Source: a virus. Taken from it: a stretch of DNA of 52,734 bases. Shown in pieces: positions 1 to 52,734 of this stretch (positions are counted from its first letter, which is position 1; the number at the start of each line of letters is the position of its first letter). The stretch lies in the UHGV virus genome UHGV-0124967; one strand, written 5' to 3'. The notes under the pieces were generated by a model, which had not been told where the DNA came from, did not search any database, and was given only the letters and a program-made list of their open reading frames with translations. The position numbers and the translations under genes were made by a program.

Positions 1-1646
1 GTTTCGCTGCTTAACTTACCGTTACTGACTACACATGTGGACCGTTCGGACTTTACCCGCATACCAATAAGCATTTTTTCCAGCCCGGCATTTTCATTTA
101 TTCGTCGGTCTGAACCACCTATATCACAATACGGAAAACCGTCGTACCCACCTGATGAACCAAACCCCATTACGATCCCCGCATCTGCCTGATGCCGGTA
201 TGTGTCAAAAACACGCGGTGCTGCATTTGGCGTTTTATACCAGTTCTTATGTACCTCACAAAGAACCGTAAAAGGAAGATTATAAAGGTTATTCTTGATT
301 GGGACTATCACCATATCGCTTGCCCGCGTTGCTGGTGTCGACCCCGTAACAATAAAAGATGATGCGCCTGCACCAGCCTCAATCTGTGGAGTGGTTACAT
401 CGAGACAATCCCCTGATGCCACCATCTGACCTGTATCCGGAGAATACTGGACTAAACCACCAACCGTATTTTCTGTTGTATTTGCTTTTAATGTAGCCTC
501 AAAAAATATCCAGCCAGTTGCATCATCCTTAACAGACCTTGCTGTAACACGGCTTGTCTGACCTGTCTTGCTAATTATGCGGGTGGTAAGGTTCAGGCTT
601 GCTGTTCCTATTGATGTACTTCCCTCCCCATCATAATGTTCAAATAAAATACGAACGGCGATATTATCAACTTCACTTTTTACCCGACAGGATATAGTTA
701 CATACTTTTCGTCCCCTGAAGTATCAACCCCTCCGGCACTCGAATACAGTCCGATAATGGTATGCGCTTTATTTGTACCAACAATCGAATCCCGTACGAC
801 AAACCGGCCATAATTAAACCCAAAACTATCTGTGCCTGTTTCTGTAACGTCCAGTGAATTTGACTTATTCCACTTCGAAGGGTCTGTACTGTTTATTAAC
901 AGGTTTGTGCGCGTCCCCTCAATCAGTAATCCTTCGCGTTCAAAACGTGGCTCATTAATACCAGCCACAGTTAAAACACCTGATTTGTTAATGTAAGTAG
1001 CAGTGCTTACGCGTGAGAAAGAAACAACTTTATCTGATGATATTGTTTTTTCTTCCCCATTAATGGTTACTTTTTTAGTACCAGGGCCGTAGCCCGTGAT
1101 CATATCGAGAGAATCGTTAAACGGTATCCATACGTCCGGCAGCGGTTGCAAAACATACGCGTAAGGCTGTGCGGTCTGATTGGCGTATTCGTGGGCTTCG
1201 TCTCTGTATGTCTTAGCTGAATCGGCTGCGCTTGTCGCTGTTGTTGCAGCGTTGGTTGCAGTGGTAGCTGATTGTGATGCTAATTTTGAGGCTGAAATCA
1301 CATCTTTGTTGTCGCTAAAAAATTCAACTGCGTCCGCTATTTCTGATTCTTTGCCCTGATAGTAACGCAGTGTTTCGGCGACATCCTGAGCAAGACCATC
1401 CACAGAGATCGAATCTGAAAGCAGGATGCTAAATTTAGTTCCAGCCGGAATAGCCGGACTTGCCGCAGGAGTTACCGACAAACTTGTTGCGCTTTTTACC
1501 TTTGTGATTGAAAAAATCTGCACCGGATCGCTAATGGCAATAAGAGTGCAACCCACTCTGATCAGAGATAATGCGGCGTTGAATTCAGTCCCTGCCCCGG
1601 TAACTGTGTTTCCGCTAACAGCTATAGTGCCTGTTGTGTAAATCAT
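1..1646 (-). CDS. tail fibre protein, N-terminal ~548 codons; 3' end beyond window start
   Basis: Minus-strand frame open from ATG 1646..1644 (GGAG complement at 1655-1658) to position 1, absent from ORF track only because it runs off the edge. Begins MIYTTGTIAVSGNTVTGAGTEF. Lies downstream of J. Confidence 0.7.
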   Translation of the reverse strand, partial: MIYTTGTIAVSGNTVTGAGTEFNAALSLIRVGCTLIAISDPVQIFSITKVKSATSLSVTPAASPAIPAGTKFSILLSDSISVDGLAQDVAETLRYYQGKESEIADAVEFFSDNKDVISASKLASQSATTATNAATTATSAADSAKTYRDEAHEYANQTAQPYAYVLQPLPDVWIPFNDSLDMITGYGPGTKKVTINGEEKTISSDKVVSFSRVSTATYINKSGVLTVAGINEPRFEREGLLIEGTRTNLLINSTDPSKWNKSNSLDVTETGTDSFGFNYGRFVVRDSIVGTNKAHTIIGLYSSAGGVDTSGDEKYVTISCRVKSEVDNIAVRILFEHYDGEGSTSIGTASLNLTTRIISKTGQTSRVTARSVKDDATGWIFFEATLKANTTENTVGGLVQYSPDTGQMVASGDCLDVTTPQIEAGAGASSFIVTGSTPATRASDMVIVPIKNNLYNLPFTVLCEVHKNWYKTPNAAPRVFDTYRHQADAGIVMGFGSSGGYDGFPYCDIGGSDRRINENAGLEKMLIGMRVKSERSTCVVSNGKLSSE

Positions 1647-1843
1647 CGCAATAACTCCGTTTTGTTAATTAACTAAACAATTCTACCATTTTGTGATCTG
1701 TGTTACACTTTGGGCTTATACATAATGTGTTTTTTGATCTATATCAACATACGAAATGATAGCTTCTGCGGTGATTTGCTCATCGGATGGGTGGATCATC
1801 ACGAACAACAAATGACAGTAAAACAAACAGTAAGGTGAATACA

Positions 1844-2089
1844 ATGAAAAAACTAATTGTTGCTTGCATCTTATCAGCTCTGTCTTTTGGTGCTTTTGCT
1901 TCTGTAAATTCGACAGATAAGAGTGATGCTGGCACTGCTCAATATGGTGATACTGGCCTTGATAACCAACGTTCGAGTTATTTCAATACTGACTCATGGA
2001 AAGAAAAACAACTACAAGGTAAAATTATTGACAGTGAATGTAATTTACCTATCCATTTTTCTGGTGTAAATGATGGGTGTAAAAAATAA
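1844..2089 (+). CDS. small secreted protein, 81 aa (tail-region moron), function unknown
   Basis: ATG at 1844 with AAGGTGA 8 nt upstream; MKKLIVACILSALSFGAFA looks like a cleavable signal peptide; two Cys in mature part; opposite strand to flanking tail genes. Confidence 0.55.
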   Translation: MKKLIVACILSALSFGAFASVNSTDKSDAGTAQYGDTGLDNQRSSYFNTDSWKEKQLQGKIIDSECNLPIHFSGVNDGCKK

Positions 2090-2100
2090 AAACAATGCAT

Positions 2101-2130
2101 AAAAAAAACGGGGCTTATGCCCCGTTTTTT
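2101..2130. terminator. bidirectional rho-independent terminator
   Basis: A8-CGGGGC-TTAT-GCCCCG-T6: perfect hairpin flanked by A-run and T-run; follows the plus-strand moron and overlaps the J stop codon. Confidence 0.75.
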
Positions 2131-5100
2131 ATGCTGTCGTTGATGTTCTAAATGATCCGGTGCCTCTTGCTACTATCATTGTTGGAGAATACAACGCGGT
2201 ACAATATGCGTATCCTTTAGATGATGATGTTTGAGGACAATATATTTTCCCGATAATATCTGATGCTTCTAAACCAGAAAAAGCGCATTGCACTGTTAAT
2301 GTGCATCCACCATAAGGCACGTAATATGAAATTGTTTTGTTTTTATCTCCGCAACTAAACGTTACGTTATAAATGGATCTATATTCACCAGACATTAATG
2401 AAATAGTCGCCATAAGCATAACTGATTTCGTCAATGCATTATCCGTGCTGTCTTTATATGTGATGGTTGCGCTATAACTTTCGTTATGCCCAAGCACTCG
2501 ATCTGGACCAACCCCCATGTTAGCAACGTCACCGACAAATGACTTTGCCTCTACTGTACCTTTAAACTTCCCGCTTGTGGCCTGAATCTCACCAGTGAAT
2601 TTACCAGATGTTGCGTACACCGTACCGCGTACAGTGACGTTGTTGAACTCCGCATTGCCGTTTTTATTTAGCATCCAGCCATCCGAACCAGCTTTATAGT
2701 TGGTTGACTGAATTTGCTGCGCAATCTTCGCGGTAGTGATTGATGCGTCTCTGATCCACGCATCACGGATGTAGCAAGCACCGTTAGTAACATAGAACGG
2801 GGTCTGATAGGAGCCACCTGCCGCAGTCATAAGCACGAAACTGTCAACGAGGAAAATACACCGCGATTGAACGTTAGTCCCGCTACCAGTAAGGCCGAGC
2901 GACATTCCTGTAGCGTATTTCATACCGTTTTTATCAGTGGCAATCTTAATTGAATATGACGCATCAACGTTACCTTTGAAGTCAGTCAGTGCTTTTGATG
3001 TCGTTTCTATCGCCGTTGTGTTTCCGTTAATAGTTACTTTCAACTGGTCGATTCTGGTTGACAATGCCTCGTCTGCCGTTGCCATAGCCTGTGACCATTC
3101 CGTGATGCTTGAGTTTACATCGTCGAAAGATGCCGAGATCTGGCCAAATTTTTCCGCGCTTGATGTTTCATGCGTAGAAAGTGCAGTTGACACTTCGGAT
3201 ACTTTCGAATTAATCGTACTGGTAAGCGATGAGTTAAGGCTGCTGATTGCGTCAGTGCGTGCATTCTTCTCATCTGCGATCGCTTTATCCATCCTAGTTA
3301 CGTTGCTTGTCACCTTGCTATCGAGCGTGGAAATTGACGCATTAACCCCGCTAATAGCTTCTGCGCGTGTGCTTGATTCGTCAGCGATAGCTTGATCAAG
3401 ACGGCTAACACTGGCATTTGTGTTATTTTCAAGCGTTGTTAAATCAGCTTTAACCTCTGTTATTGCGTCGCTTCTTGCCTGCGTTTCATCTGATATTGCC
3501 TTATCGAGGCGCTTAACACTGGCGTCAGTTTTCTTGTCAAGCGTTGAGATACTTGCGTTCACGTCGCTGATAGCCTGAGTACGCGCACTTGTTTCGTCTG
3601 CAATTGCCCGATCAAGACGGTTTACGCTGGCGTCAGTTTTCTTGTCAAGATTGCTTATTGAGGCATTTACACCGTTAATAGCTTCAGCGCGAGCGCTGGC
3701 CTCGTCAGCTACTGCGCGTTGCACATTAGAGATCTGACCTTTAAGGTTTGTGTCCATCACATTCATTTCTGCCGTGATGGTTTCCAGTGATTCCGCTGTC
3801 GCTTTTTTCTCTTCAGCGATAACGTTGTCAATGCGGTCAATTTCCGCTTTCGTCTCTGTCCTGCCTTTCTTGTACTGAGCGGTAAGAGTTACGCGAGTGT
3901 TAGTCTGTGCAAGCGAGTTATTAATAAGAGCAAGTGAGGCGTTTTGCAGACTTGCTTTTGCTTGCGCCAGTTCGCTGCCAACTTTTTCGCTAGACACCTC
4001 CAGCGAGTCGATTCTCGACTCATGCTGTCCAATATCATCGGAGTTTTCCTTAACTATTTTATAAAGATCTTCCGTTTCTTTTTTGAGCGTATCAGTATCA
4101 GCTTTTATTGATCCTGTTTCTATGGTTAGGTTGTCAGTAGCAGTTTTAAGGTCATTCGTAGCGCTTTCGATAAGATCAGTGCGGTCGCCTAGATCTTTAA
4201 TGTCACCAACCATTTCTTTAAATTGTTCGGAATTCATTACGTCTTTGGTGACGTAATCGGTAATTTCATCAAAGTTTTCTGTTGGCTTACCTGACGCTTC
4301 CACAAAGTCAGACACACCAAAAGCGTTACGCGCGCGCACATAAACGTAATATGTGTGACCTGTATTCATGCCGCCAAACGTCCACTGATGACCACGCCCG
4401 GTATATTGTGCTTTAGTGGTTATTGATGCCGGATCAGTGATCTGCGTTTCACCTGAGTAATAAAACTCGTAACTGGTATCAGTGGTGAGCATTGTTCTGC
4501 TGATCGGGTAAACTGTAGCCTGGAATACACCGGGAACCCAATTAACGCCAACTGGGGCCGCTGGTGCGCCAATAACCAGATCGACAATGCTTTCCGCACC
4601 CTTCATGCCCGTGTCATTTCTGCCACGAATGCCTAATGAGTAGTTGCCAGCATCAATGCCATAAAAATCATAACTGTAATTCGTGGTTTCGTAGCTTTTA
4701 ACTACAGCGCCTTCGGCGTTATACACGCGAATCTCAAAGGTCAGGCGACGCGTTGTCGTCTGTGTTTCCCATGTTGCGCGACATTGAACCGTTTCAGATC
4801 CAACGTTTAACACCTTCAGATTTTCAATGTTCGGCACGCGGAAGTGATTAAGCGTGTCGTTATTGATCTCGAAGATTGCGCCATTATCGACTTCGGCCTG
4901 CTTATGTGGATCATGCTGTGCGGCCTCGATGGTGTATACGCTGTTATTTTCTGTTTCTGCTACACTGGTGATTCGACATAAAACGGGTTTTGCTGCGTTG
5001 GTTGATACAGCAAAAACAGTGCCGTTACGAATCCACGCCGGGGCGGCTGCAAGGGTGATAATGTTCCCGTTAACTCCGATGATCTGGTGTTTTTTAAATT

Positions 5101-6682
5101 TACCATCGCTATCAAGTAAGCTGATGGTGTCGCCAGCCGCGATATATTCAGAATCAACCTTGTCGACCGTGATCGCTCTGCCATTGTTCGCCACGATGCG
5201 ACCGCCTAAACGAGCGCCTGCGCGATTATTATCGAGGATCTCGATTATATCCCCCGGCGTAAAGTGAATGGCGTCACGGGCCATTTTAAATGTGAATTTT
5301 GACGGCTCGCGTTTCGCTGTTTCGATCAGCCATTTACCAGCGCGGTGCGCTTGCCCGCGTGAAGTGCAACCGAACGCCTCCAACGTGGTTTCGTTATAAC
5401 CATCACGGGCGATTAGTTTATCATCTGCGACATATTCTTTTGATTGCTCCCAGCCGTTTTCAGGGTCAGTCCAGGATACGATCACGGCGTTGTAGCATTC
5501 TGCGCGTGCGATACTTGAACGAGTAAACGCGCCATCAACGACGTTTGCATTTGTGATGGTGGCGATTGGATCTTGTGGCGCATCAATCATCACGGTAAGA
5601 CGTTGTCCGTCCCATAACGCGATACCACGGAACATACCTGCGATGTTATCCAGTAGGTCGCGGGCGCTCATTTGCTCCGTAATGTAAGCGTTAAGCGTCA
5701 TGCGAGGTTCAAGGCCACCATAGCCATCATCAACCAACTGATCGCAGTATTGAGAAAGCACGTACAAAGCGCCATCATCAACATCAATGTAACCAGCATG
5801 TCGAGCAAGTCCAAAGCGCTCGTTTTTAACCAGATACCGGAAAAGCCATGCAGGGTTATTGGTATACGCCTTTTTAAATCCACCAAGCCATAAACCTGAA
5901 TATGTGCGCGTTTCAGGGTTGTAGTTGTCAGGCACATCAACAATCAGGCCGCGAAGGTGATAGGTGCGGGTAGGCGTATCAGTATACTGATCATGGTCAA
6001 TTACGGCGCCAGCTACAGCGGTATGAGGATAAGACAGATTATCATCTATTATTTCGCTGTAACTACTCCACCGCGTATCATTCCGCAATAGATCGCTGTT
6101 GCTGTCTGGTGTTGTGCGACGAACGCGAATATCAAACGGTTTTTCATCCGGCGCTTTAATGATGTGAGCTTCCAGGTATTCACCGCTTTGTTTACCAGGG
6201 CCAATGTGTATGTCTTTAATCGGCGACCACGTAGAAGATGATGACGGTTTAACATCAACCATCAACATGACGGATGTATTACATTGATTGCCCTTTTCAT
6301 CTGACTGAACGAGAGCATCAACACCAAGATTCAACCTGACGCGGGTAACGTTTGGATCTGAAACAGTCCTGATTATTGGTGTGTCGTGAGTTACCTTTGC
6401 GTTGACAATAACGGTTGACTCAATGGCGTTAAAACCATTAATCGGCGATTGGTCAGCCGTGCCGTTGCGCCAGGCTATACTAATCCCCGGAATTGATGTA
6501 TTCCCGTTTGCGTCAGTAACAGGAGTGTCATTAAGCATCACGTCATTCAATGGCGCTTTCTGGTTTACCGGACCGTATATCGGCCCTTCGCTGAGAATAT
6601 CTAAAACACGATAAAACTGTTTGTGATACAGGTTATCGTTCAATAATGTTGGTGTTTTGGCTTTGCCGCCGCCGCTACTCAT
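2129..6682 (-). CDS. J: tail tip / host specificity protein J, 1517 aa, with extended C-terminal region
   Basis: Very large ORF after tail assembly genes I/K/L; AGGAG RBS; N-terminal two-thirds reads like lambda J family; C-terminal third has coiled-coil repeats and a distal domain. Confidence 0.9.
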   Translation of the reverse strand: MSSGGGKAKTPTLLNDNLYHKQFYRVLDILSEGPIYGPVNQKAPLNDVMLNDTPVTDANGNTSIPGISIAWRNGTADQSPINGFNAIESTVIVNAKVTHDTPIIRTVSDPNVTRVRLNLGVDALVQSDEKGNQCNTSVMLMVDVKPSSSSTWSPIKDIHIGPGKQSGEYLEAHIIKAPDEKPFDIRVRRTTPDSNSDLLRNDTRWSSYSEIIDDNLSYPHTAVAGAVIDHDQYTDTPTRTYHLRGLIVDVPDNYNPETRTYSGLWLGGFKKAYTNNPAWLFRYLVKNERFGLARHAGYIDVDDGALYVLSQYCDQLVDDGYGGLEPRMTLNAYITEQMSARDLLDNIAGMFRGIALWDGQRLTVMIDAPQDPIATITNANVVDGAFTRSSIARAECYNAVIVSWTDPENGWEQSKEYVADDKLIARDGYNETTLEAFGCTSRGQAHRAGKWLIETAKREPSKFTFKMARDAIHFTPGDIIEILDNNRAGARLGGRIVANNGRAITVDKVDSEYIAAGDTISLLDSDGKFKKHQIIGVNGNIITLAAAPAWIRNGTVFAVSTNAAKPVLCRITSVAETENNSVYTIEAAQHDPHKQAEVDNGAIFEINNDTLNHFRVPNIENLKVLNVGSETVQCRATWETQTTTRRLTFEIRVYNAEGAVVKSYETTNYSYDFYGIDAGNYSLGIRGRNDTGMKGAESIVDLVIGAPAAPVGVNWVPGVFQATVYPISRTMLTTDTSYEFYYSGETQITDPASITTKAQYTGRGHQWTFGGMNTGHTYYVYVRARNAFGVSDFVEASGKPTENFDEITDYVTKDVMNSEQFKEMVGDIKDLGDRTDLIESATNDLKTATDNLTIETGSIKADTDTLKKETEDLYKIVKENSDDIGQHESRIDSLEVSSEKVGSELAQAKASLQNASLALINNSLAQTNTRVTLTAQYKKGRTETKAEIDRIDNVIAEEKKATAESLETITAEMNVMDTNLKGQISNVQRAVADEASARAEAINGVNASISNLDKKTDASVNRLDRAIADETSARTQAISDVNASISTLDKKTDASVKRLDKAISDETQARSDAITEVKADLTTLENNTNASVSRLDQAIADESSTRAEAISGVNASISTLDSKVTSNVTRMDKAIADEKNARTDAISSLNSSLTSTINSKVSEVSTALSTHETSSAEKFGQISASFDDVNSSITEWSQAMATADEALSTRIDQLKVTINGNTTAIETTSKALTDFKGNVDASYSIKIATDKNGMKYATGMSLGLTGSGTNVQSRCIFLVDSFVLMTAAGGSYQTPFYVTNGACYIRDAWIRDASITTAKIAQQIQSTNYKAGSDGWMLNKNGNAEFNNVTVRGTVYATSGKFTGEIQATSGKFKGTVEAKSFVGDVANMGVGPDRVLGHNESYSATITYKDSTDNALTKSVMLMATISLMSGEYRSIYNVTFSCGDKNKTISYYVPYGGCTLTVQCAFSGLEASDIIGKIYCPQTSSSKGYAYCTALYSPTMIVARGTGSFRTSTTA
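3200..3730 (-). repeat. about five tandem ~35-codon coiled-coil repeats inside J
   Basis: Protein repeats AIADETSARTQAISDVNASISTLDKKTDASVKRLDK and variants; the DNA repeats are visible by eye. Coordinates approximate. Confidence 0.6.
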
Positions 6683-6695
6683 GGTTTTTCTCCTG

Positions 6696-7226
6696 TTAAC
6701 TTACAACGTCTAAGGCGTCTTTATTGTTGCTTGTGTCTATGCCTAACGATCCGACGTTTGAACCTATTTTCATTTCACCTAATAGTATTGGCACTGGTCT
6801 ACCCTGGCCCACCTTGTTTTCAATGCTGGTGTAGGTGTTGTTCGTTATGGTGTTATCTTGTGCGCTTTCTGCCGATGTTTTTATCTTCATGTTGCGGGAC
6901 ATAAAGATTGAGAACGCAACGCTAACCACCGAAACACCAATCAGGATCCAGCCTACAACACCAATCCCAGCAATACCGCCTTCAACTACTGGCGCAATAA
7001 TGACGGTAGTTCCGTCAGGGTATTTACTATTAACCGCTGCCGGGGCCGTCTTTTCGTTATAATCTTTCCCGGCAATCCGTAACCGCAAAGGTGTATTTAA
7101 AAAAGCCTTCTTGAACTCCTGATTCTGCGCGGTCAATAGGCTAAGTCCTTGTGCTGGCGTATCAACGTTTAAACACACTTTGCCGTAATATCTTCGAAGA
7201 TTGCCCGTAAATCTAAATTTGAGCAT
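6696..7226 (-). CDS. I: tail assembly protein, lambda I-like
   Basis: 176 aa between K and J; GGAG RBS; central hydrophobic stretch GGIAGIGVVGWILIGVSVVSVAF as in I-family proteins. Confidence 0.6.
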   Translation of the reverse strand: MLKFRFTGNLRRYYGKVCLNVDTPAQGLSLLTAQNQEFKKAFLNTPLRLRIAGKDYNEKTAPAAVNSKYPDGTTVIIAPVVEGGIAGIGVVGWILIGVSVVSVAFSIFMSRNMKIKTSAESAQDNTITNNTYTSIENKVGQGRPVPILLGEMKIGSNVGSLGIDTSNNKDALDVVS

Positions 7227-7900
7227 TTGTCAGATCTCCATATTGAATGCGTTTGTCGAACATACGCGGGCCGCATTTGCTCGCGGCGGCTTAGCAGTCC
7301 GGCATTGTCATGATGCAAAACAGTGTTATCGCCCAGGTAAATCATCGCGTGACATGGGTCAGCACCCTTGAACGGCTGGCGAATAATCACGTCACCAGGC
7401 TGAATGCTTTGCGCATCAACCATGAAAAACCCGTTCAATGGCAGGTTTTTTATGTACAGGTTTTCCCCACGCAGCCACCACCCATCGTGGCGTTCAAAGT
7501 CAGGCAGATCCACGCCGCAAAGGTGATAGGCGTCACGAAAAAGCGAGTAGCAATCTGTTTTCCCGTGTTCAAATTTACGGCCTAACAGGTGCGCCACCGG
7601 GCGGAATTTCCTCACCATGCCACCGGAACATAAAAACCACGGCAGGCCGGAAATAACCTGCTGTTGTCGATCCCGTGCCGACAATACCGGAATATCTTCA
7701 ACGTGAGAGTGGAAAACGGCTGTTATAACGCCCAATTCGTCAGCTTTGATATAATCGTCAGGCGAGATTTTAAAGCTGTTGTGCGGCGTTTCAGACACGT
7801 TAGCGCACGGGTAAAAATAATCGTTATCTATCACCAGCCCGCACACTTCCTCGCGCGGGTGGGCTGCTGCATAGCGAATCATTTTATCTTCAAGTGCCAT
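7169..7900 (-). CDS. K: tail assembly protein K (JAB/MPN-like plus NlpC/P60-like)
   Basis: First ATG with RBS (AAGGTGG) is at 7900, 2 nt after the L stop; track ORF extends to 7996 with a non-ATG start. JAMM-like motif FHSHVEDIPVLSARD. Confidence 0.8.
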   Translation of the reverse strand: MALEDKMIRYAAAHPREEVCGLVIDNDYFYPCANVSETPHNSFKISPDDYIKADELGVITAVFHSHVEDIPVLSARDRQQQVISGLPWFLCSGGMVRKFRPVAHLLGRKFEHGKTDCYSLFRDAYHLCGVDLPDFERHDGWWLRGENLYIKNLPLNGFFMVDAQSIQPGDVIIRQPFKGADPCHAMIYLGDNTVLHHDNAGLLSRREQMRPAYVRQTHSIWRSDKCSNLDLRAIFEDITAKCV

Positions 7901-7902
7901 AA

Positions 7903-8607
7903 TCAACCCACCTTGCTCGATCCTGGGAAACATGAAATTGGTAACGGATTCGGGCGCGGGAAACGTAAACGGCAACCGCTCAGGCGGTGGCTGCATTTAT
8001 CCAGCTTTGGATCGCTGGTCGATTCGTCTTTATCAGTAGCTACAGGGCCGCCACTGTATCCGCAACCGTCGCCGCGATATTGCCATTGGCAAACGTCAGC
8101 AAGGATTGTGCGCCCTGGGATAACCGCCTTGTCAGCATCAATTGGCGTTGACAGCTCATATTGCACCTGGTCGGCTGTTTCTTCGCTCATCGCCTCAACG
8201 ACGTAAAAAGACACCGCCTCGATAGACGGATCTGCATCCGGGTTGCCGTTGGGGAAGTTGATGGCGTCCAGGTATTTTACTTCCACCTGGCGGCGTGTAA
8301 CTTTCATTCCTCGCAGGTCGTTGAAATCGTTATTCATCCCAGTGATTAGGCCGCCAATGTTGGCTACAACCATTTGCGGGCGTGAATAGACACCCTCGTT
8401 TTTCATTTCGAAGCCAGTGGCCTCGATAGGGTAGCTGTTGTAAGCCACCCCCTTCCAGATAACCGGGCCGTAATGGCCATTCACGCCGGAATGGAAGCGG
8501 ATAACCTCGCCACCCAGGGGCGTGAGGTCTAATTCAAACAAGTCAATTACCGCGCCGACTCCGGCATCGACGGAATCAATAATCATTTCTCTCGGAATAT
8601 TGCGCAT
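7903..8607 (-). CDS. L: minor tail protein L
   Basis: 234 aa, AAGGTGAG RBS, position upstream of K; Cys-rich C-terminus typical of L family. Confidence 0.8.
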   Translation of the reverse strand: MRNIPREMIIDSVDAGVGAVIDLFELDLTPLGGEVIRFHSGVNGHYGPVIWKGVAYNSYPIEATGFEMKNEGVYSRPQMVVANIGGLITGMNNDFNDLRGMKVTRRQVEVKYLDAINFPNGNPDADPSIEAVSFYVVEAMSEETADQVQYELSTPIDADKAVIPGRTILADVCQWQYRGDGCGYSGGPVATDKDESTSDPKLDKCSHRLSGCRLRFPRPNPLPISCFPGSSKVG

Positions 8608-8661
8608 TTTCTCACCTTGTCATTCTGTGATCTGCGTCACGCTAAATCATACCAAAATGGA

Positions 8662-8690
8662 TTGATCGCGGTTTTTACAATATGTATATT
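8662..8690 (+). promoter_or_regulatory. putative sigma70 promoter for plus-strand moron operon
   Basis: TTGATC (8662-8667), 17-bp spacer, TATATT (8685-8690) with TG at 8683-8684; about 45 bp upstream of first moron gene. Confidence 0.45.
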
Positions 8691-8736
8691 TTACTCAAAC
8701 GGAAGCATAGTTAACAAAATGGCGCGGAGGTGCGTT

Positions 8737-8901
8737 ATGACTGAAAAGCTATGGAAGTTGACGGTATTCATGACAGACGGTAGGGAAAAGGTTATCGCCC
8801 TGTATGACGACGAGGGTGAAGCATTGGTTGACGCGCTTTTACTTGCTGAGGATGACCGCCTTTTGGGATACCAGATCGAACCTGTCAAATATGAGGGTTA
8901 G
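8737..8901 (+). CDS. hypothetical small acidic protein, 54 aa (moron)
   Basis: ATG 8737 with GGAGG 6 nt upstream; inside longer track ORF 8617..8901. Confidence 0.5.
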   Translation: MTEKLWKLTVFMTDGREKVIALYDDEGEALVDALLLAEDDRLLGYQIEPVKYEG

Positions 8902-8905
8902 CAAA

Positions 8906-9259
8906 ATGCAAAAGTATCGTCTTGATGTCTGGATGGCTGGTAGTGATGATTGGGAAGGTTACGGTTTGCATGACAGTTACGAAATGGCGGTCGAGGAAGG
9001 AGAAAAACTCGTTCGATTCTTCGGTCGCGCCAGAGAATTCAAAATTACTCCAGTACAAATACCGGATAAGGTGGAAGATATGAACCCGAAAGATATTAAT
9101 GGTAGCTTCACTGCTTATTATGCAGATTCTATGGACCAGTCTTGCCCTGGTGAAATACACGCAAAAGGTTTCCCGGCTGACGATCCAGAAGCAAAACGCG
9201 AATACGAAAAAGCGGCGAAAGATTTCTGTATCGATAACCTTTCAGCATTCGATAAATAA
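8906..9259 (+). CDS. hypothetical protein, 117 aa (moron)
   Basis: ATG 8906, 5 nt after previous stop, GAGGGT RBS; loosely resembles the preceding protein. Confidence 0.55.
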   Translation: MQKYRLDVWMAGSDDWEGYGLHDSYEMAVEEGEKLVRFFGRAREFKITPVQIPDKVEDMNPKDINGSFTAYYADSMDQSCPGEIHAKGFPADDPEAKREYEKAAKDFCIDNLSAFDK

Positions 9260-9268
9260 GGCGGCAAC

Positions 9269-9517
9269 ATGGGGCGGCGCAATTACGGTGATTATGTGTA
9301 CACGTTGAAACAGGCCGCCCGCCTCGTCGGTTATCATGAGCACGAATTTATTGATTTGATGATTGAGCGCGGGATACTGTACCAGGTCTGTTTAACGCTG
9401 TACCCAAAAGCGAAATACCTACAGGAAAAGTTATTCATCATCATGACAGATGAAAACCAGGTTAACCATTCATTCGTCACTGATAAGGGCGTTAATTATC
9501 TGCGTGATAACTTATAG
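9269..9517 (+). CDS. hypothetical protein, 82 aa (moron)
   Basis: ATG 9269 following previous gene; same strand and spacing. Confidence 0.5.
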   Translation: MGRRNYGDYVYTLKQAARLVGYHEHEFIDLMIERGILYQVCLTLYPKAKYLQEKLFIIMTDENQVNHSFVTDKGVNYLRDNL

Positions 9518-9527
9518 GTGACAGATT

Positions 9528-9644
9528 ATGAAAATAGAAGTTTTGGCGCTAATAATAATGGGATTGATAGTATTTGGCGTTCATTCTGTAGATCTGGACT
9601 GGAAAACGATAGCAGAAAATATAGCATTAATGGAAATGGAATAA
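9528..9644 (+). CDS. putative small membrane protein, 38 aa
   Basis: ATG 9528 with AGGTGA RBS; MKIEVLALIIMGLIVFGVHS hydrophobic; below ORF-track size cutoff. Confidence 0.35.
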   Translation: MKIEVLALIIMGLIVFGVHSVDLDWKTIAENIALMEME

Positions 9645-9650
9645 TAATAA

Positions 9651-9677
9651 CCCCGCTTCTCGCGGGGTCGTGTTTAT
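9651..9677 (+). terminator. rho-independent terminator ending the plus-strand moron operon
   Basis: CCCCGC-TTCTC-GCGGGG hairpin followed by T-rich TCGTGTTTAT. Confidence 0.6.
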
Positions 9678-9874
9678 ACGCCATCAAGCAAAAACAAAAC
9701 TTCCTTCCCTTCTCTGGATCTGCACCCCACATACCCATCACCAACGTCGTGAAGATACCATATATCGCCATTATCAGCTTTTACAGCAAGGTCGTTGATC
9801 TCATAGTCATCAAACAATGTGAAAGCGTCAGTTTTGTCCACTACACAAGTCCCGTACATATTAACCACCATCAT
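9674..9874 (-). CDS. hypothetical protein, 66 aa, translationally coupled to M
   Basis: ATG at 9874..9872 overlaps the M stop (ATGA). Confidence 0.4.
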   Translation of the reverse strand: MMVVNMYGTCVVDKTDAFTLFDDYEINDLAVKADNGDIWYLHDVGDGYVGCRSREGKEVLFLLDGV

Positions 9875-10224
9875 CTAACAACTTGCTCAAACGTTGCGTT
9901 AAGCGTGTATACATGACCGTCTTTCGTCATACTCCAGCTACGGCAAACAAAAAGCCTTTGCACGCCATCCATCGACGGCGACCAGTAAAAAGCCTCGACA
10001 GCGCCGCGCGCCATCAAGAATGCTTCAGCCTGGATCGCCACGTTTCCACCATCACCGCATCCTGCGCTACTGCCTTTAAAGACCAGGGTGTAGCTGTCAA
10101 GCAATGTGTTGATCCCTTTCGCCTGGCGCTGTTCATAACCATCACCAAGTTTGACAACGGACACATTCGGTTCCCTGGTTACGCTGTAGCTTCGTTGCGG
10201 CGTCCATTTGAACACTTCCGGCAT
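9871..10224 (-). CDS. M: minor tail protein M
   Basis: 117 aa between tape measure and L; G-rich RBS. Confidence 0.75.
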   Translation of the reverse strand: MPEVFKWTPQRSYSVTREPNVSVVKLGDGYEQRQAKGINTLLDSYTLVFKGSSAGCGDGGNVAIQAEAFLMARGAVEAFYWSPSMDGVQRLFVCRSWSMTKDGHVYTLNATFEQVVR

Positions 10225-10285
10225 AAAACCCCCCCATAAGTTACATTTTGTATATATCTTTACGCGCTTCTACGCGAAAAATAAG

Positions 10286-10302
10286 ATCATTGTCACAATG
10301 AT
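10286..10302. promoter_or_regulatory. perfect palindrome ATCATTG-TCA-CAATGAT (possible operator)
   Basis: 7-3-7 inverted repeat between divergent M and plus-strand moron genes. Confidence 0.3.
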
Positions 10303-10324
10303 TATAGCTAGTTTACAAAATGGC

Positions 10325-10353
10325 TTCACATAGTACGCAACAAGATGTATATA
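10325..10353 (+). promoter_or_regulatory. putative promoter for plus-strand moron pair
   Basis: TTCACA (10325-10330), 17 bp, TG-n-TATATA (10346-10353); about 40 bp upstream of ATG 10394. Confidence 0.4.
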
Positions 10354-10393
10354 GAAAGCAAGAAGAAAGTAGTACCAACGAAGGAGGCCCAAA

Positions 10394-10549
10394 ATGAAAC
10401 GCTATGTAGTAGTAATGCTAAATAACGCATTCGAACAAGTGGAAATAGCAATCGTTAAGGGTTTCGACGACGCATTCAAATACGGTCAATTCATGATGAA
10501 TGCGAAAGAAGATGAATACCGGGACTTCTTCCTGAAGGCACTTAACTAA
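10394..10549 (+). CDS. hypothetical small protein, 51 aa (moron)
   Basis: ATG 10394 with AAGGAGG 6 nt upstream; below ORF-track cutoff. Confidence 0.45.
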   Translation: MKRYVVVMLNNAFEQVEIAIVKGFDDAFKYGQFMMNAKEDEYRDFFLKALN

Positions 10550-10566
10550 GGATGATGGGGTGAGTT

Positions 10567-10821
10567 ATGAAACTGGTAGCGATTGACAGAAATCTGAAAG
10601 CACAGAAAAACGCACATGACCGGATCATCAAGAAAGGTAAGGAATTACTTAAAGCCTTTCTGAGAAAAGAAGTTTACCCCAAAAAGTTACGCGACGGTTA
10701 CGGATACAAAATGGATATCAATCTTGATTGGAGGCTGTTTAGCGAAGATTTGAAGGTTTGGTTAATTGTTGAGCACCATGCCTATAACAAGTTATGTGGC
10801 GTGAAAGGCACTCATAAGTGA
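10567..10821 (+). CDS. hypothetical basic protein, 84 aa (moron)
   Basis: Track ORF; same strand directly downstream of 10394 gene. Confidence 0.5.
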   Translation: MKLVAIDRNLKAQKNAHDRIIKKGKELLKAFLRKEVYPKKLRDGYGYKMDINLDWRLFSEDLKVWLIVEHHAYNKLCGVKGTHK

Positions 10822-10874
10822 GTCGAGATATTCGAAAGGGGATATATCGCGCGGAATGGTCGTTTATAAATACG

Positions 10875-10913
10875 AAAAATAACCCCGGCATTGCACCGGG
10901 GTTTAGTTTATTT
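10875..10913. terminator. bidirectional rho-independent terminator
   Basis: CCCCGG-CATTGCA-CCGGGG hairpin (10883-10901) with A-run before and T-rich after; overlaps tape-measure stop. Confidence 0.65.
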
Positions 10914-13250
10914 GCGGCGAGGTTGCAACATTCCGCCTGGTCTTTGAGATTCCCTTGTTATCATTTTCATGGCTACACGTTCCATTGTTAATTCAAGTCT
11001 GCGGCTGTCTTCGTCGCTGAATCCGTTCGTGGTCTGAATGCTGATACTGACAGGCATACTAATACCGCCACCGCCGCCAATATCACGGCCCGGAATAACT
11101 CTGCCGTTCTCGCCAGGAATCATATATTGATTCCCGTTAGATGTCTGGAATAGCTCCGGCCTGTTGTGTTCCCCTACACGGTACATATTGCCACCAATGA
11201 CGCTACCACCATTAAAGCGACCGCCGCCAAAAATTGACGTAGCCAGCGACATGATCGCAGTGAGTGCCGCAGAACCAGCCGCCGCCCATGCGCCGCCAGT
11301 TGACGCCGCTGTTGCCGCCGCCGCCGGGGCCGCCGCCGCAGCAATCTGGCCTTGCGCCGCTACCGCGCCCGCCGTGGTACTTGCCTGAGTCGCTTTGCTT
11401 TGCGTTTCCATCATGATCTGATCTGCTATCCAGTTTGCAGCTATGTCTGAAAGCCTGTTACCGATATTCCCGAGGATATTGCTGCCTAAGTTAGCAAAAA
11501 CATCACTCAATGATTGAGTACCATTTAACAGGCCAACAAGTGCATTGCTCATACCACCTTTAAGGCCATTAACGCAATCACCGATAAGGCTGTTTGTGTC
11601 GCTTTGCGCCTGCCATTGCTCCCACTTCAGATCGCGGATCTGTTGCTCATAGGCTAACAGTTCCTGTTTCTGTTGCGCTTCCGTCACGCCCAGGTCGATA
11701 AGCATTTGCTTACGGACGGCCCATTCATTTTGAACCTGCTGAATAGGGTCTACTTCGCCCTTTAGCTGATCCATCGGGCTTACTATTTGCTCCCATTTGT
11801 CGCGCAATTCCTCTACCGGAATTTGTGCTAATTCTTCCTTTAGTTCCTTACCTATCCCTTTTTGCGCGGCGCGGTACTCAAGGAGAGTGATTTTACCCTG
11901 GGCGAATGCAGCATCAATGGCCTTGCCGCTCTCTAACGCTTTGCGCATAGCGGCGGCGTCTTTGTTGTACTGGTCAGAAACGCTTATACCTTTATCGCCA
12001 AGACGATCAGCTTCAGATTTCTTCTCTTTTTTCTGTTTTTTCGGTTTGTCTACTGGCTTGCCGGATCCGGTAATCGCTCCGTCATTGGCGGCATTCTGTT
12101 CATTTTTCCTTGCTTCTTCTGTAGCCTGGATTGCTGCGGTCAGATCATCCTGTAGTTGCATGACCTTGCCAACGGTCTTACCGTATTTCTTCTCGTAGTT
12201 GCTGTTATATTCGTCGGTTTGCTCTCCTACGACCTCCTTCATCCATTTGTAGGCATCCATTAGTGCCTTGATTGGCGTCACCATTGCGATGATCTTCTCG
12301 GCTACCTCGCCAGCCTTGATTCTGACATCTTCAAACATGTCGATGAATTCGCCACCAGCCGTCTTCAGGGTGTTAAAGCAGGTTTTAGCGAAATCAGCGC
12401 CTTCACTTAAAGCCTTAACACCTTTCGTTACAAGATCGATACCAGCAACAACCGTATCGGATACACCGAAAAGATCATCCAATTGCTCAACAAGTCCCAT
12501 AACCTCGACTTTAAGCTCATTCAGGGCCATGCCGGATGTGCGCGGCAACTGCGCAAACTTCTCGTTTGTTTCCTGCGTAGCCGCCTGGATTGCGTTAACC
12601 ATCCTTTCTGCCGTGATCTTACCGTCCAGCATTTCGGCGCGGAATTGGCCCATTGATAACCCCATCTGGCGTGCCATTGTCTGTACGATGGTCGGGGTGT
12701 TTTCTAACAGGCTGTTGAATTCTTCAGCACGCAACACGCCACCGTCGATAGACTGACGGAATTGACGCATTGAGTTTGACATCTGCTCCGCTGACGCGCC
12801 GCCCAACGCCCCCATTTTCTGAATCGTACCTACCAGGTTAAGCAATTGCCCTTCAGTGGCGGACGTGTTCTTCAGTGAGATAGCTAAGCCTTGCCACAGA
12901 TCCCCGGTATCCTTCATGCTTTGGCCTGTTTCTTTTGATATTGCTTTCAGGCCATCAAAAACCCGTCCGGCGGACTCCGCATCGCCCGTAAGCATTTTGA
13001 TTTTTACGCGAAGCATTTTTGCTTGCTCCGCCATATCCATAAATTGACGCACGGCCTCCGCAGCAATTAGCAAATGGATAACCCTGGTCAGTGCCTTGAT
13101 GGATGTTTTCAGGGTGTTTACCTGGCGGTCAGCCTGTTTTGCGCCGCGCTCTATACGCCCAAAGGCCTGGTCTGCCTGTCGTTGTGCAACGAGAAGTTGA
13201 CCAGTTTTCGCATCAACTTCGTAATAAATTGTACCTACACTGGTAGCCAT
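10908..13250 (-). CDS. H: tail tape measure protein
   Basis: 780 aa; alpha-helical Ala/Gln-rich body, Gly-rich C-terminus; between chaperone and M. Confidence 0.85.
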   Translation of the reverse strand: MATSVGTIYYEVDAKTGQLLVAQRQADQAFGRIERGAKQADRQVNTLKTSIKALTRVIHLLIAAEAVRQFMDMAEQAKMLRVKIKMLTGDAESAGRVFDGLKAISKETGQSMKDTGDLWQGLAISLKNTSATEGQLLNLVGTIQKMGALGGASAEQMSNSMRQFRQSIDGGVLRAEEFNSLLENTPTIVQTMARQMGLSMGQFRAEMLDGKITAERMVNAIQAATQETNEKFAQLPRTSGMALNELKVEVMGLVEQLDDLFGVSDTVVAGIDLVTKGVKALSEGADFAKTCFNTLKTAGGEFIDMFEDVRIKAGEVAEKIIAMVTPIKALMDAYKWMKEVVGEQTDEYNSNYEKKYGKTVGKVMQLQDDLTAAIQATEEARKNEQNAANDGAITGSGKPVDKPKKQKKEKKSEADRLGDKGISVSDQYNKDAAAMRKALESGKAIDAAFAQGKITLLEYRAAQKGIGKELKEELAQIPVEELRDKWEQIVSPMDQLKGEVDPIQQVQNEWAVRKQMLIDLGVTEAQQKQELLAYEQQIRDLKWEQWQAQSDTNSLIGDCVNGLKGGMSNALVGLLNGTQSLSDVFANLGSNILGNIGNRLSDIAANWIADQIMMETQSKATQASTTAGAVAAQGQIAAAAAPAAAATAASTGGAWAAAGSAALTAIMSLATSIFGGGRFNGGSVIGGNMYRVGEHNRPELFQTSNGNQYMIPGENGRVIPGRDIGGGGGISMPVSISIQTTNGFSDEDSRRLELTMERVAMKMITRESQRPGGMLQPRRK

Positions 13251-13303
13251 GATTTAACCTCATGCAAAAATGTGATCTGTGTATCTATTTTATACAAAAT
13301 GGC

Positions 13304-13332
13304 TTTACTTCAACGACTACATTTTGTATAAA
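13304..13332 (+). promoter_or_regulatory. putative promoter for lipoprotein moron
   Basis: TTTACT (13304-13309), 17 bp, TG-n-TATAAA (13324-13332); partner inverted copy at 13291-13302 faces tape measure. Confidence 0.45.
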
Positions 13333-13377
13333 GAAGCCAAAGGGAATGGTCAGTAAATCAAGTTAGCGAGGTGGGTT

Positions 13378-14037
13378 ATGAAACGGTTAGCAAAAGTGGC
13401 AATGATTGCGGCGGTATTGGGTCTGGTTGGTTGCAATGAGGATAATGAAAAAGCGCCTATAGTGACCACTCAAGAACAACAAGCATTAGCAGAGAAAAAT
13501 GCTAAATGGCTTGCAGAACAACAAGCAAAACAAGCCGCATATGAGGCACAGTTAGCAAAAGAAAAAGCTGGTAAACAGTGGCTTGTGGTCGAAAGAAAAG
13601 ATGATATGCAGGACACAAAAAACGTGTTCCTTTTCGTGAAAGCAGAACATTTCAGCGGAAGTCTTGATGCTTTCCCTACACTGAAAGCACGGGATGAAAA
13701 CAAACCTGTATTAACAATCGCTTGCCAGGGTAATAAAACAAAAATGTTCGTAGCATGGTCAAACCATGTAACTGACGCTGGGGACACTACTTATATTAAC
13801 TACCGGATCGGCGATCACAAAGCTGTAGCTACTGAATGGAGTCGGTCAACTAACTATAAAGCTCTTGGATTATGGAACGGCAAAAAAGCCATTCCAATGA
13901 TTAAAAAACTGGTTAACGAAAAACAATTTATCATTGAAGTAGTGCCGGAAGCTGGCGACATTGAGAAAGCAGTGTTTAACATTGATGGTCTTTATAACCA
14001 CATCGACAAAGTGAAAAACGCTTGCAACTGGAATTAA
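13378..14037 (+). CDS. lipoprotein, 219 aa (tail-region moron), function unknown
   Basis: ATG 13378 with GAGGTGG RBS; signal peptide with lipobox LVGC; coiled-coil-like segment; AT-rich compared with neighbours. Confidence 0.7.
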   Translation: MKRLAKVAMIAAVLGLVGCNEDNEKAPIVTTQEQQALAEKNAKWLAEQQAKQAAYEAQLAKEKAGKQWLVVERKDDMQDTKNVFLFVKAEHFSGSLDAFPTLKARDENKPVLTIACQGNKTKMFVAWSNHVTDAGDTTYINYRIGDHKAVATEWSRSTNYKALGLWNGKKAIPMIKKLVNEKQFIIEVVPEAGDIEKAVFNIDGLYNHIDKVKNACNWN

Positions 14038-14046
14038 GGGTGAAAC

Positions 14047-14367
14047 ATGAAACGCGATGAATGGATGAGAAAATGGGAACATAAACAAGTAGCATATAAT
14101 CGCAAGATGAACCGCGAATTTGACTTCGGTGTCGCAGAGCGTGATTGTGGGTATAAAGGAAATCTAAATGGTGCATATGTTCAACATGTTGGCGATAAAC
14201 AGTATTATTACATTGTCAACTTCAACCATGTATTGCACGCAGATCTGGTTGTTATTGATGGGAAAACAAAAATAGTAGCGAATAAACGCATTAATAAGAA
14301 CGCAGCAATCAATATATTAACAGTGATTCGCACCCAGATGAATGTGCTTTACGAAAAAATAGCATAA
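14047..14367 (+). CDS. hypothetical protein, 106 aa, co-transcribed with lipoprotein
   Basis: ATG 14047, 7 nt after lipoprotein stop, AAGGGTGA RBS. Confidence 0.55.
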   Translation: MKRDEWMRKWEHKQVAYNRKMNREFDFGVAERDCGYKGNLNGAYVQHVGDKQYYYIVNFNHVLHADLVVIDGKTKIVANKRINKNAAINILTVIRTQMNVLYEKIA

Positions 14368-14380
14368 GCGAACTTAACAA

Positions 14381-14409
14381 AAACGCCCGGATCTACCGGG
14401 CTTTTTCTT
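14381..14409. terminator. bidirectional rho-independent terminator
   Basis: GCCCGG-ATCTA-CCGGGC followed by T5CTT; the minus-strand chaperone stop sits in the loop. Confidence 0.65.
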
Positions 14410-15070
14410 GCTCGCGATTTTTCATTCTTTTTAGTATCTCCATAGCACCATTCATTCCATCGTCATAAGCCTTTTTATCCAGCAATACATTTGGGCGTTT
14501 TTGTTTGTTTCTTGCTTCTGGCGGCGTTTTAGCGCGTACAGCGGCCCTATATCCGGTCATTGTCATATTCCATGCTTCTGATTCTGATAACCCCAGGTGA
14601 GCTACGGCAGAATAAACGAATTCCAGCACGTTAAAAGTCGGCTTATATTCCCCTTCCCGGATCTCTCCGGCGTCTTCTTCTGGCCCGTCACCGATTAAAC
14701 CGTGGTACATGCAATGTTGTGCCAGCGTGATAACGTCACTGGTCGGCATCAGTCCGGGTTTTAGTCGTAACTTGGCGGAAGAAGTTAACCTACATTCACC
14801 CAATAACGGGGCTATTTCGTCGTCTGAGCAACATTTCAGGATGCGCATTGACGTTTGTACTATCTCACCATAACACCGCGCCATAATGCGATTGCGGAGG
14901 TCTGGATCTGCAGGCAATCGTGATGGGTATTTGCTGCCGTGGATAAGTGCGAAATATTCGACAAGCTCACTATCGTTGCCGATTTTAGCCATCGCAGCAA
15001 AGCAAGGATTAAACTCATAGCGCTTACCGTTCACCACGGCAGCAAATTGTCCTGTACGAACATGGATCAT
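14393..15070 (-). CDS. putative tail assembly chaperone (lambda G/GT position)
   Basis: 225 aa from first ATG (15070, AAGGTGA RBS); track ORF starts at a GTG at 15079. Called by position between major tail and tape measure only. Confidence 0.45.
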   Translation of the reverse strand: MIHVRTGQFAAVVNGKRYEFNPCFAAMAKIGNDSELVEYFALIHGSKYPSRLPADPDLRNRIMARCYGEIVQTSMRILKCCSDDEIAPLLGECRLTSSAKLRLKPGLMPTSDVITLAQHCMYHGLIGDGPEEDAGEIREGEYKPTFNVLEFVYSAVAHLGLSESEAWNMTMTGYRAAVRAKTPPEARNKQKRPNVLLDKKAYDDGMNGAMEILKRMKNREQEKAR

Positions 15071-15082
15071 AGTATTCACCTT

Positions 15083-15107
15083 AAAAGAAAAGGGGCCAAA
15101 TGGCCCC
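15083..15107 (-). terminator. hairpin terminator/attenuator after major tail gene
   Basis: GGGGCC-AAAT-GGCCCC followed on minus strand by T-run. Confidence 0.6.
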
Positions 15108-15125
15108 GATTGTTAATATTGGCTG

Positions 15126-15602
15126 TTATGCTGGCGGAACGTCGCCTACCGTTACCTTGCCAGCGCTTTCGCACTCAATAGACCAGGTGGAAACATCATC
15201 ATGCGGATCTTCTTCTTTAAAGGAAGCGCAAAGGAATGGGCCTTCAGTTACGTCTACAGGAGAAACGATCTTCAGCCATACATAAGGTTGTGATCCGGTG
15301 GTTTCATCTGGCGTAATTACGTGGCGTTTCAGCGCTTTCTGATTATGGATTTCTTCAGTGCGGGACACACCGTCGCCGGAGAAAGAAACGGATTTGTAAG
15401 TAACCATTGATTCTTTCGTGTAATCGGCTGATTTATCGGCGGTGGCGTCAGCGGTTTCCCATTCAACGGAAAGTGTTTTACCACGCATCATGCCTAACGC
15501 TTTGTACGCTCCATCTTCCGGCTTCGCATTTGGACAAGCGATAGCGAAGAATACAGCAACGTCACGGCCTGTAAACGTGCCTTTTTCGCAAGTCTGAGAC
15601 AT
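15126..15602 (-). CDS. major tail protein
   Basis: 158 aa, AGAGGT RBS, followed by attenuator hairpin; position after neck genes. Confidence 0.65.
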   Translation of the reverse strand: MSQTCEKGTFTGRDVAVFFAIACPNAKPEDGAYKALGMMRGKTLSVEWETADATADKSADYTKESMVTYKSVSFSGDGVSRTEEIHNQKALKRHVITPDETTGSQPYVWLKIVSPVDVTEGPFLCASFKEEDPHDDVSTWSIECESAGKVTVGDVPPA

Positions 15603-15615
15603 GTTAATTTACCTC

Positions 15616-16002
15616 TTATCTTGATATGATGGTTTGAAAGGCTACGGTGAAAATAAAGCGCCCTTCTCTTGTCTGTATTGCAGGAATAGCGCCAACTGGC
15701 TTCATGTGTGTAATTTTATCAGTTTTATATTCTGTTAACATACTTTGACGGATGGTATCGGCAAGGTCTTCCACCTCACTGATATTTGCATCATTACGCG
15801 CTGAAATAACCAGGATGCGGAAATAATCACGGGTTATTGCTTCCTCACCAGCCGCGCCGCCGTTTTGCTGGATCACGATGTATCTGTCATTATTCGAATT
15901 ACTTCGCTCATTCCAGAAACGGGCCTGCAAAATATAGCCTTCATCGTATCCGTGGGATTGAATCCAATCCCTTATTTCGTCGTAAACTTCGCTGCGTTTC
16001 AT
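15616..16002 (-). CDS. putative tail terminator / tail completion protein
   Basis: 128 aa immediately upstream of major tail gene. Confidence 0.5.
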   Translation of the reverse strand: MKRSEVYDEIRDWIQSHGYDEGYILQARFWNERSNSNNDRYIVIQQNGGAAGEEAITRDYFRILVISARNDANISEVEDLADTIRQSMLTEYKTDKITHMKPVGAIPAIQTREGRFIFTVAFQTIISR

Positions 16003-16463
16003 ACTTTGTAACCTTCTACAATTTCTTTATAAATATCATCGGCGTGGTTAGGATCTTCGAATGCCTTACGCAAGAATCCAGGCTCCGCATTTGGATCCCA
16101 ATAATTACCCTTTCCAGTACCACCACCAAAACTAATTACCTGTTTCGGTCCGAAATCTGAAAGGTTATTCGTTTTGCCGAAATCTTCGCGCGGCTGGCCT
16201 TTTAATGTACCCGGCATATTGTGCACCCATTCAGCGTAGCGGGCCGTATATCCCAGGCGTAATTGCATACCGTCCGCCGTGTTCCCTATGTACTGGAACT
16301 GACTGTTAATTAAGAAGCCCGTATCGACTGGCGTCATATTAGCCGCGAAGCCACCAGCCAGCATACCGACGCGCCATAAAACTTCGTGCGTCTTTTTATC
16401 GGTGATTTCCTTTAGTTCCTGCTTTAATCTCTCACGGACGCGTTTAACCCCCTTGATAGGCAT
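15999..16463 (-). CDS. neck protein, HK97 gp10-like
   Basis: 154 aa; ATGA overlap with downstream gene; position in neck module. Confidence 0.55.
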   Translation of the reverse strand: MPIKGVKRVRERLKQELKEITDKKTHEVLWRVGMLAGGFAANMTPVDTGFLINSQFQYIGNTADGMQLRLGYTARYAEWVHNMPGTLKGQPREDFGKTNNLSDFGPKQVISFGGGTGKGNYWDPNAEPGFLRKAFEDPNHADDIYKEIVEGYKV

Positions 16464-16465
16464 GA

Positions 16466-16834
16466 TTAACCCCCTGTCACGATCTTATAATCCGGCGTGT
16501 CGTTAAACATGCTCATATCCCATTCAACGATCCCGGTAATAACGTTGGCCCCAGCCACCAGCGGGTCGGAAATATTAGTGGTGTCGCCAGTGGCAATCAT
16601 CCAGCCGTTTTTCGGGCGCTGCACTGGCTGCATATTATGAAGCAGTTCGGTAAATACGGTTATTGTATTGCTAACCTCATTACCGTTTGTGTCTGTTGCA
16701 GTGCCGTCGGTGCGCTCCCATGCGCAGTTAATCAGGTATGGTGCGCCGTATACGTCGGCGTTTGTCCAGTCGTCATGCGTTACGGGGTAGATGGTGGCTA
16801 ATGCCTTGTAACTGAATCGCGCAATCTTACTCAT
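16466..16834 (-). CDS. putative head closure / head-tail joining protein
   Basis: 122 aa in neck module. Confidence 0.5.
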   Translation of the reverse strand: MSKIARFSYKALATIYPVTHDDWTNADVYGAPYLINCAWERTDGTATDTNGNEVSNTITVFTELLHNMQPVQRPKNGWMIATGDTTNISDPLVAGANVITGIVEWDMSMFNDTPDYKIVTGG

Positions 16835-17012
16835 AGCCGTAACTCCAGCTAATGACCTTTGGATGAGTTTTCGCCACGCGCGGGCAAAGAATTACCCATA
16901 AGCCAGCATCATTGAGGTAGGCCGCCACCTGGCGTCCGCTATCCGTTTTAACCCACACGCGGGTAAATGGTTTCGGCAATACTGGATTTGGTAATGTCAG
17001 GTCGTTCCACAT
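16827..17012 (-). CDS. small hypothetical protein, 61 aa
   Basis: First ATG at 17012 with AGGAGG 8 nt upstream; track ORF starts at GTG 17018. Confidence 0.4.
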   Translation of the reverse strand: MWNDLTLPNPVLPKPFTRVWVKTDSGRQVAAYLNDAGLWVILCPRVAKTHPKVISWSYGYE

Positions 17013-17014
17013 TG

Positions 17015-17401
17015 TCACATCCTCCTGCTCTTACCAATCCACAGCCCGGCGTGCGCGGTGTTTTCTGGATCTGGTGGAATTAGTTCGGCTGTACAATGGT
17101 GTTTGTCCAGTGAGTAAAGCAACGAATAGGCCGCCTTCCATCGCTTATTAAAATCGACATAGCGGTAAGACTGGCTTGCACCGTTCGGACCAGTCTGCGA
17201 GGAAACGTATTTATCAGCCTGGCTGAGTCCTAACAGGCCAATGAGATAAAGCTGAATCAATGTTGCAGTGGAGGACGGATAATTGGCATCAAGGCATTCA
17301 TTAACGCTATTTGCCTGCTCCACCAGCAAAGATAAAACCACGTCTGGTATTTCAATCCCCTGGCTTTCGAGATATTCCCGCGCCTGTTGTGTGGTAACCA
17401 T
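17015..17401 (-). CDS. putative head-tail adaptor (gp6-like)
   Basis: ATG 17401 with GGAGAAAAC RBS (track ORF extends to 17437); first gene after capsid terminator. Confidence 0.5.
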   Translation of the reverse strand: MVTTQQAREYLESQGIEIPDVVLSLLVEQANSVNECLDANYPSSTATLIQLYLIGLLGLSQADKYVSSQTGPNGASQSYRYVDFNKRWKAAYSLLYSLDKHHCTAELIPPDPENTAHAGLWIGKSRRM

Positions 17402-17419
17402 TTTGTTTTCTCCACATAC

Positions 17420-17447
17420 AAAAAAAATCCCCGGCATTGCGCCGGGG
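17420..17447 (-). terminator. hairpin terminator/attenuator after major capsid gene
   Basis: CCCCGGC-ATTGC-GCCGGGG followed on minus strand by T8; near-identical stem to 10883-10901. Confidence 0.65.
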
Positions 17448-17466
17448 AGCTACAGAAACATATCAA

Positions 17467-18531
17467 TCAGATATTGCTGCCGTAGACCACTCCTGAACGA
17501 CCTTTCATGTCACGGGTGATTTGCAGACCCTCAGCGGACATGATGCGGAAGTTGTAGTTATCAGTCGGCATCATGCGCGGTAACGGTACAACACCAGTAG
17601 TCATACCAATCAGCGGGGTAATTACGCTACGGCTGCGCTGATAAGCAATGAACTCGTTGCCGGACAATGCATAGCTCTGGCGAATCTCACCAACCGGAGC
17701 GAACGGCATAATGACGCTCAGCACGCTACCAACTACAGCACCATTGACGATGTGCGGACGGGCCAGGTTAGCCATGATCTCAGGCGATACCCACATGACG
17801 TCGTATTTAGCTACGAAGTTGGCGCGAGCCAGCTTGCCGAACTCACCAACGGTGAAGAAGTCAATGATCTTGTCGAAACCCACAGTAGGCAGGTCGACTT
17901 TTGCGACGGTTTTTAGTTTAAGCTGCTGGGTGCTTTTGTGGTTTTTAATACCCATAGCTTTATGACCATCAACCACGATGCGATCGTTACCATTCAGGTA
18001 GAACTGGACGCGTGCTTTGTTGAATTTTTTCAGTTTCAGGCGCTGACTATCCAGGGCAAGGTCGATGCCTACAGTACTCAAGCCCTGAGCGAGACGCCAG
18101 TTAACACCGTAACCAGCCGCGAACATCGGGATCGGGTCGCCATCGCTATCGTATTCGGTGTGATCAAAGCCGTGTGGCGCTTGACCATCCATAGACATCA
18201 CAACTTCATCATTGATGTCACCGGATACGTTGTACATTTTCAGCGTTTTACCGACTGGCAGTACGGTTTGCACACCCATCAGGTCGTTTACGATCTCAAT
18301 ACCGATTTCTTCGGTGTTCAGTTCGATAATCTGGTTATCGATTTCTTTCCAGAATTCTTTTGCGAAGCCGCCGACGGCGTTACAGGCCAACATTTCAGCG
18401 GTCATATTTGCCTGATTTGCTGCAATCATGGCGTTGTGCTGCGCGTTGAAGATATTGCGTTGCGCCCACAGTTCTTTCCAATGGCCCTGCATACGGGCGT
18501 TGGTGGCAAGGTTTTCTTTTGTAAAGTACAT
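17467..18531 (-). CDS. major capsid protein
   Basis: 354 aa between decoration and neck genes, followed by attenuator. Confidence 0.7.
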   Translation of the reverse strand: MYFTKENLATNARMQGHWKELWAQRNIFNAQHNAMIAANQANMTAEMLACNAVGGFAKEFWKEIDNQIIELNTEEIGIEIVNDLMGVQTVLPVGKTLKMYNVSGDINDEVVMSMDGQAPHGFDHTEYDSDGDPIPMFAAGYGVNWRLAQGLSTVGIDLALDSQRLKLKKFNKARVQFYLNGNDRIVVDGHKAMGIKNHKSTQQLKLKTVAKVDLPTVGFDKIIDFFTVGEFGKLARANFVAKYDVMWVSPEIMANLARPHIVNGAVVGSVLSVIMPFAPVGEIRQSYALSGNEFIAYQRSRSVITPLIGMTTGVVPLPRMMPTDNYNFRIMSAEGLQITRDMKGRSGVVYGSNI

Positions 18532-18548
18532 GTTTTTCCCCTTTTAAA

Positions 18549-18977
18549 TTAAGCAACGCGAACGCGGATAAAATCTTCCGCCCCCAGGGTTACGTCTTCC
18601 TGGCAGTATGCGATGATCGGATCTGGCGCTGCCTGTTCACTTGGCACAGCAAACAGTTTCACCCCGTCGGCTGCGAGAGCAATAGCTGCACCCTTAACAT
18701 AAGCGGCTGCAGGAACAAGGAGAGCAAACTCTCGGCCCTGTTCCACATAATCAGCAACAACAGTTTCATTTGCAGCGATTGCATCAGTAATGGTTTTGCC
18801 TTCGTGGAATGCCGGGTTGACGATGTACAACTGAGCTGCACCGACATCAGCACTGGTTGCTTTTGCAAACTTACCTTTGTCCAGTTTTACCAGTTCACCT
18901 GGTTTTACTGCGACCTTAGCAGTGTAGGTTTCGGTAATGGATTTACCATCAATATTTACACGACGAAAACGAGACAT
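18549..18977 (-). CDS. head decoration protein
   Basis: 142 aa, GGAGGG RBS, Ala/Val-rich, directly upstream of capsid. Confidence 0.6.
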   Translation of the reverse strand: MSRFRRVNIDGKSITETYTAKVAVKPGELVKLDKGKFAKATSADVGAAQLYIVNPAFHEGKTITDAIAANETVVADYVEQGREFALLVPAAAYVKGAAIALAADGVKLFAVPSEQAAPDPIIAYCQEDVTLGAEDFIRVRVA

Positions 18978-18991
18978 TGTATTCCCTCCAG

Positions 18992-20281
18992 TTAGAAATA
19001 AGTGTTAAAGTCAGGGACTTCGCCTTTTTTGTTTTCACTTGCTGTGTTGGCGGCTAGCGGAGTTGCTTTACCCAGGGATTTAAACATTGCCTCTAATGCT
19101 TCACCGCTTAATGCGTTAGCAACAATTTCGCCGTGAACTTTTGCTACTGCGGCGCGTTTTTCTGCTACTTCTTTATTTGCGTTTGCTGCAATTTCTTCTT
19201 TAATTGCTTTCTGGTTGGTCTGTAATTCTTCTTGGTTGGTCTGCAATTCTTTTACGCTTGCCTGTACTGGTTTTAATGCCTCTGCTACTGCATTAGCGAT
19301 ATTGGCGGCTAAGCCTTCGTTAATTTCTTTTACCAGTTCGGCGCGTTCTTCTTTTGTCAAAGGCATGGGATCGTCCTCCGATTTATTGGCCTTAATTTTT
19401 TCATTCAGGGAGAAAAGATTAGAAAGGTGTTCAGCGAACTGAGCAAACCATGATTTACTTTCCTCGTTGGTTGCAAGCTCGCCATTATTGATAATAATTT
19501 TATCAGCCTGTTTTTCGTAGTTGTATCTTTCCGCACGGTTTTCATTAGTGGCGATCGTCACCTCTCTATCAGTGAAGTCCACCACGTATACGTAATCAGC
19601 GTCAGGGAACATTTCCCGCGCGGCAGCGGTTAACTGTTTTTCAAGTGTGCGATAGCTATTTTCTTTCATTGCCACCGCCATTAACGGCTTCGCCTGGTCG
19701 GTATTAACCATTAAGCCTACGCCCTGTTCCGGCGAAGCGGCTGGCGGCTCATGCAGCAAGATAGCGTCATGGTCGATCGACATGATTTTCACTACATGGT
19801 CAGCACCCTGGGCTTTCATTTTTTCGGTGGCTGGCATACGCTGGCGATATACAGCGACGGACGACCAGATAGGATCTTTGCTTTCTCCTTTCTCCAGTGC
19901 TTCCAGTCGGGCTAATAATTCGCGGCCCTGGCTTGAATGGCTGGCGGTTTCCACATCCACCCATTTTTCCACATAAACACGGTTGCCGCGTAACTCAACG
20001 TTTCTGTTCCACGCACCACAAAAACCCGTGTTTAATCCTTCCGGGCTAAATGCTGAAACAAATTTACCGTCAACGGTAGGATGGCCCAGCGGGGCAAGCG
20101 TACCCTCCAGTGACTGGTAATTAGCGATAATTTCAGCTTCCGGGTAATATTCCCGGTTCATTACGATGTTAAAGGGTAACGTGTAGGACGGAACAACAAT
20201 ATGTTCCCGCCCGTTATACGTTTCCCGGCGTATGGTATTAGCGGTTAATTTGGTATTAACCTGAATTAATTCTTTACTCAC
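18992..20281 (-). CDS. putative prohead protease / scaffold protein
   Basis: Likely GTG start at 20281 with GGGAG 8 nt upstream (track ORF begins at TTG 20296); C-terminal half is coiled-coil scaffold-like with ELQTNQEELQTNQK repeat. Confidence 0.55.
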   Translation of the reverse strand: MSKELIQVNTKLTANTIRRETYNGREHIVVPSYTLPFNIVMNREYYPEAEIIANYQSLEGTLAPLGHPTVDGKFVSAFSPEGLNTGFCGAWNRNVELRGNRVYVEKWVDVETASHSSQGRELLARLEALEKGESKDPIWSSVAVYRQRMPATEKMKAQGADHVVKIMSIDHDAILLHEPPAASPEQGVGLMVNTDQAKPLMAVAMKENSYRTLEKQLTAAAREMFPDADYVYVVDFTDREVTIATNENRAERYNYEKQADKIIINNGELATNEESKSWFAQFAEHLSNLFSLNEKIKANKSEDDPMPLTKEERAELVKEINEGLAANIANAVAEALKPVQASVKELQTNQEELQTNQKAIKEEIAANANKEVAEKRAAVAKVHGEIVANALSGEALEAMFKSLGKATPLAANTASENKKGEVPDFNTYF

Positions 20282-20286
20282 GGTTT

Positions 20287-21231
20287 TTACTCCCAATCTT
20301 CGCCATATTTAGCGTGCGCAACTTTATAGTTTTCTTGCGCCCGATCTAATATTCGTTCGTTTAATATGTTACCGTCTTCGTCAACTAATACGGTAATCGT
20401 GCTACATTTGCAGTTAATTGAATTAGGGGATCTACTCCACCATTCGCGCTGCTCATCTATGGTGTATGTTTTACCGTGCCGCTGCGCGTGCGATAGCCTG
20501 GTAGTCGGTGATAATGCCGAAATGTGCATTTGCATAGTGCGCAGATTAAATTCTTCTGTCGCCGCTTCTGCCTCATCCATACGCGCTGTGCGTAACGCTG
20601 TGCATATTTCAGTTCGGGCAATACGTTTGCACCTGTATAGCGGTAACCGCGTCTCCTGATTCAATGTGCGCGCTATTTCCAGTGGATTTAAACCGCGTGC
20701 CATACCTTCGGTTAATCTTCTTGCCATATCCTTTTTGATCTGTGCGGTCAGCCCGCGCATTTCCTCAAATACACGGGTACGTACCAGGGCAAGGCGGGTG
20801 CGGTAAGTTGTGCTTGATAACACGGCAGATACATCAGGGTAGGCGCTTGAGTACGTGACAGACTGGTTAGCGAGGTTGGCATATTCCTGTGCCGTGCCGC
20901 GCTGATAGGCCACCTTCACGTAATTCTGCCAGAACCAGAAGTTTTCCGGGTCTGTTAACTCGAATATCTCATCAATCATGTCGCTTGCGTCCTCCAGCAT
21001 GTCGTGAAATTCATCCATGTAAATCTGAAAGGTGTATTTCTTATTAACAGCCAGGCTATATTGGATTCTGTCCAATATGGCGATATATGGATCGGCTACT
21101 TTTTTCAGGCAGGATTTGAAACGCTTAATAGCACCAGACCTTAACTTCCCTGTCATGGTCGGGTCTTCGGTGTTAGATGGCATTATCGCGGCTGGAGGTA
21201 TTCGCCTGATTATCTTCTTCACTTTCATCAT
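20287..21231 (-). CDS. head morphogenesis protein (Mu F / SPP1 gp7-like)
   Basis: 314 aa downstream of portal; start ambiguous (21231, or 21183 which reduces overlap with portal). Confidence 0.7.
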   Translation of the reverse strand: MMKVKKIIRRIPPAAIMPSNTEDPTMTGKLRSGAIKRFKSCLKKVADPYIAILDRIQYSLAVNKKYTFQIYMDEFHDMLEDASDMIDEIFELTDPENFWFWQNYVKVAYQRGTAQEYANLANQSVTYSSAYPDVSAVLSSTTYRTRLALVRTRVFEEMRGLTAQIKKDMARRLTEGMARGLNPLEIARTLNQETRLPLYRCKRIARTEICTALRTARMDEAEAATEEFNLRTMQMHISALSPTTRLSHAQRHGKTYTIDEQREWWSRSPNSINCKCSTITVLVDEDGNILNERILDRAQENYKVAHAKYGEDWE

Positions 21232-22543
21232 CGTTTTCCTCTTCCAGTTCTACCTCACTAGCCGGGCCATTATATCCGGCAGCTTCGCGGATCTCGTCAC
21301 CGCTGAATATTTCCTCACCAGTAGCGAGACATGCCTGATTGATTTGTGCCATTTTGTATGCCGCGTCGAGTAGCTCTGCTTTTGTCATGGCGTTAAGGTC
21401 GTCCCACAGTACAGATACGTCTACTGGCATACTGATAAGGCGGAGATCTGCCATCTTGAGGAATAGCTCCTCAAGCTCGCCTCCTATTTCCTCACGGCGG
21501 GTCATGCAGCGGTTATTGAAGTAGCGGAGGTCTTCGGTTGATGCGCGTTCGCCCTGCTGATTCCCAACCAGGATACGCGTTGGAATATCGATACCAGCGG
21601 CTGCGGTTTGCAGGTTGACGTCATAGGTAGCGGAAGGATCTGCTACGGCAGTAACCAGCGGGCTAACGGTAGCTCCCTGTAATGCCATCATCACATCATT
21701 ACCTTTATTTATATCCTCTGCCGCTTCATTGAATTTTTCGCGTAGCTCTGTAACGTCGCAACCGTATGTTGCAGCCAGAGAACGGAAATCAATTTCTTTA
21801 TCGAACGAGATAGCCAGTTGACGTGCTGCGTTTTTCAGGAATGATTCACCGCTGCCGCCTTCCACTTTCTCCAGCGAAACGAATGCGTTATAGGACGGTT
21901 CAAGGAAGGCGATGGCATCATCAGAATAGTCGCCAAAGATAAATATGCGATCGGGATGTATCTTTCTTGCTATGGCCTTACTGTTAATGCGCTCCTTGTA
22001 TTCCCACCATGTCGGCAGGCCATAGTTTTCATTATCCGGGTTTTCTTCGAAGTCCTTCGGTGTAAGAGCACCAGCCCATACAGGGGTAAATTTGGCAATG
22101 CCTACACCTTTTGTTACTGGCTGATCCCACGGCTTGTTATCCCTGACGTGAATTAACAGTCCAGCATAACGACCGATGAGGCGGCGGCGATCGCATTCAG
22201 CTATGACGCGCCAGAAACGATTATCAAATTGTTTTTTGATTTCTCTTTCCCACGATGTTTCATTTTCCGCTTTCTCGTCTTCCGTACCTTCAATCAGCGT
22301 TGGCCTGGTGCGCCAGCACGTAGTAATGATCTTCTCAATAGCACCGTGAGCGATACCACCGCGACGATACAGTTTGTATAAATCGGCATAGGTGATTTCT
22401 TCTTTGAATCCGTATTCACTCCACGCAGCATCACGTTTTGCATCAATACCCATTGAGAATGGGTTAGCAGCTGCATAGCGGGCAAAGGCCGCCTGGCGTT
22501 GAGACAAGGCAGCATTAACCGCCAATTCTAAATTGGATGGCAT
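21173..22543 (-). CDS. portal protein
   Basis: ATG 22543 with AGGAG RBS (track ORF starts 22564); acidic C-terminus; between TerL and head morphogenesis gene. Confidence 0.7.
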   Translation of the reverse strand: MPSNLELAVNAALSQRQAAFARYAAANPFSMGIDAKRDAAWSEYGFKEEITYADLYKLYRRGGIAHGAIEKIITTCWRTRPTLIEGTEDEKAENETSWEREIKKQFDNRFWRVIAECDRRRLIGRYAGLLIHVRDNKPWDQPVTKGVGIAKFTPVWAGALTPKDFEENPDNENYGLPTWWEYKERINSKAIARKIHPDRIFIFGDYSDDAIAFLEPSYNAFVSLEKVEGGSGESFLKNAARQLAISFDKEIDFRSLAATYGCDVTELREKFNEAAEDINKGNDVMMALQGATVSPLVTAVADPSATYDVNLQTAAAGIDIPTRILVGNQQGERASTEDLRYFNNRCMTRREEIGGELEELFLKMADLRLISMPVDVSVLWDDLNAMTKAELLDAAYKMAQINQACLATGEEIFSGDEIREAAGYNGPASEVELEEENDDESEEDNQANTSSRDNAI

Positions 22544-22691
22544 AATGTTTACTCCTGAATACATGTTTACGCGTTGCTACGCGAAAAATAGAAAAACTTG
22601 TGGGGGATTGTGAGACAGATTTTATGTAGCCAATTGAGAATTATTCTTGTTCATCTTCGAAAATTTTTCGAAGTTGATAATAATCAATAAC

Positions 22692-24206
22692 TTAAAATAC
22701 GCGCAGGCGTTTAGGTAACATAAGACCCATCGCCTGTGGTTGGCTTAATTCAGTGATCCCCCATACCATCGCATCCATACGGTCAGGGGATTTTTTAGCG
22801 GTAGCTGGCACATATTCCATCATTTGATTTTCCAGCGTGTACAGGCTGCCAGTGTGGGCTACCCTACCCTGTGCATACAATGCAGATATTGGTTCGGCGC
22901 GGGCAAATTTACCCTTGCTTGCGTGCACCTTAACAATGCGGCCCTTAAATCCTGCATTGCGTAGTGTGGCCTCTGCCATATCACCACCCTGGTTGGTTTC
23001 GATAACCATCGCGTCAGCTTCATGGATGTTGTAGGCGTTCATTGCTGCTTGCGCCCAGTCATTAGGTGACATGCGGCCTGAATAGTCACCGTCTACTGAA
23101 TACTGAGCATTCTTGCCACCACCATAAGCGGAACAGGCTACAATCCCTGTTTCGTCTGACTCATCAGATGATGTTGTCGCCGGGTCGATGGCTATCACCG
23201 TGCGAATTTTCTCCTGCGTTATCTGCATCCTGTGCGCGGCGGTTATCATCGCTTCAGTCCACAATGCGCCCTCTTGATCGAACTTGCGCGGACACTGCAT
23301 ATATTGAGCTTCGAATGTTCGGCGATGTGATTTAAGAGTTGATTCATCTTTATCACTATGCTTATGCAACCATAGCCAGCCATCCGGCAGGTTGTGAGGA
23401 ACAGGAATAGCAAATTTGTTTTCCGGGTACAGATCCCAATAGTCAAGACTGTTGTCGATCTTCACTGGCAGGCAAAGGTGATGCCATTTCTCACCACTAC
23501 CGCCACGTAACAGGTAGCCGGATAAATCATCGTAGTGGATACGCTGCATGATGACGATCACTGGCGTTGTTTGCACAGCCAGGCGCGAAGAAAGCGTGTC
23601 GTTGTAATTGGTATTAACCTGCTTTCGCACCACATCAGAATAAGCGTCAGCTGGTTTCAGGGGGTCATCAATAATCATTGCGCCGTTAAACCCAGGTTCC
23701 ATGTACCCGGCGCGGAACCCTGTCACCTGTCCAAGCGATGACGTCGCATACACGCCGCCACCCTGAGTGGTCCACCACAGGTTTTTCGCGTTCGAATCGT
23801 TGCGCATTTGCATAGGCCACAATTCCTGATATTGCGGCATCGTGATTATGTTTCTTGTCTCTGAGGAATTAAGCAAGGCGAGTCCGTGTGAATACGATAC
23901 ATGCAGGAATCTGGTGCGGGGTTCTATTGCGAGGCAGCGGGCCATCATGTGAATTGTGGCAATCATTGTTTTGCCATAGCCCGGTGGGATGTTGATTATC
24001 AACCTGGTGATTTCACCATTAATAACTCGTTGTAGCGTATCGGCAATTATTCTGTGATGACGCCCAACCAAAAAGTCCTTGCCAACCTGTTGCTTATAAA
24101 AGTAGGAACTAAAAAACAAAGGTGCTGATATGTCTTTGGGAGCACAACCTTTAACACACAACCCCCTTAGAACCTCTCTGTCAATCTTTGTCGTCGCAGT
24201 CTCCAT
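22692..24206 (-). CDS. terL: terminase large subunit
   Basis: 504 aa; Walker A PPGYGKT; overlaps TerS end by 26 nt. Confidence 0.9.
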   Translation of the reverse strand: METATTKIDREVLRGLCVKGCAPKDISAPLFFSSYFYKQQVGKDFLVGRHHRIIADTLQRVINGEITRLIINIPPGYGKTMIATIHMMARCLAIEPRTRFLHVSYSHGLALLNSSETRNIITMPQYQELWPMQMRNDSNAKNLWWTTQGGGVYATSSLGQVTGFRAGYMEPGFNGAMIIDDPLKPADAYSDVVRKQVNTNYNDTLSSRLAVQTTPVIVIMQRIHYDDLSGYLLRGGSGEKWHHLCLPVKIDNSLDYWDLYPENKFAIPVPHNLPDGWLWLHKHSDKDESTLKSHRRTFEAQYMQCPRKFDQEGALWTEAMITAAHRMQITQEKIRTVIAIDPATTSSDESDETGIVACSAYGGGKNAQYSVDGDYSGRMSPNDWAQAAMNAYNIHEADAMVIETNQGGDMAEATLRNAGFKGRIVKVHASKGKFARAEPISALYAQGRVAHTGSLYTLENQMMEYVPATAKKSPDRMDAMVWGITELSQPQAMGLMLPKRLRVF

Positions 24207-24696
24207 GAGTATTGTACTCCTTATTCAGGTTATCGATTATCTCAAGGACAGTAGTCTGATTTACTTCTACCTGGACGGGTGCTTCTTCCTTGTTACCGAC
24301 GATCTCTTGTGTGACGCGTTCGCCGTATTTGCGCGGCTGGAGTTTTGCCAGTAGCCACTTGCGTGTCTCAATCATCAGTTGATGGCGGCGCAATTGGTCC
24401 TTATCTGCGTTCTCTGCGGCATCAGCCAGATCGATGATTTCATCAGCCAACACCTCGAAGCCGATTTCCTTCGCGCGCGCGTACATGATCGAGAATTCCG
24501 GTACATCCCTAAACCATTTCAGAATTGTGGAACGGGTAGGCATACCAGGCATTTTAGATATTTGGTTAATGCTCTGACCGTCCGCCACCAGTTCGCAGAT
24601 CTCTAACGCTTTTTCTTCTGTATAACCATGCGGACGGCCCACCCTTTTTGCGGCTGGCTTTTTATCGTCAGCATTTGCCTTTTTAGTGCGGGCCAT
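24181..24696 (-). CDS. terS: terminase small subunit (HTH)
   Basis: 171 aa; basic N-terminus and HTH-like segment; GAGAGGTGA RBS; directly upstream of TerL. Confidence 0.7.
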   Translation of the reverse strand: MARTKKANADDKKPAAKRVGRPHGYTEEKALEICELVADGQSINQISKMPGMPTRSTILKWFRDVPEFSIMYARAKEIGFEVLADEIIDLADAAENADKDQLRRHQLMIETRKWLLAKLQPRKYGERVTQEIVGNKEEAPVQVEVNQTTVLEIIDNLNKEYNTHGDCDDKD

Positions 24697-24843
24697 AATT
24701 CACCTCTCAATATTTATTGATGATATATACGCAAGCTACAAAACTTGCGCAGTATGTTAAAACTTCCAACCAGTCGAACAGCTCTTTCATTGTTTACCTT
24801 TATGCGAAGAAAACGATAACGACTAACAACGTGCATTAGGCGT

Positions 24844-24939
24844 TCATAATTTACTCTTTACGGTTATCAGCGCAGCAATGACAAAACACACCAGAAATAC
24901 AGAAACACCGATTAGTCCGGCGATGATGTTCTCATCCAT
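24844..24939 (-). CDS. putative small membrane peptide, 31 aa
   Basis: MDENIIAGLIGVSVFLVCFVIAALITVKSKL; ATG 24939 follows stop of the preceding peptide. Confidence 0.3.
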   Translation of the reverse strand: MDENIIAGLIGVSVFLVCFVIAALITVKSKL

Positions 24940-24943
24940 AATA

Positions 24944-25012
24944 TTAATGCCCGTATATCAAGATCACAGCGGCAGCAATACCAACAAATACGCCTAACAG
25001 AAAAGTAAACAT
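24944..25012 (-). CDS. putative small membrane peptide, 22 aa
   Basis: MFTFLLGVFVGIAAAVILIYGH; ATG 25012 with GAGGG RBS, 2 nt after the stop of the HExxH gene. Confidence 0.3.
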   Translation of the reverse strand: MFTFLLGVFVGIAAAVILIYGH

Positions 25013-25014
25013 AA

Positions 25015-25557
25015 TCACCCTCGTTTAAAGCTCATTACGCGCGGCACATACGCCTCTTTTGATTTCGGCTTACGTTTGCCTTTCTTCGCGGGTTTTTCTT
25101 CTTCCTTCGGCTGTTCTGCCTGGTCCATCGCCTGATCTACTACTTCTGCCGCCTGCATTGCTGCAACCTGTGCTTCGTTTGATTCTGCTAGGATAGGGAA
25201 AAACGCATCGAAGATACGGCCTACCATGTAAGCGTAAGTCTCATTCGCCGGATGGGTAGGATCCGTGGTAGCCACGACGCCTACATCACTTAAAACGTGG
25301 AATGTAGTGTGGGCGCATTCATGGACCAGCGTTCCCAACTCATTGTCGAATACTGCGATCACGTAGAAGTTACCACCATTCTCGCCAGTGCAAGTAAGCG
25401 TTAATCCACCAGCCAACTCGAAATCAGGTTCAATCGGAATTCCTGCCTTTTCGCAAAATTCATAGAACATCTCGCGGGTCGGGCAAAAGAAAACGGTTGT
25501 ATGCTCAAAGAGTGGGATCTTAAATTGAGGCAATTTAATGCCTTTAGCCTTAGCCAT
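25015..25557 (-). CDS. hypothetical protein with HExxH motif and lysine-rich C-terminal tail
   Basis: 180 aa; AGGAG RBS; LVHECAHTTFH suggests a zinc-metallopeptidase-like site; tail KEEEKPAKKGKRKPKSKE. Confidence 0.55.
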   Translation of the reverse strand: MAKAKGIKLPQFKIPLFEHTTVFFCPTREMFYEFCEKAGIPIEPDFELAGGLTLTCTGENGGNFYVIAVFDNELGTLVHECAHTTFHVLSDVGVVATTDPTHPANETYAYMVGRIFDAFFPILAESNEAQVAAMQAAEVVDQAMDQAEQPKEEEKPAKKGKRKPKSKEAYVPRVMSFKRG

Positions 25558-25836
25558 CAGAATAATCTCCTATTCTGAAAAATATAACCCCCGCAAAACT
25601 CGACACCGCAGGGAGTGAAAACAGTTATAAAACACTGAAAACGGCGCTTCATCAGTACCGTTTCCAGAATTTTATAAAATTGGTGAATGGCGCTTTCTTC
25701 TACCCAGGTAGCGCCTGACCTGTTAATGGGACTGTTGATCCGGTATTACGTGTTTTTGACTATTCCGCCGTCGCTCGCGGGAAGGATTGGCCCGGTTATG
25801 GCTGGCTGACAGAAACGGCGACACGTCCACGCGCTG

Positions 25837-26307
25837 CTATTCTTTGCGTAAACACTGAGTTTTGATGTAGTCCTGTAGGCCAGTGATCTGTGCGTCTTTC
25901 TCTTTTAGTTGTTCTCTGAGGGATAGATAAGATTGTCTAGCAGTGGCATCAAGCTCGCAGGTGGCTCCATCAATGCGGCTGGCGGTCGCGGCGGGGTCGG
26001 ACACTCGCACGGGTATTGCGTTGACGCGCAACCGGATAGTACCGTTATCAATGCCAGTGCGCAGATCGGCAATGTCAGATCTGATAGCTTTAATCTCATC
26101 GTGATACCTCTTATCAAGTTTTGACAGTTCGGCGTTTCGCTCCTTCATCTGCTGAATAGTGTTACTTGCCGTTTTCAGTGCGCCTTTCGTTACCGTGACT
26201 TCTTCCTGTAACCTTGCCGCCTCACCATGGTAATAACATGTTACGGCGGTCAGTCCGGCAATAATGCAAACAACAGCGGCGATGATTAACGTCTTCACCT
26301 TGTCCAT
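25837..26307 (-). CDS. Rz: i-spanin Rz
   Basis: 156 aa; N-terminal TM segment then coiled coil; directly downstream of endolysin. Confidence 0.8.
25905..26099 (-). CDS. Rz1: o-spanin Rz1 (lipoprotein embedded in Rz, +1 frame)
   Basis: First ATG 26099; lipobox LSGC; Pro-rich mature part; entirely inside Rz. Confidence 0.7.
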   Translation of the reverse strand: MRLKLSDLTLPICALALITVLSGCASTQYPCECPTPPRPPAALMEPPASLMPLLDNLIYPSENN

Positions 26308-26786
26308 GTTTCACCCCATTCGCAAACGGCATACTCAACATCACGGCGATTAATTAACCCTTGCCACTGCTTACCGCCAGCATATATCCAGCGTTTAAGC
26401 TGTGCGCACGCCTCTGATTTCTTACCGTCATTGAGTAGTTTTAATAAGGTTGATGTTTTGAAGTTGGTAGCGCCTACGTTATAGGCGAATGAATAAAGTG
26501 CTGCGCGGGTAAAATCTGATATTTCGACTTTGATATATGGGTCAATCGCTTTTGCGGTCTTGTGTAGATCTTTATTTAACAAAGCATCGCATTCTGATTG
26601 CGTGTAAGTCTTACCAAGCATGATGTCTTTTCCGACGTGTCCATAACATATCGTGTAAACACCGATGACATCTCTGTATGGCTTATACTCAACGCCTTCA
26701 AGATCTTTTATCATCACCGCCGCAATAGCGATCGCCCCACCAGCCGCCGCCGCAACAATCTTGTTTTTCAGCGATTGGCTAATCAT
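26295..26786 (-). CDS. SAR endolysin (T4-lysozyme-like)
   Basis: 163 aa; N-terminal Gly/Ala-rich weakly hydrophobic SAR segment then catalytic region [22 protein letters not shown]; close to phage 21 R as recalled. Confidence 0.9.
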
Positions 26787-26987
26787 TTACTTATTCCCCA
26801 TTCGCGCGTCGTGTTCCTCTTGCGCCCGCTTGTTCTCCTGTGATTTGAAGTAATAATTAACGGCAAATGTGCCTACGGTTGATAAGATACCAACGAAAAC
26901 AGCGATGTCATTGATGGTTATCGCGCCGAAAAAAGCAGTTACGGCCCCAGTCACATACGCACACGCCTCACGTATTCTGTCGAACAT
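26787..26987 (-). CDS. class II holin (pinholin-like)
   Basis: 66 aa, two hydrophobic segments, charged C-terminus; directly upstream of SAR endolysin. Confidence 0.7.
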   Translation of the reverse strand: MFDRIREACAYVTGAVTAFFGAITINDIAVFVGILSTVGTFAVNYYFKSQENKRAQEEHDARMGNK

Positions 26988-26999
26988 GGATTTTCCTCC

Positions 27000-27028
27000 A
27001 ACAAAGCAAAACCCGGCGCGGGGCCGGG
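27000..27028 (-). terminator. intrinsic terminator in late leader (tR'-like)
   Basis: CCCGGC-GCGGG-GCCGGG hairpin followed on minus strand by T-rich TTTTGCTTTGTT, about 20 nt upstream of holin RBS. Confidence 0.5.
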
Positions 27029-27056
27029 TAATTACAATTTCGCATTGTTAGGAAAT

Positions 27057-27085
27057 ATTTTAATCTGTTTGTTTGCGCTCTACAA
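27057..27085 (-). promoter_or_regulatory. putative late promoter (pR'-like)
   Basis: Minus strand TTGTAG (27085..27080), 17 bp, TAAAAT (27062..27057); leader of about 50 nt ends in the hairpin above. Confidence 0.45.
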
Positions 27086-27093
27086 ATACGGCG

Positions 27094-27321
27094 TTAACGA
27101 TAAGGTCCAAGCAAACGAACAAGCCATTCTTTGTATTTGACGGCAACGTGTTTTGGTGCAAAATATCCTTGCACTTCCTTACCGCCTCGCCACTCCCTTC
27201 TAAATTCGCACTCGTTTTGATACTCCTTTCCGCTTTTACTATCCAGCCAGCAAGCAGGTGAGTAACCTTTTTCACTTCCGAACCGATGCCATATTGATGA
27301 CAGCAAAACCCTTTCTTCCAT
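27094..27321 (-). CDS. hypothetical protein, 75 aa
   Basis: ATG start; preferred over overlapping GTG-start ORF 27060..27275, which would overlap the predicted promoter. Confidence 0.5.
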   Translation of the reverse strand: MEERVLLSSIWHRFGSEKGYSPACWLDSKSGKEYQNECEFRREWRGGKEVQGYFAPKHVAVKYKEWLVRLLGPYR

Positions 27322-27486
27322 ATTACCCCAACAAATACGGCTTTACTGCTTTCTGTATATCAGGCCATTATCAAGCAATGTTTGCATGTGTTCGCGATCC
27401 ATGCCGCTTGATTCCCAATGTGGCCCAGGTATTCGCAACCAATCGTAAACCCAGGGTATTCGCCTTTACACCGGATTTTGTAAAGT

Positions 27487-27810
27487 TTATTTGATGCGCT
27501 CAATTTCCGACCCTCCACTTTCTGCTTCAGTGATTTTGTATTCTGCCGCCAGTTCAGCGCCAAGCAATTCCACTTCCATATTAGCGATACCGTGGAACAT
27601 CAGATAGGCAAAAACTAGGCTTTTAATTCTATCCGGGTCTTCAAGATGGTCTGCATTAAAAGGCGGTTCCGATATGTGGAAGCATTTAACATGCGCATCG
27701 TCTTCAGTGGCTACACGGAAACATGTGCCAGGTTGCCCGGCGAATTCCCCCCATCTTTCTTCGTTCGGTAAAGTACCACGGAAAACTTTAACGCTGATAA
27801 ATTTAGTCAT
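27487..27810 (-). CDS. hypothetical protein, 107 aa
   Basis: Track ORF with ATG start; part of co-directional small-gene array. Confidence 0.5.
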   Translation of the reverse strand: MTKFISVKVFRGTLPNEERWGEFAGQPGTCFRVATEDDAHVKCFHISEPPFNADHLEDPDRIKSLVFAYLMFHGIANMEVELLGAELAAEYKITEAESGGSEIERIK

Positions 27811-27813
27811 TGT

Positions 27814-28095
27814 TTATTCTCCTTCGTAAAGAGTTGCCACCAGTTCGGCATCTGTTAGCGTGTTATAATCTGTATAAAACCCGCAACGCATAAGTGAAGA
27901 AAGGCCAGCCACTTTGCACCACATAGGGGTCGATTCGCTCAAATATTCATTCTCCCTTTTTTCGCTGTATTCCAGTTCATAAAACCGACTATTGTTAACA
28001 CCCTCAATTACACGGCTGTATGTGCCATCAAGCCTACTAACTCCGCGCCATAGTCTGATCACAACCATAATTTCTACTCCGTTTGATGGGGCCAT
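27814..28095 (-). CDS. hypothetical protein, 93 aa (or 84 aa from ATG 28068, which has a GGAG RBS)
   Basis: Track ORF; stop 4 nt before next gene start. Confidence 0.5.
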   Translation of the reverse strand: MAPSNGVEIMVVIRLWRGVSRLDGTYSRVIEGVNNSRFYELEYSEKRENEYLSESTPMWCKVAGLSSLMRCGFYTDYNTLTDAELVATLYEGE

Positions 28096-28107
28096 TCGGC
28101 CCCGTGT

Positions 28108-28248
28108 TTATTCTTCTTCTCCTCCTCTAAATCCTAAGCACTCCGCGTATTCGTCAATGCTTGATGCTTCTTCACCTGGTGCCAATACTTCAAAGTAGCG
28201 GGCGTATAGTTCGAAAACCCAGGCCGGATATTTAGCGTTAGCGTTCAT
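28108..28248 (-). CDS. hypothetical acidic protein, 46 aa
   Basis: ATG 28248 with AAGGGGGAA RBS; fills the gap between two track ORFs. Confidence 0.4.
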   Translation of the reverse strand: MNANAKYPAWVFELYARYFEVLAPGEEASSIDEYAECLGFRGGEEE

Positions 28249-28257
28249 GGTTCCCCC

Positions 28258-28536
28258 TTATGCCATGCGTGCAAATTCAAGTGATTTGCATTCGTAGTCT
28301 TCCTCTGCCTGTTCGATGACTGCCATCATCATTTCGTTTGCGTTGTTGAATGCGTTGCTTTGTGCGAACTTGTCGGCTCCACCTTCTTCTTCGAACTCCG
28401 CGTTGTTTGCTGCAATGTAGTGATATTCGATGTTGTTCAGGTAAGGGCTTGCAGCGTGTGCTGGGTCTTCTTTCTCCACCATCTCCCAAAATGCGTTTAA
28501 GCGAGATTCGACTTCTTTGTTAATCCAGCGTTTCAT
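28258..28536 (-). CDS. hypothetical acidic protein, 92 aa
   Basis: GGAGGG RBS; preceded by 98-bp intergenic region with inverted repeat and CRP-like site. Confidence 0.5.
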   Translation of the reverse strand: MKRWINKEVESRLNAFWEMVEKEDPAHAASPYLNNIEYHYIAANNAEFEEEGGADKFAQSNAFNNANEMMMAVIEQAEEDYECKSLEFARMA

Positions 28537-28617
28537 TTTTCTACCCTCCGCATCGTTCTCTCTTCAGCTTCTTTATAACAAAATGGCACTGCCGAAACAA
28601 TGCCATTTCGTAAACCT

Positions 28618-28633
28618 TGTGATACAGATCACA
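28618..28633. promoter_or_regulatory. CRP-consensus-like palindrome TGTGA-N6-TCACA
   Basis: TGTGATACAGATCACA; adjacent to inverted repeat AAATGGCA...TGCCATTT (28582-28608). Confidence 0.35.
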
Positions 28634-28634
28634 T

Positions 28635-28859
28635 TTACGTTTCTTCCGTAAAAGTAACCTTCATCGCCCCATCCGAACTACGGACAACATAACGACCAAT
28701 ACCGCCTAGCGGCCCTGCATACCATAAGTGACCGTAAGTGTCAGTCACGACGATAAACGGAAATTTAGGAGACAATCCCATCGGTTTTTCAGCCGTATAC
28801 TGTGCGCCTTCTTCAAAACAGCCTAATTTCGATTCGTTACACGTTAAAATCATTTTCAT
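28635..28859 (-). CDS. small protein, paralogue family member A (74 aa)
   Basis: Shares F..G.IY...D..G.LW.F-type pattern with the next three genes. Confidence 0.55.
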   Translation of the reverse strand: MKMILTCNESKLGCFEEGAQYTAEKPMGLSPKFPFIVVTDTYGHLWYAGPLGGIGRYVVRSSDGAMKVTFTEET

Positions 28860-29095
28860 ACCCCTACATACGAAAACGCAGCAAAAGCACCACCACCAGC
28901 ACGCGCATAAACAAGTGCCGTGCCATACCCCATCTTATAAAATCGCCATAACTGACCCTGGTCGTCAGTAATGGCATGAATATATTCCTGATCCTTTGCG
29001 TCAACCAATGCCGCGTCAACCTCGTAGATCTTGCCATTCTTAAAAAACGCGCTGCATCGTGAGTATGTGCACTGGTATCTATGTTTCCGATTCAT
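28856..29095 (-). CDS. small protein, paralogue family member B (79 aa)
   Basis: GTGAGGTG RBS; ATGA overlap with A. Confidence 0.55.
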   Translation of the reverse strand: MNRKHRYQCTYSRCSAFFKNGKIYEVDAALVDAKDQEYIHAITDDQGQLWRFYKMGYGTALVYARAGGGAFAAFSYVGV

Positions 29096-29105
29096 AGCAC
29101 CTCAC

Positions 29106-29363
29106 TTATTCCGGTTTACTGCCTTCGCGGGCGCAAAACTCCGCGATCTCACGGAAATCATGCACTATGCGATAAATATACAAACCAGCGGCGTTATTGA
29201 TATGGCTAACATAAGCGAAATAAACTTTATCATCATCGCCAGTTATCGCCATTGCACCATCACCGCCCGGTGCGCCGTGGAGTTGAACGCCGCAATAGAT
29301 CTTCCCTTCTTCAAAAATATTGCGGTCGCGCGTCTGTAATACCTCAAAATATAAATGTTTCAT
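29106..29363 (-). CDS. small protein, paralogue family member C (85 aa)
   Basis: ATG 29363 with AAAGGGG RBS (track ORF extends to 29399). Confidence 0.55.
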   Translation of the reverse strand: MKHLYFEVLQTRDRNIFEEGKIYCGVQLHGAPGGDGAMAITGDDDKVYFAYVSHINNAAGLYIYRIVHDFREIAEFCAREGSKPE

Positions 29364-29373
29364 TGTTGCCCCT

Positions 29374-29586
29374 TTAATAACGTTCAAAGCTGGCAGCAAA
29401 ACCTACACCGGATATTTCACCGCCTTCATAGCTCGGCCTGAATACCCATATTTCGTCATGATTATCAATCAAGGCAAGGCAATTACTCATTGTGTGTGCT
29501 TCATTGCCATAAACGATGTGAACGTCATAAATACTCCCAATCGTGAAAACACTGTCATTGCTTGAGTATGAGCATTTAACTTGCAT
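29374..29586 (-). CDS. small protein, paralogue family member D (70 aa)
   Basis: Start overlaps upstream stop by 1 nt. Confidence 0.55.
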   Translation of the reverse strand: MQVKCSYSSNDSVFTIGSIYDVHIVYGNEAHTMSNCLALIDNHDEIWVFRPSYEGGEISGVGFAASFERY

Positions 29587-29831
29587 CAGAAAACCCCTTT
29601 ATAATCGACCGTGTATTTTGCTATCAGATTCCAGTCGCAGTAATTAAGCATGTTGCGAGGCTGCCAGCCTTTCATCCCGACCGCCCGCCGCGCAGCGTGA
29701 CGGCGATAATCATCGTTATAGTCAGCTATGCACCACGGCTGGAGAACAAACATATAATTTGCTTCATTAACCAGGATAGCCACCAGCTTTCCTGTTGCCT
29801 TGTCTTTTGCCCTGAAATAATTCACTTTCAT
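29586..29831 (-). CDS. hypothetical protein, 81 aa
   Basis: Track ORF, coupled to neighbours. Confidence 0.5.
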   Translation of the reverse strand: MKVNYFRAKDKATGKLVAILVNEANYMFVLQPWCIADYNDDYRRHAARRAVGMKGWQPRNMLNYCDWNLIAKYTVDYKGVF

Positions 29832-30043
29832 TTTAACACCTCGTCGATCAACATTTCTTCTTCCAGGTTAGCCGGACGTTTACGAAATATCCCGGCAAAA
29901 ACCAGATCTTCGAGTAGGTCTTTACGCTTAAATAACCACTCTTTCATTATCACCCCGTCGTTGCTGCGATATACGACGCCGCTTTTCAGAAAATAAAAAG
30001 TGCGGCTATTGGTCTGTAGGTAGAGATCTTCGTAAACGTCCAT
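29828..30043 (-). CDS. hypothetical protein, 71 aa
   Basis: Track ORF, 4-nt overlap with downstream gene. Confidence 0.5.
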   Translation of the reverse strand: MDVYEDLYLQTNSRTFYFLKSGVVYRSNDGVIMKEWLFKRKDLLEDLVFAGIFRKRPANLEEEMLIDEVLK

Positions 30044-30047
30044 ACCG

Positions 30048-30275
30048 TTAATCCTCTACAATCTCAAGCCCGCGCCCCTTGTCCCCGACGAAATCGCCCA
30101 AGCTGAACGTATACGACCACGCCGGATTGATGTAATGGTCATCAGCACCAGCGGCAATGAGATCAGCACCATTAATCATGCAAGTAATATCATCGCTATG
30201 AACGACATTAACGACCTTACCAACAACCTGTTTCAATGACTGGTATCCGTGATCGTGCAAGAATTTAACTTTCAT
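30048..30275 (-). CDS. hypothetical protein, 75 aa (distant resemblance to the A-D family)
   Basis: Track ORF with ATG. Confidence 0.5.
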   Translation of the reverse strand: MKVKFLHDHGYQSLKQVVGKVVNVVHSDDITCMINGADLIAAGADDHYINPAWSYTFSLGDFVGDKGRGLEIVED

Positions 30276-30505
30276 TCGTCTGCCTCCCAGTGGTCTATGC
30301 TGATTAAAAAGTCCCGGATAGCGTGTCGTTCGTCGCGCGTTGGCTTGCGCTTACGGTAAATCTTAAAGTCAAACCATTCTTTTTCTTGTTCGAAATCCAG
30401 GTTGTAAGCAAGCACCTCAATATATCCACATTCGTGATACTGGTACGCCACGCCAGCACGAACAAAAAAGCGGGTTTTATCCCGCTTGTGTTCATAGATA
30501 CGCAT
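30272..30505 (-). CDS. hypothetical protein, 77 aa
   Basis: Track ORF; ATGA overlap. Confidence 0.5.
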   Translation of the reverse strand: MRIYEHKRDKTRFFVRAGVAYQYHECGYIEVLAYNLDFEQEKEWFDFKIYRKRKPTRDERHAIRDFLISIDHWEADE

Positions 30506-30515
30506 ATTTGCCCCA

Positions 30516-30746
30516 CTATGCAGTCGTGTAACTATCTACCAGCTTTTCATCCTTCATTCTGGCAAGCTGGGAGATATTCATCGTGTAGCCTTCATCAGAG
30601 AAAAGCCACTCCGCAGCCTTGCGACGAAAAGCTATATCATCATGGTTGCGCGTCCATGTAGCGATCACCACGCGCTTTCCATCAGTGGCAAACATGGTTA
30701 ATTCGTTATCAACAACGTCGATAGCCTGCCAGATTTTTAGTTCCAT
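30516..30746 (-). CDS. hypothetical protein, 76 aa
   Basis: Track ORF. Confidence 0.5.
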   Translation of the reverse strand: MELKIWQAIDVVDNELTMFATDGKRVVIATWTRNHDDIAFRRKAAEWLFSDEGYTMNISQLARMKDEKLVDSYTTA

Positions 30747-31102
30747 GATTTATCACCGTAGATCTTGAATAGTTCACACGCTTTCTGATCTTCAAATATA
30801 TTCATATGCAGGTCACGCAGACGGCGCATTGTTCGGAATCGCGGTCTAAACTCCTGGCTCCGTTTAATGTATTTGCCGCCAATTGAATAAATATGCCCGT
30901 ATGAATACCATCTATTCCCTACCCATATTTCATATTCTTTGCCTTCGTAATTGAATTTTATCGTTAGCTCGTCCACTTCAACTATTGACCATTTATCAAT
31001 GATGTCATTAAGCATTTCGTCCCATTCTTTCAGGAATGGATGCTGATAAAAACCGAAAAGCGTATTTGCAGCGTGGCAAAGGTAATCAATGATTATTTGC
31101 AT
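30737..31102 (-). CDS. hypothetical protein, 121 aa
   Basis: Track ORF; Trp/Tyr-rich. Confidence 0.55.
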   Translation of the reverse strand: MQIIIDYLCHAANTLFGFYQHPFLKEWDEMLNDIIDKWSIVEVDELTIKFNYEGKEYEIWVGNRWYSYGHIYSIGGKYIKRSQEFRPRFRTMRRLRDLHMNIFEDQKACELFKIYGDKSWN

Positions 31103-31322
31103 ATTTCCACCTTCTCAATATGTAGTAAATGTTATCGTAAGCTATATTATCCGCATCTTCCTGTGTTATATGTCTGGCATCAAAAAAGAAATCAGCGTCG
31201 TGCCATACATGAAAAAGAAGTCGCGCGAATTATCTGCGGCGGCGCTTACTGCGTGATAGTTCGTTAAATTCTATTAACGCTTTATCATATGCTCTTATCA
31301 TGCGCTTACGGTTACTTTTCAT
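31085..31322 (-). pseudogene. tandem paralogue of 31327..31527 interrupted by an in-frame TAA
   Basis: ATG 31322 gives MKSNRKRMIRAYDKALIEFNELSRSKRRRR, then TAA (31232..31230), then same frame continues FARLLFHVWHDAD...DNIYYI; this matches the upstream gene product on both sides of the stop. Confidence 0.45.
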
Positions 31323-31326
31323 ATTG

Positions 31327-31527
31327 TCACCACATCATATAGTAAACGTTATCATCTGCTAATTCGTCTGCGTCTCTTTGGCAGTCGATTGTCGCATCAT
31401 CTTCGTGCCATTCTTTAGCAAATAAACGCGCCCATTTACGACGCTCACGTTTATTGTGCCGCAGGTCACTAAAAACCATTAAAGCCTTGTCGTAAGCTCT
31501 TACCAGGCGTTTCATTCTACTTTTCAT
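31327..31527 (-). CDS. hypothetical basic protein, 66 aa (intact copy of duplicated gene)
   Basis: MKSRMKRLVRAYDKALMVF...DNVYYMMW. Confidence 0.5.
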   Translation of the reverse strand: MKSRMKRLVRAYDKALMVFSDLRHNKRERRKWARLFAKEWHEDDATIDCQRDADELADDNVYYMMW

Positions 31528-31733
31528 TTTTCACCCTTCCTTAATTCCTTAATTTCAATATTGCGTAACCGGACGTCGCACGGCGTTTCAGATTTACCAG
31601 TAAGCGCCAGCGTCAGGTTTTCAGGTGTCGTGTAAAGAATTATCTCTTTACCAGTGCTAAATTTAATTTCTATGCGGATCTCGTTTTCATCACCGCACAA
31701 TACGCGGCTAATTGACAGGCCAGCTTTTTTCAT
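31524..31733 (-). CDS. hypothetical protein, 69 aa
   Basis: Track ORF; ATGA overlap. Confidence 0.5.
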   Translation of the reverse strand: MKKAGLSISRVLCGDENEIRIEIKFSTGKEIILYTTPENLTLALTGKSETPCDVRLRNIEIKELRKGEK

Positions 31734-31746
31734 TGCTCAACAAACC

Positions 31747-32058
31747 TTAAAATCTGTATTGCCAGTAAATATCACACTTTATTGCGAATACCTTCACCGG
31801 ATCAGGGCCGAATAGTGGATGTTGAATCAACTTGATTTCGTACCCCATGTAAGGCAATACGATAATCCGGTCTTTCTCATCATCCGATGGATAACCCCAT
31901 TTAATGATTAATCTTGTGTACTCCCGCCCCTCCAGGCGTTTACGCCAGTATTCATTGTAAAGCCGGTATTCTTCCACCTTCTTTCCCGCCCGGATGGCGT
32001 GGAAGTATTCACCTTTTAAATTCAAATGTAAGTGTTTATTTGCCATCGCTATGATCAT
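31747..32058 (-). CDS. putative ASCH-domain protein (start 32058 or 32046)
   Basis: HAIRAGKKVEEYRL fits the ASCH GxKxxExR motif. Confidence 0.5.
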   Translation of the reverse strand: MIIAMANKHLHLNLKGEYFHAIRAGKKVEEYRLYNEYWRKRLEGREYTRLIIKWGYPSDDEKDRIIVLPYMGYEIKLIQHPLFGPDPVKVFAIKCDIYWQYRF

Positions 32059-32305
32059 GTAAACAGTCGTTATAGCCTTCGATGTATCCGGTTAATCCTG
32101 TGTTACTTACTGACCAATCAGCCGAACGGCGCTTGATGGCCTTGTCCATAGTCATCTCGTCACCTGGCCCGCCTGGCTCGATGTATTTTCTTAAATCCCT
32201 TACTATCCACGCCCTTAATTGTTGCGTATCACTGCACACACGCGCCGTTAATGTCAGATTATTAACCAGCTTTGCGAATAGATGTTCTTTTAATTTAGGC
32301 TTCAT
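32036..32305 (-). CDS. hypothetical protein, 89 aa
   Basis: GAGGTGA RBS. Confidence 0.5.
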   Translation of the reverse strand: MKPKLKEHLFAKLVNNLTLTARVCSDTQQLRAWIVRDLRKYIEPGGPGDEMTMDKAIKRRSADWSVSNTGLTGYIEGYNDCLHDHSDGK

Positions 32306-32501
32306 CCTTCACCTCGCGACGATAGATTTCTACTGGCTTAACCGGAATAGCGTTAAAATCACCTTCATCCAGTGCGGCAATAAACGTTAGCGCCAACCGT
32401 GCTTCAACACCGCTTAAATACTTGCACCATGCCTCACCGTTATAATCTTTAAAAAGAATAATCACTTTTTCATGTTTATCTCTTGTTGTTTCATTATTCA
32501 C
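32295..32501 (-). CDS. hypothetical protein, 68 aa, non-ATG (GTG) start
   Basis: No in-frame ATG; begins at GTG overlapping the Q stop. Confidence 0.4.
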   Translation of the reverse strand: MNNETTRDKHEKVIILFKDYNGEAWCKYLSGVEARLALTFIAALDEGDFNAIPVKPVEIYRREVKDEA

Positions 32502-33216
32502 CCCGTGTCACTCGTTTAATTTCGTTATCAGCCCGCGCCTCTTCTTTGAACAATTCAGTAATGGCGTCTTCATAGAAAGCACGGTATTTCTTCCACCACG
32601 TTGATCGGCTTACCGGAAATACAAGCTGATTAACCGCACGCCGGACAAGATCTACAGGGAAACGCGAGTACCCGCGCCCGCCGCAATGCTGGCACGTTTT
32701 GAACACTGGCATTTCCGCTGCTTCACTGGCTGCTTTATCCGGTATCTCGCCGCGCCCTTTGCATCGTTTACAATGATTGCGAACTTTTCCATGCCCCTTG
32801 CATTTTTTGCAAAGGTGTTTTTCTCCGTAGTCGTCAAACGTAAATTTATATCCGCCGCAATCCATACAAGTTTTTTCTGTCGCGGCACTCTGGCAGTAAT
32901 CCCGAAACGCGAAAACGGCAACAAGAATAATAAGATCATTGCGTTTGTCCTCGTCCAACTCCATGACGTATTCGTAATCTTTTGCCATAGCTCTTAAACG
33001 CTCTGTAAGCAAAACTACGGCCCTGTGTTTTTCGGCTTGCGATAATTCCATCTTCCCTAAAAAAGCGCTATAACCAAGCTCTACGCGCGATTGCGCCATA
33101 CCTGCTGCGGTTAGTGCATCAGTAGTATTAAGCGAGTCTGGGGACGTGCCCCGGCTTTCATCTGACAAACGCGGTGATTTTGGGAAGTGGAATTTAAGAA
33201 TAGATTCCAAATTCAT
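32494..33216 (-). CDS. Q: late-gene antitermination protein Q (zinc-finger type)
   Basis: 240 aa; four CxxCxGxG repeats; follows RusA and a small gene as in nin regions. Confidence 0.65.
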   Translation of the reverse strand: MNLESILKFHFPKSPRLSDESRGTSPDSLNTTDALTAAGMAQSRVELGYSAFLGKMELSQAEKHRAVVLLTERLRAMAKDYEYVMELDEDKRNDLIILVAVFAFRDYCQSAATEKTCMDCGGYKFTFDDYGEKHLCKKCKGHGKVRNHCKRCKGRGEIPDKAASEAAEMPVFKTCQHCGGRGYSRFPVDLVRRAVNQLVFPVSRSTWWKKYRAFYEDAITELFKEEARADNEIKRVTRGE

Positions 33217-33398
33217 TATTTACCCCCGTAACGTGCAACCAGTCTTTTGCGATCAGATATTGATTGCACTAGCTTTCTTTCAAACTCTTTCAGTGCAAGT
33301 AATTCTCGCATGTGAAAAGCCTGAATTTGTCGGACTGTGGCTAAATCACGCTCGTCGCGCTGAATATCTATTTGCAGATCTTTAATTTCGTTTTTCAT
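33216..33398 (-). CDS. small protein between rusA and Q, 60 aa from first ATG
   Basis: ATG 33398 directly after RusA stop; track ORF extends to GTG 33410. Confidence 0.45.
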   Translation of the reverse strand: MKNEIKDLQIDIQRDERDLATVRQIQAFHMRELLALKEFERKLVQSISDRKRLVARYGGK

Positions 33399-33400
33399 TG

Positions 33401-33802
33401 TTACCACCACATATTAGTCAAGTATTCGTTAATATCCGGTAACAGGTCGCCGCGTTCGCGTACCTTGATAAACAATCGCCCTCTTTTTACCTTCCGGCAG
33501 CGGACAAATTTCATTGCGTCAACCTGGCTATCATCAGCCCAAAAACCGGAATAAGTTATAGCGTCAAATAATGCCTTCCCTACATTGTCAATATCGCGGC
33601 GTCTGTTATCTGGCGGTGCAATATACACCGTTATTGATAGCCTACACTTAAGATTAATTTTCAGATTAAGCAGTTTTATAATGTCTTTTACCTGCTCCCT
33701 GTATTCCTTACCTTCCTTGCTTATATAGTGGAAACCGCGCGAATGCCGGTAATATTTATTGTTCGATGGCGGGTAAGGCAGGCTAAAAGTATATTCATTC
33801 AT
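33401..33802 (-). CDS. rusA: Holliday junction resolvase RusA
   Basis: 133 aa; LPYPPSNNKYYRH...RRRRDIDN...FWADDSQV close to RusA as recalled. Confidence 0.85.
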   Translation of the reverse strand: MNEYTFSLPYPPSNNKYYRHSRGFHYISKEGKEYREQVKDIIKLLNLKINLKCRLSITVYIAPPDNRRRDIDNVGKALFDAITYSGFWADDSQVDAMKFVRCRKVKRGRLFIKVRERGDLLPDINEYLTNMWW

Positions 33803-34404
33803 GCTGCCTTTCTCCTTAAGGCGTCCAATTTAGCCTGATAGACTTTTATGATCTCCTTGCATTCTTCGATCGCCCATTTATGAGTTTCGTTGTTGTTCTC
33901 CAGCGCTTCCACCCTGGCAAGGCCAATTTTCCTAATCAGCGCTGGGCGATATGCTTCTATGTTGCCATCTAATGTCTGGTTGCAGTGCCTGCATTGTTTG
34001 TGGCAATTATCCTCGTTAAAACGAAGGTGCCCGGCGGCGGCAACCGTTCTATAGTGTCCGGCATCTGCTCCGCATTGTTCGTAATAGTAAGTCCCGCATG
34101 ATATGCACGGCTGACCCGCGTCACGTTCGCGGATATAGGCATTAAATACCGCTTGTGCCTGCTTCAACCAATAACTACGCGGATTTAACTGCTTCCGCTT
34201 CCGGTTGCGTTCTTCCCGCTGGCTATCACGGCGTTTCTTCCGTTCCATAGCCTTCATAGCCTTCTCACGGTCGCGGCATAGCTGATCAAACTTCAGCTCT
34301 TCCAGACACTCATCACTGCACCACGTTTGATTGTGATATTTAGGCTCAAAAAAAACGCCGCAGCACTTGCAACGGCGTCTTATTGGTTTTTTAGGGTTCT
34401 GCAT
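33799..34404 (-). CDS. ninG: recombination protein NinG (Rap-like)
   Basis: First ATG 34404 gives MQNPKKPIRRRCKCCGVFFEP...; Cys-rich N-terminus and basic linker (track ORF extends to 34494). Confidence 0.7.
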   Translation of the reverse strand: MQNPKKPIRRRCKCCGVFFEPKYHNQTWCSDECLEELKFDQLCRDREKAMKAMERKKRRDSQREERNRKRKQLNPRSYWLKQAQAVFNAYIRERDAGQPCISCGTYYYEQCGADAGHYRTVAAAGHLRFNEDNCHKQCRHCNQTLDGNIEAYRPALIRKIGLARVEALENNNETHKWAIEECKEIIKVYQAKLDALRRKAA

Positions 34405-34418
34405 AAAAACCACCCCTA

Positions 34419-34595
34419 TTATTTTTGATTCTCTGTTTCGTTCAGCCTTTCGGTGTGTCCGGCCCTTAGCCAATGATCTAAGCATTCGTTGCACTCGTTA
34501 CAGCCTCCTTTCTTTGTGCTGCATACATTGCACATTGCACGCATGACGCTTTCTCGTTCATAGTCGTCATGCCATTGGTAATTATCAAAAGACAT
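34419..34595 (-). CDS. small Cys-rich protein, 58 aa (zinc-ribbon-like)
   Basis: ATG 34595 with AGGGAGGGA RBS; CNVCSTKKGGCNECNEC. Confidence 0.4.
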   Translation of the reverse strand: MSFDNYQWHDDYERESVMRAMCNVCSTKKGGCNECNECLDHWLRAGHTERLNETENQK

Positions 34596-34754
34596 AATGC
34601 TCCCTCCCTTTAAGGTGATTTCTACGCATTTCAGCGCTGCCGGATTTTTAAAGAGCATTTCGTTTGCTTGAAGTATACAAAATGGATACACGTAAACAAG
34701 ACGAAAAGCGCCATTATGTGACCTGTATCACACAATGACGCCATTTTGTAAACT

Positions 34755-35516
34755 TCAGTCCGGTAAAACGCGGTTGAGCGTAGTACGATTGATGGCCCGG
34801 TCGTTAGCCAGGAATACAGCACGGGCAAAGCCACGCGGCGTTAGTGAGCGGATCATCTTAGTGCGTTTCGACTTTCCTCCTAACTTAGCGTGCTGCTTAC
34901 TGTCTTCCCATTCATCAGGCATTGGCACAGGCAGGAATAGCGGCTGATTAAATCCATTCCCGCACCAGATACAAGTTTTCTTCGTGTATGCGTCGCGGTC
35001 GGCGATGTATTCCGGGAAGGCAGGATGTTTGTCATCTTCAGGCAGGTAGCCACCGTAAGCGCACGGGTTGAAGATAAAATCCGGCTTACGCCATAACGTT
35101 GACAGCGCACCTACCGGATTTTCCACCATCCACGGGACGTGGTACATATCAGCAAGCGTTTCTACCAGTTTTGCGTTGTATGCCGCCTTCTGCTGGAAGT
35201 AAGGTTCTTTTTTCCGCTTATCAGCAAACCAGCGAGCGCCGGACACCGCAAGATCGTCGCACGGAGGAAAGCCCAGGATAATGTCAGGATCTGGATAAAC
35301 AGACAATTCAGGGGAGAACATTACCAGGAAATGGCTGTCAATCCATACGTTGATATACTCAATGTTCGGATGAATGATTTTTGACGCCTTCATAATCGCC
35401 GTGATTAGCGCCATCATAGTTGAAGCAATAGCATTTATAACCAGCGTCGGCCCAATCTTTAACGGCGTATCCGCTGCCGTCGTACAGCGACCACACCACC
35501 CAATTTCTAAGTCCAC
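34755..35516 (-). CDS. DNA cytosine-5 methyltransferase-like protein (short, atypical N-terminus)
   Basis: PDPDIILGFPPCDDLAVSG resembles motif IV and WMVENPVG motif VI; no clean motif I, so may be truncated or frameshifted. Confidence 0.5.
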   Translation of the reverse strand: MDLEIGWCGRCTTAADTPLKIGPTLVINAIASTMMALITAIMKASKIIHPNIEYINVWIDSHFLVMFSPELSVYPDPDIILGFPPCDDLAVSGARWFADKRKKEPYFQQKAAYNAKLVETLADMYHVPWMVENPVGALSTLWRKPDFIFNPCAYGGYLPEDDKHPAFPEYIADRDAYTKKTCIWCGNGFNQPLFLPVPMPDEWEDSKQHAKLGGKSKRTKMIRSLTPRGFARAVFLANDRAINRTTLNRVLPD

Positions 35517-36019
35517 TCTTTCCTACCCTCGAACGTAAAGTAGCGGCGCATGATGATAGTGATCACCGTTACCGCCGCCATTTTTGAGATGAATTGCATA
35601 GCTGATATTTCCGGCATGAATGCCATAAACGATAGCGTTGGGAAAATTAACGCATCGCCAATGGCGGACGCTATATTTGCAGGCCAGCGTTTAGAATCGA
35701 AATCACCAGGTAAAACCCGGTAAACGCCGCCAGAAATAAGCGCACCGGAAACAACCGCGACGAATGACGCGATCGCCACCATTCCGGCGTCGTAATTTAT
35801 CAGCACCGTGATTGCGCCAGCGGCGGCGCATGTTGTAGCCGACCATTTAAGGCCGCCGTCATATAACAGAAAATCACGAATCATCATATTGACACACACT
35901 GCGGCTACCGTGGTGATCGGAATTACCCACGGGCCACAGTGGTTAACAATAAGATTGATGATCACGAAAACGGCGACATAAACGCAGGCTAATAACCTGT
36001 CAATTGTCACCCTTTTCAT
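35507..36019 (-). CDS. multi-pass inner membrane protein, 170 aa
   Basis: ATG 36019 with AAGAGGT RBS (track ORF starts at TTG 36061); several hydrophobic helices. Confidence 0.5.
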   Translation of the reverse strand: MKRVTIDRLLACVYVAVFVIINLIVNHCGPWVIPITTVAAVCVNMMIRDFLLYDGGLKWSATTCAAAGAITVLINYDAGMVAIASFVAVVSGALISGGVYRVLPGDFDSKRWPANIASAIGDALIFPTLSFMAFMPEISAMQFISKMAAVTVITIIMRRYFTFEGRKEWT

Positions 36020-36500
36020 TTGGATCGTACCTCTTATCACGAATAGCTTCAGCTCTATCAAACTTCAAATCAAGTCGAGTTGAAATGCAACCACATTGAG
36101 GGTTAAGCATAGAAGGCGGCAATCCCTTACAACTGGTTATAGCTTCATCTTTTATTAATCCACCATTCAGCGGCATATCAAAAACAGCCTGTTTCTTTCT
36201 TTGTTCTTCCTCACGTTCCGTTAATATTTGCTCAGCTTTTAGCGCGTTATAGCTAATTAAATCAATTAGTGTGTCTGTCGGATCGCTGTTATTGCTCAAA
36301 ATAGCCTCTAAACGCGCCTCCTTGAGACAAATTAGCAGATCCCATACATCAAGCGTGGTTAAATCTGCCCCCTTCTTAGCGTTGTAAATAGTGGCTATTT
36401 TTGGCGCTGATTTTTCCTCTTTTTTGTCGTAGCCGTTTTGCTTACCTCTTTGCTCTATGGTTTCTGATGCAAGTCTTAATAAATCTGCTGCCTTAGTCAT
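36000..36500 (-). CDS. hypothetical protein, 166 aa
   Basis: Track ORF; overlaps Dam end by 8 nt. Confidence 0.5.
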   Translation of the reverse strand: MTKAADLLRLASETIEQRGKQNGYDKKEEKSAPKIATIYNAKKGADLTTLDVWDLLICLKEARLEAILSNNSDPTDTLIDLISYNALKAEQILTEREEEQRKKQAVFDMPLNGGLIKDEAITSCKGLPPSMLNPQCGCISTRLDLKFDRAEAIRDKRYDPNEKGDN

Positions 36501-37032
36501 TATTTGCGCCTCTCGCGTATAGCTCTTTACGTGTTATCTGCGTGAAAATACATTCATGTCTGCACCGTGGATGCCAGATCAAGAACAAGCTCCCTTTATT
36601 GTTTCCGCTTGCTGGTTTCCCTGTCGCGGCATTTATAAAAGCCAGCCGCCCGCGCGTAATTAATCGGCATTCGTTTGCCGTCTCCACGCCGTTCATAAAC
36701 CAGTTAACAGAAATGTCAGCGGGCAATAACATTACACAGCCAATGTGATTTCGTTGATGTTCAAGCGCCGCCTTATCAACGAATGGCCCCGGATTAGAAT
36801 ATGGCGGATTCATCCAGACATACTCACCAGGCATCGCCACCGCTCCCCACGGATAATGGAGCGTGTCCATTTCTTCGGTTATATATCGCGGTATTAATGC
36901 GTTTGCCTTGTTTGCCGCCACATCCGCGACGAATTCGAATTCCAGATCCATTCCTCTAAAAACAGGTTTCGGCGTCTGCCATAGGTCTTTTATTTCTTTC
37001 GGCGTGTTGCTGCCGCCGTAATCATTTTTCAT
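36493..37032 (-). CDS. DNA N6-adenine methyltransferase (phage Dam-like)
   Basis: 179 aa; catalytic motif WMNPPYS. Confidence 0.85.
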   Translation of the reverse strand: MKNDYGGSNTPKEIKDLWQTPKPVFRGMDLEFEFVADVAANKANALIPRYITEEMDTLHYPWGAVAMPGEYVWMNPPYSNPGPFVDKAALEHQRNHIGCVMLLPADISVNWFMNGVETANECRLITRGRLAFINAATGKPASGNNKGSLFLIWHPRCRHECIFTQITRKELYARGANND

Positions 37033-37041
37033 TACGCCCCC

Positions 37042-37293
37042 TTAGAAATAATCCTGATCAGTTCCCCATCGGTTGTTTAAATACCCCACCAGCCAGACAA
37101 AACGCTCGATACTGATTAGCGGGGCGACCTTGCGATAATGCTTGTCTAATATCAGCCGCGTGGCTTTATCGCTGTAGCCGTTCTTTTCCACCTCCGCTTT
37201 GCAGGCCGAAAGCGCCGCGCGGGCGGCAGTTTTTACGGCGTTAAATTGCGGCTCTGACATATTGAATAAAGCCATAGGATCACCATGTATCAT
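37042..37293 (-). CDS. hypothetical protein, 83 aa
   Basis: Track ORF with ATG. Confidence 0.5.
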   Translation of the reverse strand: MIHGDPMALFNMSEPQFNAVKTAARAALSACKAEVEKNGYSDKATRLILDKHYRKVAPLISIERFVWLVGYLNNRWGTDQDYF

Positions 37294-37477
37294 CCCAATC
37301 CGGCGCGGCAGTCAAGCAAAAACCAATGAATGCGCTCACAGCCAATAAAGCGCGGGCTGCAAAAAGAATATTCCCAATGTCGTTAAATTCAGGCAGCGAC
37401 CACGTAATAAACATACCCCCCAGCATAATAACACCGATAACAGTCAGGGCCGCCAGGAAAACAAAAAGCGTAGCCAA
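37280..37477 (-). CDS. putative membrane protein; start uncertain (TTG 37477 or ATG 37426)
   Basis: Hydrophobic throughout. Confidence 0.35.
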   Translation of the reverse strand: MATLFVFLAALTVIGVIMLGGMFITWSLPEFNDIGNILFAARALLAVSAFIGFCLTAAPDWDDTW

Positions 37478-37518
37478 AAGCCACGCCCCCCAACCAGTTA
37501 AAAAAGCTCTTAAGCATT

Positions 37519-37722
37519 TTAAACGTCCTCAATTACCCCGCCTTTCACGCGCTCTTTAATATCCCATACGTGAGGCTTGCACATTTCTTGATAGTAGTGA
37601 TCCGGCCTGCTGCCGAAATACCATTTGCCATCCATATAAAAATAAACGCCAGAAAAATTTCCTGGTGCTGCCTTTGTCGCTGCTTCTGGAATTTTCCATT
37701 CTTTATAGTGTTTAAACTTCAT
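37519..37722 (-). CDS. hypothetical protein, 67 aa
   Basis: Track ORF with ATG. Confidence 0.45.
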   Translation of the reverse strand: MKFKHYKEWKIPEAATKAAPGNFSGVYFYMDGKWYFGSRPDHYYQEMCKPHVWDIKERVKGGVIEDV

Positions 37723-37906
37723 GAGCTTTTAAATAACCTCTTCTGAATGCTTTGATGTAAAGTCCTAGCCTTCTTATATGCTGAACGCCATCAATGAGGC
37801 GCACTAAATAAATCGCCCCGTTTGCGTCAGATACAAAACTACAACCAAAACCAATGCCTACTAACTTCAGGTTTTCAGGTATTCTATAATCAGTTTCCTG
37901 TTCCAT
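37712..37906 (-). CDS. hypothetical protein, 64 aa
   Basis: GAGGTGAGG RBS. Confidence 0.45.
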   Translation of the reverse strand: MEQETDYRIPENLKLVGIGFGCSFVSDANGAIYLVRLIDGVQHIRRLGLYIKAFRRGYLKAHEV

Positions 37907-38322
37907 GCCTCACCTCATATGGTATTCAATAAACCACCTAATAAACAGGCATAAGGCAATAAAACACCAGCAACAGCACATATAAAACAATGTGTCGTCC
38001 ATAATTAAGCCTCAATAACACCATAATCAAACGTGCCTAAATACTGTTCGATACTTACAACCTCAATACCATCAATGCACCGTTTCTACACAGACACCCT
38101 GCTTTCATTTTCCCGGAAGTGCATATTAGAAAGCACTTCATCGGCTGGATAGCCTTTCCCAGCGACGTAGGCATCGAGACCTACTCCACCCTCAACACAA
38201 TAAAGCATTAATTCGCTGGCCATCTTGTTTTCCTCCGCGCCGTAAACCTTTTGATTTCAGTTCACAAAACGGATTCGCGATCACAACACAAAATGTATTT
38301 TTATGTGATCGCCATCACTATG

Positions 38323-38943
38323 TTAATGAAGTACGCGTTTTTCATGTTCTGGCATTGGCTGTGCGTCTTTCCGCGCGTCATTAAGCACGGCTACAGCCGC
38401 CTGCACACCGAAATCATTTGCACGCATATCATTGCCAACCATTTCGCCGTAAAATAATGGCATAAGATGTTTAACATCTTCTTCTTCGTAGCCATCATCA
38501 ATGAATTTCTGTAATAAATTAACCTCAAATAGTTTTTTCATAATGCCGCGCATAGAATACAGCGCAACGCTACCCATATGATTTTCATCTAACGGGAAAA
38601 TAACAGCACTTCCGAACGCCAGTGGGTCAACTTCTTCCGGCACTGGTACGCGACCATATTCTTCTTCCATTCGTTTTACGAAAGTAAGGCAGAAGACATA
38701 ACGAGCTACAGCCGTTTTTTCTTCAGCACTTAAAGACACATAATCGCGGATCAACGCATCCATCATAATATCAACAATCTGTAATGCCAGATTCAAATCA
38801 GCGTCATACTTGCCAGCTTCCATATCTTTCAATACTTCGTGATAATCTTTAATTTCCACTTTATGAAAACTTGCGTCTTCAGTGTAGCGAGTGATTAACA
38901 TGCCTTCGCTGTCGAGTGAATAAGCTGTTTTGATGTCGTTCAT
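38323..38943 (-). CDS. hypothetical protein, 206 aa
   Basis: Track ORF; acidic; followed by 416-bp gap. Confidence 0.55.
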   Translation of the reverse strand: MNDIKTAYSLDSEGMLITRYTEDASFHKVEIKDYHEVLKDMEAGKYDADLNLALQIVDIMMDALIRDYVSLSAEEKTAVARYVFCLTFVKRMEEEYGRVPVPEEVDPLAFGSAVIFPLDENHMGSVALYSMRGIMKKLFEVNLLQKFIDDGYEEEDVKHLMPLFYGEMVGNDMRANDFGVQAAVAVLNDARKDAQPMPEHEKRVLH

Positions 38944-38954
38944 GATATTTATCC

Positions 38955-39287
38955 TTATAACGGGTGATGCCAGCGCATTTCAGTTTCTGAATTAAACGGG
39001 ATACCTTCTCTTGAAAGGAATAAATCACGCTCCCGCTTCAGTTCTTCCGGGCTTATTTCTATTTCATCAATCTGACCGAACGATCCCGGCATCATTCGTT
39101 TTAAATCAGATAGCGGACGCATAAGGCAGCAACCACGTAACAGCATATCGACCGCGAATTGTCGCCGACCGCCAGCGTCATTGAATCGCCTCGAATAAGG
39201 CACAACCACGATCCTGCGTTCGAATTCAATAAATAGCGATAGCTTGTTTGTGTTAGCGTCATACGCTTTATAGAATTTAATTTTCAT
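38955..39287 (-). CDS. hypothetical protein, 110 aa
   Basis: Track ORF; ATGA overlap with upstream gene. Confidence 0.5.
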   Translation of the reverse strand: MKIKFYKAYDANTNKLSLFIEFERRIVVVPYSRRFNDAGGRRQFAVDMLLRGCCLMRPLSDLKRMMPGSFGQIDEIEISPEELKRERDLFLSREGIPFNSETEMRWHHPL

Positions 39288-39469
39288 CCCAGCACCTCTA
39301 CATATTGTTCAAGATGCCATTGGCCCACCTCTTCGTAATCTTCATCGAATATTGTTACCTGACCACCAGGGCCGAAATAAAACTCAGTAGCAATAAATTC
39401 ATAACTGAACCACGCGCGGAGTTTTTCGCCGCCTTTCAGGTGCTTTACCTTCACTAATTTTATAGCCAT
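39284..39469 (-). CDS. hypothetical protein, 61 aa
   Basis: Track ORF. Confidence 0.45.
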   Translation of the reverse strand: MAIKLVKVKHLKGGEKLRAWFSYEFIATEFYFGPGGQVTIFDEDYEEVGQWHLEQYVEVLG

Positions 39470-39732
39470 ACGCCAAACATCCCATTCAGACCAGCGAACA
39501 ACCGCCGCCAGTGGTTTTCAACATAAGCCCGGAACGGCTTAACGCGAACATTGCGGGCCTTCAGTTCAATCTTGTCGAAGAAACGCGGCTCTATAATTGT
39601 TCCGTCCAGATATTTAACCAGGATCGGGCGCTCAAGATCGTTATATGTCTTGTTCAGCACAACCAGACCAGGGTCACTACGATATTCAGGCAAAACAACA
39701 AGATCGCCCTCTTTTACATTCCAAGTAACCAT
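39460..39732 (-). CDS. hypothetical protein, 90 aa
   Basis: ATG 39732 overlaps stop of upstream peptide gene by 1 nt. Confidence 0.5.
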   Translation of the reverse strand: MVTWNVKEGDLVVLPEYRSDPGLVVLNKTYNDLERPILVKYLDGTIIEPRFFDKIELKARNVRVKPFRAYVENHWRRLFAGLNGMFGVWL

Positions 39733-39851
39733 CACATCACCACCTTACCAATAAAAGCCAATACCGCAGCAAGTGCTCCGCAAAATACAATCGTAAACAG
39801 GAAACAAATAACGCAAAACGCGACCGTCACAATATCCTTACCGACTTTCAT
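39732..39851 (-). CDS. putative small membrane peptide, 39 aa
   Basis: MKVGKDIVTVAFCVICFLFTIVFCGALAAVLAFIGKVVM; ATG 39851 with TGAGGT RBS. Confidence 0.35.
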   Translation of the reverse strand: MKVGKDIVTVAFCVICFLFTIVFCGALAAVLAFIGKVVM

Positions 39852-39859
39852 GATTAACC

Positions 39860-39973
39860 TCACATATTAGTAATCAGTTTTATGATCGCTACCGCGATAT
39901 AAAGCGAAGCGGCAAGATAAGCAACCGCTATTGCAACCCCTGCGGCTAACGCTGCTATTTTTATCATGTTCAT
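39860..39973 (-). CDS. putative small membrane peptide, 37 aa
   Basis: MNMIKIAALAAGVAIAVAYLAASLYIAVAIIKLITNM; ATG 39973 with GGAGG 9 nt upstream. Confidence 0.35.
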   Translation of the reverse strand: MNMIKIAALAAGVAIAVAYLAASLYIAVAIIKLITNM

Positions 39974-40194
39974 TTTTCAGCCTCCGCAATGAATTTATCC
40001 AGCCATTTGTTATTTGCCAGGCGTTCTGAGTCTTCGCCAAATGATTTACGATCGCTTAATTCCTGGCGCGTTGGGAAATTCCAGTGGTCATGCCATCCAG
40101 CCGATGTTTCGAATTCATACAAGCCGCCGCTAAAAGTAACAAGCTCATCAGCACCGTCCGGCATTTCCTTATCAACTTCTTTACCTTCGATCAT
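39970..40194 (-). CDS. hypothetical acidic protein, 74 aa
   Basis: ATG 40194 with TGAGGT RBS (track ORF extends to 40422 in same frame). Confidence 0.45.
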   Translation of the reverse strand: MIEGKEVDKEMPDGADELVTFSGGLYEFETSAGWHDHWNFPTRQELSDRKSFGEDSERLANNKWLDKFIAEAEK

Positions 40195-40207
40195 GATTAA
40201 TACCTCA

Positions 40208-40486
40208 TTAATCGTTAATAACCTGGCCCATACGCCCGCGATATTTGCGCATACGTGGATCGACATATTCAGGCCAATGCATATCCGGTTTTCTTTGCAG
40301 TGGGTAAAAACTTGCCTGCCAGTTGTCGAACCATATTTGCTTTGCGTACAGGTCACTAAATCTTTTTGCCATCCGATCCGCTGCCGTGCCGCATAAAAAA
40401 AGCCCGCGATCGATTTGATCACGGGCTTCTTTTAATACTTGCTCTTTTGTTCGTGGTTGCGGTGGCGGTTTTAGATAATCACTCAT
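40208..40486 (-). CDS. hypothetical protein, 92 aa
   Basis: First ATG downstream of ssb stop (track ORF extends into ssb). Confidence 0.45.
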   Translation of the reverse strand: MSDYLKPPPQPRTKEQVLKEARDQIDRGLFLCGTAADRMAKRFSDLYAKQIWFDNWQASFYPLQRKPDMHWPEYVDPRMRKYRGRMGQVIND

Positions 40487-40502
40487 CGCTAACACATTGA
40501 TT

Positions 40503-40922
40503 CTAAAAAGGAATATCGTCGTCAAAGTCCATCGGAGGCGGATTATTCCCGTTATTATTCTGCTGCTGCGGCGGCGCTTTCTGCTGCTGTCCTTGCTGCT
40601 GGCCTTGTTGGTTAACATTCATGAATTCAAATTCGTTAACCGCCACTTCTACCGCAGTCCACTTCGTGCCGTCGTTCCGGTCATATTGCCGAACATCCAG
40701 GCGACCGCTTACCACTATTTTTCCACCCTTGCGGATATGTGGCGCTAATTTTTCCGCACGCTCGCCAAATACCAGACAAGTGATCCACATTACCCGCTTA
40801 TTATCACCGTAGCCATTCGTTACAGCTAACGGGAAGCTACCGATCGCTTTACCGCTTTGCGTGTAGCGGACTTCCATGTCATTTCCGATATTCCCGCCCA
40901 GCGTAATTGAATTTAAGCTCAT
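40503..40922 (-). CDS. ssb: single-stranded DNA-binding protein
   Basis: 139 aa; OB-fold-like N-terminus, Gln/Gly/Pro-rich linker, acidic tail ending DDDIPF. Confidence 0.9.
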   Translation of the reverse strand: MSLNSITLGGNIGNDMEVRYTQSGKAIGSFPLAVTNGYGDNKRVMWITCLVFGERAEKLAPHIRKGGKIVVSGRLDVRQYDRNDGTKWTAVEVAVNEFEFMNVNQQGQQQGQQQKAPPQQQNNNGNNPPPMDFDDDIPF

Positions 40923-41563
40923 TAACCCATCTCCCCGTTAAGCTCTGATTTTCTGATCTGGTATACATCGCTCGCTTTCTGTCGTTGCTCTGAGTTTTCA
41001 GGTAATAACTTCCAGCATTTAGCAAAAATATCTTTAAGCGCTTTTTCGTCCTGCGCTTTCGCTGCCGCATCACAGAAACGTGCTAATACTTCATCAGGAT
41101 TTGGCGGCGCTTTCTGCTGCTGCGGTTGTTGTTTTGGTGGGTTTTTCTGTTGTCGCGGCTGCTGGCCTGTCTGCTTCGCGTAATCATCAGTATCAGGATC
41201 GCGAGCATCATCTATGCAGAATAAACCGTTCAAAGCATATTTCCGCGCGTAACTTGATGTTGCTCCTGTTAGCTGGCTGGCGTCCATACCCTTCTTGCTT
41301 TCTTCCTCCCTGGCATAAGCAGTTACCGCTATTACGTCTTCACCGTCGCTTAGCGTCGCCGTGGCTTTCACATAATAGCGATTGCCGATCAGGACAATTT
41401 CATCACTAACAGTCAGTGTGATATTTTGAAGCAGTGGTTTAACCGCCTCTAAAATATCCTCCGCAGACCTGTAATTATAGCCACCGAAGTTATTACGCTG
41501 ATTTTTCGGCGCATTCAGCGTTTGCTGAATCGTCCATAGTTTTTTATGTAACTCTGTTTTCAC
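40922..41563 (-). CDS. erf: Erf-family single-strand annealing protein
   Basis: GTG start with AAGGAG RBS; closely resembles P22 Erf as recalled (LNAPKNQ...KATATLSDGE...ASQLTGATSSYARKYALNGLF). Confidence 0.9.
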   Translation of the reverse strand: MKTELHKKLWTIQQTLNAPKNQRNNFGGYNYRSAEDILEAVKPLLQNITLTVSDEIVLIGNRYYVKATATLSDGEDVIAVTAYAREEESKKGMDASQLTGATSSYARKYALNGLFCIDDARDPDTDDYAKQTGQQPRQQKNPPKQQPQQQKAPPNPDEVLARFCDAAAKAQDEKALKDIFAKCWKLLPENSEQRQKASDVYQIRKSELNGEMG

Positions 41564-41712
41564 CCTTTAATCTCCTTCGCTGTTAACACTATGTATAAGG
41601 CTTTATTCGCGGCGCTCCACATTTCGGCATCATGAAGCATTTCCGCTACCGCCAGTTTGAATTGAAGCGCCAGAATAACCATAATGTCACCTCCGAACGT
41701 TTACATTTTGTA

Positions 41713-42003
41713 TTAATGGTAGCGGACTTTATCCAGGGGTTTTTCCCCTAAATGGCGTGGTTGCGTTGCGTGGTAGTAGCTGCCGCTTTCATTTTCCGTA
41801 TACCATTTTACTGATCCTTTGCGACGTTCTTTAATGCTATTTGGTTTGCATCTTTCCTCGTTTGCAAATCGAATAGCTTTATCCACATTGTCTGTTTTAT
41901 TGATTGCAGGTGATGATTTTCTTTCGTTTTCTCTTTTTATCCTTCTGCGTTCCCTGGCATTCATTTTGCTATCACATTTGCCATATATAATTGTAACGCT
42001 CAT
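41713..42003 (-). CDS. basic protein with arginine-rich motif; possible N-like antiterminator
   Basis: 96 aa; GGAG RBS; NARERRRIKRENERK near N-terminus; first gene of the leftward operon after CI. Confidence 0.5.
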   Translation of the reverse strand: MSVTIIYGKCDSKMNARERRRIKRENERKSSPAINKTDNVDKAIRFANEERCKPNSIKERRKGSVKWYTENESGSYYHATQPRHLGEKPLDKVRYH

Positions 42004-42465
42004 AATCTGATCTCCGTATATCCTTGATAAAAATTAATAAAAATCATCTTCGTTAATTGCCGCACTTCCAGCGGCTGACCAGATTGTTAATGAGCGGCTT
42101 AACATCTTTCAACTAATCCCGCAATCATCGCCGTTCCCGGCGTGACCTTGCTCACTCCAAGCAAGCTGACTCGTCGCCTTGCGTGCGGTTTCGTGGGGGA
42201 TGTAACGCTTTAAACACCCCATGCGCCTTGTTATCAGTGCCGCTTTCGGTCCCCCATCGGGGAGTTACTCCACGGTTGACAAGGTGTTAAGCCTGATTTT
42301 TAAAGTGCCAGGAAGTTGCTTTTGTTACCTGCGACCTTCCTTTGACTCGCAATATACGCCCCGTAAAACATCGAGTCAATCCATTTTGTATACTTTTTTA
42401 AAATATTTTATATGCTATTGATATTTAAACAATAAATAACGTTTTCTGTTTACGTTTTGGCGTTT

Positions 42466-42496
42466 TCCAGGCAAAGAAAAGCCGCCATCCGGCGGC
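42466..42496 (-). terminator. intrinsic terminator after the repressor gene
   Basis: GCCGCC-ATCC-GGCGGC followed on minus strand by TTTTCTTTG, 7 nt after CI stop. Confidence 0.55.
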
Positions 42497-42502
42497 TAAT
42501 GT

Positions 42503-43150
42503 TTATGGCAGGTTTACGATCTTCGCATCAACCACCACGCCTATAATTTTTGATTCTGGATTCATAGGGATTGGCGGATACAGCGGATTGAGCGAACGTA
42601 AAAGCCTTTGACCTCCATCAATAATCAACTGTTTAAACGTCGGTATCTGCCATTCCTCAAGCTGGGCTATAACCAGTTTGCCGTCAATAGCTGGCGCGTG
42701 CGGGTCAACAAGTATCATCGTCCCCGCCGGGATGCTCAACCCCTGCGGCGCGTTCATTGATTCACCTTTGGCAACCAGCCAGTAACTGTCATCTGAACAA
42801 ATAACGCTAGTCGTAACGTGTCGTAATGCTGAACGCCTTGCGTCATCCATATTGTTTACTGTGTCCTTCCAGTCAATAACCGGGTAACTACCTAAATCAC
42901 GCGGCGGCACAGCCTGAAGTGTATTAGAAACAGAATCATCAATGACCATACCATCATGTGTAACAGTGAACTGCCGACGACCAAGCTCTCGCATAATCCG
43001 CGCAATATCTTCAAGATTTGGCTCGCGGCGACCGTTCAGCCAGTGTGACAGGTCGCCTTTAGTTATCCCCATGCGATCCGCTAGTGAATCCTGGCTCATG
43101 CCCTGCGCCCGCATGAGCTGCTTTGCTAAGTCATACCATTTTGTTTTCAT
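42503..43150 (-). CDS. CI-like repressor (HTH plus S24 LexA-like self-cleaving domain)
   Basis: 215 aa; N-terminal HTH (QDSLADRMGITKGDLSHWLNGRR), C-terminal GESM...K pattern. Confidence 0.85.
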   Translation of the reverse strand: MKTKWYDLAKQLMRAQGMSQDSLADRMGITKGDLSHWLNGRREPNLEDIARIMRELGRRQFTVTHDGMVIDDSVSNTLQAVPPRDLGSYPVIDWKDTVNNMDDARRSALRHVTTSVICSDDSYWLVAKGESMNAPQGLSIPAGTMILVDPHAPAIDGKLVIAQLEEWQIPTFKQLIIDGGQRLLRSLNPLYPPIPMNPESKIIGVVVDAKIVNLP

Positions 43151-43210
43151 GTCGCTACCCTATAACCTCAAAAAAGTTTGATGCAAGTCACAAAACGTGT
43201 ATTTTAAGCC

Positions 43211-43238
43211 TTGATCTTAAAATTCCATTTTGTAAACT
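43211..43238 (+). promoter_or_regulatory. putative rightward early promoter (pR-like)
   Basis: TTGATC (43211-43216), 16 bp, TG-n-TAAACT (43231-43238); followed by palindromes. Confidence 0.45.
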
Positions 43239-43275
43239 TGCAGACAAGGTAAGGCCATACTTGCAAAGACGCAAG
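43237..43275. promoter_or_regulatory. candidate operator palindromes
   Basis: CTTGCAGACAAG (43237-43248) and CTTGCAAAGACGCAAG (43260-43275); similar GCAAG/CTTGC half-sites at 42161-42183. Confidence 0.35.
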
Positions 43276-43456
43276 GAAAAAGATAACGGAAGGCACAAAA
43301 AGGCACTTACCTTAAGCTCTTTAAAAATCCGGTGTCGCTGCGAAGCGAAAAACAAATATCACGCAACGGCGGGATCTGTTGAGCGGTCAGTCACTGCTAT
43401 CTAATGCTAATGGGATGCCCGCCCGCGCGTTCACTCTAACCATAGGAGAAAACACG

Positions 43457-43714
43457 ATGAGTATGCACATGATGAATGAAGTATGGAACGTAAAACTTAA
43501 CAGCCCGATTCAAAAACTTGTCTTAATGGCTCTGGCTGAAAAGGCAGATAACAAAGGACGGGTACATGATGCATCACGCAAAGAAGTAGCCGCAATGTGT
43601 GAACTTCCTGTTCATACGGTACATGATGCTTTCGCCGCGTTAATGGATAAAGGATTTGTTTGTCGTCTTGATGCATTCAGTGATGTCTATGTAGTGATGT
43701 TGCCGGAGGGATGA
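43457..43714 (+). CDS. HTH DNA-binding protein, 85 aa (first gene of rightward operon)
   Basis: ATG 43457 with AGGAG RBS (track ORF begins upstream at 43379); could be a Cro-like regulator or N-terminal module of the initiator. Confidence 0.55.
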   Translation: MSMHMMNEVWNVKLNSPIQKLVLMALAEKADNKGRVHDASRKEVAAMCELPVHTVHDAFAALMDKGFVCRLDAFSDVYVVMLPEG

Positions 43715-43717
43715 TCT

Positions 43718-44770
43718 ATGAAGTGGTTTAAGCATGACAGCGATGCGAACCGCGATGAAAAACTTCAAAACGTTTTGTTAGATTATGGCCTGGAAGGGTA
43801 CGGGCTTTATTGGTATTGCCTAGAGCTAATAACTTATGACGTAGATCAGCACAATCTAACTTTTGACCTACGACATGACGCAAGAATAATTGCGCGAAAC
43901 GTCGGATCTACTGAAAAACGTATAGAAGAAATGATGAAATACTTCATCGAAATTGGTTTGTTTGAATGTTCTCAAGGCCACATAACTTGTTTAAAGTTAT
44001 TGAAAAGGCTGGACCAATCAATGACTTCTAAAAGCGCTTACAGGGCCGCCATAAACACAGCGAAGGAGCAATTAAAATTAGAAAAGTTAATCAATCCAAC
44101 ACAAAAAGGTCATGATAGGGTCATGACCGGGTCAGGAAAGGGTCATGAATTAGAATTAGAAGTAGAAAAAGAAAGAGAAAAAGATATATACACTTCGTGT
44201 ATTGTCGAAAATGAACAAAAAATGGTCAATCAGGATGGCGTAAACGAAGCGGCATTGCGTTGCCTTGCCTTCTACAACGACAAGGCAGGATGCAAATGTC
44301 GTGATGCTAAGCCATTCGTAGAACTACTGACAGAAACAAAAACACGTAAAGCGTATACGGAGAATGAGATCACGTTAGTAATTGAGTGGGCTTTAACCCA
44401 ATGGCGTAGCCGTGGTGGAGTACCTAAGCCTATCAACATTTGCCGGGTAACTAAATTTGATGGGTATCTGACTGATGCTGAACAATGGCGCAAACTGTCA
44501 GCCACTGTAAACGCTGCCGACGTGGTGGAAGCATTTAACAGCACGTTTGACGGCCTGTTACCACCTGCCGAACTGGATCGGGATCTTGAACGCAAGATCT
44601 ATGCGTTCACTGACTACCTGAAAGACAAAAGCATTAACGGCTTTGTCGCCTACTTCGAAACGTTCAAAAACACGGCTTCAGATTTTTACTTCGGCGATGG
44701 CTTCACCGCGACACTTGATTTCCTGCTTAAACCAAAAACGCTACGTGATACGCGCGCTGGCGTTCTTTGA
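43718..44770 (+). CDS. putative replication initiator / replisome organiser with internal origin
   Basis: 350 aa; GGAGGG RBS; iteron array lies inside the coding sequence, as in lambda O-type initiators. Confidence 0.6.
   Translation: MKWFKHDSDANRDEKLQNVLLDYGLEGYGLYWYCLELITYDVDQHNLTFDLRHDARIIARNVGSTEKRIEEMMKYFIEIGLFECSQGHITCLKLLKRLDQSMTSKSAYRAAINTAKEQLKLEKLINPTQKGHDRVMTGSGKGHELELEVEKEREKDIYTSCIVENEQKMVNQDGVNEAALRCLAFYNDKAGCKCRDAKPFVELLTETKTRKAYTENEITLVIEWALTQWRSRGGVPKPINICRVTKFDGYLTDAEQWRKLSATVNAADVVEAFNSTFDGLLPPAELDRDLERKIYAFTDYLKDKSINGFVAYFETFKNTASDFYFGDGFTATLDFLLKPKTLRDTRAGVL
44108..44200. repeat. putative origin of replication: four iterons plus AT-rich region
   Basis: GGTCATGA 44108-44115, GGGTCATGA 44118-44126, GGGTCAGGA 44129-44137, GGGTCATGA 44140-44148 (about 11-bp phasing), then an A/T-rich run. 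Confidence 0.55.
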
Positions 44771-44903
44771 CCAATCACGATCCGCAAAAATCCAAAATTA
44801 CCCACAAAACAACCTCACCAGCGAGCTAAATCGCATGTGGTGCTACACTTGCTTACCTTTTTGCGATTAGCTCGTTATAGAGCGTTACAGAGAGGATTTT
44901 AAA

Positions 44904-45005
44904 ATGGACGGTAAACACGTTTTCGCCCTGGCTTTTGCCATCGCTGCGGCAATCGATGTTAACGTCGCCTTGTTCGGCGGTCTGTACCTGCTAATCAATC
45001 CATAA
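44904..45005 (+). CDS. putative small membrane peptide, 33 aa
   Basis: ATG 44904 with GAGGAT RBS; MDGKHVFALAFAIAAAIDVNVALFGGLYLLINP. Confidence 0.3.
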   Translation: MDGKHVFALAFAIAAAIDVNVALFGGLYLLINP

Positions 45006-45145
45006 CCTACCTACCATTCTGTAAATCGAAAATTAGCCACCTGATGGCGCCTCTGACGCAATAAGACACTGCAACCCGTGCAAATGGGTTACGCGGTGGT
45101 TTTTTGCATTGTAGCGCGTCTGAGGCGTTTTAAGGAGTTGGAACG

Positions 45146-45646
45146 ATGCGCAAGTTAACACACGAAGAACACATCACAGATATAGCCAAAGTTAACACTT
45201 ATGTTGAAGTATTGGGAAAAATTAAGAACCATAGAGATAAAGTCCCGTGCCGCTGCAAGATCTGTAGTCATGAGTGGTCTGCCAGGCCTTGCAACCTTAA
45301 AAGCGGGTACGGCTGTCCAAAATGCGCGAAATACGGTTTCCTTCGTCATGAGTATGGCAAACTTTACATCATGGTTGATGATCTGGAAGTGCCTACACAA
45401 ATGAAAATTGGGGTAAGTGTTCAGGAAAATAAACGAAGAAACGAGATATTAAAAAGCGCACATAAAGCAGGCGTTAGAATTCCTAATTTGCATATCGTGA
45501 AAACGTTAGAAGGGCCAACCGAAAATATACATGAACTAGAAAACACGATGCATAAGGCTTTTAGCAATTATAAAATTAACTTTCCTGTAAAATTTGATGG
45601 TAGCAATGAGTTTTTTATTACAGGCCGGAAGTATTCGACATGGTAG
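45146..45646 (+). CDS. zinc-ribbon plus T5orf172-like (GIY-YIG-like) domain protein
   Basis: 166 aa; AAGGAG RBS; CRCKICSHEW...CPKCAKYG, then KLYIMVDD...MKIGVSVQENKRRNEIL...NEFF. Confidence 0.55.
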   Translation: MRKLTHEEHITDIAKVNTYVEVLGKIKNHRDKVPCRCKICSHEWSARPCNLKSGYGCPKCAKYGFLRHEYGKLYIMVDDLEVPTQMKIGVSVQENKRRNEILKSAHKAGVRIPNLHIVKTLEGPTENIHELENTMHKAFSNYKINFPVKFDGSNEFFITGRKYSTW

Positions 45647-45715
45647 AAGAAGCATTTAAAGAGATTGTTTGCTGCCAATGAATATACAAAATGTAAAACC
45701 TGAGGATATAACATT

Positions 45716-46834
45716 ATGTGTCAAAGAAAGATTAGTGATGAACAGCTAATCACTGAACATAACAACGGTCTAACGTATAAACAGATCGCCGAAAAATACG
45801 GAATGGCAAAACGCAACGTCGAACGCCTGGGCGCACGGTTGGCGAAACGCGGTTTAATATCCACGCGTCGCGCGCCGGGTTTTGGCGTCAATGGTGAGTC
45901 ATTGCTCGTCGATAAGGATGGCAATGTGATTATGCGCTGGATTAAAACAGCCCGTGATCGCGATGAAATGGAAAGGCTAATGCAATCTGCTTGTGACGCC
46001 TTCACGGAAGAAATACCCCGCGCGGAGTCCGTGCCAGTGCCGGAAATTGATTTCCAAAAAAGCCTGGCCCTTTATCCGGTATTTGATCTGCATATCGGGG
46101 CGCTTGCTCATAAAGCTGAATGCGGCGATAGCTACGACACCGGGATCGCTGAGCGCGTGCTAAATGATTTCTTCGACTACGCGGTAGGCGCTGCACCGAT
46201 GTCTGAAAAAGCTGTTTTGCTGTTAGGAGGGGATGTGCTCCACACTGACGGACTGTTACCAGTGACGCCATCAAGTAATCACGTTTTGGATTGTGATTCA
46301 CGCTACGCAAAACTTGTTTACGTGGCGATCCGGTCGGTCAGGCGTGCTGTAGGTAAGATGTTGTTGAATCATAAGGATGTAGAAATTCAGGTGTTATCAG
46401 GTAATCACGACCAGTCAGGAATGATCTGGCTACGTGCGGCGCTGAAGGCTTTTTACGAAGATGAACCGCGCGTTACTGTTGATGTGTCACCTGCCATCGT
46501 CCACCACACACAGTACGGCAAAACATTCCTTGCATATCATCACGGTCATACTATCAAAAAACCTGACAATTTGTTGTCTGCCTGCGTCTCTGACTGGCGA
46601 GAAGACTTTGGCAAGTCTGCGGCGGTTTACGCTCATTGCGGGCACTGGCATCATCAACGGCTAATTGAATCATCGTTAGGCGTTGTTGAGTATCACGGCA
46701 CGTTAGCGGGTAAAGACGCTTACTCAACTAATGGCGGCTGGCGGTCACGTCGTATGGCAGCGGTGATTATTTACAGCCAGGATTATGGTGAGATCGGGCG
46801 CTTTGTTTATTACCCTGAATATTCCATTTTGTAA
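45716..46834 (+). CDS. HTH plus calcineurin-like metallophosphoesterase domain protein
   Basis: 372 aa; N-terminal HTH; phosphoesterase motifs DLHIG, GGDVLHTDG, GNHD, HHGH, GHWHH. Confidence 0.6.
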   Translation: MCQRKISDEQLITEHNNGLTYKQIAEKYGMAKRNVERLGARLAKRGLISTRRAPGFGVNGESLLVDKDGNVIMRWIKTARDRDEMERLMQSACDAFTEEIPRAESVPVPEIDFQKSLALYPVFDLHIGALAHKAECGDSYDTGIAERVLNDFFDYAVGAAPMSEKAVLLLGGDVLHTDGLLPVTPSSNHVLDCDSRYAKLVYVAIRSVRRAVGKMLLNHKDVEIQVLSGNHDQSGMIWLRAALKAFYEDEPRVTVDVSPAIVHHTQYGKTFLAYHHGHTIKKPDNLLSACVSDWREDFGKSAAVYAHCGHWHHQRLIESSLGVVEYHGTLAGKDAYSTNGGWRSRRMAAVIIYSQDYGEIGRFVYYPEYSIL

Positions 46835-46852
46835 ACCGGAGGTAATGACATA

Positions 46853-48274
46853 ATGGTAACTGAGCAGATAAACTCACTACTGCAGGAACGTGAAGCGTCA
46901 GTTATCGGCGGGCTGCTATTAGGCGGCCTCACTCCTAACGCGCAAGATGTTCTCGCTACGCTAGATCCTGAAGTGTTCACTATTCCGCTGTATAAGCGGG
47001 CGTTTGAAATTATCCGGGCGCAAGCCAGAAACAGGAATCTTATCGACGCGTTATTGGTTGGTGATGAGATTGGTAATGAAAACTTTGTACCGCTAATGCA
47101 AACGGCGCGATCGTGCCCTTCTGCTGCCAACCTGAAGGGATATGCACAGCTACTACGTGAAGAGCACCAGCGGCGGCAGATGTTGGAACTCATCGACGAT
47201 ATGCGCTACAAACTGGAAACTGGGACACTTGAGGTCGTCAAAGAGACGATGAAAGATTTTGATTCCCGGTATTCAAAATTAAAGGTAACAAAAGATCAGA
47301 TTATCCCGGTGCTGTTGCGCGATGCTGTCCAGGAATACACGGAAGTGCTAAGTAAACGCATGGAGTGTGGCGTGAACTCTGACAACATCAAAACAGGGAT
47401 TGACCCACTCGACGAAATGTTAGGCGGCATTAACGCTACTGATCTGGTGCTTATCGCCGGACGCCCAGGGTCTGGTAAATCGGCGTTGGCGTTGGCAATT
47501 GCCCGCGCGGCTGCTGAACGCCAATACCCTGGCGGAGAAGGTCAGCGGGTCGGCGTTTTGTTGTTCACGCTTGAAATGTCGCTCGATCAGATGACTGAAC
47601 GCGCTATCGCTGGCGCAGGGAACTTGTCAACGGATTGCTTACGTAATCCGGTAAAACTGGATGACGAAGGATGGGCGCACGTTGCCCAGGGAATGAACGC
47701 ACTTGCTGATCTCGATGTGTGGATTGTTGATGCATCACAGTTAACTGTCGAGGAAATACGCGCCACAACTGAACGAATGAAGCAGGATTATCCCAACCTG
47801 GGTATGGTAATGATTGACTACATCGGGTTAATGAAGCTGGCTAAGGCAGAACGTCACGATCTCGCTGTAGGGCAATTGTCATGGTCGTTGAAGATGATGG
47901 CGAAAGAATTGCGCGTACCAGTGTTGGCACTGGCGCAATTATCCCGCCGCGTTGAGGAACGACCAAACAAGCGCCCGAACAATTCTGATCTGCGTGATTC
48001 CGGTAATCTTGAACAGGACGCAGACCGGATCATCATGGTCTACCGCGACGGGTACTATGATGAACAGTCTGTTGCCCGCGAATATATGGAGATCATTGTT
48101 TCGAAAAACCGTCACGGGAAAACGGGGACTGTTTACCAGCGGTTTGACGACAACGGCAACATCTTACCATGCGACCAGGCCCGCGCGGCGTCAGCTTGCA
48201 TCCAGTCAATGCAACAACGTCCGTCTGCAAGCCGATTCTCACCACGAAACAACCAGAATAACGCATCTTTTTAA
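46853..48274 (+). CDS. replicative DNA helicase (DnaB family)
   Basis: 473 aa; Walker A GRPGSGKS, LFTLEMS, VMIDYIGLM, LAQLSRRVEERPNKRPNNSDLRDSGNLEQDADRIIMVYRD. Confidence 0.9.
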   Translation: MVTEQINSLLQEREASVIGGLLLGGLTPNAQDVLATLDPEVFTIPLYKRAFEIIRAQARNRNLIDALLVGDEIGNENFVPLMQTARSCPSAANLKGYAQLLREEHQRRQMLELIDDMRYKLETGTLEVVKETMKDFDSRYSKLKVTKDQIIPVLLRDAVQEYTEVLSKRMECGVNSDNIKTGIDPLDEMLGGINATDLVLIAGRPGSGKSALALAIARAAAERQYPGGEGQRVGVLLFTLEMSLDQMTERAIAGAGNLSTDCLRNPVKLDDEGWAHVAQGMNALADLDVWIVDASQLTVEEIRATTERMKQDYPNLGMVMIDYIGLMKLAKAERHDLAVGQLSWSLKMMAKELRVPVLALAQLSRRVEERPNKRPNNSDLRDSGNLEQDADRIIMVYRDGYYDEQSVAREYMEIIVSKNRHGKTGTVYQRFDDNGNILPCDQARAASACIQSMQQRPSASRFSPRNNQNNASF

Positions 48275-48352
48275 TTAACTTGAGAAACGGCTTACCGGAA
48301 AGTTTACCGCTTTCTGGTGGCTGTTTTCGCGCTTAAATCGAGGCTAGAAACA

Positions 48353-48880
48353 ATGAAAACCATTTATAAAACACAAATAGCGAAATTTTTACAGGATGCC
48401 ACTGTTGCTGGTGAAGCAACAATTATTAAATCTATTCCAGGTCCTGAAATCGAGATCGTTAATAGTTTGCGTGATATGGTTTCTGACGGCGCTATTATTC
48501 CTGTTGAAATGGGAGTGCCGCGATTATCATATTGCTTGAAGTCAGTGCGCGAAATGGCAATAAAAAAAATCATGCCTTTATTTCTGAATAGTAGCGATTA
48601 TTTTTCTGCTGAGGATGTTAAAAAAGAATTAAAACTCGAAATAAAACAGAGGAAAATTTGTCGGGTTTTAAAGATGTTAGGCAGTGAAAATTTATTAACA
48701 GTTAATAAATTTGATGGGAAATACTTTTTTAGATCAGCTCGCTTCTATGGTTGTTCGAGTCCTATCGTATTTGAATTTAACAACCGCCTGAATGAATACC
48801 GGAAAAATAACGGCCTGCTGCCGGATAAACCAGTATTTGAGATCGAAAAACTTAACGGTGAAACGGGGTTGGAATTATGA
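48353..48880 (+). CDS. hypothetical protein, 175 aa, AT-rich gene
   Basis: First ATG 48353 (track ORF starts 48317); conspicuously AT-rich compared with flanking genes. Confidence 0.5.
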   Translation: MKTIYKTQIAKFLQDATVAGEATIIKSIPGPEIEIVNSLRDMVSDGAIIPVEMGVPRLSYCLKSVREMAIKKIMPLFLNSSDYFSAEDVKKELKLEIKQRKICRVLKMLGSENLLTVNKFDGKYFFRSARFYGCSSPIVFEFNNRLNEYRKNNGLLPDKPVFEIEKLNGETGLEL

Positions 48881-49083
48881 GACTGGTAATCTTTTATTCA
48901 GTTGAAACGTTTATTGACGATACGCGCGTTTATTATCCGTGGGAAGGATACGACGCAAAGGTGTATACACCGCCACTGATGCGGAAATATAAACACGTAA
49001 AATTTAACCGGGTTTTTGTACCAATGCGTGATGCACTGCAGGCGCTGCGCGGTGAATTACGAAACACAATGCGTATTGTGTGA
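48877..49083 (+). CDS. hypothetical protein, 68 aa
   Basis: ATGA overlap with previous gene. Confidence 0.45.
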   Translation: MRLVIFYSVETFIDDTRVYYPWEGYDAKVYTPPLMRKYKHVKFNRVFVPMRDALQALRGELRNTMRIV

Positions 49084-49092
49084 GGTGGCGTT

Positions 49093-49218
49093 ATGGATAA
49101 GGAATTAGATTTAACAGTTGAAGACCTGAGCACGATTGCGGAATACATGCGCGACGATGATCCTGATCGTCCTGTCGTCGTTGATATGAAAAAACTAAAA
49201 AAACGACCATATGGCTAG
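49093..49218 (+). CDS. hypothetical acidic protein, 41 aa
   Basis: ATG 49093 with GAGGTGG RBS; below track cutoff. Confidence 0.35.
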   Translation: MDKELDLTVEDLSTIAEYMRDDDPDRPVVVDMKKLKKRPYG

Positions 49219-49287
49219 TTCAAGGCTCATTTCTTTATGGGCGATCATGTATGCGCGGGCGCAATGGAAAAATAGCAACGGTGTATT

Positions 49288-49719
49288 ATGAGGCAAATTA
49301 GATTTGAGATAGTCAACGACGCCGTGAAAGAAAATGCTATCAGGCAGATAAGGGAAATACAGCCTGATAGCAAAAGCCCGCTGATAATCACCATCCAGGA
49401 GAAAACCCGCTCGCTAAGCCAAAATAGCCTTCTATGGGCGTTGCTAACCGACATTAGTGATCAGGTTAATTGGTACGGTAAGAGGCTGTCGCCGGAAGAC
49501 TGGAAGGCGGTATTCACTGCCGGGCTTAAGAAATATGGCGTTGTCCCTAACCTGGACAAATCAGGCTTTGTTGTGCTGGGAACATCAACCAGCCGGATGA
49601 GTAAAGCGGAATTTAGCGAATTAATCGAACTGATCTACTCGTTCGGTGCTGAACATAATGTTCAATGGTCAGGTGATACGAAATTAAACGAGGAATTTAT
49701 AAAACGCTGGGGGCAATAA
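49288..49719 (+). CDS. ninB: recombination protein NinB
   Basis: 143 aa; close to lambda NinB as recalled (TIQEKTRSLSQNSLLWALL...SPEDWKAVFTAGLKK...PNLDKSGFVVLGTSTSRMSKAEFSELIEL). Confidence 0.85.
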   Translation: MRQIRFEIVNDAVKENAIRQIREIQPDSKSPLIITIQEKTRSLSQNSLLWALLTDISDQVNWYGKRLSPEDWKAVFTAGLKKYGVVPNLDKSGFVVLGTSTSRMSKAEFSELIELIYSFGAEHNVQWSGDTKLNEEFIKRWGQ

Positions 49720-49895
49720 TGGCTAGTTATTACATGGCTAAACCTACAGGCATTTTGTATAAGGTTGATGGCGAATACGTTTATTACTTTCACAACCAGG
49801 CGCGTGAGTGGCGATTGTGTCACGCGCACTTTAAGCACGAAATAGAAAATCATCCTGAATATTTTATTAAGGTTGACAATGTAACAGTGGCGTAA
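49719..49895 (+). CDS. hypothetical protein, 58 aa
   Basis: ATG overlaps NinB stop (TAATG). Confidence 0.4.
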   Translation: MASYYMAKPTGILYKVDGEYVYYFHNQAREWRLCHAHFKHEIENHPEYFIKVDNVTVA

Positions 49896-49910
49896 TTGAG
49901 GATAAACAAA

Positions 49911-50573
49911 ATGAGTGAATCAAGAGTAATTGGCATAATTCGTCATCGCACTAACCCTGATGTTTACCCATCGTTTGAGGTAACAACATGCCGCACGGAA
50001 TACAATTTTGGATCATGCTATTTAGTTGGCGTCCGCGCTGATACTCGCGGCACTTATTCAGTTATGGCGGCAAGCTGGAAATTTGATAAATACGCTAATT
50101 TATCTAACAAGGATGATGACGGCATGAATAAAGAAAGTGAAATTATTGATGGATTAATCGAAGATGAACGCCGTGACTGCGAAACACAACAAGAAAAAAC
50201 GGAATGGGTCGTAGGTGATAAGCCTCCTGTTAATGTGTGGCTTGATTGCGTAGGTTTGACAAGTGGAACTATTCTTGATGTCGTCAGGTTTAAATATGTT
50301 GGTGATAAATGGGCTATATGTGAAAGCAAGGAAGATTTTTGTGGCGAGAGGCCGCTATCATGGACAACATGCTCTTTCAAGCTGCATATAGATCCGAAAG
50401 AAAAGGCACTTGCTGAAATCGCGCTTGCACTTGCTGTCAATGTTATGGGTGAAGACGCGGCAAAAGAGATTGACTTTAACCACGACAATGATTTTTCGTG
50501 CGATTATCGCAATATGGCGCAAGCTATTATTGATGGATGTATCGGACACGTTGAATACACGGGGGATAAATAA
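49911..50573 (+). CDS. hypothetical protein, 220 aa
   Basis: ATG 49911 with GAGGAT RBS (track ORF from 49896); Cys-containing, acidic. Confidence 0.5.
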   Translation: MSESRVIGIIRHRTNPDVYPSFEVTTCRTEYNFGSCYLVGVRADTRGTYSVMAASWKFDKYANLSNKDDDGMNKESEIIDGLIEDERRDCETQQEKTEWVVGDKPPVNVWLDCVGLTSGTILDVVRFKYVGDKWAICESKEDFCGERPLSWTTCSFKLHIDPKEKALAEIALALAVNVMGEDAAKEIDFNHDNDFSCDYRNMAQAIIDGCIGHVEYTGDK

Positions 50574-50803
50574 TGGATAAAACCGGGACAATCCTTCTTA
50601 GTCGCCCTGCCATCTGCCGGATGCTTGGGGGAATTAGCAGGGGAACGTTTTACTTATGGCGTAAAAAATGGGAACGGAACGGAACTCCGTTCCCCGACCC
50701 GGTTGACGTACTTGGGACCGGGCGTGGCGTTATGTACCGCTATCAGGACGTAATGCAGTTCTTTGATCGGATTGGTTTAACGTCAGCCAAAGATAACACA
50801 TAA
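50573..50803 (+). CDS. AlpA-family HTH regulator / putative excisionase
   Basis: 76 aa; LGGISRGTFYLWRKKWERNGTPFPDPVDVLGTGRGVMYRYQDVMQFF pattern; convergent with integrase 3' end. Confidence 0.65.
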   Translation: MDKTGTILLSRPAICRMLGGISRGTFYLWRKKWERNGTPFPDPVDVLGTGRGVMYRYQDVMQFFDRIGLTSAKDNT

Positions 50804-51958
50804 TCAGCAAACTTATTTAGTGCCTCCTTTTGTTCATCAAGATAATCATATTTGTCGTACACCGCCAGTATTCCCCTTAATGAATGGCCTAAGATCTTTT
50901 CTGCAATATGTACCGGAACACCTATAGCTGAAAGGTGTGTCCGGCACGTCCTGCGGAGGTCGTGACAGGACCATGATTTACCGCCCATCCTTTTACGCAC
51001 GAATATTGCAGCTACTTTTATCACTGATACGTTTACTGGCCTGTTGCCGCCGTTAATCACTGGCGGGAATACATAATCATACTCATGGGAGGTTAAAACC
51101 TCCCTGAGCATTTTTATCGACAAGTCAGATAATCCCCGCCTGATTTCACTTCTTGTCTTCGCCACCGCCGCCGGAACGGTCCATACACCGTTGTCCAGAT
51201 CTAGGTGTTCCCTTCTCATTTTCTGCAATTCACCAACCCTGCACCCGGTTAGCAATAATAGCTTTAAGGCTATTTTGTTCTGCGGATAGATCTGCGAACT
51301 GTCTACCGTGCGCCAGAAGTGGCCTATCTCCTCACATGAAAGGTAACGCTCCCCCCACCGCATAATGCTCGCCAACGTCAGCTACACGGATATTGTTTAT
51401 CGCCGTGTTAGTCATTAGCCCACGCCTGATTGCGCTGTTAACGATGATTTTCATTCGCTTCAATATCAAACCAGCCGTAACCGCGTGACCCGCCGCAGTG
51501 ATCTCGCCAAATATATCCATCCACTGTTTTGTCGTTACGTCGTCAGCTATGTAGTCGCCGTACTTGTTGACTACGTGGCGCATCAATGCGCTTTTGACTT
51601 CTTTATATGCCACCAGCTTAATGACGTTCGGCAGGGATAGATAGTCTTCCACTACGTCGGATATAGATCGCTTGCCCTGCTCAAAGGCTATGGCCTGCTT
51701 TACGCACAGTGCCGGATTCTTCCCTTTCGTAAGCAACTCCCTGTATTCAGACACCGCATAGCGGGCGTCTTTCAGACTCATTTTCCCGTATTCACCGATC
51801 TTCATTCGCACTGGCTTACCGTTGAATCTGTAACGGTACTGGAAAGTAATTTTCCCTTTTGGGTTTATCCTGGCTGACAGGCCATCACGATCAGCTATCT
51901 CGCTTGGACCGTCGTATGGCTTGTTGGCGATGGCCCTTAACCTGGTATCCGTAAGCAT
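50743..51958 (-). pseudogene. tyrosine integrase disrupted by a frameshift
   Basis: Two overlapping frames (51332..51958 N-terminal, 50743..51375 C-terminal with HDLRR, LGHS, AVYDKYDY motifs). They meet at a C6 run (51351-51356); deleting one base would give continuous ...GEHYAVGERYLSCEEIGHFW.... Could be a real pseudogene or a sequencing error. Confidence 0.7.
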
Positions 51959-51972
51959 GTTGCCCCCCCATT

Positions 51973-52235
51973 TTTGGTCACGTTTTGGTACACAGTTTTT
52001 GTTGTACGGATATTAACAGTATTGTACGGAATTAGAAACGTGATGCCGGGTTTTGGTTACAACTTTATGATTTTTAAGTGATTTTATTGACGTGATTGAA
52101 CGGAGTTAAACGCCTTTAAACATAGTGCGCTGGTCCTGTCTGGAATGATTAGTGTAACGAATAATCATTTATAAAACATAATGTTATGTTGTTTTTGATT
52201 TTAGTTTTTGATATTTGGTCACTATTTGGTACACA
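51973..52235. repeat. two copies of a ~22-bp direct repeat flanking an AT-rich region; candidate integrase arm sites / att region
   Basis: TTTGGTCACGTTTTGGTACACA (51975-51996) and TTTGGTCACTATTTGGTACACA (52214-52235); each is itself a tandem of TTTGGT(C/A)AC. Confidence 0.35.
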
Positions 52236-52263
52236 AAAAGAAACGAGGCGTTAGCCTCGTTTC
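52235..52263 (-). terminator. rho-independent terminator for minus-strand gene 52307..52591
   Basis: GAAACGAGGC-GTTA-GCCTCGTTTC followed on minus strand by T5. Confidence 0.5.
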
Positions 52264-52306
52264 TCGGCGATGCTTTCAACATCACCATGCTATCACTGCC
52301 GCATCA

Positions 52307-52591
52307 TTAAGCCCATGCGCGGACGCCTGGATCTGGAACGATGAAAGGCTCAAGCTGAGAAATATCAACATCGTCACCAGTTATACGCACGTTGACGTAA
52401 TAACCTTTTTTTCCAATAAGTACAGGTGTCTCGCTTTCTGGATCGTCGAATACAAGGACAAAACCGATATCATCAATAAACACGGTTGACCAATTGGCAT
52501 CCAGCCAGCCGCTATTAATCACAATGTCGTTGTATTGCTGTTTGTCAGTAAATTGCAAGCTAACGTCTTTCATGTTAACCACCTTAAACAA
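52307..52591 (-). CDS. hypothetical protein, 94 aa (outside or at edge of prophage)
   Basis: Track ORF with AAGGTGG RBS; followed by terminator. Confidence 0.45.
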   Translation of the reverse strand: MFKVVNMKDVSLQFTDKQQYNDIVINSGWLDANWSTVFIDDIGFVLVFDDPESETPVLIGKKGYYVNVRITGDDVDISQLEPFIVPDPGVRAWA

Positions 52592-52593
52592 TT

Positions 52594-52734
52594 TCGCTTA
52601 ATTGCGCATCAGTTAATGCCTTATGCCATACTCGAAAATTTCTAACATGACCAAATAAATGACGTTGTCCTGTCGTTGTCTGACCACCGATACGAATAGT
52701 TGCGGAGCTTTGAATATAAGTCCAGGTTGTTTTT
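52594..52734 (-). CDS. C-terminal fragment of a protein with a LamG/jelly-roll-like terminus; gene starts beyond window end
   Basis: Open minus frame from window end to TAA at 52594; ends ...GQRHLFGHVRNFRVWHKALTDAQLSEIV. Confidence 0.4.

Follow-up and report, generated by a model that had tools for sequence, protein, structure and literature searches.

The partial open reading frame (ORF) that runs off the right end of the DNA analyzed here (52,734 nucleotides, hereafter the window) is the 3' end of the side tail fiber gene of the same phage that occupies the rest of the sequence. Judging from the continuity of its two ends, the window represents one complete, circularly permuted phage genome that was linearized inside the side fiber gene. 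Hence, the apparent oddity at the right edge is an artifact of where the circular genome was opened. We consider it very probable that three elements together explain this region: a phage's own side fiber split by linearization, a lectin-like mode of action that we infer for this fiber, and an 88-aa protein acting as partner of the distal fiber module. The features on which this interpretation is built are listed in Table 1.

Table 1. Position and strand of the features discussed in the text (window coordinates).
Feature	Position	Strand	Remarks
Side (lateral) tail fiber gene, 5' 1646 nt	1..1646	-	ATG 1646-1644; GGAG Shine-Dalgarno upstream of ATG
81-aa ORF with signal peptide (MKKLIVACILSALSFGAFA...)	1844..2089	+	phrog_2243, E 1.6e-4; between J and fiber
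J-like central tail fiber / host specificity protein, 1517 aa	2129..6682	-	phrog_31, E 0; synteny
Tyrosine integrase	50743..51958	-	Two overlapping ORFs, 208 + 210 aa
attP core GTCCTGTCTGGA	52133..52144	.	12-bp overlap of integrase arm and fiber arm
Intrinsic terminator closing the late/tail operon	52230..52265	-	12-bp stem 52265-52238, 4-nt loop, U run
88-aa ORF	52307..52573	-	ATG 52573, stop 52307-52309; phrog_1361 (function uncharacterized), E 1e-28
Side (lateral) tail fiber gene, 3' end	52584..52734	-	Last base of codon 549, codons 550-598, TAA

A sequence-only reading of this DNA had described a partial minus-strand ORF that leaves the window at the right edge and is followed by a small ORF, and both the translation and the ORF list bear this out. 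The frame is open at position 52734 and ends at a TAA codon (52584-52586) after the C-terminal residues ...HLFGHVRNFRVWHKALTDAQLSEIV; translated on the minus strand, positions 52580-52733 (154 bases) give KTTWTYIQSSATIRIGGQTTTGQRHLFGHVRNFRVWHKALTDAQLSEIV, followed by the stop. At the left edge, another minus-strand ORF starts at 1646 and is open at position 1. The two bases left over at this edge and the single base at 52734 make up an in-frame codon, and the closed frame (1646..1 plus 52734..52584) is one ORF of 598 aa, with codons 1-549 on the left and codons 550-598 on the right. This protein has the same length as RefSeq WP_178318141.1 and is identical to it at 585 of 598 residues. Moreover, the last 300 nucleotides of the window joined to its first 300 match contiguous DNA of the Escherichia coli M1/5 prophage (locus L001, 12303-12902) at all 600 positions, that is, 100% identity without gaps. 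The blastn alignments to Dru_SM1, KurtStettler and an unrelated prophage locus (L009) also cross the junction, passing from 52593/52609 to about position 550. In a megablast search of complete E. coli genomes, the right-edge region matched at prophage edges, where the genes are annotated as 'phage head spike fiber domain-containing protein' and 'hypothetical protein'. In E. coli M1/5, the complete fiber gene spans 1797 nt and closely follows that of the J-like tail tip fiber. Because of the continuity at the junction and the in-frame join, the two ends of the window must be adjacent in nature and belong to one permuted genome. Two facts support circularity: four independent genomes are exactly continuous with the window across the junction, and the window is one genome unit long. 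A double lysogen in tandem, if sampled over a single exact unit, would appear equally circular, with no effect on the gene assignment. Annotation of this genome must therefore join both ends of the window; if they are left apart, a putative receptor-binding protein of 598 aa is missed and only two fragments of it appear.

The phage in the window is an mEp021-like temperate coliphage of the mEpimmI group. About 80% of the window aligns at about 85% nucleotide identity with mEp010, mEp021, mEp044, mEp515, mEp554, and MagusPhagus. Genomes of the mEp021 group (mEp010, 013, 021, 044, 515, 554, and MagusPhagus) measure 53-55 kb, and the 52.7 kb of the window correspond to one genome of this type. 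These phages have been described as 'mEpimmI' non-lambdoid temperate coliphages, and the M1/5 prophage is listed as a member (PMC11893012). When the circle is cut at attP, the gene order agrees with that of the M1/5 prophage. The attP site itself was located by comparison with the ends of this prophage. On the integrase side, window positions 51701-52144 align with the int-dgcM junction of the M1/5 prophage, at the dgcM/ydaM locus; on the fiber side, positions 52133-52400 align with the zntB-side junction. The window carries attP with phage arms on both sides, which corresponds to the excised or circular form, and neither attL nor attR. Therefore, no host DNA is present at this edge. The type I integrases of the mEpimmI group insert at ydaM (dgcM) (PMC11893012), in agreement with the location of attP in the window. 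We could rule out a tRNA-associated att site, as no tRNA or tmRNA gene was found across the whole window.

The integrase gene is read as two ORFs because of one extra base in a homopolymer at about 51349-51354. Compared with the integrase genes of mEp021 (404 aa) and M1/5, which are intact, this C6 tract has one base more; the extra base is either a genuine frameshift that inactivates the gene or a mistake of sequencing or assembly. Of note, the attP core is flanked by a 25-nt direct repeat, ATTTTTGGTCACGTTTTGGTACACA, at 51970-51994 and 52211-52235 (the second copy being 88% identical), with a third partial copy at 52051-52060. These repeats are candidate arm-type binding sites for the integrase.

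On closing the circle, the side fiber gene starts 483 nt downstream of the gene for the J-like protein, at the end of the tail operon. The J-fiber synteny is alike in M1/5, Dru_SM1, and KurtStettler, which also have a small opposite-strand ORF at the place equivalent to that of the 81-aa ORF. In relatives of the phage, the slot of this ORF harbors superinfection-exclusion lipoproteins (PMC11893012). Downstream of the fiber gene lie, in this order, the 88-aa gene, whose translation is coupled to that of the fiber, a strong terminator, attP, and the integrase gene. A terminator after the small ORF had already been proposed in the sequence-only reading, and the hairpin detected at this place has a fold energy of -33.9 kcal/mol (z = -5.1 against shuffled sequences). 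A terminator is also annotated at the homologous spot in mEp554, mEp044, mEp010, and mEp013.

The same reading had considered that the DNA at the right edge could be of host origin or belong to the distal end of another mobile element next to the prophage. Neither proposal survives the circular join, the attP analysis, and the synteny described above, and both were rejected. A flank of host chromosome comprising the fragment and the small ORF would fit the situation in E. coli genomes, where this DNA forms the outermost part of a prophage next to zntB/ydaN and host DNA nearby is to be expected. However, the ORF of the fragment runs in frame into the left end of the window, the two ends being contiguous in the M1/5 prophage (600/600), and the sequence upstream of the fragment is that of a phage tail fiber and not of an ordinary host gene. 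Moreover, the fiber and small gene pair is present in virulent phages that never integrate, and no tRNA or host gene was found in the right-edge region, where attP lies beside the fragment. In M1/5, host DNA starts only at the equivalent of window position 52132 and extends leftwards from there, whereas the window has its integrase arm at this place. The chance that this DNA is of host origin is, in our view, close to nil.

That the fragment stems from another mobile element or prophage directly beside this one also seems very improbable, even though the fiber module is mosaic. It shares 95-98% identity with virulent Seuratvirus DNA over the last 126 nt, and its distal domains occur on several unrelated N-termini; therefore, the module does move between phages. 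Nevertheless, the 5' part that the fragment lacks directly follows the J gene of this very phage at the left end of the window. The single M1/5 prophage has an identical order of J, small opposite-strand ORF, fiber, 88-aa ORF, terminator, and att, the 52.7-kb window accounts for one mEp021-type genome, and attP, with both of its phage arms, lies between fiber and integrase. In addition, no second set of phage or mobile-element core genes and no second att site were present between the fiber and the rest of the genome, and no non-phage DNA or second element was encountered to the right of the window, as the right end continues into its own left end.

The 598-aa protein split by the linearization is predicted from its family assignments to be a lateral (side) tail fiber of the PHROG 1419 type. 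Its layout comprises an N-terminal anchor (residues ~1-110), a helical stalk (~77-160), a domain resembling the head spike fiber of gene transfer agents (GTA; 241-442), and a C-terminal jelly roll. Most of this layout, up to the larger portion of the jelly roll, is encoded at the left edge of the window, while the right-edge fragment supplies the last strands and the terminal helix of the jelly roll. Among the PHROGs, residues 120-598 match phrog_1419 ('tail protein', E 1e-214), and the first ~150 residues match several 'tail fiber' families. The central domain scores 66.5 bits against the NCBIfam model NF048003 (GTA_spike_fiber domain, residues 241-442), well above the cutoff of 36. When PDB sequences were searched, residues 3-156 matched the N-terminal region of the Klebsiella phage depolymerases 7vyv and 7lzj (E 4e-28), and residues 207-457 the head spike fiber of RcGTA, 6tb9 (E 7e-4). 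The modularity of the fiber was assessed in a search of 1.8 billion cluster representatives, of which the 50%-cluster representatives were taken for profile work; the list of close relatives was left out as too uniform (at least 89% identity). Residues 1-110/150 are common to dozens of fibers with other distal parts, at 58-84% identity, and residues ~165-598 recur behind other N-termini. An AlphaFold2 (AF2) model built from 47 diverse sequences has a mean pLDDT of 85, with a small N-terminal beta domain and a beta-rich part (170-598) with pLDDT above 90. The helical region 77-159 is modeled with low confidence, as expected, because a trimeric stalk was modeled as a monomer. The best multi-domain matches returned by Foldseek were the tail fiber chains of the Pseudomonas phages Pa193 (E 2e-7) and E217 (E 2e-6). 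An S74 intramolecular chaperone was also considered and rejected, since the Pfam search gave no match to the Peptidase_S74 domain (PF13884) in the 598-aa fiber, which has a LamG-like end instead.

The terminus of the fiber had been noticed in the sequence-only reading as resembling laminin-G and concanavalin (ConA) domains. This likeness holds at the superfamily level, as indicated by profile comparisons and by AF2 and Foldseek. The sequence of the window itself reaches only 23 bits with Pfam Laminin_G_3 (PF13385; residues 542-594, E 1e-4), below the gathering threshold of 27.6 and covering only model positions 98-150. We aligned the last 169 residues of the fiber with 41 diverse homologues, and 36 of these 42 C-terminal domain sequences matched Laminin_G_3 at E <= 0.01, the best at E 4e-13. 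Searched against the PDB, the profile of C-terminal homologues matched ConA-like jelly rolls (E 2e-5 to 4e-3) from the botulinum neurotoxin BoNT/D Hc, an S-layer domain, C-reactive protein, a SAP-like pentraxin, laminin alpha-1, and neurexin. The modeled residues 445-598, with pLDDT above 90, adopt the curved two-sheet beta-sandwich of a jelly roll. With this domain, Foldseek matched CBM40 and C-reactive protein at a probability of 1.0 and target TM scores of 0.56-0.60. The other single-domain matches were lectin-like domains of botulinum and tetanus toxin Hc (BoNT Hc-N, with a probability of 1.0 for the botulinum toxin), an adhesion-GPCR pentraxin-like domain, and laminin LG domains. The signature G-H-[IV]-R-N-[FL]-R-[IV]-W-H-x-A-L-T-D-x-Q corresponds in the model to the last core strand (577-585) and the terminal helix (591-597). 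Altogether, profiles and model identify the C-terminal domain as a probable ConA-like/LamG-type jelly roll, at the level of the superfamily and not as a member of the laminin-G family proper.

This architecture suggests how the fiber might work. The protein would act as a trimer, with the N-terminal domain anchoring it to the tail tip and the helical stalk mediating trimerization. [quoted passage not shown] These domains could bind a surface polysaccharide (O-antigen, LPS, or capsule), and such binding would provide a reversible first stage of adsorption before J engages an outer-membrane protein. Lateral fibers of small siphoviruses have been proposed to bind O-antigen as a first, reversible receptor (PMC8594841), and capsular polysaccharide is the ligand of the RcGTA head spike fiber (PMC10218006), the only relative of the central domain that has been characterized. 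The homologue of KurtStettler is curated in the BASEL collection as a 'lateral tail fiber protein', and the position of the gene, behind J and a small opposite-strand ORF and before an accessory gene, is the usual one for side or lateral fibers of siphoviruses.

We weighed whether the protein could instead be an enzyme, namely a depolymerase or tailspike that breaks down capsule or O-antigen. Its 156 N-terminal residues match the corresponding region of the Klebsiella capsule depolymerases 7vyv and 7lzj, the ConA-like fold also houses glucanases and lyases, and Foldseek lists a GH43 arabinanase among the matches of the fiber. However, the homology with the depolymerases is limited to residues 3-156 and the remainder of the 7vyv and 7lzj chains is unmatched, while the GH43 matches have an rmsd of ~26 A over the whole chains. 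The fiber is devoid of a beta-helix, and no catalytic domain was recovered in the Pfam or NCBIfam searches. Its best single-domain folds (CBM40, pentraxin, BoNT Hc-N, and LG) are those of non-catalytic binders. A depolymerase is in our opinion rather improbable, and both sequence and model favor a trimeric lectin-like adhesin, because catalytic, beta-helix and S74 domains are absent and the best folds are non-enzymatic binding modules.

The small gene that follows the fiber gene encodes a protein of 88 aa. The sequence-only reading gave its length as 94 aa, and the mechanical ORF list gives this length from a TTG codon (52591), with an overlap with the end of the fiber gene. We corrected the start to the ATG at 52573, which is the start in all homologues and in the RefSeq annotation of E. 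coli M1/5 (WP_001530176.1); the TTG was rejected, as both the alignment of homologues and the position of the Shine-Dalgarno sequence favor the ATG. This Shine-Dalgarno sequence, TAAGGTGG, lies 5 nt before the ATG and overlaps the fiber stop codon, and the gap between the two genes is 10 nt. In this arrangement, the 88-aa gene is translationally coupled to the fiber gene. Its product belongs to PHROG 1361, and the homologues measure 88-92 aa and share 27-40% identity; they occur in Seuratvirus, in T5-like phages (L6jm, Stokescottia), in MatMar-like phages, and in other E. coli prophages. Eight positions are invariant among them (M1, D3, F8, W23, G37, N61, R63, and W87). The AF2 model of the 88-aa protein (pLDDT 91) has a strand-helix-helix-strand-strand-helix topology.

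A homologue directly follows a LamG-ended type of fiber in each of 87 loci, comprising 80 loci from IMG/VR and seven distant contexts. In the IMG/VR set, which represents the best 80 of 329 relatives, the homologue was found in every case ~0-11 nt from the fiber stop or overlapping it. These loci were retrieved with the C-terminal domain and are close relatives (at least 77% identity) rather than independent samples, and most of the weight is for this reason carried by the seven distant contexts. All seven of these, with at least four different fiber N-termini, have the small gene after the fiber; they include Seuratvirus, the T5-like L6jm, and two other prophage or phage types. Across the contexts examined, the stop codon of the fiber gene and the start codon of the small gene often overlap. 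Accordingly, the 88-aa protein is inherited together with the distal fiber module and not with the anchor.

Searches by similarity gave no lead on its function. No significant match of any kind, including to known fiber chaperones (of the lambda Tfa and T4 gp38/gp57A types), was obtained for the 88-aa protein in Pfam, NCBIfam, or PADLOC, and its profile retrieved nothing from the PDB sequences. Foldseek against the PDB gave nothing significant, the best match having an E-value of 0.013 and a TM score of ~0.4 (ferredoxin-like/S10/NusG/PII-type), and the structural neighbors in BFVD were only uncharacterized phage proteins. We estimate at roughly an even chance that the 88-aa protein is a dedicated assembly or folding factor of the fiber, or a bound accessory subunit of its distal module. 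Three features make such an assembly or accessory role the best guess: the linkage to the distal module, the coupled translation of the two genes, and the fact that these fibers have no intramolecular chaperone of their own. In a wider sense, PHROG 1361 may represent an undescribed class of trans-acting partners of LamG-ended fibers, either a chaperone replacing S74 or a small distal subunit or adaptor, that moves with the distal module among mEpimmI, Seuratvirus, T5-like, and other siphoviruses. We put this idea forward tentatively, with a little less than even expectation.

The 88-aa ORF might also be an independent moron at the end of the operon, with a function such as superinfection exclusion or anti-defense and no role in the fiber. 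Its place as the last gene before the terminator and attP is a classic moron position in temperate phages, and the absence of a match to known fiber chaperones would be in line with this view. However, virulent phages of the Seuratvirus and T5-like types conserve the small gene at the equivalent position, where its start codon often overlaps the stop codon of the fiber gene, and this conservation makes an unrelated moron less likely. Furthermore, it follows the distal fiber module in all 87 loci, it has no promoter match of its own, and its Shine-Dalgarno sequence overlaps the fiber stop. The protein also has no signal peptide, no transmembrane segment, and no PADLOC match. A moron is thus an unlikely explanation, and a role linked to the fiber remains our preferred reading.

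The fiber is essentially identical to proteins that RefSeq already annotates, and the phage is a member of a group that has been described. This fiber is a predicted host-range determinant of an ordinary and widespread kind in E. coli phages, and the small PHROG 1361 protein is strictly linked to it. If the 88-aa protein is needed to fold or complete LamG-ended fibers, it would have to accompany fiber swaps in phage retargeting.

Comparison with known systems places the fiber and its small gene in a wider context. The closest counterpart is the M1/5 prophage (NZ_CP053296.1; WP_178318141.1 and WP_001530176.1), with a fiber of the same length, 100% identical junction DNA, and the same order of J, small ORF, fiber, 88-aa ORF, and prophage end. 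In M1/5 the phage is integrated and its 88-aa gene is followed by host zntB/ydaN, whereas the window is the excised circular form with attP. The 13 substitutions between the two fiber proteins all fall within residues 213-447. In lambda, the Stf fiber gene is followed by the small accessory gene Tfa, and both lie between J and attP-int. The window has its fiber and small gene in the same place of the genome and in the same arrangement; however, no sequence relationship with Stf/Tfa was detected, and the 88-aa protein does not match Tfa-type families in Pfam, NCBIfam, or PHROGs. A further difference from lambda is the integrase gene of the window, which has the orientation of the tail genes. 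A remote homology links the central domain of the fiber (241-442) to the RcGTA head spike fiber Rcc01080 (PDB 6TB9). Unlike the fiber studied here, Rcc01080 is a head structure of a gene transfer agent and not part of a siphovirus tail, and it has no equivalent of the N-terminal anchor or of the C-terminal LamG-like domain.

The Seuratvirus phages KurtStettler (Bas22; bas22_0022 and bas22_0023) and Dru_SM1 have a fiber that is ~60% identical to residues 115-598 and has the same LamG-like terminus. This fiber is located after J and a small opposite-strand ORF, and it is directly followed by a PHROG 1361 protein of 91-92 aa with 33-36% identity to the 88-aa protein. In contrast to the phage in the window, both are virulent, carry a different N-terminal anchor, and have a further fiber or 'chaperone' gene after the small protein. 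The segment at window positions 52609-52734, in alignments that continue over the junction to about position 550, stands out in these comparisons, as the last 126 nt are 95-98% identical to KurtStettler and Dru_SM1 and the rest only ~73-75%. This patch is a local mosaic that results from recent exchange between temperate and virulent phages.

The gene order in the T5-like phage L6jm is LtfC, a LamG-ended fiber in the LtfA slot, the small protein, and a Peptidase_S74 fiber in the LtfB slot. The branched LtfA/LtfB fibers of DT57C and DT571/2 bind O-antigens (PMC4728585, PMC10713586), and both LtfA and LtfB of DT57C end in S74 autocleaving chaperone domains (PMC4728585). In comparison with DT57C, the fiber of the window has no S74 domain and no second fiber gene beside it. 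The PHROG 1361 gene lies between a LamG-ended fiber and a Peptidase_S74 protein in Salmonella phage L6jm (L007, 2644-7019) and in the loci L009 and L010 (2986-6390), and in another locus (L005, 4159-5691) it precedes a gene annotated as 'putative lateral tail fiber chaperone'. The succession of fiber, PHROG 1361 gene, and second gene resembles the LtfA/LtfB layout of branched fibers. The window and other mEpimmI prophages have no such second gene, and their small proteins form a separate clade of 88 aa.

Within the mEpimmI group, mEp021 itself (L003, 9030-10379) has a different gene at the fiber position, encoding a 449-aa 'tail structural protein', with no PHROG 1361 gene after it. Therefore, the side-fiber slot is an exchangeable cassette in this group. 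The mass spectrometry data available for the mEp021 virion deal with a fiber allele other than that of the window, mEp021_82 (PMC11893012).
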